64,000 nt of DNA from NCBI GenBank assembly GCA_964016885.1, contig OZ024741.1, forward strand, positions 61,008,001 to 61,072,000, in the 5' to 3' direction. Origin of the DNA: Eledone cirrhosa. Taxonomy: Eukaryota. Positions 1 through 64,000 of this stretch are shown here, in pieces. Position 1 is the stretch's first letter. Every line of letters starts with the position of its first letter. Made by a program: the position numbers and the translations under genes. Below the pieces are notes generated by a model. That model saw only the letters and a list, made by a program, of their open reading frames with translations, searched no databases and had not been told where the DNA came from.

Positions 1-108
1 TCAGGCTGTTCGATTTGTTGACAAACAAGCGAACAAAGCTGCGTTATAATAAACGTCGGCTAAACTGATGCGTGCATATATGTATGTGTACCTGTATGCA
101 TATGTGTA

Positions 109-160
<52 letters not shown>

Positions 161-215
161 CATGCTACTGTACGTCTGTATACATATATGTATGTACGTA
201 TACATACATACTTAC

Positions 216-568
<353 letters not shown>

Positions 569-831
569 TAATAAAAACAATGAATAAAAACAAAGAACAA
601 GTTCCTTATATTAAGAAATTCATCATTTTACGATCGTTTCTAGGATATTTATGTGTGTTGGTATGTATATCATATAGATCTATATAAAAATATTACGAAC
701 TATCAGAGGAAATATACATACCTTCACATATATATGCTGTCGGATTGGACACTAGCGTATATTTTGGCCACGTCTAACTTAATTGCACCATCTGGCGAAG
801 TCTTACAAATGAGGGTTTGGGCACCATGGCC

Positions 832-967
<136 letters not shown>

Positions 968-977
968 TATATATAAA

Positions 978-1342
978 CCAAAAGACACTCCACCAGACAT
1001 GACAACTGCTGCAGACTAGCCAACTGCCCCATCAACGACACAGACCTATGCCACCAGGCTTACGTCGTATACAGCCTAGAGTGTGACAAATGCAACAACT
1101 TCTACGTAGGTAGCACCACCAGACCACTCCACATAAGAATAAAAGAACACCTCAATACTAACGCTTCCTCATTTAAGAAACACCTAGTTAAATGCAAAAA
1201 CACCGACAAAACCATAACAGTTAGGATAGAAACTAAGGAAAGAAACCTCGGCAATCTTAGAATTAAGGAAGCACTAATTATAGATAAATCACAACCACTA
1301 ATCAATAATAGACTAGAACTCAATACCCAATTAATAACCTGA
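978..1342 (+). pseudogene. Penelope-like element GIY-YIG endonuclease, 5'-truncated (not in ORF track, no ATG)
   Basis: Hand translation: [53 protein letters not shown]...LRIKEALIIDKSQPLINNRLEL...*; VVY/YVG, RxxEH and EALxI motifs; starts straight from (TA)n. Confidence 0.9.
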
Positions 1343-1919
1343 TAGGGCTTCTAGCCCCATATTTACACACCCCACAATCACACACGCTTACACATCCACT
1401 TATTCTCTTTCACACATACACACACAAAACCAGTTCTAACACCAGATAACACCTATCCCCCACATTTACGAATAGACTTATCTTCTCACACTCACACACA
1501 CACACACACACATACTTACACCTTCATGCATTCTCCCACACACTTAAACAGGCATGTATATAAAAAATTAAAAAACCCTAAACAAACCCTTTTTAAAGGG
1601 AGACTACTCTTTATCCATCTAATTTTAACTCTTTGACATTAGAGGTAGAACAGATACTCTATACTATTTCCTGTCAGCATGGCTTGGCAAGATATTTAGA
1701 AGGCTGGTTTGAGACCTTTATTTCCCTCTGAAGAAGAGATATTATCTCGAAAATTAAGGACATTTAAATAAATCTAAGGTAAAAGACGAATTGTCAACAA
1801 TATCTTTTGCAATTGCATTCTTTTTTCTATGTTCATACCTGCATTGTTTTGGCTTTATTATACATATTCAAACGTTAATACCTCATTACACAATGCTTCA
1901 AGTGAACTATAACCTCCTC

Positions 1920-1921
<2 letters not shown>
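1343..1921 (+). mobile_element. PLE 3' UTR/pLTR with hammerhead motif at 1722-1760
   Basis: cct-CTGAAGA-a-gagat(att)atctc-GAAA-at-TA-agg downstream of the GIY-YIG stop; ends at (TA)n; second copy at ~4527-4741. Confidence 0.7.
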
Positions 1922-1962
<41 letters not shown>

Positions 1963-1975
1963 TGGGGGGGGGGGG

Positions 1976-2113
1976 CATGGTGCCCAAACCCTCATTTGTA
2001 AGACTTCGCCAGATGGTGCAATTAAGTTAGTCGTGGCCAGTATTGGCCCAGGCCACGTCTAACTTAATTGCACCATCTGGCGAAGTCTTACAAATGAGGG
2101 TTTGGGCACCATG
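1976..2113. repeat. Palindrome, 63-bp arms, 12-bp spacer; single arm copy also at 766-833
   Basis: 1976-2038 is the reverse complement of 2051-2113 (1 mismatch); arm resembles 12587-12647, the 3' end of the CR1-like LINE. Confidence 0.9.
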
Positions 2114-2114
2114 G

Positions 2115-2229
<115 letters not shown>

Positions 2230-2306
2230 TTATATATATATTTATATATATATATTTATATATATATATTTATATATATATATTTATATATATATATTTA
2301 TATATA

Positions 2307-2379
<73 letters not shown>

Positions 2380-2383
<4 letters not shown>

Positions 2384-2879
2384 AAGGTTTAGCAAATAAT
2401 GAAAAAGTTTCAAAATAAATTTTTAAAAATTGACTTTACCTACTATAGTTACCTTTACCGATCGGTTTCGAATCCCAAAAATAAACGGAGACCATACGGC
2501 CTTCGTTGCAAAGAAAGATTCTCGTCAGAAGGTTCTTTTCATTCGAAGAATATAAAATTCTTGAATTTAAATTACGAACTAGCGCTATCAAAACTGTTCC
2601 TGGGATGAGAGTGGATGATGTAGAAACAATTTTTTCAAGGGCCGAAGTAAAGATAGAGGCAGAGGGAGGTAGGTCAAACCGGCCGCAACTATCACTAGCA
2701 GCAGTCGGAGCGACCCAATTTGTCTCAACAGTAGAGGAGAGTAGTAATAATAGGATATGTGTTCCTTCACGCACAAGGCGCTAAGGGACGCATGTATTGT
2801 CCAACCAAATGCCAATGTGGTTCAATGGCAGGTTAATAAATTAACGAGCCAAACATATATAAACAAGGTTTAGCAAATA
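2380..2879 (-). mobile_element. 5'-truncated PLE remnant bounded by a 19-bp direct repeat
   Basis: aaacaaggtttagcaaata at 2380-2398 and 2861-2879; frameshifted HWHLVGQ...ALCVKE resembles HWEIVGR...CDLCLME of the 43.8-kb GIY-YIG; HHR inside. Confidence 0.65.
2451..2533 (-). ncRNA. Type I hammerhead ribozyme, long stem II
   Basis: acctt-CTGACGA-gaatc...gattc-GAAA-ccgatcgg-TA-aaggt; all three stems pair, stem III palindromic. Confidence 0.85.
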
Positions 2880-2925
2880 TGTATGTATATATGTATATAT
2901 ATAAAATTACAACAGTGACATAAAC

Positions 2926-2971
2926 AGGTACTCAAGTTTCGTTGGGTTCTGGGCCCCAATTCATTCAGCCT
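2926..2971 (-). ncRNA. Type I hammerhead-like motif with one extra core nucleotide
   Basis: agg-CTGAATGA-a-ttggg(gcccagaa)cccaa-c-GAAA-cttgag-TA-cct. Confidence 0.65.
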
Positions 2972-3096
2972 TTGTTTTGAAGATGGTGAGCGGAGTTTGA
3001 AATTTAGGAAATAGAAGCTTTCGCGTATTTTGACTAAATTTAGTTAGCCTGAGATAGTGGGGTTTAAGACCCTCTAAAATAGAAAAGGATGAATAT

Positions 3097-3167
3097 TCAC
3101 GTACATGGGAGTCGAACCCACATCTTTTGTTATCCAGACTATTGTGCTATCGTAACACCAATACATA
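3097..3167 (-). repeat. Degenerate tRNA-like sequence within a repeat (2985-3190) homologous to the 63.2-63.8 kb unit
   Basis: Reverse complement has tggtgttacgatagcac...ctggata...gtgggTTCGACTcccat; flanks match 63221-63477. Confidence 0.65.
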
Positions 3168-3239
3168 ACCTATCCTTTTCCATTCAAATTAGGATGTGGG
3201 TTCGACACTCAAGTAAGGCAATACTCCGTTATCAAGGAC

Positions 3240-4203
3240 TTCAATTAATTTAGAGTGTAACGGGTCTTTGATTGACTTTCCTCTCGACCACGCCCCATAC
3301 GTAGTACTCCTACGGATTTAGGTCAGAAGCGCTAGGAGGTAATTTGTTTGAGGTGAAGTGGTCATAGAGATTGTAACTCATTCATTCTTGAGTTGTTGGC
3401 CATATGAGACGGCACAGAGTCTTATTTCTTAATGTATGGTCTTTTCCTGAATATGCACTCTATCTAAGGCCTCACAATTCTCTCCAATACTTTCTTATAG
3501 TCAGCAGTATTGAGTTAAGAAGTAAGGAAACATAACAACTCCCTCGTTGCTCACGACTACCAAAACAATTACAGTTGCCTTAAACTTTCTGTGAATGACC
3601 GATGGAATGTATTTAGTATCACTGGATAACCATATGTCATTCCTTTTGTTGACCTTTTGATCCTTGTCAAAGTTCTTTTCATCAGAGAAAAACCAAAGTG
3701 CTCAAGGGTCGACTTTCTCTACAAGTGTTTCGTGCGGATCAGATGATTATGTTTCGTCTTTGCAAAAATGAATCGGCCTCTTCGCATCACATATGACTTG
3801 TATCAAAGCTTTTCATACACAATTCTTCCGCTAGTTTAACTTGAAATCTTGAGCTCCATAGCAATGGTGCTAATTGGTTTTCTAGCGTTAATATCGATAA
3901 TTATGTGCATCTTTAGGTCTATGAGTAGCGTTTTACGTTTGGACACTGCTGTAGAATCCCCGTCAGTGGCTTCGAGCTTTTTGCGAACTTTGACAACGAA
4001 GGACCGTGCAACTCTCAGGAAGCGAGCAATCTTTAAATCAGTCGGCTTTGCCTTTAAGGCAACGATTACCGCGCGCCTTTCCATTTGCTGGGTTAGATTA
4101 ATGTTTGAAATCGTTTATCTGAAAGAAAATAATAAATAGAACGAGTTCGAAAAAAGTTAGAGATATAAAAAGACGCGTCCACAAAGAACTGAGCACCCCT
4201 GTA
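3240..4203 (-). mobile_element. Degenerate Tc1/mariner-superfamily transposon (maT/DD37D-like)
   Basis: HTH-like ORF 3836-4084; minus-strand WFFSDEKNFDKDQKVNKRND (~3640-3697) and SDLNP*EYYVWGVVER (~3280-3335); TA-caggggtg end at ~4203; stops and frameshifts. Confidence 0.8.
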
Positions 4204-4393
4204 CATATATTTTATGTATCTTTCAAAAATTGATGAAACAAATGAAAGGAAATTAATAAGTGTAAGAAAAACTTTCTTATAATTTTTACTCTGGAATCTT
4301 ATCCAAGTTAGAAACTATAATTCACCCTATCTTTACACTTTATTTCATTTCTAATAATGTGCGTACGAAAATGTAAATCTGAACTCTTGGTTT

Positions 4394-4465
<72 letters not shown>

Positions 4466-4469
<4 letters not shown>

Positions 4470-4741
4470 GTTTGTATATGTATAATAAAGCCAAAACAAT
4501 GCAGGTATGCAAGCTATTTAGAACACTGGTTTAACCGCTTTACCTCCCTCCGAAGAAGAGATATTATATCGAAAATTAAGGACATTTAAATAAATCTAAG
4601 GTAAAAGACTAATTGTCAACAATATCTTTTGCATTTGCATTCTTTATTCTATGTCCATACCTGCATTGTTTGGCTTTATTATACATATACAAACGTTTGT
4701 ACCTCATTACACAATGCTTCAAGTGAACTATAACCTCCTCC
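4466..4741 (+). mobile_element. Solo PLE pLTR (copy of ~1700-1921) with inverted 5' cap
   Basis: 4466-4509 is the reverse complement of 4656-4698; HHR core mutated to CCGAAGA; (TA)n both sides. Confidence 0.75.
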
Positions 4742-4795
4742 ATATATATATATATAAGAGTGCTTGAAGCATTGTGGAATAATAATAATAAATCT

Positions 4796-5240
4796 TTTGT
4801 CGTTTTGGAAGCTTCAACATTGCAGATGGGTAAGTCTCCGGGTAACAGAATCCGGTGGTGAAGAGAGAGATGTAAGGGAATGTAGAATGAGATGTATAGT
4901 CTGTAGAGAAAGGTAGGAAAGAGCGTAAAAAATAAAAATAATAACACGAGATAGAGTTACGCACAAACAGCGGAGAACAGAGGCCACGTACCGTCCCTCT
5001 CCGACAGATAATTTTCTCCCCCGGAAATCCCCCAGTTGATGGATGCGAATCCGAAATATAGGGACAATTAAATCTCTCCCTAGGTAACTCTATCTCGTCT
5101 TATTATTTTTATTCCTACGATCCTCTACACACTATACATCTCATTCTACATTCCCTTACATCTCTCTCTCTTCACCACCGGATTCTGTTACCCAGAGATT
5201 TACCCATATGCATTGTTGAAGCTTCCAAAACGACCAAAAA
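4796..5240. repeat. Inverted repeat (~160-bp arms) with degenerate HHR in the spacer
   Basis: 4796-4960 vs 5084-5240 reverse complementary; spacer 5029-5064 ccc-agttgat-gga(tgcgaa)tcc-GAAA-ta-TA-ggg. Confidence 0.8.
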
Positions 5241-5299
5241 CAAAAAAATATATATATAATAAAATTGGAATTGTATTTCTCACTCTTACATTTGTATAT

Positions 5300-5417
<118 letters not shown>

Positions 5418-5806
5418 ACATACACACACACAGATATATATATATATATATATATATACTAAAAGTATATATGAACATAGAAATATTAATGTTAGCATTG
5501 TGTTTTATCTATTACGAGGCAATAAGTAAACTAAAGGCAAGCACAACTAATCGACGGTGTCTTATTGGTACAGAAGCTAGAAATATGATAGCATGGTATT
5601 TCTTTTTTATCATGATAATGATTTATTAAAACTGGCAGATATTCCATCTAAAAATATATAAGCATTCATGCTACTTACAGATTTCTAAGCTAGGATATAC
5701 AAGTTGCAGATATCGATAATAAAGAATGCAACAACCTTTCATTTGTTGACACGTGCTGTTAGCCATATCATACATATATACATTATATATACATGGTGAA
5801 ATATTG

Positions 5807-5847
<41 letters not shown>

Positions 5848-5908
5848 GGAGGGGAGGAGGGGCTATACATGTGTGAGTATGTATATGTATGTGTGTGTGT
5901 GGTCTGTA

Positions 5909-5941
<33 letters not shown>

Positions 5942-5982
5942 GTGTGTATATATAAAAACATATATGTATATATAAATATGTC

Positions 5983-6041
<59 letters not shown>

Positions 6042-6132
6042 TTATACACGGGTGTGTATGATTTTGTATAGAAAATTTTATTAATAAAAGGAATTCGAGT
6101 ATATATATGTGTATATATGTGTGTGTGTGTGT

Positions 6133-6228
<96 letters not shown>

Positions 6229-6661
6229 TAAATATGTTTGTATGCAAGTGTAGTTTCACGATTTACAGATATCTATGGTAGAATAGCAAAAGAACAGGAA
6301 TAGAAGACAAAAATATATCTCATCTGTAATGAATGTGATGATAATGAAACCCGCCATTGCCTATATTGCCAAATATACATTTTGAATTGGCAGATTCGAT
6401 AAACTTTCGGAATGAATGTTTTGTAGTGTCCGTTTTGTCTTTGTGTCTTGTAAGTTCAAAGTGTGCCGAACTCAACTCTCTCTCTCTCTCTCTCTGTATA
6501 CATATATTAATTTTATTTTCAACCTAAAACTTTTCGGACTTTCGCAGTTATTTCCCTTATAACTTTCGCACGCAATCTAGTATTGCCTGTGTGAAGTGAC
6601 CGAGTTTCTGCGCATGCGCTTTCGTACGGTTGTCCTTCCTGTTCCTATAACCATGCACATC

Positions 6662-6701
6662 CCGAGCTGAAGATCCGTTAAGGTGAAACAATTGTTCTCG
6701 G
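6662..6701 (+). ncRNA. Minimal type I hammerhead ribozyme
   Basis: ccgag-CTGAAGA-tcc(gttaa)ggt-GAAA-caattg-TT-ctcgg; perfect 5-bp stem I, palindromic stem III; ~30 nt before (TA)n. Confidence 0.88.
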
Positions 6702-6728
6702 TATGGTGAACTAACTGTTGTGTAACCA

Positions 6729-6779
<51 letters not shown>

Positions 6780-6886
6780 ATATATTGAGTATGTGTTGGT
6801 TGTTTACCGACACCTCAATATGCAGGTTGGAGCACTCAACGAAGTGCGCAGGTTGGTTAGTTTACTCCGGAGTAATGTAAAATAAT

Positions 6887-7059
6887 TGTTTCTACTTTTG
6901 ACACAAGGCCAGCAAATACCCAGTGCATTACTGGTACTTTATTTTATCGACCTCGTAAGGATGAAAGGCAAAGTTAACCTTGGCGGGATTTGAACTCAGA
7001 ATGGCAAGGGCCGTAACTATGCGTCAAAGCATGGCATCCGACCCTTTACCGATTCTGCC
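6887..7059 (-). mobile_element. tRNA-derived SINE, family A (Meta-domain-like core)
   Basis: Reverse complement has B-box gagttcaaatcc and gcctttcatccttacgaggtcgataaaataaagtacca; TSD atgtaaaataat at 6875-6886 and 7060-7071. Confidence 0.85.
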
Positions 7060-7118
7060 ATGTAAAATAATAAGTGTAAGTCAAACATGTTAAAGTGGGC
7101 TTCTTTCATTCCAATTCG

Positions 7119-7173
7119 CTGCTATATATATATTCCAGTGACAGCCATTATTGGCTGTGACCTCATCAGGCAG
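7119..7173 (-). ncRNA. Near-canonical type I hammerhead (GAAA changed to GGAA)
   Basis: ctgc-CTGATGA-ggtcacagcca(ataa)tggctgtcact-GGAA-tatatata-TA-gcag. Confidence 0.7.
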
Positions 7174-8223
7174 TAAGAATTAATGTAGAAAACATAGGAA
7201 AACATGGTGTTGTAATGGGTTCTACCCTGTTAATTCATCGATATGTCCAGCTCCTGGTTGTGTTGTTTGTCCTCAAAGGAACTGGAATCATATGTTCAAG
7301 AATAAACGAATTTTAGCGTCCAAAGGATATGCTCCCATCTCGTTGGTCAATTAGCATATCCCTCCACAGCCGAAAGTCTATTGAAATTCCTCAGAAACAG
7401 GTCAGCCTGTTATTATTGCGTTTAACTCTATGTTCAAATCCAGCTGACCTACTTTACCGTGGTGGCAGTGGTAGTGGTAGTGGTGTTAGCAGGTCAGCCA
7501 CCAGGTCAACCATGGTCGGCTGCTATTTTGAGAGGAAGAATTTATGTATGTAGACTGACAGAGTACAGTGCTTCTCTTTACCACTAGGTCTTAAAGTGAG
7601 GGATACTAAAAAAAACGCGTGTCAAAACCCAGAAGTGTAAAGAACTACAATTTGGATTTCAGTATAATGTACATACGAGTATTTGTCCAGTGATACCTAG
7701 AAACATTAGTGTCTGCAGTTCAATTCGCATGCCAAAATAAGAGCAAGAATGAAGTGTTCATTCTAGTGACATGGCTATAAAATTGAGGCTTATTCGCAAA
7801 ATTGCAAACAAATCGAATGTTATTATTAATATTCGAAAAACTCAGATTACCATTATTGTATTCAGCCATGTAGAGCGAAAGATTTGTGACTACGTGCTTC
7901 TAACCGGTCGAGTCTGCACACGTTGCCACACCTCCAACACTGGTCTGGTTAAGAGTTTAAAGGGAAACCCAGCAGCTCAAAAACAAGAACTGTCAAATGG
8001 CGGGTGAACCTCACAAAGTCCACCCCCAATATGGATTAAATAGCTTCACTAACTTGCAATTGGCCAAGTGTGATGAGTACGGCTATCCCCTGGAGTGGTT
8101 AAATTCCATGACAATAACACATGCGATCCTCGTAACTGTTCTGTTATCTTTCCTTGGTTTGTCACTGGACACATAGCTGTGTGGATGGAGTGGGTTCTAT
8201 GTTTGTAGCATTGACATCTTTAT

Positions 8224-8325
<102 letters not shown>

Positions 8326-10274
8326 TGCTATCTAACTAACCATATCTCTATCTCTTTCTCACATGCAAAAGCATTACTGGGTAGAAAAGCCAGCGTTACC
8401 CAATCTGTCATTCCATCTCACTGGCCTCCTTCTCGGGCAGAATACCTCCCTTCCTTTGAAATACTATATTTCATATAGATAACAATGATATTTTCTATAT
8501 GAAGTAGGATGTCAAAATATATTTAAAATAACAGCTGTGTGTTTTACTGGTGGTTTCAGCATCATATCCTTTTGTTTCTACTTCCTGCTGGTTAAAAATC
8601 AAGCTTAATGCCATTTGAATATCAATATTCAACATCTTAGTTGCTACTATAGAATTTCACAATATAATTTTTTCATATAGGACATATATGTTGTTGTTGT
8701 TGTACCTCGCTCGCACAACTGAAAAGTCTGCACGAAAAATTACCATTCAAGAGACTGCACTCCATAGACGTATATCCTTAAGGTAGTTATCGGGTAAAAT
8801 AATCGTGACACAGTGAGTGACAAAGGTGTACCTTACAATCACAGGTATAATTTGTATTATTTCAGGTCGCTCCAATCATTTGGAAAAACATTTCTTGCTC
8901 AACGACACAAGGCGACGTCAGGAATTGAACCTTGGAATACTCTGTTTCAAATATATAACAATGATATTTTTTTTATGAAATATCATTTGAAAATACGTTA
9001 AGTGAATCAGCAACGTGCTTTACCGGTAGTGGCATATTATGTTTCTCCTTGTTGGCTGAAAAACAAGATTAATGTCACTTTAATATCGATATCCAACAAC
9101 TAGTTACTGTTATAGCATTTTATAATATAATTTCTTCTCACAGGACACTTATACGGCTGGAAAGAAATGTCACACAATATGGCAGCCATAGAAATACGTT
9201 TGGTTTCATGTGATTCTTAAAACAGGAGAGTGACTGCCGTGTGTCGTTTTCAATGGCGTATGATTTATTATCAATGAAATAGTCGCACAAATAAGCTCAT
9301 ATACAAACCATCACATATACACACACATATACACGTACTTAAACACATATATACACATAGATGTGCATATATAAACATGCACACACACATATACATTATA
9401 TATACAAATATATATTATATATACAAATATATATTATATATATACACATATATACATATAAACACTAATAGACTCATATGCACACACACACATCTATAAA
9501 CATATATATAAATATATACATATATACACATACATATATACACATACACACACATACTTATACACACACAAATATGAACACATATGCAAGTGTACGATAT
9601 ACAGCATGCTAATACTCAAACCGTATTAACGAACACCATCATATATAAACAAGAATGTGTATTTCTTCATTGTGGACGCAACAGAGCCGAATGATTAAAG
9701 AGTTCATTTCGACATCATTATAGCCAGGTTTCGAACTCCCGCGTGGCATTTTGAGCAAGTGCCATTTATTATAACCTCGAATCAACTCATGCCTTGTGAT
9801 TGAAATCGGGTACATGGAAACTGAAATCTCAACGGTTGCACTTTGCCTGTAATTCAAAAGGGCAGTCCTGTCACACAGTTTTGCCCTAAATCTCCCTGAA
9901 AATCGCGTTACGGTTACACGTGTCTATGAAATACTCAGTCACTTACAAGTTAATTTTGAGCAGATTGTTCCTTTGTTTGAAGTAATGGAAGACTCGTCGT
10001 CGAAACCGATGGTGGTCCATTTTGTTATATTTCTCTAGTGTTGCGTGTGAATATAATGGTTTGGAAGCATATGAAAGTAATTATGATTAGTCGCAGAAAG
10101 TTTAATTTTAAAAGGAAGCAAATTTCGTTTTCATTTACATTTGCTAGACATGCTTTATATATTTTATTGATTCAGTGGTATATATTTACAAACAGAAAGA
10201 GAGAAAGGAAAATGACAAGGAGACAAAGAGGAGAAATTGGGAGGGTGAAACATTTACAATCTTGACTGCACGTC

Positions 10275-10530
10275 ATATCTCAGGTTACCCCGTGGATAAG
10301 ATGGCGAAAAAATCGTGAAGAACAGCTAGCGATTCCTGCTACATCAGCCATTCAATTTCTCGTAGCTCTTTCTTCGAAGCGATATGCATTCCTTCCGATT
10401 CGGCGTAGGAAAACGGCAGTCCGGGAGCCGAAGCCACCAGAGTTTGATATGGCAACCGACAGAAAAAGGAAGCGGCCAGTCAATGCCTGGTATTTAGTCA
10501 CCTTCTGTTCCATTGTGGCAGTTCATAGAC
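10275..10530 (-). pseudogene. 3' fragment of a CRE-like non-LTR retrotransposon
   Basis: VTKYQALTGRFLFLSVAISNSGGFGSRTAVFLRRIG...REIEWL parallels KYRSLSDRFAVVPLAVETSGVLG...RELE*LFQ at 57320-57480. Confidence 0.6.
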
Positions 10531-11211
10531 TGAAGACAACTGAGACCTCTATGGGGATCGACACGAAAGAGAAACATTCATTCCGAGTCACGAATTTATG
10601 ATAAGATCGAGTAGAACACTTTCCAGTGCAGTTTTGTTCAGGAACGGATGCAACAGTAATGATAAGGACCAGGAAAAAATTATTTTAATATTTTTTTAGG
10701 AGTTTTCCTTTGCTTACATTGAAATTTAAACAGGATCTAAATTGTTTTTGTTTTCTTTCTAAATAAGATATATATCACAACCATGAGCGTTTTATTACTA
10801 CAAAATATTCAACTCTTTAAATTTAAAAAAGACAAGTGTAAGGCGCAATATAGCTTTAGAATTATTAATACATGTTTTCCATTAATAAAGTTGCTGTAGA
10901 TTATTTTAAAAGCTATTTGACGTAGAATTTCATTTTCTATCTCATTGTTGATCTGATTTGGTTCCTAAATGTTTGTTAACTTCTAAATTTTTATTACAAG
11001 CATTTTATTTCAGCTCACGTAATTCCATGCTATAATAGAACAGTATTAAATGTCTTAATTCTTATATCCAAATATATATTATCAACTTCAGCAACATATC
11101 ACAGTTGCTGTTCCTTCTTTTCTGAAAAAAATAAAATAAATCCACGCACACATATATATATATATACATATATGAAAATATATACATATAGATATACATA
11201 CACACACACAC

Positions 11212-11250
<39 letters not shown>

Positions 11251-11253
11251 ACA

Positions 11254-11305
<52 letters not shown>

Positions 11306-11391
11306 TGTGTGTGTGTGTGTGTGGATATATTTACATATATTTATTTATATAATTATTTATTTTATATGTGTATATATATTTACAAATAATG

Positions 11392-11428
<37 letters not shown>

Positions 11429-11454
11429 TTACATATATATAATATATATACATT

Positions 11455-11494
<40 letters not shown>

Positions 11495-11499
11495 AATAT

Positions 11500-11535
<36 letters not shown>

Positions 11536-11695
11536 CATGCATATATATACATTCAAATTTAAATTATATGTATTTATATACAGATATGTGTGTGTGTGTG
11601 TGTGCGTGCGTGCCTGCGTGCCTGCGTGTGTGCGTGTGTGTATGTGTGTGTGTGTGTGTGTGTGTATGTGTGTGTGTGTGTGAGAGAGAGAGAGT

Positions 11696-11794
<99 letters not shown>

Positions 11795-12076
11795 AAATTT
11801 AGCTTTATCATAGTGTGTGTAAAGAAGGTAGCTAATCGAGTCGTTGCAACGTCGGATAGAATGCTTTGCAGTATTTGTTCCAATCATATGTGGTCTGCGT
11901 TCAAATACTGGCGATATCAACTTTGCTTTTTAACCATTCAAAGATGATAAAAGGTAGCAGTCAAGCACTGGTTCTAAATAGCTTTCTCACTTCAGATATG
12001 ATTCTCTCTAAGGACGAATTCTGCTACGACAATATCTGCAGTTACTGGAACACACATGCACTCACGCACACAAACT

Positions 12077-12118
<42 letters not shown>

Positions 12119-12153
12119 TATATATATATGTGTGTGTGTGTGTGTATATATTG

Positions 12154-12223
12154 CCTCGTCTGACGAACGAATGAAGTCGTTTATTTCGTATTCGCCTCAT
12201 TCGGGAAACCTCTGGTAATGAGG
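12154..12223 (+). ncRNA. Type I hammerhead ribozyme, extended stem II
   Basis: cctcgt-CTGACGA-a-cgaatga...tcattcg-g-GAAA-cc(tct)gg-TA-atgagg; in a ~180-bp island between TA/TG microsatellites. Confidence 0.87.
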
Positions 12224-12327
12224 TAATTATATTGTATTGATTTTTATACATTAAATTTTGCTCTGATACTTACATAGAGCACTCTTCATTTCTATGACCT
12301 TTTCTGTTTCCAACGGAAATTTCAATA

Positions 12328-12397
<70 letters not shown>

Positions 12398-12469
12398 CAT
12401 ATATACAAATATATATATATATATTAAAATAACAGTATATGCAAAGAATCGCTGCTTTCACACTATTAT

Positions 12470-12536
<67 letters not shown>

Positions 12537-12574
12537 TACATATGTATGTATGTATGTGTATGTGTGTAACTTTG

Positions 12575-13860
12575 ATAGGTTCCGGCGAGTATTGGTCTGG
12601 CCATGACTACTTATGAGCACAACATGGTGAAGTCTTTCAAATCGTGATTTGATCAAGTAGAGAGTTATTGTTTTCGGAGACATATCCGGGTGTAGGAGGT
12701 TTAACCGGAATTATTTGGAGGAATTTGTTCAAAGACTTTTCGAATTTTATGGGATCCGTTTCTGCTTTTATGCGTTTTGGGTGTAATGGTAAAAAGAGCA
12801 GGACCATTTGTTGTGAAATAATTGTGTCGTAATGTTTTTATGAGATGCGAGTTTGATTCTTGTTGCGGGCGGATAGCACGGGTGCCTTGGGTGTTTTTTA
12901 AAGATGATGCCAAGATCATTTTCACAATGCTGATAAAATATTTTCCACCTCAGATAATGTAACACTCACGGCAGTGTTGAAGAGAGTAGCCTTTGAGCTT
13001 TTCTAGTCGACCCTAATAGTCGAGGCCAGTCACGCTGTCTATCTTTTTTTTATGATTGACTTTTGAGGTACTTCAAATCTCATAATACTCTGTTTCGTGT
13101 GAGGAGACCACAGTTGAGAACAGTATGCATGGTAGGCCGAAAGTGAATATAATAGTTTCGGTGCATCCTCGTTTTCCAAGTTGATTAGTTCAAGTTTATC
13201 CTCATTCGGTAGTATATTGTTTTTTCCGCCCATTGGATAACAGCAAGTGGAACTGATTGAAGGTATATCCGGTCGTCCACTCCATTGAAGACCTTCTGAA
13301 TCTTGATATCACATACGAAGTTTCTTATGTTGCTGTGCTTGATGACGTCGAGAATATCATTTATATAAATAATGAAAAAAAGTGGGCCCAACACAGTCAC
13401 TTGTGAGATGTCACAACTGAGATGATTGTATTCCTTCGATTACAACATGTTGGGCTCTGTTTTTCAAGAAACACTTGATCCATTACACTAATTTTCCAGA
13501 AAAACCAATAATGGATAGTTCTGTTTCAATAGGTTGTTGTGGTGAACCCTGTCAAAGGCCTTGCTGAAATCAAGGTATAAGACATCAGTGTTGCAGCCCT
13601 TTACATAGTTCTCAAAATGTCATCAAATTAATGCAGGAGCTTTAAGCAGTCCCCTCCATTACGGAACGTATGTTGGTTGGAGTTCAGCAGATTGATGGTT
13701 TCACGGAAATGTGTTACTCTCACCACCCTCTCAAATAACTTAATTTATAACGGGTTAAGTGAGATCGGACGTTAATTTACTACAAGGGACATGTTTCCCT
13801 TTTTGAAAACTGGCTGAAAGACTGGTACAGAAGGTTTTTCAGGTATATAGACAGGTACAT
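12575..13860 (-). mobile_element. Degenerate CR1/L2-like LINE, RT and 3' end
   Basis: YLDFSKAFDRV (~13545-13580), TVLGPLFFIIYIND, YCSQLWSPH motifs; many frameshifts. Confidence 0.85.
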
Positions 13861-14139
13861 GAGCTTAATTGCAATAAGTTATTGTTTTGTCCTAGCTTTT
13901 ATTCCACGGAGAGCGCTTTCACTTGTGTCAGACGCTCTGAGTCCGGGTGGACCAGAAGTTCCGTTGGTAGGGGTCGAAACTGTCAAAGTCCTTCTCAATG
14001 GCTGAATACCCTAGGGTTCTGAGTCTTTTAATTGTATCTTTATTTTTAAAAAATATGTTTTTATTGCTACGGGAGATAGAATGCGTTGCCAGACACACAC
14101 ACACGCATATATATATATATATATGTATATATGTATATA

Positions 14140-14250
<111 letters not shown>

Positions 14251-16572
14251 TTGTATATATATATATATATTGGTAAACGGAATAGAAAATGCTGACAAAT
14301 TGTTATATTATTGTTCTGCAACCCCATGCATTGAACCACACTGTTATTAAGACAAAACCTATATATTTGCTAGCATTGATATGCATCTGTATGTATATAT
14401 ATGTTACTAGATATGAATTCTTTATTATATATATACATATATAGATGCATATATATGAATATATATATATATGTATACATATATATACGCATATACATAT
14501 ATATACATGCATATATGTGTGTATATATATATGTGTGTGTATATATATATGTATGTGTATACATATATGCATGTATATATATGTATATATATGTATATGC
14601 GTATATGCGTGTGTGTATGTGTGTTTGCAAGTATTCATATAAAATGGCTGTAATATATACCACCATTCATAGCTTTCTACATATGATACGACGATGTGCT
14701 TACAAACTTGGGTGAACATAGTGACGCAACAGCTCCAAACAATTGTCAACGTTTTCCAAGTATGAATATCTTTTATTAAAACTTATATATATGATAAACC
14801 TAGAGCACAATCATGTTCCCTCTTTATGTTTCTCTGCATTTGTATCACTTAAGCTCTCGGTATATCTATATGATTAACATGTCTAGTACTCTTTAGTTCA
14901 CATGCTTTATACAATAGCGTAGAAGTGAAAATACTAAAACAATATAATTTGTAAATAACTCATAAATCCTTTGCAAAGAATAACAGATAATTTTTCATTT
15001 AAAAATATTCTTTCGAATCAATACATTAAGAAAATATATGCAGGAATTGATCATGCAAGTTACCAAACATCTCCGATATATATTGTTCATAACATTAAGC
15101 CTATCAACAAATATTTTATGAAAGGACATTTTAGATATTAGTCCGGTGATAAAATGTTATTTTAGCTTAACTCAAAGCTTTACTATTTTAATGCAATCAG
15201 TAAATTGTAAAATAACACCAGAAAATTGTGCTTGTGAGAGTGAATAAAGTTATGGTTCTATCATAATAACGGATCATTTAAATCGCGCTAAATTTCCATA
15301 TATACGTTTGTCACTGATAATAATCGTTACGTTATCATCAATAATTGTTCAATGTAATTGTCATGAGATGTTACTCCGATTAAACATGCTAGTACGTTGC
15401 GTTAACATCATTAACCGTTCAAAATATGTTCTTAGCTTTCTTTTCTGTTTTATAGAACGTTACACTTTTAGTTTAATTGGTATTCTTCATGAAATATTAG
15501 GCTATATATCGGCGAGTTGGCAGATGCATTTGAACGTTGGGTGGATTACTTTACGGTATTCCTACCGTCTTTCTGTGCAGTGAGTTCAAATCCTACTGTG
15601 GTCAACTTTTCCTTTCATCCTTTATAAATCGATAAATATAGTTCCAGTCGTGCACTGGAGTTGATGATTCCTCTCTCTGGAAACAAATTGGCTGTGTTAA
15701 GATGTCGGAAAAGGAATGAGATCCGTTATGTTAAAATGCCCATATATATCATGATGGCGCTTCCACAACATCATCAGGAATTATATGGCCATGAATGGAA
15801 AAATATTTGACTAAATTCAAACAATGTAATATATATTTCATAGCCAGACATTAGATCATCCGAATTGATGAAGCATGACTGAATGGCTAATGGGTTCGCT
15901 TCGCAAACATTATTTTTCCGGGTTCGATTTCATTGCGTGTCATCTATCAAAGCCTCGGATCTCGATGCATGTCTTCTACGTGAAACTGGATAGACGGAAA
16001 TTCAAAAAGCTAGCCTTGTCACATTACACTGTATCACGTTGATTCTCCCTGAGTATTACGTTGAAGCTACACGTGTCTGCGGAATACTCAGGCATTTACA
16101 CTATAATTTCATGAGCATGATGTTCCGCAGATCGAACAAGTGAAACACTCATCGTCGAAACCGGTGGAGGTCCATTTTAGATCATCCTATGCTCATTGAA
16201 ATTAGATTACATTATAATAGAAGGCTCCATTAAAGCAGCCATTGCAAATAGAATTAAATGGAATTATTATGCTTATTTTACTGCATAATTGAGTTGTTTT
16301 CTGATGAAATGTAATCACCAACAAGTAAAAGTCAGTCTTACAGATGTAATATTGTTAACATAAATTGAATGATATAATTATAAATTATCTTTTGAAGAGA
16401 TCACAACTTATATGACATTACATTAACCACATCTCCCGAAGGTCAATAAGGTCTGACTGAAAGAAAGCATATTTGTATTCTCACTGTTAAATATAAATTA
16501 ACTGTAACTTACTTCTTTCTTTATCTCATGTCAAAAATGTATTCTGTTGGATAGAGTTATGTAAGTAATATT

Positions 16573-16673
<101 letters not shown>

Positions 16674-16674
16674 C

Positions 16675-16710
<36 letters not shown>

Positions 16711-16714
16711 TGTA

Positions 16715-17255
16715 TGACGGGTCACTCTTGAGTGCTACTGGTAACGTGTACCCCAGTACAACGTGTCGCATGGTCGCGTCGTCGGCGACTAAACCGGCAA
16801 CCCCACCAAGTTTACTTGGTCAGGAGGGTGATTTTGGACATCATGAAGGACAAAAGACAAAACCTGACAAAGGGTGGAAGAACTCATAAGAGTCAACGGC
16901 CAGCCAAAAGTGTGTAAATATGTTTATACAGATGTACATATGTATGTATATGTGTATATACATGGGTGCATGTGTATGTATATGCGAGGGGACATAGAAA
17001 TAGTCGGGCTGGACATCCGATCGCGCGGTTAAACCACTGGGAGTGAAGGACCCATAGACTTTGTCAGGGCATTCTTCTAGGAGAAGGCAACTCAGGAACC
17101 GGGAGAACTCCGATATAAAACCTGCGGCTCCGTAGTTACCGATGATGTTGATATTTTCTTTTTTCGGCTATTGTCGCTCAGAAAGTGGGATTGGCTCAGT
17201 GCACAGTCTTTCCTCACTTTAAAAATATCTTCAAGCACAGGCATTGCATGATAGA
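16715..17255 (+). mobile_element. Probable RTE-type 5' UTR segments split by a TA/TG tract
   Basis: GC-richer blocks with gcgactaaaccggcaacccc and ctaggagaaggcaactc motifs recalled from RTE 5' regions; directly upstream of the RTE RT fragment. Confidence 0.4.
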
Positions 17256-17506
17256 ATTAATTAATTATCATTAATAATGGTATATCGTGCAATGGCCAAA
17301 CTCGATAACGAGGGGGCAGCCATCATATATATGTATGTATATATGTATCTATGTATATATATGTATATATATGTATATATATATACACATATATATAAGT
17401 ATATATATATATATGTGTGTTCACATATATATATATATACATAAATACATATATATATATGTATACGTATATAGATATATACATATATATGTATATACAT
17501 ATATAG

Positions 17507-18558
17507 ATGAAGATCTTACAGGCTTATGGAATCCCCAAGAAGACAGTGGACCTGATATCACTGTTCTACACCAACACCAAAGCCCAAGTTATTACACCTG
17601 ATGGGATGACAGAGTTCTTTGAGATACTGGCTGGAGTGCTCCAGGGAGATACATTGGCTCCCTATCTTTTTATCATCGTAGTGGACTATTGTATGCGCCT
17701 TGCACTGGAGAAACTCCAGGACTCTGGCTTTACTGTAGCACCGGCTCCAAGCAGGAGAGTTAAGGCGAAAAAGATATCAGATGCTGAATTTGCCGACGAC
17801 ACAGTTTTGGTGACAAATACAGTGAAGGAGGCAGAGGATTTGATGCAGGAGGTTGAGACTGTGTCGATGAGTGTGGGGCTGGGAATGAATGAGACTAAAA
17901 CAAAATATCTGGTAGAGAATGTTGATAAGCCAGAGGAGATCACTAATGTAACCAGGAAGCAGCTAGAATTGGTTGAAGACTTCTTGTATTTGGGAGCAAA
18001 GATTGGGAATACGGAAGATGATGTGGTTGAGAGGAAGAGCAAAGCTTGGGCGGCGTGCCACAGCTTGAGATCGATGTGGAAGTCAGACCTTCGTAAAGAC
18101 CTTAAAATCCGCCTCTTCATTGCTGTAGTGGAGTCTGTGCTGCTGTACGGGTCTGAGACTTGGACACTGACCAAGAAACTCACTCAGATGGTGGATGGGT
18201 GCTACACGAGAATGCTGAGGATGGTTCTGAACATTAATCAGTATTCACTGAGGATAAAAACTCAGAGCTGTATGGGAGCCTCCCAAAAGTCAGCTCAAAA
18301 GTGACGCAGAGGAGACTGAGGTTAGCTGGACATGCTCACCGACATCCAGAGTTGACATTGCACTCAGTGCTCCTGTGGGAGCCCCTACATGGACACACTG
18401 GAAGAGGAAGACCAAGGTTAACGTATGTTGATGCCCTAAGTACAGGCACTGGTCTGTTGGAGACGCAGAACATGGTAGCGATAATGAGGGAGAGAGACTG
18501 GTGCAGAGAACTCGTCCATGGATCTCGGGAATTTTACCCGCCCTAGAATAGAATAGAA
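17507..18558 (+). mobile_element. RTE-clade LINE, RT domain to 3' end
   Basis: [49 protein letters not shown]; one frameshift near 18260; (TAGAA)3 tail. Confidence 0.92.
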
Positions 18559-18573
18559 TATATACATAGATAT

Positions 18574-18649
<76 letters not shown>

Positions 18650-18656
18650 ATATGTA

Positions 18657-19029
<373 letters not shown>

Positions 19030-19035
19030 ATATAT

Positions 19036-19072
<37 letters not shown>

Positions 19073-19090
19073 TTTGTAAAGAAACCTCAC

Positions 19091-19120
<30 letters not shown>

Positions 19121-19121
<1 letters not shown>

Positions 19122-19453
19122 AATGTAATCTGAGTTATATTAATAATGACATTCGATTCGTTTCCAATTATGCAAAGAAGCCTCAATTTTATAGCCATGT
19201 CAGTAGAATGAACACTTCATTCTTGCTCTTGTGTTAGCATGCAAACAGAACGGCTATAAAATTGAGGCTTGTTTGCATAATTGCAAACGAATCGAATGTT
19301 ATTATTAATATTCAAATCCCGCCGAGGTTGACTTTGCCTTTCATCCTTACGGGGTTGATAAAATAACGTACCAGTAATGTACTGGGTAATTGCTGGCCTT
19401 GTGCCTAAAGTAGAAACAATTATTAATATTCGAAAAACTCAGATTACATTTAT
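19121..19453. repeat. Inverted repeat whose right arm is interrupted by a 5'-truncated family A SINE (19312-19420)
   Basis: 19121-19197 vs 19252-19311 plus 19432-19453; TSD ttattaatattc; uninterrupted copy of the arm at 7741-7880. Confidence 0.8.
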
Positions 19454-19509
19454 TGTATTCAGCCATGTAGAGCGAAATTTTCTTTTATATTTATATATTT
19501 ATATGTAAG

Positions 19510-20487
19510 AATGAAGAGTAACATGGTTGGCTGTACAACAAGGGGCTTTATTTCAGGTATTGACAATTGTTTCATTGATCAGTTGAGTCTAGAGGTCGCT
19601 AACTGTTCGAAGTTGCGTCACTCGATCTCCATTACATTATTTACTGGATTGGCAGTATCGGTAGAGGGTCGGACGCCATGCTTTGACGCATAGAGTTACG
19701 GCCCTTGCCATTCTGAGTTCAAATCGCGCCGAGGTTAACTTTGCCTTTCATCCTTACGGGGTCGATAAAATAAAGTACCAGTAATGTACTGGGTAATTTC
19801 TGGCCTTGTGCCAATAGTAGAAACAATTATTTACCTCTGATCAACTCCTCAGAATACAAAACCAATTCACTCAGGCAAGATATATATAGAGAAATAGCGT
19901 ATAATCAAAACAATAACATCAATAATAAAATATATATGATAGATAGGTAGAGAAGTTACAGATGTAAAAATTAAAAAGTAAAGGATAAGAAAATACAGTA
20001 AAAAGGTAAGAAAATGGAAAAATATAAAGAAATAAGGATAAGTGAGAGCATGTAAGTAAGGTACGATAAGATGCTGCTTAACAGCAAAATAGAAAGATCA
20101 ATTTTCTGTAGGTATAAAATAGCTACCAAGTTCACAAATTTCAAACCACCGTCATTCGAGCCAGCAATCCCAAAATTAGAACTGAACCACCTGGATTTTA
20201 ACGTATGGAATACACACCGCTATTAGCTGTCAAACGGCCAACTGGTCACTAGATCATAAATCTCTTAACATCTCTTTTACCCTCTCGCCCTGAAATAGCA
20301 TTAACCCCATTAAGACAAGAGAATTAGCAAAACATTTACCACACAGATTTGTCAAATGTCGAATATGACTTTTCATGTTAGCAACTTCGAGCGATTAGCG
20401 ACCTCTAGACTCAACTGATCAATGAAACAATTGTCAATACCTGAAATAAAGCCTCTTGTTGTACAGCCAACCATGTTACTCTTCATT
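19510..20487. repeat. Inverted pair of ~107-bp HHR-tail arms with ~760-bp spacer
   Basis: 19510-19616 is the reverse complement of 20381-20487; arm carries ctgatcaat-GAAA-caattg-TC...aataaa. Confidence 0.8.
19645..19826 (+). mobile_element. tRNA-derived SINE, family A
   Basis: tggcagtatcgg A-box-like, gagttcaaatc B-box, shared core; TSD attatttac. Confidence 0.85.
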
Positions 20488-20658
20488 ATTTCACTATTAT
20501 TACTCCAAGTATAACCTACATAGGAATTACTGCGAACTCGCTACCTAACTATGGTAACATCTCGTTGAGTTAAACAAAGCCGTACGTTAAAACTATCCAC
20601 GACACAAAGTACTCACAATCTCTAACTGGATTACCTATAACGATAACTTGTTACCCCA

Positions 20659-20750
<92 letters not shown>

Positions 20751-20752
<2 letters not shown>

Positions 20753-20955
20753 CTAAGGCGGGTAAAATTCCCGAGATCCATGGACGAGTTCTCTCCAGCG
20801 GTCTCTATCCCTCATTATCGCTGCCATGTCCTGCGTCTCCAACAGACCAGTGTCTGTCCTTAGAGCATCAACATACTTTAACCTTGGTCTTCCTCTTCTA
20901 GTGTGTCCATGTAGGGGCTCCCAAAGGAGCACTGAGTGCAATGTCAACTCTGGAT
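20751..20955 (-). mobile_element. RTE LINE 3' fragment
   Basis: Reverse complement matches 18343-18548 ([14 protein letters not shown]...GSREFYPP). Confidence 0.9.
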
Positions 20956-21160
20956 GATTGAACGTTTGACGATAGCTAATAAGCTTGAAACTAGTTAATC
21001 GTTCCTTTGTCTGTGTTGAACAAAAGGGAAACGATGGTTGCCGAACACTGTACGGCTTAATTCGGGCTGTTTGTTTCCAAACAAACCGAATATTATAATA
21101 AATGTTCGGTAAACCCATACGTACATATATATATGTGTGTGCAAGTATGTATATATATAC

Positions 21161-21240
<80 letters not shown>

Positions 21241-21672
21241 ACGTACATACATATATGTATACAGACGTACAGTAGTATGTATATATATACATACTTGCAC
21301 ACATATATATATATATGTACATATGGGTTTACCGAACATTTATTATAATATTCGGTTTGTTTGTAAACAAACAGCCCGAATTAAGCCGTACAGTGTTCGG
21401 CAACCATCGTTTCCCTTTTGTTCAACACAGACAAAGGAACGATTAACTAGTTTCAAGCTTATTAGCTATCGTCAAACGTTCAATCATCTGACAAGAAGGT
21501 ATACGATGCTGACGATAGCTAATAAGCTTGAAACTAGTTCATCGTTCCTTTGTCAGTGTTGAACAAAAGAGCAACGATGGTTGCCGAACACTGTACGGCT
21601 TAATTCGGGCTGTTTGTTTACAAACAAACCGAACATTATAATAACTGTTCGGTAAACCCATACGTACATATA
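20955..21672. mobile_element. Three ~170-bp HHR modules in +/-/+ orientation
   Basis: 20955-21130 (+), 21312-21486 (-), 21503-21672 (+), near-identical; diverged tail also at 1-80. Confidence 0.9.
21503..21545 (+). ncRNA. Minimal type I hammerhead ribozyme, canonical
   Basis: acgatg-CTGACGA-t-agct(aata)agct-t-GAAA-ctag-TT-catcgt; perfect 6-bp stem I; siblings at 20960-21004 (+) and 21436-21481 (-) have TTGACGA. Confidence 0.9.
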
Positions 21673-21797
21673 TATAGAGATGTGTGCATGTATGTATATA
21701 TATACATCTGTATACATATATGTATGTACGTATATATACTTACATTTAAGTATCAGCCGTACTAAGAGTGAGAAATGAAATTTCATTTCATTCTTTT

Positions 21798-21860
<63 letters not shown>

Positions 21861-21941
21861 CGAAGGAGTTAAGGTAAGGAACCAGATGGACCATAACGCA
21901 CCAGAGTACTCAATACTTAGGGTAGTAGAGTGGGTAATAGT

Positions 21942-22041
21942 AAAATGTATTACCCGACGGCAGAGCTCAAGCCGTTTCGACGGCTATTTCTGAAATAGCC
22001 GTCGAAACGGCTTGAGCTCTGCCGTCGGGGTCATACATTTT
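21942..22041. repeat. Perfect palindrome, 38-bp arms, 1-nt spacer
   Basis: 21953-21990 is the exact reverse complement of 21992-22029 and extends with mismatches. Confidence 0.95.
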
Positions 22042-22042
22042 C

Positions 22043-22107
<65 letters not shown>

Positions 22108-22360
22108 TCTTGCTTTACTGTAACACTGGCTCAGAGCAGGAGAGATAGGGCGTAAAAGATATCGGATATTGAATTTGCCGACGACAAACATAGTGAAGGA
22201 GGCAGAGGAGTTGATGCAGGAGGTGGAGACTGTGTCGATGAGTGTGGGGCTGAGAATGAATGAGATTAAGACGAGGTATCTGGTAGAGAATATTAAGAAG
22301 CCAGATGAGATTACTAATGTAGGCGGGAAGCCGCTAGAATTGGTTGAGTACTTCCTCTAT
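22108..22360 (+). mobile_element. RTE LINE internal RT fragment
   Basis: Matches 17725-17988 (VKEAEELMQEVETVSMSVGL). Confidence 0.85.
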
Positions 22361-23009
22361 CTTGTAGTGTTAAATAATTTGATTTAATTTTATAATATTA
22401 GAATATTTGGAGTTGGTAGATGTAGTAAGTTCTTTGTTAACTTCGGTGGGAAGAATTTTAAAGATTCCTGGTTAACTTTGCTGGAGAACTTTCTCGCATT
22501 CGTCGGCGCGAATGTCAAACTGACATCAGGTTGTGTTGTGATGTGTGACTCTATATATGAGAGATTTTGATGTGTCTGGGGTGTGGGGTGTGGTGTTGCT
22601 GAAGATTTGAAGGAATTAAAGCATACACCCTTATCTTGATGTCAACCTGACCATTTTCTGAGTGTATATATGTATGTGTATGTGTGTGTGTGTGTTGTGT
22701 GCGTGTATGTGTGTGTATGTGTATGCTTTAATTACTTCAAATCTTCATCAACACTCATTAACACCACACCCCACACCACAGACACATCCAAATCTCTCTT
22801 ATATATAGTCACACATCACAACACAACCTGATCTCAGTTTGATCTCAGTTTGACAATCGCCACCGACGAATGCGAGAAAATTCGCCAACCCAAGTTAACT
22901 AGGAATCTTTAAAATTATTCCCACCGAAGTTAACAAAGCACTTACTAGATCTAACAACTCATAATATTATAATATTATAAAATTAAATCAAATTATTTAA
23001 CACTACAAG
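22361..23009. repeat. Inverted repeat, ~270-bp arms, with degenerate HHR-like motif
   Basis: 22361-22628 vs 22720-23009; each arm has CCGACGA-atgcga-GAAA. Confidence 0.85.
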
Positions 23010-23145
23010 TGAAGTCATTATTTTCCTTTTTTTCAAATATATATGCATATATATATATATATGAAAAGTAGAAAACAATAACAAGGAGTACTATTACGAA
23101 AAGTGTTTAGTATTAGGTTCACGCTTCAGAGTGGGGGTGGGGTGG

Positions 23146-23182
23146 GAGACTACGTTTCGGGCATAAGCCCTTCATCAGGAGA
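23146..23182 (-). ncRNA. Hammerhead core with weak stem I
   Basis: CTGATGA-a-gggc(ttat)gccc-GAAA-cg-TA; island between (TA)n tracts. Confidence 0.65.
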
Positions 23183-23230
23183 AATGTGGGAAGGAAAAGA
23201 GTTCCCAGAGGGTGTGAGGGGGAGTGGTGG

Positions 23231-23274
<44 letters not shown>

Positions 23275-23376
23275 ATAACAGATTAAAGTTTAAGCAAGGA
23301 ATCGCTGCTTTCTCCTTTAACGGGATCCTGTTAAGGGTGAAAGCAACGATTCTTTGCTTAAACTTTAATCTGTTAT
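23275..23376. repeat. Spacer-less palindrome of an HHR tail centred on GATC
   Basis: Symmetric about 23324-23327; arm matches 18708-18760. Confidence 0.9.
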
Positions 23377-23477
23377 TTTAATAAATATTTGCTCTATAGT
23401 TTTTATATATATTTACTTGTATATAATCCTTATCGATCCCTCTTTGGATTTTAGTCTTCACATTTTTTTATTATGAC

Positions 23478-23524
<47 letters not shown>

Positions 23525-24326
23525 GTTAATGTTTCTGTTCGTATTTAAGATTCTAGTACAAATTTGATATGACATCAAAATATATTTGTATAATATGCCT
23601 GTCAGAGACTATGAACCAAAATATCCACTGCAGTGAGAAAACTGGAATATTTTGTTATCGTTTTATGATGCACCAAGGTCGACAAAATTCTTTAGAATCT
23701 ATTGTATTGTAAGTAGCATATTTCAGGAGTTGATGAATACTATATACCTCAATTGGTTTCACCGATTAGTGTTATAGTTCTTTGATCACGGAGCAAGCAT
23801 TTCATAAAATTAAAGTGTAAGTGGCTAAGCAATCCACTGACATGTGTACCCATAACGGCATTCTCAAGGAAATTCGGTGTGAGAGTGTGTCATGGCTTGC
23901 TCTCGGGTTACAAGTATAGTCCATCCAACGGGTTTCGAAACGACATTTTACACATAAGACATGGGTCGACCCGAAGCTATAGTAAATTACACTAATCCAA
24001 GATGCCATATAATGGGGTTGAACCCAGGTCCTAATGATTGCGAGGTGGATTTCTTAACCATTCGGCAATGCTGCGACTGGTGGCTATGTTAACAATACTT
24101 ACACTTGACTATGATCATGAATTTCTAATATATAATAACTTGTGTGCTGGTTGACTGGTTGATCCGGTGTCAGTGTCACGCTTAACAACATAGAGTGGAT
24201 GGAGGAGTTGGAGTAATAGAGATATACAGAGAATATTAACATATGGGTTAGAGGAGGAGTATACATACTGACCACAATGGCAGGTAAGCAGTGAATGAGT
24301 TACAGAGAGGAATGCACGCTAAAAAC

Positions 24327-24402
<76 letters not shown>

Positions 24403-25565
24403 GTCCTCTGCTTACAGCACCTGTACGGAATTACGTTTTCTTTTCGCTCTTTCTTCGTTGATGAAGGGAATAAACGTATATGAAACCATACATTTGTTTT
24501 CTCAATTTTTTTCTTTCCTTTTTCTCAAATCGATGCTTTTACTGCTTTATTTTAGTGTTTTAGTATGACCAATATACTGAATCCTTTTAGCCAAATACAA
24601 GCGCAGCGACCATATTTATTTATTTGTATTAATACAGTTATATATTTGTATGCATCATTTACTATTAACCACGGTGGCAAACATACACTTCGAAATTTGC
24701 TTGTCTTCTGACATTTTTTGTAATCGTTTTATTGTCGGATTTTCGTTTCCTTTTTAAGTATGTGGTAGAATTGTTTTCACAAATATTTTGGATGGTGATG
24801 ACTTTCATTATCTTGATGCCACCATCACTGACTCGAGCAGTTTTTCACAATTCTACATCAAAAACAGCTATGTTATAATGTGTTTAACTCTTTCGTGGCC
24901 GTATTTCTAATGCATTACACTCTATTTCAATAGATTAATGAAGAATTCTTAAGCATTTACAAAAATTATTGATTATTTAATTATTAAGATAATCAGAACA
25001 TATGGTTCTGATATAAAATTATTTTAATTTAAATATGAGTACAGCCGGTTTGGAGCGGATTGGTATCAGACGGGCTAAATGAAAAGAATAAAAACGTTTA
25101 TTCTTGTGTCTAAACAGGGCAGACAAAATTGAAAATATGCTTCTAAACTCTCTTTATAATGATTACGCGCGGTATGACACATACAAACAACCAAATCATA
25201 GAATCTGGAGTGTGGAGAGATCAACAAATTGTTACCTCGAAAAAAAGCAACAAGTAAACACGTCCTGGCAGGACAAGAAATGATGATGATGTAAATTAAT
25301 ATTTTAAATGCTGACTTGAAGCCATATATTTATAATGTGTGTGTGTGTGTGGATAGAAAAATATAAGAAATTGATGGCAGAGAAGATGCTCATGATAAAA
25401 TTGTATACATAAATACACACACAAATACGCACACACAGATATATTTATATATAACATATACATATATAGACACAGATATGTTTATATATAACATATATAT
25501 ATATGTGTGTGTGTGTATATATGTATATATAGCTGTGTGTGCGTATATATATGTATGTATGTATG

Positions 25566-25656
<91 letters not shown>

Positions 25657-26626
25657 ATGTATGTATATATATAATTATTTTTTGCCGATGGCAGAATGTT
25701 TTCAGTTTTCTTGGGAGATGAAAAAATATTTTTGATATAGTATTAGTTCATCTCATAATATCACGAATGCTTCCGGCATTCAGAGAAACCCGGCTTTGAC
25801 AACCACTAAAGCATTCCTAATAGTATTTCGAGTAGTGTTAAAAGTGGCATTATTATTATTCAGTGTCGATAGAAATAGTAGGTATAGTGTTAAATCTGGT
25901 CGAGTAGATGTAATCATAATATTATTACCAATAACGATTTCCTCCATTGGCACAACTTTGAAAAATTATATTGAAATGAAGTCAGACGTATTAGCTCTCA
26001 CTGGGATATTGATATTATATGAAACCTAAGATGATAGAAAAATGTTATTCTGGTGATGTTTAACCATTTCGTTACCATATTTCTAAAGAAAGACACTACC
26101 TATGATTTTCAGGTCATTATACAATCAGGAGTTTGGCAAAATAACTAACTTTTCCATTATAAAGCTGGTGTTTGTAACATAACTAAACTAAGGTTTTTAG
26201 ATTCATAAGCAGTACGGTAAAAGTCTAGCATAGTTGTTGAGAGATACAGTTACAAACGACAACACATAATTTACTATTGAAAGTCAGAAGTTTTAATAAT
26301 GAAACGAAATAAATATGGTGGAAAATAATAGGATAAGTAAATCGTAAGAAACGTTGATACCAGAGGCTATGAATAGCTTTTAGGAAATAATACTTGAGAA
26401 CGTAAAAATAAGCTAAGTAGACAAAATGAAACTTTAGCTATTAACATATGGACCATGTCATTTTTGAGATAGAGGAAAAAGGATACTTAAAATGGAATGA
26501 AGTGTAAGTTAGTTTGGAGGTAAAACTGGAAAATTAATGAGAATATATTTAGTATTACACGCTAGAAATGACGTTAATAGGATGTATAGAGACTATAAAA
26601 TAGGAGGATATTAAATAATTGTGTAG

Positions 26627-26661
<35 letters not shown>

Positions 26662-26686
26662 TTGTATATATACATGTATGTATGCA

Positions 26687-26758
<72 letters not shown>

Positions 26759-27016
26759 TGTGTGTGTGAACATAGGCAACAGTAACAATCATTTAAACGA
26801 ATTATTATTCTTTCGACAGTCGAGTACATTTGGACAGGAGGGGAAGAAAGAGAGAGAGTGAGCGTGATGAAAGAAGGCTGGGTGAAGAGAGATTGTACAA
26901 GAACTGGCCGTTGCTGATATGGCCAATAAAGAACTTATTATTATTATTACTTGTTCATCGTGATGGTTGATTTATAGAATCGTTACAGCGTCGGACAAAA
27001 TTCTTTGTGGCATTTA

Positions 27017-27729
27017 CGAGGATGGGCTGAACAGTTCATAGGCTGAATATGAAGGAATGATGCTAGATCTGTAGAATCTTGCATGCAATAATTCCGACTG
27101 CATTGTTTCTTTCCATATAACTGACATCCGACTGCTCAAAGAAGACTTCAAATGTAACTAGTAGCAACTTCTCTTGAACGTGGACAACGTTTGGCATCAT
27201 GCTGTTATCAAATACCTGCAGAAAACCGGTTTACACCCGAAGGACATTCATGCTGGCATGGCTGCTACATTAGGGGATCATGCTCCAGCTTTATGAACAG
27301 GGAAAATGTGGGCAGCCTAATTTAGGGCGGTAAAGGAAAGTTTTGACGATGATCTAAAATCGGGACGTCCTGCAACTTCCACCACCGAGGAAAACTGATG
27401 GAAGGGGTCATGTTTCATTAGGACTTAGGTCCTTGGTTTCAATGGCCTCTTTGCGTGACTGTGGCTTTGAACTGGTTTGGCCCCATCTGACTACCATCTG
27501 TTTCCCATCATATAAAAAGACAGTGCCGCAGTGGTGATTAAGTCATATCTGCTGTTGATAGCTTTTTTACCAACAGGATGAAAGCGTCTTCACCAGTGGA
27601 ATCAGGGCAATGAAACACCGACGGAAGAAGTGTGGACCGCAAGAGCGACTATGCTGAAACATAAACCTCATTTGGTCTCATTCCATGAGAGTAACTTGGT
27701 CAGCCTATGAACTTTTCAGCCGACTCTTG
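27017..27729 (+). mobile_element. Internally deleted mariner relic nested in a SINE
   Basis: TIRs cgaggatgggctgaacagttcataggctga and tcagcctatgaacttttcagccgactcttg, TA flanks; LAPSDYHLF at ~27477; SINE halves at ~26960-27016 and 27732-27880. Confidence 0.85.
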
Positions 27730-27919
27730 TAGTTACACTGTGAGTTCAAATCTCACCGAGGCCAACTTTTACCATTCATCCGTCCAGTATCGACAAAATA
27801 AAGTATCATTCAAATAATAAAATCGTCTTATTCCTCGAGCCAAAATTGCAGGCCTTTCGCCTAAATTAGAAACCATTATTATTTGTTCATCCCGGGTGTC
27901 CCCTTCCTTATTATAGATA

Positions 27920-28108
27920 GGTGGATTGGCAGTATCGGTAGAGGGTCGGACCCATGCTACGCAGCATAGAGTTAAGGCTCTTTATGATCTGAGTTCAAAT
28001 CGCACCGAGGTTAATTTTGCCTTTCATCCTTACGGGGTCGATAAAATAAAATAACAGTAATGCACTTGGATAATTGCTGGCCTTGTGCCAAATATGGAAA
28101 CAATTATT
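27920..28108 (+). mobile_element. tRNA-derived SINE, family A
   Basis: Colinear with 19645-19826. Confidence 0.85.
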
Positions 28109-28317
28109 ATTTGTTCATCTCATCTCTCTCTCTCTCTCTATTTGAAACTTTTATTCTTTTACTGGTTTCAGTCATTAAACTGCAGCCATGCTGGGGCAGG
28201 GTCTTCATGTAGTCGATTATATCTATCACCAATACATAAGTTTTCAAGATTCATCTCTTTTTTGTCGAACCACTAAGTTTTCAGGACATACACACACACA
28301 CACACATGTACATACAT

Positions 28318-29097
28318 CTATTTAGGGCGGGTAAAATTCCCGAGATCCATGGACGAATGGACGAGTTCTCTCCAGCAGTTTCTGTCCTTCATCATTGCCG
28401 CCATGTCTTGCGTCTCCCAGAGACCAGTGTATGTCCTTAGGGCATCAATATATGTCATCCTCGTTTTCCCTCTTCCAGTGTGTCCGTGTAGGGTCTCCCA
28501 CAACATTGCCCTCAGTGCAGTTTCAACTCTGAATGTCGGTGAGCATGTCCAGCTAACCTCAATCTCCTCTGTGTTATTTCGAGCTGACTTTTAGGAGGCA
28601 CCCATAGAGCTCTGAGTTCTTCATCTTCAGTGTATACGGATTAATATTCAGAGCCATCCTCAGTATTCTCGTGTAACACCCATCCACCATCTAAGTGAGT
28701 CTCTTGGTCAGTGCCCAAGTCTCAGACCCGTACAGCAGCATAGACTCCACTCTAGCGACGAGGAAACGGATCGTCAGGTCTTTATGAAGGTCTGACTCCC
28801 ACACCAACCTCAAACTGTAACACGCCGCCCAGACTTTGCTCTTCCTCTCCACCACATCATCCCAAATACAGGAAATCTTCATCCAACTCTAGCGACTCCC
28901 CGCCTACATTCATAATTTTCTCTGGCTTCGTAATGTTCTCTACCAGATACTTCGTCTTACATTCATTCTCAGCCCCACACTCGTCGATACAGCCTTCACC
29001 TCCTGCATCAATTCCACTGCCACCTTCACTGTGTTTGTCACCAGAACTATGTCGTCAGCAATCTTTTCAGCCTTAACTCACCTGCTCTGAGCCAGTG

Positions 29098-29098
<1 letters not shown>
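28318..29098 (-). mobile_element. Degenerate RTE LINE copy
   Basis: Reverse complement colinear with 17735-18548; [17 protein letters not shown]. Confidence 0.9.
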
Positions 29099-29168
<70 letters not shown>

Positions 29169-29239
29169 GCACGCACACACACACACAAACACACACACAT
29201 ATGTATATATATACATACATATATATATGTGTGTGTGTG

Positions 29240-29280
<41 letters not shown>

Positions 29281-29281
29281 G

Positions 29282-29364
<83 letters not shown>

Positions 29365-31260
29365 GGTTGTGTAGACATGGTTGCGCGTAGTTCCTGGCAG
29401 TGTTATGTAAATGAGAACTGAATGGGAAGTTAGACGTGATGTGAGGGGAGTGAGCTATAGGGAGGTGGAAGAAAGAAATGGTTGGAACAAATAAGCGAGA
29501 TTAAACTTGTTAAAACGGTAAACGTTTTGTGATTTATTGTTCGTTTATGTGAGAATAGAGGTGTATATAAGAGTGGGTGTATGTGTGAGTTAGGATTAGA
29601 AGAAAAATAGTTTTAAAGGATTTAAAAGACTTAAAGGATTAAATTATAACTAGGATTAGTATATCTATCGTGAGTGGATACGTGGTTGCTGTCTACGAGC
29701 TTTGTTGCTGGGTTAGTATGGATTAGTTAGTATGGGTTAGGGTTATTGCTGTCAGATCTCAAATCCTTCGTCAAACTCTGTTGTTCATGTTTGGTAAATT
29801 CTATACCCGTCAGAGTATGTATACATGTGTTTTCAGCTGTTCAGATCACTCCAACGGTTCAGAGTGGGTTATCGCTTCCTAATAACAAGTCAACGTAGAC
29901 CCATTTTCTTTTATCTTTGTCTTTGTCTCTCTCACTCTCTCTCTCTATCTCTATCTCTCTCTCTATCTCTATCTACCTATCTATCTATCTATCTACATCT
30001 TTATTTCTGTGGCATTTTCTTTCTCTTTCTTCCTTCTCATTTTTTTGGGTCTGTCCTTGATGTTTTCTTGATAACCTTGGAGATATTTCTCTTTCGCCTT
30101 TGTTTTTGGCCCTTGAGTTGTTATGGTTGCTGCTAGAACTAAGGTTGGTGTTGGTATAAGGCTGCTTTTAACCCCTTCTTTTTGCCCGCAAACAATATCA
30201 TGTAACATAGCCACATATCCATAGCCACATTAGAAACATAGAAACATAGCCATATATCCATAGCCACATTTCCAGAAGTTGGTATCCTTGGGTTCTACTA
30301 GGGTGGTTTCGTCTCAGCTGTCCACGGGTTTCTGCAGTTTCCGTCTAGCAAATTCCACTCCCAAAGCATTGTTCAAACGGAAGCTATATTAGAAGGCACT
30401 TCCCCAAGGAGCTTTACAGAACCACATGGCTCTGAAGCGAACCTCTTAACGACATCCATACCCGTGTCAGTGGAAATGAGGAGAATATATACACAGCGGA
30501 GACTATAGTGTACCTTTGTACATGAGAAGAATAACGTAAAATATGTGTGAAAGAGTTTATCATTTTGGAATAGTTTAAATTGAAGGATACATGATAGACG
30601 ACAGCGTACGCCCAGTCCGCAACTATACACCAGTATCCAATAGATACATTATCATGCATGTAACTGCAATACCATAGAACACTACAATGATACAAGTCTA
30701 TGCACCAACGCTTGATTATGACGTTGATTCCTAACCGACAACATTAAGGAAGCACCTCATGAATCAGCTCTAGAAGGAAAAGGTATCCATGGATCACTGA
30801 TGACAACTTGGGTCTATATGATTTAAGACTTGACTTGAGGAAGACTACGGAAAAACCGACGAAACACAGGATAGCCACATCTCATCAGTCGACCGCTGGA
30901 AATACGTTGTTTCTGTGCTTTAAGATCGATGCAATTGGCTCCAGTGCACCTGGGACTGTAAACAATGAACGCAAGACAAATAAAATAAAATTTGTTAGAA
31001 ACCAATGTGCTGCAACTGCAAAGAAGAGATAAGACAAACCCAACAAATTAACCAAAAAGAGAAAGTTTGTGCAGAAGGTGAAGCTAAAAGAGAAGGAAAT
31101 ATACACAAATTAATAAAAATTTAGTTCATTTAGATATTATCCCTATAAAGACACAACGAGAATAGGGTGAGAGAGAGAGAGAGTAAGTGAAAAAAGGAGG
31201 AGTAGAGAAAACAGAGAACGCAGGTGTGTGTGTGTATGTTTGTGTGTGTGTGTATGTGTA

Positions 31261-31349
<89 letters not shown>

Positions 31350-32159
31350 ATGAGCAAGTTTGACCGTCAAATACATATATCTGTAATTTTTGACAGTCCA
31401 TATACGTAAATAATACACCCCGAAAACGAAGCCAACAATAAACAAAACACCTAGTAGATAAGACCATCGGATTCTAAACTCGTAAATAACACATTCATAA
31501 AAACAAAGCTAATCATGAAGTAAATGTTTACACTAGAACCAAGACATCTTCCATAAACCCTACCTCAGACATCATCCATATTTCCCAACCCCTAGCCCAC
31601 TGAGCAAGACACTTTATTTCACGTTGCTCCTTCTACCTGGAGATGCGACCGATAGATAGTATTAGCAACTGGAAAGACCAACGATTTGACGAAAGTCGAT
31701 AGATCCTTTTTTTTTTTTTAGCCCACTCTAAATATAAGTATGGGGAGACGGACGTTTTAAAGCTGCAGCTGTTATATTACGCACTTTCTGTATAAGAATA
31801 AACATTAAATAATATTAATTATTATCTGCAGTTACTATGACCCCATTACATAATACTCTACATAGACATGACTAACAGATAAATGTATTTAAACGCTGTA
31901 ATGCTATCCTGCCTAACAAACCGACATCTGTACATTTGTCTTTAGTCCCAAATAAACCCAACCAGAAGCATTTAAATTGCAAATACTTAATAAATATATA
32001 AAACATAACGTACTTTAAAAACTAAATCTAGAAAACGTGTGAAAAAATAAAACAAAGAAATTCGAAACTCCTATACTTGACCAACAATGAAGTCTCATTA
32101 TTTGTGTCAGTGGGTATGTAATAAGTTACAATATAGGTGAATATGGCTACACGTTTTAT

Positions 32160-32400
32160 AAATCACTTCTATAATGTACTATCACTTCTAGAGCGCACTA
32201 CTACTAATGTACTTCTATAATGTACTTCTATAACGTACTATAATGTACTTCTAATAACGACTACTAGTATAAACTCTATAGATAAAGAACACAACCACAA
32301 AATACTATAGAAGTGTTAGTACATTAGTAATAGTAACACTATAGAAGTGATAGTACATTATTGAAGTGATAGTACATTATAGAAGTGATAGTACATTATA
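32160..32400. repeat. ~20-bp minisatellite in two opposed blocks
   Basis: aatgtactatcacttcta variants at 32160-32255 vs atagaagtgatagtacatt repeats at 32305-32400. Confidence 0.75.
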
Positions 32401-32724
32401 TAAATTAATTCAGTAAATCAGATCAGAAGTAATGAATTCGTTTTCCTCTAATAAATCGGCCTCTTGGGGTAGAATGGCAGAGGCAATGGTTATTGCTGTT
32501 TGTTCGGGGCAATACTTTCGCCATCTTGTCTGCTGTGGGTGGGCAGCAGAGATACAGCGCTCAGACATGAGTGTAGAGTTTACCGCCCCCTTTCCTCTCC
32601 CCCTTTTTTTATTGTATAATTTTTTCACTTCCTTTTTCTTTTTTCTCGCTTTCTGTTAAGTATTTTAATCCACTTTTTAAATACTTTCATCACAGTATAC
32701 TTCTGTTTGTTTTAAAAGAGAAAA

Positions 32725-32918
32725 TAATGGTTTCTTATATAGGCACAAGGCCAGCAATTTCGGGGGGAGGGGGAAAGTCGATTAAATCTACCCCAGTACG
32801 TCACTCTTACTTTATTTTATCGACCCCGTAAGGATGAAAGGCAAAGTTAACCTCAGCGGGATTTGAATTCAGATCATAAAGGGCCGTAACTCTATACTTC
32901 CGATACTGCCAATCCACC
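32725..32918 (-). mobile_element. tRNA-derived SINE, family A
   Basis: Reverse-complement core tcgaccccgtaaggatgaaaggcaaag. Confidence 0.8.
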
Positions 32919-33500
32919 AGTAATATCACAAGGATTGGAGACGGGGAATTATGTCGAAAATATAAATCATTTCTAAAACAGAAATCATATGAATTGGCAA
33001 CTTTCAAGTAGAATTGAATCCAAGAACATCAAAATTTATTAGCGATGAATCCATATCATAGAAAATATGAAACCCGATAATTCTGTAATGAACACAATAT
33101 GAAAAGAACTTGAAATAATTGATATTTCAATACCTGGGGACACTAAATTTTAAAGAAGAGAAGAAAACTTATAGATAGTATCCAGATTAAAAGATTGCTT
33201 GATATAGAGACACTAAATTTGAGAAACGTAATACGAAGAGTGATATGATCTTTTATAGGCTAAACATATTATTAACTTAAATAATTATCAAAATTAGAAA
33301 ATAATATAGCCGAGAGGACAGCGTATAAAGTTAAGATGACTGCTAAAGGTTAAGTAAAAACTAGGAATGGACCTACATCAGTTTAGATGATGACTGTTGC
33401 AGTTTTTCGATCAACGAAATTGCCTATTCATGAAATTAACGTGTGATTGGTTGAACATTTCTCTGCCACGTGTACCTTTAACATAATTCTCTCACTATCC

Positions 33501-33579
<79 letters not shown>

Positions 33580-33599
33580 TATTTATATATACATATATT

Positions 33600-33630
<31 letters not shown>

Positions 33631-33641
33631 ATACATATATT

Positions 33642-33775
<134 letters not shown>

Positions 33776-33778
33776 GAC

Positions 33779-33827
<49 letters not shown>

Positions 33828-34067
33828 GGCCGACCATCAAAGAAGCAATATCATGCGTTCGGCTGTCCTTCTGTATCAAGAAAAGAAAATCTGTTTTCCT
33901 GGAAATTATTAGATTTTTTCAAACTTAAAGGTTTCTTAGGAACTTTCAATGTTTATTTTAGGTTTTGCGGTCTGAAGAGATCAGGCTATTATAATTGATA
34001 GTCCTCAGTGAAATATATATTAAGGAGTTTTAAATACACCTGAATCAACTGAATATGGCTTCCGATC

Positions 34068-34115
<48 letters not shown>

Positions 34116-34408
34116 AGGAGTTGACGGACCCAGCATCTTTATCAATGCCAGGATTGGTTGTATCTCAGCGTACCCCATGGGCAATGTAAGGTACATTCTC
34201 AGAGTATACACATAGTTATTCGCTTCAATACAACACACGTAAAACGGATGCCTATAATAGTTCCCGGACTCGAGTTTCGGCCGCACTAATGCAGCAGTAA
34301 GGTGCACTGCACCATCCGTCTGCATATATCATGCAACAATGCACAATCGGCTTATGCCGCTTCATCACCGGGTATCGCCTAATCAATAACCAATCGATCG
34401 ACAGAATC

Positions 34409-34439
<31 letters not shown>

Positions 34440-34454
<15 letters not shown>

Positions 34455-35200
34455 CAATATGACAACGAAGACATACCACGGAGAAACGCAAAGACACGCG
34501 TTTTGTTGAGCGAACTCAAGCTATTCAACTTGTAGTATTTCAAAGAAAAAGTGAACTTCCGGTAGGAGAAAACATAGGAGTGCTCTTGATTTTAAGGGAA
34601 GGAATTTACAGTAAAGTGAATTACAGATATGTTATTTACCGTATGTTAACTCTAAAAAGGGGGAGAACCCTATGATAGATGTTAGATGACAGAAAATTAA
34701 CAATTAAAACATATGAAAGTTCAAGTGGGCCATCTTTGCCAAAGGTACTTAGAAGCATGAGGACATAGATTAAATAAATCCATATGGCTATTCACTGATC
34801 TCTTGTCTGTGGAAAGGTCATTTTGTGGATAAACCACCTTTCGTCGGAGCATAAATTGCAGATATCCGATCTGTCTATATAGGGTTTAGATATTTCGAAT
34901 AATTTCCATTTCGTGAAGACATTTTTACCCATTTCCTTGAGTTTCCTTGGGTTGCCAGTTTCGATATATGCATCTTGTCCGCGTGTCAGAAATTCATTTA
35001 ATGATTAAGGAAATGGTTTTCAATCGACTCTCCGACATGCCTACATATGATTCAGGTTTATTTCTGATGATAGTGATTTGATTATGTGACTTCATCTTCA
35101 TATATTATAGCTGGGTGTTAACCGTTGATCAAGCGAGCAAGTATCTAGCTTTTTACATGAGCATTCATAGGTTTTCAGGCCCTGGTGTTTATCTAAGAGG
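34440..35200 (-). pseudogene. Degenerate PLE GIY-YIG plus 3' tail
   Basis: Minus-strand, frameshifted SYVGMSESRLKT...HADKMHISKLA...KWKLFEISKPYIDRSDICNLCSDERWFI; eroded HHR at ~34490-34535; diverged opposite-strand arm at 35260-35630. Confidence 0.7.
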
Positions 35201-38200
35201 CGGAATTTCATATTTCTTGTGCAGAAATATCCTATTTTAATCGTGCCCCGGTTAAAAGTCTGGAGGTATTTATGTTCATCCTCAAAAACCTTTCCACCAA
35301 CATGAGATCTCTAAACTCCCCACTGGATTATTCTAATTGATGTCTTCATGCTTCTATGTACCTTTGGAAAAGATAGCCTACTTGAAGTTACATATTTTCT
35401 TAATTATCAATTTTTTCATCTAACATCTACCCCTTTATAGAGTTGCCTCCCATTATACGGCAAATAACTTATCTGTACTTTACTCCTCTGTCCATTACTC
35501 CCCCTAAAACTCACAACTCTCCCATGTGTTCTCCTACCAGAAGTTCTGCTTATCTTTGAAACACTACAATTTGAATAAGCTGTGTGTGTGTACGCGCATC
35601 GAAATTTCGTAAACAAGCCATTGGAGGGTCCAGTGAGTTGAAATTCATGGGAAGTGCAGAAAATATCGAACGCAGAAAATTACTGTTGACACAATCGATT
35701 GCTATTAATAATAGGTTGAGAAATGCAGTAAAATACCCGTATAGATGGAAAAGGTGACGAGTTGCCGTTATTGGACGTTGCGTATCGAATAGAATATACA
35801 TGTGTGTGTGAAGTTCATTTCGAATACCATTCGGTCTCAGGTTCGATCAAAGGAATTTTACCACAGATTAGATCAAACCATGACTTTTGAATGACATTGG
35901 GAAGAATTGTGTTCTGTGAATTTAAAGATTTCTTTCCCAGCCTCAGTTTATTTCAAAATCACGAAGTTTGGAAAATCCAAAACTTTTGATAACAAGTTTG
36001 ATATTATAAATTATTTGTAATAACAACAGATTCCGAAAACATAAAAGAAATAATGAAAAACGCAATTTAAAAAAACAACAACAGACAGGACGATAGTTTG
36101 ATCAATTCATGTATTCCAGTATTGCTTATTTCTCTAGAGAGGGATTTACTAAATGCAACACTCATTCATCTGAAGACCTTCTCATTTTATCACAGACTCA
36201 GACAACTCTTATATTACAACTCAGCTATTATACTAGCGAATAATCAAATCAAAATCTATCTGAGATTTCCCTCTGCTCTGTTTTGGAAAACATAATAAGG
36301 CGTTTGCCAATTCTGCGTCAAGAAATCTGAACAGCTAAATGAGAAACTATCCTCATTTGTTCAACCACACGCATAGAAAAAAAATAACACAAAAGCAAAA
36401 ACATACTTGACATATGAGCGTAGCCAGATTGTAACATGAGCGACCAGCAAGCTGTTTTCTTTGACATTATTGAAATATATATGATGCTCCTTGAACAGAA
36501 ATGGCTTTCCCATGGTAAAAATCTTTAGAAGGACATAAATAATATTATATGAGCTGACAACGAGTAATAGCATAAAATGTCTATTTAACTGATTAGTGTT
36601 ATTCAATTTAATTTTGATTCGATTATACATACAAATAAATGCTCCCGGTTCTATATTTATTATCAGTGATTACATACGCTCTATTTGATTGATATATCAA
36701 TGTTTTATTCAAGTCGTTATGAATCCTTATATGTTTAAATTTCCCATGTGGTCAAAACTAGCGAGCAAGCAAAATGAGATTTGAGGTAAGATTAACTTCA
36801 AGTATGTCCGGAACTAATGTTTTTTATTTATTTATTTATTCTGATAATGACGTCAAACTCTACAGTAATAATCTCTGCAATTATATCTTGATTGATCAAG
36901 TTGGTTTTTATTGGAAATATTAATTGGAATGACTGCCCCAGTGATATAACAAAACTTAAACAAGCAGTATGTTATATCGGACATTTCGTAAAGGAAATCA
37001 TTTCATTTTGATTAGATACAAGCGTTATATATATTAAGCGTTGGGCCTACGTCGATTTCAAAAATGTAACCAAGCGGACAGCGTATACAATTAAGAAGAC
37101 TGCTAAAGGTTAAGCTAAAATACAGAATGGAACTTTATCGGATTTGATGATGGCTTTCGTAGCTGTTCGATAAATTAACGTGTAATTGGCTGAGCATGCC
37201 TCAGGCACGTGTATCATTAACGTAATACTCAGTGAAGTTCAACGTGTCACAATATGACAATGCTGGCCCTTTCAATTATGACTAGAATCCATACGAAGAG
37301 CTTCCAAACAGTTTCCTTCTGTCCAATGCCATTCACAAGTCATGGTTTCATCTAATCTGTGGTAAATAACATATGCCCAATATGTCACGTAGTGGGATCG
37401 AACCTGAGACCGAATGATTGTGAAACGAACCTCTTAACATTTCAGCCAGGATCTGTCCACTATATATTATATGGTTGACTATGATAAGAGAAATTCCATC
37501 AAAGATGGATCGAAACCGCATCGCTGTTTTCATGGCCTTCTCTTTAGATTACTTCCCACCGTTATGATAAGGATTTCTACACTAAAAAGATGGCCCCAGG
37601 TTTTACAAGAAGGGGCGGACAATTGAATTGATCCCTAGCCTTGTGAGTAAAATTGAAGAGACGGAAACTGTTTGGAAGCCGGTCGGATGAACTATAGTTA
37701 TAATTCAAATGACTAACTTTGTCACATACTGACGCACTGAATTTCCCTGAGATTTATGTCAAAGATACACGTATTTGTAGAATGCTCAGCACGTTAATTC
37801 GTATGCCTCTTCGAGAACTTAGAATAGTCGTCGTTGAAAACGAGTGATACACATTCCATTCTGTGATATTTTTTCATTAATTATATTAAAGTGAGGCATG
37901 GCCGAATGGTCAGGAGGTTCGTTTCAAGATCATTAGGGTTCGATACCACTGCCTGACATCTTGGCAAAGTTAGGTAGACGGAAGCTGTTTTGAACGCCGT
38001 CAGATTGACTGTACCTGTAATTGAAAAGCCAGTCTTGAATTATATTAAATATACATGCATTCGTTGAATGCTCAGCCACTTGCACGTTAATTCCATCAGC
38101 AAACTGTTCCGTTGTTTGAACCACTAGGAATTTCATCGTCGATATCGATTGAGGTCCATTCCATTCTATTTCGTTGACTAATTATCTTAAAGTGAGAATA

Positions 38201-38726
38201 TGCATGTTATCTATTTTGATAGCGAGTATGACTTAACTGTTAGTCCGTATTTCTATTTCATAATTATTATATAGATCAAGTATGTTTTCTACTTTCAACT
38301 GTTATGTGATTGATGAGAGGATATTATAATCTCTGTAGTGTGTTCAAATACATTGGAGGTTTTTTTTCCTGGTTCTTTCTTAAAGAAACTAAGAAACATC
38401 CGTTGAAAATGTAAACAATAAAACTGAAATTTAAAATCATTCGTGAAGTTCTTCTTTGAACTATAGTTTTAATGGAAATCTCTTGTTATATTTACATGAA
38501 ATCTTTTGCCTTCAACAAGCATACGTAATTATGTTGAAGGAAATGATGAATGAGGTGTTGAAAACCGATCTGTCATTCTCAAATACATCGATCCAGAACC
38601 ATACAGAAGTAGGTAAAATGTATACCTAAAGTATTATTTTCTTTTCTTTTTTCAGAACTACTATCATTGCGAACGTTTAACCTATTCCAAGTAACAGCCA
38701 AAATAAGAAAGTGATATATCGACGAG

Positions 38727-38907
38727 GTGGCTCGATCTATTAGAAATAGCAACCAAATCTCCCCTAAATCACACTACACCATCTTGAAAAAATGCAATTA
38801 ATGGATAATGATGATGAGAGATTATTATCGATTTCGAGGATAAGCATTCAGATGGTCAATCAACTCAACGTCCGACTTATGAATTAAAGTGTAAGGGGTT
38901 GAATATT
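38727..38907 (+). repeat. ~180-bp composite repeat with an inverted copy at 41969-42157
   Basis: tagaaatagcaaccaaatctcccc...ggggttgaatatt matches the reverse complement at 42 kb. Confidence 0.8.
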
Positions 38908-40434
38908 CCTCAAACATATGTACCTTGACGTGTAAAGAAGTCTTTGAATTATGAGGACAATCTACTCGACAAGCTTCCAAACAGATTCCATCTACCCAAT
39001 TTCATTCACAAGACTTTGGTCAACTCGAGGCTGTGGTAAATAACACTTATATAAGATACAGCGTGGTGGCATTGAATTTCAGACCTAATGAACGCTAAGT
39101 GAATTCTTTAACTACTCGGCCATGTCACATCCATGATGTAATTAGTCGCAAATGTTCAAAACATATTTTGTTCTTAATTAAACAAAAACAAACAGAGAAA
39201 AAAATTATTTTCAAAATACACAATGGAGTTTTAGGAGTTAGAGACTATATTTCTCATGAGAATTGCAGTCATGTAATAAACAGAGACCAGAACAGAATAA
39301 TGGATGATGATAAAGAAACAAATGAAAGTAAAGAAACAGAAGAAAATTATGTTAGACAAAAGAAAAATGGATTAAAAATTTACTATTATAGAAACCTGGG
39401 TAAATGTGAATATTTCAGCTCAGCTATTGTAATGAAAACAATATCTCAATAAGAATAAGAATAATAAAACGACAAATTTCTGTAAGAAATATTTAAAAAA
39501 AAATAAATGAGTGTGCATTGTGAAAGTCAACCTATGGAAGAACACAATAGAAACACCAGTAGCGTTGTTTCCAACATATATCACAACAATGGAATCTAGA
39601 ATTGAGAATCAATCGGCACACTGTTCTATTATCAATTAAATTAAACTAAATCTAAGATACAATTCAGTTGAAGTAAAAATCTAGAGAAATTTTTAAGACG
39701 TATTTCAGTCGCCTACTAAGTAATCCAATCTTTACACGACATTTCCTCCTTTTGAAATTATATTTCCGGTTTAAAATTATAAAGAACCGGAAGTGAACGA
39801 GGAAATGAATGTACCACGTTTGTTTCCATAATAAATGTATTGATAAAGCAATTAAGGAAACATATAGGTGGTGCTAATGTGTGCGTGTGTGTGAGAGAGT
39901 GTGTGTATGTGTATGTGCATGTGTGTATGCACATATATATATATATATGGTATGATATGTATATATACATACATATGTGTGTATAGCATATATATATATA
40001 TATATGTATGTGTGTATGTGCGTTTGCATGCATTTTGTGTATATATTCATCCATAAATGTGTGTGCTATATCATATGTGTATGTTCTACCTTGAACTCAG
40101 CATAAAATGTAGGAACTGTAGCCACACTGATAAATGCACTCATATAAAACACAAAACATACACACACGCCCACACACGCATTTAAGCAGCTGCATATTTC
40201 ATGTAAAACGTCAACCACGCAGGAATGGAGATGGTTAAAGTGTGTGTATGAAAGAGAAAGTGTGTGTAGAGAGAGAAGTGATGGTTGTCACGCGCCTTCT
40301 TAATAACCTAAGGTAGATAATGATATACGATAAAATCGTCATTCATGGACAAAATAGTGAACTTAGTAATTTAAGAAAATGAAATCAATATATCAAAAGG
40401 AAAGGATAATTTACAATTCATATACAGGATACTG

Positions 40435-40757
40435 AAGGCATGTGGCTTAGTGGTTAGAGCGTTAAGCTTACAATTGTGAAGTCGTGACAGAGTGGTGCGC
40501 TGTGACCTTGAGCAAGACACTTTATTTTGCGTTACTCCAGTTCACTCAGAGAAAATTAGTTGCGACGTCACTGGTGCCAAGCTGTATCGGCGTTTGCCTT
40601 TCCCTTGGACAACATCGGTGGCATGGAGAGTGGAGAGGCACTGGCGACAGATGGTTTTCATAAAAACATCTTACCCGGGCTTGTGACTCAGATATAAATA
40701 TTCTAGGTACGAATCCCATGATTATTCGTGACCGAAGGGGGGGGGGTCTTTCCCATT
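40435..40757 (+). mobile_element. tRNA-derived SINE, family B
   Basis: A-box tggcttagtgg, ccttgagcaagacactt core; relatives at 47345-47460 and 47510-47820. Confidence 0.7.
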
Positions 40758-41177
40758 TTACAGTGTATTTATAAAGTGCCCCTGCATCTTTAAATGTCAA
40801 TAACTTTAGGTGTATATATTATAGGAATACACAGTAAATTGTATATCAAAGATTGATTTATACCAATGTCATGAACTTTTCATAATTCGTGATAAATCGT
40901 GTTCAGTGGTTTTATAACTAATTGAAAGCATTTTCTAGTTGCTAATTAGTCATAACAAACTATAATCAATTTCAAAGCTACACAAATAAAGCTTATTAGT
41001 ATAAAATGTTTTTAATTAAACATACAGTATGTTATCAAATATATATCGCTATTTCAGAGCACCAATACTGATACCTTATTTTTGGTGGACCGGCAACAGC
41101 TTTTAAACATTACTAGAATTCTATAAGAATCCAGCTTGTATAATTCTCGGCAGAAGCGAAGGGGTAAGTAGTCTTGA

Positions 41178-41213
41178 TAACCGCTGACGAACGAGAAACA
41201 GGACTGTCGATTA
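41178..41213 (+). ncRNA. Hammerhead-like motif with stem II reduced to 4 nt
   Basis: CTGACGA-acga-GAAA-cag(ga)ctg-TC; enclosed by inverted repeat 41143-41167 / 41211-41238. Confidence 0.5.
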
Positions 41214-41338
41214 CTCCCCTTTGTTTTTTGCCGAGAATAAGTAAATGACATAGTCACTACTTTAAAATTCATAGCGAATGGTCTTCATAAGGTTTTTAAT
41301 TAGACATACAGTATATTGTCAAATATACTATACATACA

Positions 41339-41391
<53 letters not shown>

Positions 41392-41422
41392 CTACATAAA
41401 CAAATATACATAAACAAATATA

Positions 41423-41454
<32 letters not shown>

Positions 41455-43244
41455 AACAAATTAACTCGAAAATAGTGTTTTGAGGCGTGAGTGTATTAGG
41501 ATTCTCAGGAAAGCGGGAAAGCAAAATGCCGTCGAAGTGGCGTTGGGTAAAATATTACCTCGAAGAACAGAGATCAGCGGCTCGAAGGAAGGAAGAGAAG
41601 ATAGGAAGGAGGAAAAAGAATGGATGAAAGCGAACAAGTCACAAACACTAAAATATGCTCATCGGATCTCAACTGCCTGCAGTTTCGACGAATTAATGAG
41701 ATTACTACGGAGAATGGGAGGCTCGTTTTCCTGAGAATATATATAGATATATAAAAGTCTAAAGTCTGTCTTAAGCCAGAAGGCTCATTTGGCCGGTGCT
41801 TATCCCGGTTTCATGGCGTCAAGCGACTGAGAGTACAAGACTCCCCCCCCCCTGGACAGGACGCCAGTTATTGCTGGTACTCATTTTCAGCTGAGTATAC
41901 TGGAGCAACCTACGACATTATGATCGTAAGTCCAACACCCTACCATAAGGCCACGTGCCTCCAGAGAAATACTCAACCCCTTGCACTTTAATTCACATGT
42001 CGGACGTTGAGTTGATTGAACATCTGAATGCTTATCCTCGAAATCGATAATAATTTCTCATCATCATTATCCATTAATACGTGTCTTTACATTTTTTAAG
42101 ATGGTGTAATGTGATTTGGGGGAGATTTGGTTGCTATTTCTAACAGATCGAGCTACTTCTTTTATATATATATATAGTATAACCTACCTCCCTTATGTCC
42201 ACTCACTCTCCCGGGACAAGCTGGTGACCAGCAGAAACCCTCTACCCCTAGTAGAACACCACATTCTTTCATGTCCTATCATGCACAGCCCTACCACATT
42301 CACACCACACACAGCAACTCCGCCTCACCACGTACACGCCGACATTCTAAGGCAAACCAAAACACTACACCCCGCAACTCACATCAACCATCGCTCCCCA
42401 CCATATGGTGGTCAATTTATGTTGTTATGAATGCGATACGCAGGACATTTATATGCTTTATATATTCATTCTGTCATTACAACAGCAGAGGTCGGGCCAG
42501 ATCAATACAGATCGAACCTTGAGCTGATCAATAGCGAAACGCGCGTCACCAATCAATCTTAACTATAATAAAGAAAGGAGTGCGGGACTGCGTCCAGAAT
42601 ATATTTTTTTACCTCGTTTGTAATATAAGTTGGATTACTTTGAATAAACAATTAATGAATATTACATAATTTATGTTCTAAATTTCGTGGCTGTTGATTA
42701 AATATATTTTATATCTTAATTAAGGATTCACTTCTTTAAAATGTTCAAATGTCAACACTTCCGGTTAGCGGCCGTTATATTATAATACTTATAAAAATAC
42801 CGCATATATTTCCGTCGCTAATTTTATCCTAATGCAGTTTATATATAATATCGTCTTTTTTTAAATCTATCATGGATTACTTTCCTGATTACAGAAGACA
42901 GTGTAACATAGACTTCATTCAATTTCTGCGTATATTGTCAATTACGATTTTATTTGATGTATCATATCTACATGCATCTATTTTTGCGTATAATATCAAT
43001 ATACACATTAAACATGCTAGCAGAAAACCACCCGAAGGATGGTTTTTCTGCAAGTAAACGTAATGAAAGCTTAACAAATTGTCTTTGTATATATATATAT
43101 GTATATATATATAGTATTTACGTATCGAGAAAGAGAAAAAAAGGGGGGATAGGTGATACATATAGTTATTTGCCAAGTAGCGTATGCCAAAGGTGCTCGA
43201 TACTAGTGCCGGCAGTATTAAATATTCGAAGTGTTAATATTTAG

Positions 43245-43424
43245 TGGATTGGCAGTATCAGTAGAGGGTCGGACGCCATGCTTTCCAGCATAGTTACGTC
43301 CCTTTACAATCTGAGTTCAAATCCCGCCGAGGTTGACTTTGCCTTTCATCCTTACGGGGTCGATAAAATAAAGTACCAGTAATGCACTGGGTATTTGCTG
43401 GCCTTGTGCCTAAAGTAGAAACCA
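43245..43424 (+). mobile_element. tRNA-derived SINE, family A
   Basis: Full-length match to other copies; aatatttagtgg duplicated at 43236-43247 and 43424-43435. Confidence 0.88.
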
Positions 43425-43517
43425 ATATTTAGTGGGCTAGAGAGTTAGCAGAGCGTAAGCACGTGGGAAAGTAAAAAATCGGAGAATAGACCGTTAAAAC
43501 ATGTTTATTTAAAATAT

Positions 43518-43556
43518 CACCTACGTACGTTTCGCCCAGTTGGGCTTCTCAAGGGC
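43518..43556 (-). ncRNA. Variant hammerhead motif in PLE 3' UTR
   Basis: cc-TTGAGAA-gccca(ac)tgggc-GAAA-cgtacg-TA-gg, followed by aataaa. Confidence 0.6.
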
Positions 43557-43847
43557 ATAAATAATCACAAGTGTTCCTTATATTGCTCGGAAAGAGTTTA
43601 GGGGGATAAATCTACATCAAGGTTCATTGCTCGCAAAAATAACTTGTTTTGATTTTGCAGCAGGTCAAGGGAGGTAACTCTGGCCGGTGTTAGGGCAGTC
43701 TTTCCCGGACAAATTTTTTTTTCTTTTTGCCGCATCCGTTTGTCTGAGGCTGGGTCTGGTATGCAAGGATTTTTTCCTGGGTGTTATTTTGCAGCGCCTG
43801 CCCGCCGGGCTGTTAAGACTTGTTGCAGGGAGATCCAGTGTACTATT

Positions 43848-44710
43848 TCACTCTTCATCCTTAACCCATCTGAAGAAGGATATTTTTAAGCGATGTGTAC
43901 AACTTATCGCTGTTTCAGCTCTGCTGTTGATGAGCTCGTGGGGTGCAGTTATGATGTGGTAGAGCTCCATGAGGCAAAGATCGCATTTCTTCTTGAAGTT
44001 GTACGGTGCAGCCCTGCCGACAATCTCCCAGTGCGTGGAGAAGCTGATGTTTAAGTCCTTTAGTGATGTGATGTAGTCCGCGAGCGAAGTGGAGTGCCTT
44101 AGTTTTCTATTTGTGAAAGAGTGGAGATGTGTTCGAAACCTAATTTTGAACGGGCCGGAGGTGGCCCCTATATAATGTTTAACGCTATTGTGGCTAGTAA
44201 TAGTGCATCTATATATAACCCTATCAGTCAAGCAGTATCCTCTAAGGGGGCAGCGTCCTCTGTCGCGGCAGTTGCAATTTCTGTCGCGGTTCCGTCTATT
44301 TCCCACGGTAAGGCTATCATTGTTGCTGCCTACGTTGTTACCTACGCTACCGCAGCTGTCGTTAGCACAATTACAACCCACAGCACGCGGGGTGGTGCGA
44401 TTGTTATTCCGCACGTCATGTTCTGCATGTTCCCCAGTCATTTGGCGGTTATTCTGGTTGCGTCTGCGGATGCCGTTGCCAACACTATTGGATGCTGCCA
44501 GGGAGTTGTTAAGGCTGATATAGTTATTGTCAGGTGTAGCTGCGTCTTTGTCGAGGTGCTGTATCTTGGTGATCTTACTGTGGTTCGTTGTTCCTATGAT
44601 GTCTGCTAGGTTAGGAGTAGTAGAGAAGGATATTTTATATTGTTCCTATTAAGAATTTTTCTATACCTATGGTTGGGCGGGAAGTTCTTCTCTAAGGCTT
44701 CGAAGAACAT
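43848..44710 (-). pseudogene. 5'-truncated PLE: RT-EN linker plus GIY-YIG endonuclease (ORF 43848-44441 intact)
   Basis: CNCRDRGRCPLRGYCL-VIY-YIG-FKIRFRTH-STSL-CDLCLME-NSRAE; upstream NFPPNHRYRKILNRNNIK(fs)ISFSTTPNL linker. Confidence 0.92.
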
Positions 44711-44736
44711 CCGGTGAACTAACTGTTGTGTAACCA

Positions 44737-44796
<60 letters not shown>

Positions 44797-45839
44797 AATA
44801 TATCTACTAACATAAGCGCACAGATGTACGCTAATGCCAGCAAATACACAGGTTATGTCATAGTACCTAGGTGGTTCAATGCAGGAGAATGCAGAACAAT
44901 AATATAAAAGACGTAAAATAAGAAAATAAAAAAAAATAAAAAAATGTTTTCAAAAAAATTAACTTACTTAAATTTTCACTCCAACTAATTAGTTTCTGCA
45001 ATGCGATAAAGACAGTTACGTAATGAACTGTTGAGAATTTCATTGCGTCATCATGGAGGTCATTCTCAGCCGAGTCTCCAGGCGATGCGCGGACACTGGG
45101 GACTCATATAAAAATAATAATAATTCGGTAAATGGAACAGCTATCGAGGATTGGATTCCAGCTACTGAAAATTCTCACTGCCACTGATCATATGGCCGAT
45201 TCTAAAGAATCAATCACGTGACACAGAGGCTAGTCAGTAGGAATGGGATGGTAAGATGACAGGCGCCTACTAACACCCCCCCAAAAAAAATTTAGAAGTG
45301 GTTTTGGCAGGTTTGCTCGACAAATCAGTGATTTGGAGATAAATATAGATAATTTAATATATCTACTAACATAAGCGCACAGATGTACGCTAATGCCACC
45401 AAATACACAGGTTATGTCATAGTACCTAGGTGGTTCAATGCAGGAGAATGCAGAACAATAATATAAAAGACGTAAAATAAGAACATTTTTTTTTTAATTT
45501 TTAAAAAAATTTTTTAAAAAATTTTTTTATTTTAAATTATTTTAAATTATCTATATTTATCTCCAAATCACTGATTTGTCGAGCAAACCTGCCAAAACCA
45601 CTTCTAAATTTTTTTCTGGGGGTGTTAGTAGGCGCCTGTCATCTTACCATCCCATTCCTACTGACTAGCCTCTGTGTCACGTGATTGATTCTTTAGAATC
45701 GGCCATATGATCAGTGGCAGTGAGAATTTTCAGTAGCTGGAATCCAGTCCTCGATAGCTGTTCCATTTACCGAATTATTATTATTTTTATATGAGTCCCC
45801 AGTGTCCGCGCATCGCCTGGAGACTCGGCTGAGAATGAC

Positions 45840-45919
45840 CTCCCTGATGACGCAATGAAATTCTCAACAGTTCATTACGTAACTGTCTTTATCCCATTGC
45901 AGAAACTAATTAGTTGGAG
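45840..45919 (+). ncRNA. Type I hammerhead ribozyme, long stem II
   Basis: ctcc-CTGATGA-c-gcaatg...cattgc-a-GAAA-ctaattag-TT-ggag. Confidence 0.85.
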
Positions 45920-45954
45920 TGAAAATTTAAGTAAGTTAATTTTTTTGAAAATTT

Positions 45955-46240
45955 TTTTTATTTTTTATTTTTTATTTTTTACTTTTTACTTTTTATTTTT
46001 TATTTTTTATTTTTTATTTTTTATTTTTTATTTTTTATTTTTTATTTTTTATTTTTTATTTTTTATTTTTTATTTTTTATTTTTTATTTTTTATTTTTTA
46101 TTTTTTATTTTTTATTTTTTATTTTTTATTTTTTATTTTTTATTTTTTATTTTTTATTTTTTATTTTTTATTTTTTATTTTTTATTTTTTATTTTTTATT
46201 TTTTATTTTTTATTTTTTATTTTTTATTTTTTATTTTTTA
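45955..46240 (+). repeat. (TTTTTTA)n expansion inside one array unit
   Basis: About 40 copies of a 7-mer; the equivalent tract is short in the other units. Confidence 0.95.
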
Positions 46241-46667
46241 AATTTTCTTATTTTACGTCTTTTATATTATTGTTCTGCATTCTCCTGCATTGAACCACCT
46301 AGGTACTATGACATAACCTGTGTATTTGGTGGCATTAGCGTACATCTGTGCGCTTATGTTAGTAGATATATTAAATTATCTATATTTATCTCCAAATCAC
46401 TGATTTGTCGAGCAAACCTGCCAAAACCACTTCTAAATTTTTTGGGGGGGTGTTAGTAGGCGCCTGTCATCTTACCATCCCATTCCTACTGACTAGCCTC
46501 TGTGTCACGTGATTGATTCTTTAGAATCGGCCATATGATCAGTGGCAGTGAGAATTTTCAGTAGCTGGAATCCAGTCCTCGATAGCTGTTCCATTTACCG
46601 AATTATTATTATTTTTATATGAGTCCCCAGTGTCCGCGCATCGCCTGGAGACTCGGCTGAGAATGAC

Positions 46668-46747
46668 CTCCCTGATGACGCCATGAAATTCTCAACAGTT
46701 CATTACGTAACTGTCTTTATCCCATTGCAGAAACTAATTAGTTGGAG
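46668..46747 (+). ncRNA. Second tandem hammerhead of the array
   Basis: Same as 45840-45919 with one stem II mismatch; antisense copy 44979-45058 has core ATGATGA. Confidence 0.8.
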
Positions 46748-46809
46748 TGAAAATTTAAGTAAGTTAATTCTTTTGAAAAAAATTTTTTTTTTTATTTTCT
46801 TATTTTACG

Positions 46810-46869
<60 letters not shown>

Positions 46870-48333
46870 ATGGATGCATCGCAATTTCCATAATTTACAT
46901 CAGTTGATCCTTCCTTCACATATGCATGGCACGAACGTGACATTTATACCTTCCAATGGATCCTTTCACCATATGCTACTACGAAGAAAAATCTTTTACG
47001 GCCGCGGCCGGCCTGCCAAGCTCATGCAATGCACATGACGGATATTTACATCAATTTATACCTGTATGTGAAGCTTTTTTTAAATGAAGGGCCTTACACT
47101 GGACCAATCTCAGTCTCTAAACAACTGTGTCAGGTATCCAAATAGAAAAGAGTTCACCATTATGGAGTCACAGGTGCTACATCAGATTTTTGCTTATCCA
47201 AAAATAATGTCCTAACAAAGCCAAGGGTCTCTCACTTTCTGTGGGCTAACTTCGCGCTCGGCACGAAACCGAGTATTTCCATTTCCTCGCATACATATAT
47301 ATATATGTGTGTGTGCGTGTTTGCGCATGTGTGTCTGTGAACGCGCTTGGCTTAGAGCGTCGGGCTTACAATCGTGACGTTATGAGTTCGATTCCCGGAG
47401 CGGGTTGTGTGTTGTGTTCTTGAACAAGAGATTTTATTTCACGTTGCTCCAGTTTACTGTACGTACATTAACAAATGTTGTTTGTTCACTTTCTCTATGG
47501 AATGAATGAAGGTGCATGGTTTAATGGTTAAGGTATTCAGTTAAGAAACGTCAGTTTGTGAGTTCAATTCTAGACAACTCATTATCTCCTTCAATAAGAC
47601 ACATTATTTCACCGTGCTCCAGTCCAGTCAGTTGGAAAAAATAATTTGTACTTGTTATTCAAAGCGTCAGCTTTGTCATTCACTGTGCCTCACTGAATCT
47701 ATCTGAAGACTCTGTTCAGCGTATACATATCTGTGGAATGATCAGCTACTTGCTAGTTATCTTCATGAGCACACTGATCCGTTTATCAAACAACTGGTAC
47801 ATTCGTTGTTGAAAATCTGTTAACACTGTTTATATTGGGCAGTAAGAATTACGTAACTATGTCGTTTGAATAGATGTGTAAATAAGAAAAAGATACTATT
47901 ATTAACGTTTTCATAGTAGACAATTAATTTCATTACTGACACAATTGTTACAAGAAACTATTATCTAGCACAGACAAATGTATTCCCAGATTAGAATAGA
48001 GAATGATAACAAGATAATATAGTGAAGAAATACATTAAGCATGTATTTCTGTTCACAATCAGCTGCCTAATTGCTCGTTATGTCTCTACTCTATTTAATC
48101 AATAATGAAGCCAAAAAGGAAATATGTTATCTCACTTCCATTGTAGATTAATGCTAAAGAGATCTAGAAATAATTTATTTCTAAGATAACTACAAGAACT
48201 ACAATAATGATTATTATGGAGGCATGATATTTCCATATTTCGGGCATCATATTTTTAAAATGTACTTATCTCGCTGAATGAAACACAATTTTTCGTCATG
48301 CTTGTAATAAAAAAAAGCAGAAAAAAAAATATA

Positions 48334-48369
<36 letters not shown>

Positions 48370-48481
48370 TGAATGTATGTATGTATGTATGTATGTATGT
48401 TATCTCTTTCTCTTAATTTCGAGTATATTTTTTTTGACCGGCCACCTTCCTGGTGGCAAGGTTGTAAAAGAAAAGAAATTG

Positions 48482-50533
48482 TCATCCCTTGAATCGCAAG
48501 AATGTTTTGCAAATTTTGAAGGTGCCAGCTATCGCAGCCATTTGTAGACTATGAATTAGGGAGCTGCACTTTTTGTCCGCAAATCCAAGTTCAGTCATAC
48601 TTTGGTCCAAGCGGGTTGGTATATTAGCCGTAGTTCCAATAATGATGGGTATGAAGCTAAAGGTGTATCTTGGATACTGGATTTGTAAACTCCCCATCAA
48701 TGGTCCGTAGATGTCCTCCTTCTCCTGTATTTTTCTGACAACGTTTACATCAAGTGGGCAGCTGATCTCCACAACAGAACATGTTTTCAATGTGTGGTCC
48801 CAAACAACAATATCAGGCCGGTTGTGCTTTAATTTGGTGGCAGTTTTTATTTTCAGATTCCACCAATATTCCTTAGTGCCATCTGTCTCAATATATTCTT
48901 CCTCGTTTGTTGTTAATTTTGTTTTCCGAAGTGCGTTCCAGATGGTTCTAGCTATCCCATCGTGTCTCATGGGGAGGTAGTAGCGAGATGACATTCTTTC
49001 GCAGCTGGCAACCATGTGGCTTACATCCTCGATCTTTGTTTTACATAGCCTACATTTATTGTCAGCTGCTGGCCCTCCTCTTTTGTGCAGCAGATATTTG
49101 GTAGGGAGTTCTTGTTCCTGTATTGCATAGAGATATCCCTCAAGGTGTGATATCATAAACTTGTCGGAACTCCATGCCAGGCTTTTTGAGTGGTTTATCC
49201 CCTCTATGGTCTGTGTTTTACGCCTCAAGTATCCATGCACAACTTTTTCTGTAAATTGGTCAATTTTTTTATCTTGTTTGAACATTGAATAGGATCTTCC
49301 GATTTCTCTGGGTGAGAGATTTGTATCAGGCTTTATTCCATATCCCTCCTCCAGATCAGTCGCTATTCTAATGATATTTTTTTTTTCATGCTCATAAACC
49401 TGGGCAAGATGGTTGCCAACCTTTTTCCTCTGTTGAAGGTGTTGCTTCAGTGTTACTATCCGGGTCTCATATGTTGTTAATATTGATTTTAGACCCCGGC
49501 CACCTTCCTTGCGTGAGAAGTATAGCCTATCCACATCACCATTGATGTTAAAGTTCACAGTAACACTGAGAAGTTTTCGAGTTCTAACATCCATCTCACT
49601 TAGTTCTTGCAATGACCAGTTCAGCAGGCCAAATGTTGGCGTTAGAATTGGCACAGCATAAGTATTGTGGGCAATGTATTTGTTGTACGCTGACAGTTCT
49701 GATGACCATATTTTCTTTACTCTTCTGAGGTATTCAGTTCTGGTTCTCTCCTTATTTATGGGTCCATCATATCTGACATTCTCATCCTGTCCAAGATATC
49801 TGTAGTTGTCACCTGACTGTAGAGGTTGTATTGTCAGGCCGTTCATCTCTAGATTTCTAGAGGAGGGCACAGCTCTTCCACGTTTTACTGCCAAATATGC
49901 ACACTTGGACTCACCAAATTTCATTTTGATGTCGGTTGAAAATCGTGTAATGAGGTCCAATTGTTTCTTGATGTCATTGATATTTGGCCCATACAACTTC
50001 AGGTCGTCAACAAAGAAAAGATGGGAGATACTTCTGGGCCCACTTCTTTGTCCACCTTGTTTCCTGAGTAGGTAAGATAGTGGATTAAGTGAGAGAACGA
50101 AGAGTAGCACTGACAAGCTTTCACCCTGAAAGATGCCCTTCTGGTAATGTATCTTATCAGTCTTAACTTGCTCCTTCTCACCTCTAAGGATCAAATTGGT
50201 GTACCAGTTCTTGGTCAGGCGTTCAACAGCAGCTACCAATGGTTGTGGGACTTTAGCTAACTGTAAAGCCTTAATAGTCCACCCATGAGGTACACTATCA
50301 AATGCTTTTTGATAGTCCAGCCACACCACAGTCATGTTTCTGCGATTCTTTGTTGTTTTTTCCTGAATCATTTTGTTAGTTAGTAGGTGATCTATGCATC
50401 CCCACACCTCCCTCTTTCCACCAGCTTGCTCAGGTGTTATGATGTTGTTGGTATCACAGTGATCCTGTAAGAACAGGTTAAGGCACCCAGTATATAATTT
50501 ATACATGATGTTTTGGCAGGCTATTGGGCGGTA
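48482..50533 (-). CDS. R4/Dong-like non-LTR retrotransposon: RT, CCHC finger, restriction-like endonuclease (uninterrupted 674-aa ORF, N-terminally incomplete)
   Basis: YRPIAC, WLDYQKAFDSVPH, GIFQGESLS, HLFFVDD, CRLC..H...C, RHD, RPDIVVWD, EISCP; short 3' UTR running into (CATA)n at ~48340-48400. Confidence 0.92.
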   Translation of the reverse strand, partial: YRPIACQNIMYKLYTGCLNLFLQDHCDTNNIITPEQAGGKREVWGCIDHLLTNKMIQEKTTKNRRNMTVVWLDYQKAFDSVPHGWTIKALQLAKVPQPLVAAVERLTKNWYTNLILRGEKEQVKTDKIHYQKGIFQGESLSVLLFVLSLNPLSYLLRKQGGQRSGPRSISHLFFVDDLKLYGPNINDIKKQLDLITRFSTDIKMKFGESKCAYLAVKRGRAVPSSRNLEMNGLTIQPLQSGDNYRYLGQDENVRYDGPINKERTRTEYLRRVKKIWSSELSAYNKYIAHNTYAVPILTPTFGLLNWSLQELSEMDVRTRKLLSVTVNFNINGDVDRLYFSRKEGGRGLKSILTTYETRIVTLKQHLQQRKKVGNHLAQVYEHEKKNIIRIATDLEEGYGIKPDTNLSPREIGRSYSMFKQDKKIDQFTEKVVHGYLRRKTQTIEGINHSKSLAWSSDKFMISHLEGYLYAIQEQELPTKYLLHKRGGPAADNKCRLCKTKIEDVSHMVASCERMSSRYYLPMRHDGIARTIWNALRKTKLTTNEEEYIETDGTKEYWWNLKIKTATKLKHNRPDIVVWDHTLKTCSVVEISCPLDVNVVRKIQEKEDIYGPLMGSLQIQYPRYTFSFIPIIIGTTANIPTRLDQSMTELGFADKKCSSLIHSLQMAAIAGTFKICKTFLRFKG

Positions 50534-50587
50534 TAAGGGCTGTATTTGTAGTATCAGTCAATTCCGTTAGATGTATCAATTTACATC

Positions 50588-50807
50588 TAATGATAGATAC
50601 GTTTTGCCTGTTCATTTAAATGCTTTGGAGAAAAGTCTAATTCTGGGTGTTTGGAGTTCCATAAAGTTTTTAGTCTTTGCATAAAACCGAACTTTTGGGG
50701 TCAGATTGTTTGTATGCTTCATATAATACTTTGTTAAGCTCGTAGCTCCACTGTATACAAAGGTTGTAGTTGCGATTTGGTCGAAGGAGACTTGTACTTT
50801 TTGCCAT
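50588..50807 (-). pseudogene. N-terminal (myb-like) domain of an R4-clade ORF
   Basis: MAKSTSLLRPNRNYNLCIQWSYELNKVLYEAYKQSDPKS(fs)GFMQRLKTLWNSKHPELDFSPKHLNEQAKRI fits the recalled R4 pattern W..E.N..L...Y..S.P...G...R...W....P......L..Q...I. Confidence 0.7.
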
Positions 50808-50991
50808 GATGAGTTCGTCTATTCACTAATATTTCGTATTTATTTTTCAAAATAGTCGATGATCTTCTTTAAAAGTTTCGACAAAGTTCTGTCAGAATCA
50901 AATTTAAAGTTATTTACAGCTTGGGTAATATTTCTTTTCAGTTAGTGTTTAATTCTACAACTGTGTTTTAAACGTTGTTCTTGAATCGTTT

Positions 50992-51341
50992 GAATCGAGA
51001 ACAAAAAGAACCGTTACTTAGTATATTTCTTTATGAATGTAATATAATATAACAACGCTGTATTTATATGTTAAAGTTTATGTATCATTCATATAAATAG
51101 GTGTTCTACCACTTATTCACAACATATTCACAGTTCAAACACTTATGTTTTTTGTTTCTGAATCGAAAACGTTACTTGTATATTTCTTTATGAATGTAAT
51201 ATAACAACGTTGCATTTATATGTTAAAGTGTATGTATCGTTCATATATCATAAGTGTATGTATCGTTCATATATTATAAGTGTATGTATCGTTCATATAA
51301 ATAGGTGTTTTACAACACACTTACAGTTCAAACACTTATGT
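50992..51341 (+). repeat. Tandem duplication (~170 bp) with internal ~25-bp triplication
   Basis: cgttactt...cagttcaaacacttatgt twice; aagtgtatgtatcgttcatata three times. Confidence 0.85.
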
Positions 51342-52334
51342 AGAATTATTGTGTGTAATCTTACCGTGTAATGTAGCTCAACTTTTTCCAATATATGGTA
51401 TGTTGCCTTCATGTAAGCCGTAATTACACACGTCCGATTATCGGACACTAACCACAACGGTCGCCATTATGTATGTATGTATGTATGTATGTATGTGTAT
51501 GTATGTATGTATGTATGTATGTATGTATGTATGTATGTATGTATGTATGTATGTATGTATGTATGTATTGATATATGTATGTATGTATGTAAAGTATGTA
51601 TTAATACTCTGATAAATGAGTGGTTCTGAATCCCTCATAAAAGCACATGTTTCCAATTGTAATAATATGGAATGGAACTCCATCTGTTTCGACGATGAGT
51701 GACCCAGTTGTTCGATCAACAGAACAGCCTGCTCATGTAATTGCGTGTAAGTAGTTAAATATTCTACAGTCACGTGTACCCTTAACATAATCTCCAGTAA
51801 GATTCGGCGTGGTACAGAGGGTACTTTCCATTTCGTATTATAATGGAAGTGGCTGGGCATACACGTGTACCCTTAATATACTTCCCAAGGAGATTCAGTG
51901 TGGCACATTGTGTGACAAGGCTGGGCAATTGAATTACAGGTACAGCCTATCCGATGGACTTCCAAATAGTTTCCTCCTATCCATTTTTAATCAGAAGCTA
52001 TGGATCTATCCCAGGCACTTACCTAAGATAGCACGCGGGCATCGCGAACCGTGCTACGTCCACCTTTCTCATATTAAGCTCAATATCTTAACCCATATGC
52101 TCATGCATGCAATCTAATCTAGCTTTTAGCATTGGATCACGACATTAGGGACTTTATTTTGTTTAGCAAGAAATTGCGCAATATATCTTATTTTCTGATA
52201 AAAATGTTCTATGCACATACTGTAGGCGTGGAACAAGACCATTCTCCGAAATAATATGAAAATATATGGTATTCCTAAAATGTATTTTGAAATTAATACA
52301 TTTCTTAAAACTGGATTCTAGTATATTTTATATT

Positions 52335-52366
<32 letters not shown>

Positions 52367-52481
52367 TGTATGTATGTATGTATGTATGTATGTATATATA
52401 TATATATATAAATACATATATATATATCGTTTCTGAATTTGTTTAGCAAGATTCTTTATTTGAAAACGTGTGTTGAAACTG

Positions 52482-52767
52482 ATATTGTTATACTTTGGGA
52501 GGGTCATGTTCCAAAAAGAAACACACGCACCAGTTATTTCACTCCAATTTATGAAGAGCTCACAGAATGTGTGACGAAAGAACTTTGACAATAAATGAAC
52601 AACCGTCCGGTTGTGGAAGCAACCAACCAACCGGAAATTTATGCATTTTTTTTTTATTTATTTAAAAAAAAAAAAAAATTTTTATTTTTTAATTTTTAAA
52701 TTAGGGTGAAACAACTGGTGCATGTGTTTCTTATTGGCAACATGACCGTCCCAAAGTATAACAATAT
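52482..52767. repeat. MITE-like inverted repeat, ~62-bp arms
   Basis: 52482-52543 vs 52704-52767; spacer has eroded ATGAAGA..tcac..gtga..GAAA motif. Confidence 0.75.
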
Positions 52768-52898
52768 ATATATATATACACACACACTATTTGATAACTA
52801 TTTCATCTGATGAACGAGCTGGACATTTCTGTAAGGATCATCTAGTTTCCTTTGGCAATGGTATAACTCTATTTTGTTGTTTATTATGTAAATAAATT

Positions 52899-53063
<165 letters not shown>

Positions 53064-53193
53064 AAAATGAGATGTCATACACGAGGGTAAGTATAAGGGA
53101 AAAAATCGAAAATGCAGCTGGAGTCTTTTAAAGAATATTTATTTGTTTCCTTTACCGGTTTTGCAGTTTTTATGCAGTTCTTTGGTTTGGGTT

Positions 53194-53398
53194 GGTTTTC
53201 GCTTCTGTATCTTTTATATCTCCACAGTTAATTTATCTGGCAATCAATGTTTATCATTGATTGACCAACGGTTAAAATTACAGATATAAATATATATATA
53301 TAGTCTATCAAAGTACTTTCTTTTTAATCAATGATAAACATTGATTGCCAGATAAATTAACTGTGGAGATATAAAAGATACAGAAGCCAAACCAAACA
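53194..53398. repeat. Inverted repeat, ~70-bp arms around a short TA tract
   Basis: gcttctgtatc...atcattgatt vs aatcaatgat...gatacagaagc. Confidence 0.85.
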
Positions 53399-53641
53399 GT
53401 GATGTGAGTAACTTGTAGTTACTAGTGGTGACGCTGGTCGAAGCACTCGATACTGTTACTGGCTCCACATCTCGTTGTGTTGTGCTCCATGTTTAACACA
53501 CTTCGATCTTCCGACGTGGAAGAGGCTCCTATCAGAAGAAACCGTCACCGAATCATAATTTTTCTTACCTGTTGTACAAACCTGGCTGGACACAGAACAC
53601 TGCACAAACATTCTAAAAGTTCTATTGAGTTATGAAATAAT

Positions 53642-53771
53642 TGTTTCTACTTTAGGCACAAGGCCAGCAATTATCCAGTGCATTACTGGTACTTTATTTT
53701 ATCGACCCCGTAAGGATGAAAGGCAAAGTCAACCTCGGCGGGATTTGAACTCAGATCGTAAAGGGACGTAA
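53642..53771 (-). mobile_element. 5'-truncated family A SINE with 20-bp TSD
   Basis: ctattgagttatgaaataat at 53622-53641 and 53772-53791. Confidence 0.9.
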
Positions 53772-54194
53772 CTATTGAGTTATGAAATAATACATATGAA
53801 TAAGCCATAGATGACGAACATCATTAAGTAATGTCAGTTTCATGAGGAGATAAAACGCCTCCACCCTTTGAAGGAAAAAAAATTAAAAAATGAGTATAAA
53901 TCCTGGAAAACTGTAAGTCCGGTATTGAAAATAAAAAGATCAAAAAATCACAAGGGATTGACACTCCAAATTCATTATTCTCCTTTTACTTTGCTCCACT
54001 TTTCAAATTAAATGACACGACGGTTGAGTTATATTCAAATATTGTAAGCGCGTCCATTGAGAATATCGTTACGTTGTTTGCGAAAATGTAAAACAAATCT
54101 TTATATCCTAGACAGAAATGTTGACTTTTATTTCTAGATACATTTTTTATATAATTGTCTGCTGGTAGATTTTGTATTTCGCTCTATATCTTCA

Positions 54195-57100
54195 CCATTA
54201 ACGAGAGGAAGGCAACGACGACAACAGTGTCATTAACAACAACAACTCTACAATTAACGAGAGGAAGCCAACCCCAGCATCAGTGACTCACCACCAGCTA
54301 CTAGGTCCTATGACAAACTGCTCAGTTGCTCGCATGTGTGCGTGCTGAACTCTGGGTCTTTCCGCTGGTAACAACCCCTTGTTCCCCCCCCCCTTTTTTG
54401 TGTACAAACTCATTTATTTACTGCCATTCTACCTTCCTGTGTCTCCCCCTCCATGCAGCCCCTTTTCGCTCTCGTTTTCTGGCACCTCCATATATATAGG
54501 TGAGCTATGCTGCCCTCTTACCAGCACTTTCCCTTCCACCCACACACGCCAGCCACCCACCCCTGATGCCGCTCGGTGCCCCAATCCCCGGCCCCACGCC
54601 CCATCCCTCACCCCTCCAAATCGACACCTGAAGCACTTGCGGCACCACTAACAAACGGAAGAGGGGCCTGAACTGTTTGGGGTGCGGCTGCTTCCACCAC
54701 CTCACCTGCGTTGGCTTGACTCGTCGAGCTTCCAATGCCCTTGCAGCGTAGAGGTGCAGGAGCTGCTTCTTCCCCACGTCTTCCCAGCCACGGCCGTCTG
54801 GCACACCACCAGATGGGACAGCGAGCTTGCCTGACGCCCGAGCCTCGCTGGTCAACATCGCTCGGCTCAGGCGGCTCCGGAAGATCCCACTCAGGATCCC
54901 GAGAGCGGCACGGGTTCCGTTAGCCGATGCCCTCGCTTCTTCAATTGAGAGCGCTCTGGACTCCAATCGAGCCAGTTACTGGGAGCAGCTGTTCTATTTC
55001 GCCCCACTCGCCATCGGCCTCCCCAGATCTGGCGCTGACCGGGGCGGCCGGTCAACAGCAGCCTTCGTCAAGGCCAATGTCTCGTCATTTGGGCGCCTCA
55101 CACCCCACCCTCAGGTACCCCCTATCCTCCACCCCTGAGGCCAGCGCCAAGCGCTTGCGTGACCAGGTAAACGCAAAGCTTATCATGGGTGATGTCTCGG
55201 CCGCAGTCAGAGTTGTTGCCTTAGAGGACACTGTCCTTCAACCAACCGAGGAGGTCCTGGCTGCTCTGCGGCTCAAACACCCTGAGCCACCCACTAATCT
55301 CAGACCCATACCCCCACCCGACCCCACCTGCTCCTTATGGCTACTGATGCAGATATCATGTCCGCCATCAGGTCCTTCCCAGCTAGCAGCTGCGGAGGTG
55401 TTGATGGCCTCCGACCAGGCCACCTCAAAGAGTTGACATCCCCCCCCCCCTCTCCGCTGAGGCCGGGCGCCGCCTTCTGAGTGCGATTGTGGCACTCACC
55501 AATAGGCTCATTCATGGTGCCCTCGACCCTTATGCCCGAGGCCTCTTTTTTTGGCCAGCCTCACCGCTCTCGGGAAGAAAGAGGGTGGCATACGCCCATT
55601 GCTGTGGGCAATGTCTTCCGGATGCTGGCTGCCAAGGTGATCTGCAAGTCCGTCACACACGAACTGGGTGAGGAGTTTAGTCTGGTGCAACTGGGTGTCG
55701 GCGTGTCCGGTGGCTGTGAGGGAGCCGCTCATGCAATCAGGCAGTTATTCAGCAGCTGCCCATCGGTACCGGCATCCAGGGACTTCATGCACCTCATTGT
55801 CAAGCTTGACATGAGGAATGACTTTAACTCTTTACGCCGGGATCATCTGCTTGAGGCCTGCCTCAGCCGAGCCCCCTTTGTCTACCCGCTGGCCTGTCAT
55901 ATGAAGCCCCGAGAATGCTCCTAGCTGCTGATACGGTCATACCCTCGGCTACTGGGGTCCAACAGGGCGACCCTTTGGGACGCCTCCTGTTCGCCCTTGG
56001 TATTGACCACATCTCCCGGAGTATCACCGCCCCTCTCAACGTTTGGTATCTGGATGATGCTACGTTGGGCGGGCCCGTACGGACGGTCTGCCAAGACCTT
56101 CAATCGGTGATTCCTGCCCTGGCGGGAATTGGCCTCCAGGTCAACTCGGACAAGTCGGAGGTGGTGAACGTCAGCCTCGATTCTGCGAGCTTTGCAGCCT
56201 CCGTCTTGGACGTGCGGTCCATTCTCCGTCAAGTTCAGGTGACCCCCAAAATGGATGTACTCATCTTCGGGTCACCGATCCACCCGCCGGCCATCCGCTC
56301 CACCATCAGGTCCAGGCTTCAACAGCTCCAGACTCTCACGAGCCTACTGGGCTTGATTGACGACCACCCAGCTCTCTTTCTGCTGAGGAACTGCTACGCC
56401 ATGCCGAAGCTCCTCTATACACTCCGCACCGCTCCATGCTACACCCAGACATTTCTCCTCGCTGACCTCGATACTTATATCCGAGCAACAGCCGAGGGGA
56501 TATGCAACGTCAAGTTTGACGACTAGGGTGGCAACAGGCCACTTTACCGGTCAGGTATGGCGGCCTTGGCCTCCGGTCCCCGATCTCACTAGCTTTGCCG
56601 GCGTATTTTTCGTCGGTAACCTCGTGCCGCGTCCTCGTCAGCGGAGTTCTTCAAAACACAACAGAAACCTCTGTGTTCAGAGAACGTGAGGCCGCCTGTG
56701 AGACGTGGGACCGGCTGGGACTTAGCCCAGTAGACGTCTCTCCTCCTTCTCCCCCTGTTGACGTCAAGTCCCCCAACGCACTTGGGATGCCATCCAGTGC
56801 AGCCTGGCCTTAGACAGGCTCACGCTCCAGTTCGACCAGCACCGCCTTGCTTGTTTTCGTGCGGCCTCCAAACCCAACAGTGGTGCCTGGCACCATGCCC
56901 TGCCCTCCTTCGCCACTGGCATGCAGCTACACAACCATAGCCTGCGAATCGGCGTTTCCCTGAGGCTCGGCCTCCGGATCTGCCAGCCACACCAATGCCG
57001 CTGCGGTTCCACCGTGGACTCTTTCGGCCTGAACCCGCTTTCCTGTCTCCACAGTGCCTGTCCCATTCCACGCCATGCTGCCTTCAACGAGGTCATTAAG

Positions 57101-57630
57101 CATGACTTGGACGCTGCAGGCTTCCCTTGCCAGCTCGAGCCGGTGGGGCTGGATCGAGGGGACGGCAAAAGGCCAGATGGCATGACCATCTTCCCGTTCC
57201 GCGGTGGCAAACCACTCGTCTGAGATGCCACTTGCACCGACACTTTCTGAAGCGGCAACCTGGTGCAGTCTGCGACTGACCCACGTTCTGCTGCACGTCG
57301 GGCTGAGGGGGCCAAACTCCTCAAATACCGGTCGCTCTCCGACAGGTTTGCGGTCGTTCCCCTGGCAGTGGAGACTTCTGGTGTCCTCGGCCCAGGGCTA
57401 CCTCCTTACTCACCACCATAGGCGCTGAGCTGGCCAGCCGCAGGTGTGAGCACCGCGAGTTGGAGTAGCTTTTCCAGCGCGTCTCCCTTGCGTCCTCCGG
57501 GGAAACGCCTTCTCCATTCTGTCTGCCGGGGCTGTGGGTGGGCCCCATCGCGTACCAATACATTAGTTAAATACCATTCTTTCATCTGATACAACACAAT
57601 AAAGACTAAAGTGTTTAACAAAAAAAAAAA
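54195..57630 (+). mobile_element. Near full-length degenerate CRE-like non-LTR retrotransposon
   Basis: GC-rich; PIAVGNVFR, QLGVG, KLDMRNDFNSL, GVQQGDPLG, WYLDD, HQCRCG, RH..FN, KRPDG; aataaa and poly(A) at ~57598-57630; many stops and frameshifts. Confidence 0.88.
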
Positions 57631-58219
57631 ATTGATGTTGAAGTAAAAAAAAAAAAAAAAAATTACGTTTGCAGAGTGTATCTCAATTAACCCCCAATTT
57701 AGGTATATTAATTCCCCCATCTACTTTAATCACTCCATTCGATTTCACCTTATTGCATTTCATTTTATACCTTTTCATCTCATTTCTCCAAATTTCAAAA
57801 CAGCTCCATTCCTAAAACACTAATTCTTCCCCACTATATTTCTTCAACCTCACCATCTTCCCCTTCAACTTCTACTTTACCATCACCATCATCATAACTA
57901 TCATCATCATAACAATCATATTCACCATAAACAACACAACCACCACCTCTTCCTCATCCTCCTCTCCTTTTCATCCTCCTCATCCTTCTTCTTCTTCTTC
58001 TTTTTTCTTTTTTCTTTTTTCTCTATATTTTCCTATTCTTTTTTCTTTTGATTCCTTTTCCTTTTATATTTTTATTATTATTGTCGTCATTATTATTGTT
58101 GTTATTCTTTACAATTCCTTACAATTCATCACCTCCCGTTTCCCACTATCCACAATAATCCAATAACGTGTATATAATACGAACACAGGAGATACGTCAA
58201 CAGTTTGGATGTAATCTCT

Positions 58220-58312
58220 CATATTGAAGAAGTGTCGATTAGTCGATTAAGAGTCGGGATCCGATCTCATGATCAAACCCAAGCTGATCGATATCGAAAC
58301 AATTGTAATATG
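58220..58312 (+). ncRNA. Hammerhead-like motif with very long stem II
   Basis: catat-TGAAGA-a-gtgtcgattag...ctgatcgatat-c-GAAA-caattg-TA-atatg, then aataaa and (TA)n. Confidence 0.7.
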
Positions 58313-58348
58313 AAATAAAGTTTACAAAAAACTGCAATTCTTATTGTC

Positions 58349-58404
<56 letters not shown>

Positions 58405-58405
<1 letters not shown>

Positions 58406-59390
58406 TAGCAGCGTTGCCTGGTAGGTAAAATAATATCTGCTTTGATGAAAAGGTGTTGATCTTAGCGACTGCTTCTCGATGACTCATCTATGGCCACACA
58501 CAGGCCATGCGGGGGAGGGTGGTGATGACCTCTATCACTGAGAAACGCCTGTGACTGACGGAGGGGCATGCTGGGAAAGGGAAGTAATGACCTCTAACAC
58601 GAAGCCAAATTTCCTCACGCTACTTGATTGGAAACCGATCAATTCTCAAATACACAACTAAAAGCCTTTGATCAACTATAAGATGTGCAATGATAGGTTC
58701 TATCGTAGTATAAAAGTTGAACCAAATAAATTGATTTATGTGTAAGGTGGAGCCGAAGTTTCGAATTTGAACGAAATCGGTTGAAAAGTGTGGGAGCTAA
58801 AGCCGAAAAAACGGAAATTTGAGCGAAAAGGTGGTATTTTCGAATATTGAAGCGGCTGCCACGCCGTTCCTGAACAAATACTCTAAAATATAAAGCCATT
58901 TTAAGACGTGAAATAATAAGATCTAGCGTAGTGTAAAATTTGAACAAAGTAGGTTGATTAATGTGGAAGCTAGAGCCGAAAAAGTGGAAATTTGAGTCTA
59001 AAAGTGGTATTTTTGAATATTTAAGCGACTGCCACGCCGTCCCTGAACAACAAATGCAAAATATAACGCTATTACAGGATGTGCAATGATAAATTCTATT
59101 TTGCTTTAAATTTGAACGAAATCGGTGGCAAAATGTGGGAGCTAGAGTCCAAAATCTTATTTTTCGATACCTAAAAAAAGGTGACCCCCCCCCCCCCCTC
59201 TATCGATTTTTATCTGCAGAATGACCCCGGAATAAAAAAAAAACGATACGCTGATATATTAGAAAACACTCCCCGATGACTAATCTATGAGCCTGTAAAG
59301 TTTCATGAAAATCGGTCGTAAGATGTAGGCCCCTCTAGGTAATACACAGACACACAGACACACATACTTAATTTTATATATATATACAGA
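58405..59390 (-). mobile_element. Non-autonomous Helitron-like element with ~178-bp internal repeats
   Basis: Minus strand begins aTCtgtatatatataaaat plus (TGTC)-type microsatellite and ends gCTAGt; repeats at ~58760, 58938, 59108. Confidence 0.7.
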
Positions 59391-59391
59391 T

Positions 59392-59483
<92 letters not shown>

Positions 59484-59792
59484 GAGAGAGAGAGAGTATA
59501 ATATATTTAAGGATCTATTTTGCTTTTTTTTTTCCTTTCTTTGATTCGTCAAAGTGGCATTATTGAAAAAATGAGAGGGACAATTCTTTTTAAAAGAGTT
59601 TTATAATGTATATAAAGTATATAAAGTTTAACAGGTTTCGATGTATTAGTAAAATCCATCTTATCAAATGTTGAGTATTACAATTAAAAAGAATTAATAA
59701 GAAGTAAAAATTAAGAATAAAAGATTTAAAATTAAGTGTTGAGGCAAGTTTTTTCATCTTCCTTGGTGTGTGTGTGTGTATGTGTGTACATA

Positions 59793-60120
59793 TATAGGGA
59801 AAAGAAATTGAAAATGCAACAGGGGTCTTTTAATAATATTAATTTTATTTACTTTATTGGTTCCACAGTTCTTATGCTGTTCAAAAGTAGAATTAAGATG
59901 GAGGGTTTGTCTCGCGTGTGATGTGAGATGTGAGACAAACCCTATCTCTATTTTACTTTTGAGAAACGCATAAGAACTGTGAAACCGGTTAAGTAAATGA
60001 ATAAATATTCTTAAAAGACTCCAGTTGCATTTTCAATTTCTTTTCCTTATACATTCACACGTGTAGGACATCTCATTATGTTCCTTTTTTTTTTTTTTAT
60101 AAAAAAAAATCATTTTCTTA
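59793..60120. mobile_element. Head-to-head pair of the 313-515 variant-HHR module
   Basis: 59793-59915 vs 59930-60051; plus arm tactt-TTGAGAAA-..-GAAA-ccgg-TT-aagta. Confidence 0.75.
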
Positions 60121-60496
60121 AGCCTTATCCATCACACAGCGATGATGCATTTTTATAATGCAGAAATCGGTACATACGGATTCGGCGAAACTGCAGTTGG
60201 GACTTTAAAGAAAAAATAGGTATATTTTTATATTTTTGTCTATTATTTCCTCATATTTTTAATTTTATGTATATATATATATGTGTATATATATATAAAT
60301 ATATATATACAGTTATTATATATGTGTGTGTGTGTGTGTGATGTACAGATCCTACTCGTTCATTATTATCTCTCAGTAATCCGAATTTAATAGCATGATA
60401 GTATGACCAACAATCTGTAAATGTGTTATAATAAATAAATATAAATTCAGTAAACAACTTTACGGCACTTCTAATGATATATACTAATCATAATAA

Positions 60497-60540
<44 letters not shown>

Positions 60541-60546
<6 letters not shown>

Positions 60547-60813
60547 GAATGTAACAAGTGCAACCACTACTATATAGGTAGCACAATCCGGCCGCTACAC
60601 ATCCGGATCAAGGAGTACATCAACACAAGGGCCTCGTCTTTCCGGAAACACATGACCAAATGCGGAAACAAAGACGGAAGGCCCATTGTCATAGTTCTAG
60701 CGACGGAAAGAAACGTCGGCACATTACGAATCAAGGAAGCACCGTGGATCAAACGCCTAGGGCCACAAATAAATAACCGATCCGAGAGAAGCGAAATGAG
60801 GTGGTTGGTTTAA
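60541..60813 (+). pseudogene. PLE GIY-YIG endonuclease fragment related to 978-1342
   Basis: KVECNKCNHYYIGSTIRPLHIRIKEYINTRASSFRKHMTKC...LRIKEAPWIKRLGPQINNR...*. Confidence 0.9.
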
Positions 60814-61164
60814 ATAAACAAACGAGGCAACAACACACCCACACTCACACAAGTGAGACAACAACACACGCACACACACACACACACACACAGTAGCATT
60901 CACCAAACAGGAAGAGAATACTATCACCACCACACACTATTCAACACTGCTAATACAGAAACCAGCACGGGCAGATAATGCAATAGATTGACAGCTAATG
61001 CTACACCACTCCCACAATTAAAAGAACTATTTCGGGCGCCGACCTCTAGTTGACCGACCCCATTTCACGCGCGCTCTAATGAATATCTCAGATATTCAAA
61101 ACAACGAACAGCGGAGGACACGTTTCGCACCTATCGGACAGGTAACCTTCCAAAACTGAGGATT

Positions 61165-61923
<759 letters not shown>

Positions 61924-61939
61924 TATACAATAGTTACGG

Positions 61940-62081
61940 TAAACATTTTGACTAGACATGGTTGCATATGCAACTCTCAAGTCGGGAATAATGATGCAAT
62001 TCGATTTAAGCACTCAATATCATGTATTTTCTCTCTCTCTCTCTCTCTCTATCTATTTCTCTCTCTCTCCCTTTCTATCTT

Positions 62082-62140
<59 letters not shown>

Positions 62141-62176
62141 GGGGGGAGAGATAGAGAGAAAGAGAGAGAGAGATAG

Positions 62177-62244
<68 letters not shown>

Positions 62245-62325
62245 TGCATGATATTGAGTGCTTAAACCGAATTGCATCATTATTCCTGAGTTGAGAGTTG
62301 CAACCATGACTAGTCAACATGTTTA
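61940..62325. repeat. Large palindrome: ~90-bp unique arms around (CT)n(TA)n(AG)n
   Basis: 61940-62030 vs 62240-62325; the microsatellite core is itself symmetric. Confidence 0.88.
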
Positions 62326-62509
62326 CATAAATATTGTATAAGTGTAGAAATCCACAATCAGAGAAAAACGGAAATATATACTTGCAAATTTACTTACGTG
62401 ACGGTAACAAATGAATATATTTTGTGAAAATAACCTTGCATCATTCAGTATCCACGTTTGATACAGCAATACCTTTTCACAAACACACGCAGAGAAACAC
62501 ATACACACA

Positions 62510-62542
<33 letters not shown>

Positions 62543-62635
62543 AGTTGCCCCAAAAATGTATACACACTTTGGTTACTTGTACAGGCAATATTTATTAGAA
62601 TGCTCTTGAAGCGCGTATACGTTTTTAGACACACC

Positions 62636-62748
<113 letters not shown>

Positions 62749-62927
62749 TTATGATTGGTATATATCATTAGAAGTGCCGTAAAGTTGTTTTACTGAATTT
62801 ATATTTATTTATTATATAGCGAGTATAACGTGCAATTACTGTAGGTTCACGCGGGTGAGCACACGATGCGTAATTTCTATTCTGTAAAGAGGTGTAGAAC
62901 TAAGCAGAGATGTAAACATAATACCAA

Positions 62928-63189
62928 AAGGACGATTTATGTCTTCATTACGTTTATTGAGTAGTGACGCGCGTTTCCCTATTGATCAGCTGAAGGTTGA
63001 ATCTGTATCAATCAAGCCCGACTCTGGAATCGAAAGCCCGTCTGACCTTTCCTGTCATTTCCACAGCAGAGATCCGACGAGCTCTTGATTCCCGAGTCGG
63101 GCTAGATCAATACAGATCGAAACTTCAGCTGATCAATAGCAAAACGCACGTCACTACTCAATAAACGTAATGAAGACATAACAAATCGT

Positions 63190-63193
<4 letters not shown>
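62928..63193. repeat. Head-to-head HHR-tail inverted repeat
   Basis: 62928-63031 vs 63087-63193; arm gctgatcaatag-(c)GAAA-cgcgcg-TC...aataaa; related single copy at 42483-42575. Confidence 0.85.
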
Positions 63194-63220
<27 letters not shown>

Positions 63221-63799
63221 AGCTTTCACCGTATTTTTTACTAAAGAAATTTGTTAGCCTGATAGTGGGGTTTAGAACCCTCAGAGAAATGGAAAAAGAT
63301 GAGTATTGACATACATGGGAGTCGTACCCACATCTTTGGTTATCCAGACCATTGTGCTACCATTACAGCAACACATCACCCATCTCCTTCCATTCAAATT
63401 AGAAGCTACATTCTTAGCAAGTAAATGACAAGTAAGTATGTTTTGAAACAGTGAGCGAGTTTGAAATTAGAAATATAAGCTTTCACCGTATTTTTGACTA
63501 AAGAAATGGAAAAGAGAAATGGAAAAAGATGAGTATTGACGTGTTGGTGTCATGGTAGCACAGTGGTCTGGATAACCAAAGATGTGGGTTCGACTCCCAT
63601 GTACGTCAATACTCATCTTTTTCTATTTCTCTGAGGGTTCTAAACCCCACTATCAGGCTAAAAAATGTCTTTAGTCAAAAATATGGTGAAAGCTTATATT
63701 TCTAATTTCAAACTCGCTTACTGTTTCAAAACATACTTACTTGTCATTTACTTGCTAAGAATGTAGCTTCTAATTTGAATGGAAGGAGATGGGTGATGT
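63221..63799. mobile_element. 257-bp tRNA-containing unit, tandem plus inverted, between (TA)n tracts
   Basis: agctttcaccgtatt recurs at 63221 and 63478; 63538-63799 is an inverted full unit. Confidence 0.85.
63538..63608 (+). tRNA. tRNA-like cloverleaf (loop CTGGATA, nominal anticodon GGA), probably repeat-borne rather than a decoding tRNA
   Basis: Acceptor gacgtgt/gtacgtc, D arm gtgt/gcac, anticodon arm tggt/acca, T arm gtggg-TTCGACT-cccat; T5 run about 10 nt downstream; second copy 63307-63377 (-). Confidence 0.5.
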
Positions 63800-64000
63800 A
63801 TATATATATGTGTGTGAATGTGTGTGTGTACAGGGGCCGTCTGTTGCAGCGAACGCGCCGATTAAAGAAATATCTCTGTATCAATTCTCTGTTCATATTT
63901 TGCCGTAACCCTGAAGTTGATTACTAAATCTTTACTGTATTTTACACCCAAAAATGTCGTCGGATACCTTCCGTCTTGATGTAAACCACCGGCCATAGAA

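Follow-up and report, generated by a model that had tools for sequence, protein, structure and literature searches.

Metazoan non-LTR retrozymes are AT-rich, non-coding tandem repeats with units of 150-450 bp. The accessible parts of two reports propose that Penelope-like elements (PLEs) mobilize them and that their RNA circles are closed by RtcB (PMC7229834; bioRxiv 10.64898/2026.07.22.740005). The family that we describe here, whose unit has a tRNA-like core, is similar in that its tandem units are small, AT-rich and non-coding, and in its proposed mobilization by a PLE and its predicted circles, closed by RtcB. However, in comparison with what those reports describe, the unit lacks a type I hammerhead, and the cutter would be a host protein that is recruited by the tRNA mimic; also, the unit has no similarity to the pLTR of the PLE that we examined. 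The dimer-dependent cleavage that we predict from a palindromic loop would parallel dimeric hammerheads, as far as the available text of PMC4209133 describes them.

PLEs and the non-autonomous elements derived from them, MRC1 among these, form partial tandems with an inverted and 5'-truncated arm, have one end that is longer than the other, and target microsatellites (PMC8557442, accessible part); our family shares these features. According to the same text, the 3' end of an MRC1-type element is generally similar to that of its autonomous family, whereas our unit does not resemble the one PLE family that we examined and carries a tRNA-like core.

Three other systems involve tRNAs, and we compare them as they appear in the accessible portions of the sources. 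TricRNAs (PMC6614914, PMC10485636, PMC13247085) have a BHB-like motif with a C-G proximal pair and a 3-nt bulge, are cut by TSEN, and become circles via RtcB, all of which we predict for our unit. But tricRNAs are by-products of real tRNA genes, while here the intron would be the whole mobile unit and there is no decoding tRNA. In the permuted tRNA genes of algae and archaea (PMC3978253), the splicing machinery also forms a circle, often at 37/38, which is the site predicted here. RNase P and RNase Z then open that circle to give a tRNA, whereas here the circle would persist and transpose; and the BHB of permuted genes forms from intron-derived flanks, whereas here it would form from the loops alone. 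Finally, tRNA-derived SINEs and SINE-derived satellites (PMC10702118) have a tRNA-like module, and one of our subfamilies (B) has likewise expanded into a satellite. Unlike those SINEs, our family has no head-body-tail order: copies are permuted and inverted, and the dispersed copies bear a PLE signature. We found no description of such an element in the literature that we searched; most subscription papers, the Repbase and Dfam entries, and the supplements of PMC13282606 and bioRxiv 10.64898/2026.07.22.740005 lie outside that search.

The window copy and its family

The window is a stretch of 64,000 nucleotides from Eledone cirrhosa (contig OZ024741.1, positions 61,008,001 to 61,072,000), and the copy under study lies near its right end (Table 1). 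The initial annotation described a tandem arm on the minus strand, with one unit partly deleted, followed by a unit on the plus strand, with both ends merging into (TA)n; this layout is present. In unit positions, the left arm comprises 66-94, a short duplication in place of about 95-125, then 126-257, and then 1-156, so that it is the upstream unit that is partly deleted. This arm ends at site A (unit position ~156), where GAAAGCT runs into TA; the right arm has an atypical 3' end position. As the initial annotation stated, the ends are permuted and there is no tail beyond (TA)n, but a target site duplication is not discernible inside (TA)n. The strand switch had been placed at the acceptor stem, and in this copy the microhomology there is TGACGT/ACGTCA. 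However, this pairing of acceptor strands is peculiar to the window copy, and the weight given to the acceptor stem is not supported: switches in other copies more often unite the arms near unit positions 61-66. The left arm begins at unit position 66, inside the zone where arms stop beside A58 (see below), which explains the switch at the acceptor stem. In the right-arm loop, the predicted TSEN cut falls between 63573 and 63574, by the rules in the accessible part of PMC6614914. The window copy does not have two full cores in tandem, and it is likely a dead end.

Table 1. Positions within the window of the tRNA-cored copies, their parts, and the candidate mobilizer
Feature	Positions	Strand	Basis or remark
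Left (TA)n target tract	63193..63220	no strand	sequence
Left arm, ~1.25 units	63221..63542	-	3' end (sense) at site A; 5' start at unit 66
Left-arm tRNA-like core	63307..63377	-	Rfam RF00005, 34.4 bits
Left-arm loop bases 32-35 (CUGG), self-complementary	63344..63347	-	covariation across subfamilies
Left-arm leader, purine-rich, predicted partner of the trailer below the acceptor stem	63378..63398	-	
Left-arm trailer, pyrimidine-rich, with T5 run, partner of the leader	63286..63306	-	
Inversion junction, where the acceptor strands share a 6-nt microhomology	63537..63542	no strand	sequence
Right arm, one full 257-bp unit	63538..63794	+	arm extends 5 nt more, to 63799
Right-arm tRNA-like core, loop CUGGAUA (non-decoding), variable arm of 4 nt	63538..63608	+	Rfam (46.6 bits, E 8.6e-7); ARAGORN, Ser(GGA)
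Right-arm anticodon loop	63568..63574	+	palindrome 32-35 at 63568-63571, then bases 36-38
Right-arm T-loop A58	63593..63593	+	stop point of copied arms lies just 3' of it
Right (TA)n target tract	63800..63809	no strand	sequence
Older tRNA-cored copy, ~81% identical	2973..3226	-	Rfam core at 3097-3167
Young PLE, 3' fragment, candidate mobilizer	43424..44714	-	GIY-YIG-type C-terminus; pLTR

The older copy, together with its flank, is duplicated 11 kb upstream in inverted orientation with 99% identity (L132, C2:60,999,491). Besides these elements, the window contains a young element at 44793-46775, in which inverted and repeated segments of ~500 bp (99% identical) surround (TTTTTTA)n and which is flanked by (TA)n. 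Short fold-back elements lie beside microsatellites at 21325-21658, 59790-60060, 61969-62302 and 62928-63192; these are possibly other two-armed passengers or MITEs. There are also reverse-transcriptase fragments (RVT_1) of three other non-LTR types, at 17507-18304, 48482-50557 (also zf-RVT) and 54900-57400, and a diverged tandem repeat of 173 bp (~2.5 units) at 58714-59154.

Across the 3.0-Gb genome, a 22-mer from the unit has 1,712 exact matches and another short motif has 1,135; the reversed motifs have none, so these matches are not due to chance. The repeat is dispersed, with a copy number well over a thousand. (A first look gave 2,897 candidate units, of which 40 were scored.) The tandem units are 257-290 bp and non-coding, and an array may hold from one to more than 500 of them. 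Arrays of 17-30 units bear the usual A and B ends (defined below), and three such arrays diverge internally by 12-15%. Subfamily B, with units of ~290 bp, also forms a satellite on contig C28, which runs from 19,440,624 to beyond 19,610,000, or at least 169 kb, with its right end not reached. Units were present in 11 of the 12 10-kb stretches that we fetched, and 338 of 347 loops read CTGGATA. Six satellite units that were printed carry variants that are absent from the aligned dispersed copies of B. This satellite could supply multimeric RNA, for subfamily B only.

The tRNA part is conserved between the majority sequences of five subfamilies: 4 of 72 columns differ, compared to 31 of 108 in the spacer. 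The tRNA fold is under selection, yet not for decoding. Decoding tRNAs have an invariant U33, a purine at position 37, and an isotype-consistent body. In the unit, subfamilies have U, C, G or A at position 33, position 37 is U in most subfamilies and otherwise A, and a Ser anticodon is combined with a variable arm of just 4 nt. The initial annotation had already noticed this odd combination, and ARAGORN calls Ser(GGA). Beyond the acceptor stem, the leader and trailer are predicted to form a further helix of ~18 bp, in which 87% of cells are paired across 33 rows that were hand-chosen from the subfamilies. An Rfam scan down to an E value of 10 found no ribozyme family at 4 loci, and neither a strict nor a relaxed search found a hammerhead core in 7 stretches (the window unit and six subfamilies); the relaxed search does recover the PLE control. 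This bears out the earlier statement that the unit has no convincing hammerhead.

We searched for the source tRNA with a pattern of our own choosing for the D arm and anticodon arm. Fourteen viral contigs matched, nine of which were called as tRNA-Trp, and the best is identical at 49 of 72 positions. A longer pattern had no match in metagenome or prokaryote collections, and phage BLAST gave nothing significant. A tRNA search of the genome that holds the window gave just 16 matches, with no Gln or Trp among them. In five viral contigs (L087, L089, L092, L094 and L096), tRNA-Trp-like genes combine the anticodon UCA with a long variable arm, inside which L089 and L092 have a second Trp-like arm. 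tRNA-Thr genes (AGT/TGT) are clustered at C1:243.65-243.68 Mb (L072, L074), apparently as a true tRNA gene cluster.

Insertion into (TA)n and stops at A58

Among 85 loci, 62 are head-to-head, 23 are single-armed, and none are tail-to-tail. At these loci, 107 of 147 outer ends that are 3' in the sense orientation adjoin (TA)n, compared to 7 of 23 outer 5' ends; the background at random flank positions is 10%. The 3' ends form two clusters: site A, at unit positions ~155-176, and site B, at ~195-220. We also picked 77 loci by a spacer motif, without any tRNA motif, from the first 100 listed matches on contig C1. In this sample, 51 loci are head-to-head and 52 are two-armed. The two-armed loci include 43 with one A and one B end, 1 with two A ends, and 8 with an end elsewhere, so 43 of the 44 classifiable loci have one end of each kind (p 2.6e-12). 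The 5' starts scatter around the unit or cluster 3' of A58, and there is no fixed 5' head at the tRNA. In loci sampled by tRNA motifs, the 5' ends looked uniform, with 18 of 147 lying close to where the tRNA begins, but this was an artifact of that sampling, and the spacer-motif sample overturned it.

The young PLE whose fragment lies in the window is very abundant, with 57,502 candidates in the genome. It has intact ORFs of 927 amino acids, pLTRs, and a variant hammerhead-like motif (near 43520-43555 in the window copy). From its motifs and the anatomy of the pLTRs, we take it to be a PLE of the Neptune type; the 927-aa ORF has no match in Pfam or in PDB. Its copies run into (TA)n at two sites; of 10 two-armed loci counted by hand, 8 have an end at each site. 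The PLE structure in the accessible part of PMC8557442 matches this anatomy. Both end sites are downstream of the hammerhead-like motif, at distances of ~60 and ~225 nt, as would be expected if the PLE itself were copied from a circle or from a template longer than one unit.

Because the insertions of the unit in (TA)n have two arms and two end sites, just as those of the PLE do, it is likely copied by the enzyme of such an element, and we are confident, short of certainty, that a PLE mobilizes the tRNA-cored family. BLAST found no similarity between the unit and the young PLE (one PLE family, 26 loci), so we infer the PLE partner from the shared insertion signature only. The initial annotation had suggested PLE-type insertion, and paired arms, (TA)n ends and the asymmetry of the two end sites are indeed common to the unit and the young PLE; the permuted ends, tandem copies and (TA)n flanks that it proposed to look for genome-wide are all found in dispersed copies. 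A PLE whose pLTR contains the unit, which it also proposed to look for, was not found in the one family examined. The family works like a non-LTR retrozyme but lacks the hammerhead that defines those elements, and it has the features of a PLE passenger: a partial tandem with an inverted 5'-truncated arm, a microsatellite target, and unequal ends.

To map where arms stop, we used arms resampled by the spacer motif, which are free of tRNA-motif bias. Of 100 arms that reach unit position 70, 63 stop at positions 55-70, just 3' of A58, and none of 37 arms stop at 40-54. Single-armed copies show the barrier as well (12 of 25). Subfamily F has no A58, while its T stem and microhomologies are unchanged, and just 3 of 28 of its arms stop there (p 8e-7; the sample comprised 38 arms from 23 loci). 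The arm stop is A58-dependent. The likely cause is m1A58, but loss of A58 also removes the 54-58 tertiary pair, and loss of this pair is an alternative cause. Read-through copies show no misincorporation at A58 (7 of 248 changed). Stops also cluster, more modestly, at unit positions 1-19 (7 of 34 arms), and 27 of 129 arms run beyond the 5' end of the tRNA. We did not count concordant stops in two arms as evidence, because junction trimming can produce concordance.

Rare variants are shared within an arm at 59 of 13,139 sites, across the arms of one locus at 24 of 12,445 sites, and between loci at 911 of 2,615,010 sites. Sharing is thus 13-fold more frequent within an arm, and 5.5-fold more frequent with the opposite arm, than between different loci, as expected of one repeated template. 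There are exceptions: two loci (L006 and L020) have units that lack their neighbors' variants. These unlike units, together with the arrays that diverge by 12-15%, make multimeric templates possible.

The self-complementary anticodon loop

Loop bases 32-35 are CUGG, CCGG, CGCG or CAUG, depending on the subfamily. All of these are self-complementary, and bases 36-38 vary. (We spotted the self-pairing before the loops were counted.) With the loop left open in the search, the first 100 of 1,604 genome matches had CTGG (54), CCGG (20), CGCG (13) or scattered sequences (13) by hand count, and older subfamilies add CCGG-CAA and CATG loops. When copies were assigned to subfamilies from the spacer alone, the majority loop was CTGG in A (58/71), B (12/13), DE (7/9) and W (29/46), CGCG in A' (23/28), CCGG in C (22/38) and F (25/57), and CATG in G (3/7, a thin sample of 7 copies in all). 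With all subfamilies pooled, bases 32-35 are self-complementary in 238 of 291 copies, compared to 5-18 in shifted windows. The 33:34 pair occurs as five pair types, and 32 of 33 hand-chosen rows are paired. In the old subfamily F, CpG decay yields CTGG (11) and CCAG (6); CTGG, which is compatible with wobble pairing, is the majority in some subfamilies, while CCAG is the majority in none. CTGT, which breaks the palindrome, is present in 6 of 46 W copies; at one locus (L022), both units have it. The palindrome covaries across subfamilies; the tree of copies lacks the resolution to put the loop changes in sequence. As a separate observation, a G-to-T change at position 35 recurs (L004, L005, L021, L022, L059, L061 and L066), mostly in single units of multi-unit insertions, and is a possible misincorporation hotspot.

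The covarying palindrome points to the tRNA splicing endonuclease (TSEN). In the predicted crosswise fold of a dimer, a 4-bp helix is closed by C32:G35' and has two 3-nt bulges (bases 36-38 on both strands). As far as the rules are given in the accessible text of PMC6614914 (a C-G proximal pair, a 3-nt bulge, 6 nt from C32 to the cut, and weak G-U pairs in mid-helix), this fold has the geometry of metazoan tricRNAs. Eukaryotic TSEN can cut a BHB in non-tRNA RNA (PMC10485636, in part), and an archaeal enzyme cut the BHB in a tandem transcript of an intron-containing tRNA in vitro (PMC3978253, in part). In 33 of 50 natural pairs of adjacent units, the crosswise fold has a lower energy than two cloverleaves formed locally, and for most pairs with intact CCGG or CGCG loops, the advantage is 6-7 kcal/mol. 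The unconstrained minimum is below both constrained folds in all 50 pairs, and the crosswise fold demands that long helices swap partners. The ensemble probability of C32:G35' in a nearest-neighbor model is at least 0.4 in only 11 of 50 pairs, and a typical CUGG dimer has 0.02. Genomic copies showed neither stops nor scars at loop positions 37/38.

A tRNA-like module is also found in a separate non-coding element of 1.8 kb, which is presumably Helentron-like (for example, G000:C28:112661035-112664107; L073-L083 and L254-L283). This element has fixed ends, internal inverted repeats, and a terminal hairpin that is flipped in some copies. Its module has 60 exact matches, of which 55 have CCGG in the loop (with G35 fixed by the search pattern), as CCGG-CAA, and the flanks are paired. 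As the module occurs singly, it is only suggestive for the loop palindrome.

A proposed life cycle and its alternatives

We think it fairly probable that this hammerhead-free family, likely copied by a PLE, follows a route in which a dimer mimics a pre-tRNA, with the unit as its intron, and in which TSEN is predicted to cut and RtcB to circularize. Two tandem units would fold as a single pre-tRNA whose intron is one whole unit, with the anticodon arms of the dimeric transcript pairing crosswise via bases 32-35. TSEN would cut at 37/38 in both units, leaving 5'-OH and 2',3'-cyclic phosphate ends, as a hammerhead does, and RtcB would ligate the excised unit into a circular template. The paired leader and trailer may block RNase P and RNase Z from opening the circle, and a lone circle, having no partner loop, would not be cut again. 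The PLE endonuclease would then open (TA)n, and both ends would prime on the RNA at the AU-rich sites A and B. Reverse transcription would travel around the circle, frequently halting beside A58 (probably as m1A58), and the two cDNAs would unite by microhomology. Against this route, the T5 run after each core would terminate most Pol III transcripts.

A different reading, which we consider unlikely but worth taking seriously, keeps the PLE and dispenses with both the TSEN cut and the circle: the passenger would be copied from linear, multimeric read-through RNA of multi-unit insertions or of the satellite. The tRNA fold would then serve stability or recruitment of the reverse transcriptase, and the palindromic loop would dimerize two RNAs for two-armed insertion. 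Such RNA dimers would suit two arms; suitable templates exist in the subfamily-B satellite and the arrays of 17-30 units, and some insertions contain unlike units. However, kissing between loops is usually on the anticodon, whereas this palindrome is at 32-35, with exactly three spare bases, which is the register of a bulge-helix-bulge. Furthermore, the satellite represents one subfamily, its six printed units differ from the aligned dispersed B copies, and 5' truncation would erode multimers unless they were regenerated. Less likely still, in our view quite improbable, is that Pol III transcribes the unit from its internal A and B boxes and that RNase P and RNase Z release monomers, which are then circularized or copied by template jumps. 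This reading is favored by the intact A and B boxes of most subfamilies and by the conservation of the tRNA part, and the stop cluster at unit positions 1-19 would fit it. The initial annotation had suggested these processing enzymes, but the helix of leader and trailer would hinder them, given their substrate requirements, and the loop palindrome, which this reading leaves unexplained, points to the splicing endonuclease instead. RNase P plus RNase Z would split the unit into a tRNA and a spacer, and some arms extend beyond the 5' end of the tRNA. The suggested role for a Pol III promoter is also weakened because subfamily F was amplified (337 exact spacer matches) despite the change of B-box base A58 to T.

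Spread at the DNA level, in which extrachromosomal circles, or break repair in fragile (TA)n, would have scattered a satellite or gene cluster of tRNA origin, is very unlikely. The large satellite does exist, and SINE-derived satellites are known (PMC10702118, in part). But the strict polarity, the A/B asymmetry in common with the PLE, and the A58-dependent stop indicate an RNA template and largely refute this explanation. We give almost no credence to an ordinary tRNA-derived SINE or functional tandem tRNA-Ser genes, even though ARAGORN calls tRNA-Ser(GGA) and a T-run follows the core: there is no fixed 5' head or tail, the variable arm is short, and positions 33 and 37 are unlike those of a decoding tRNA. 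Both forms of this idea are refuted by the head-to-head (TA)n anatomy, the A/B ends and the variable loop; an ordinary SINE and a conventional tRNA gene cluster are what the initial annotation had named as refuting its own reading. Its broader suggestion of a tRNA-based counterpart of a retrozyme holds for a ribozyme-free, retrozyme-like, permuted element with PLE-type insertion, but not for the processing enzymes or the emphasis on the acceptor stem.

Returning to the route via TSEN, we lean, if only slightly, towards regarding the family as a class of retroelements in which mimicry of a pre-tRNA takes the place of a self-cleaving ribozyme: the unit would excise itself as its own intron via TSEN, be closed by RtcB, be copied in rolling fashion by a PLE, and carry the footprint of m1A58. 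If so, this would be a transposon life cycle that is built upon the tRNA splicing pathway, and circles of the tricRNA type would have a selfish function. It would also mean that PLE passengers depend on having a circle with RtcB-type ends and not on a ribozyme. The A58-dependent stop suggests that genomic copies can record an RNA modification. And a 520-nt dimer, purified TSEN and the four compensatory variants that occur in nature bring within reach a test of the circular template that has long been proposed for PLEs and retrozymes.
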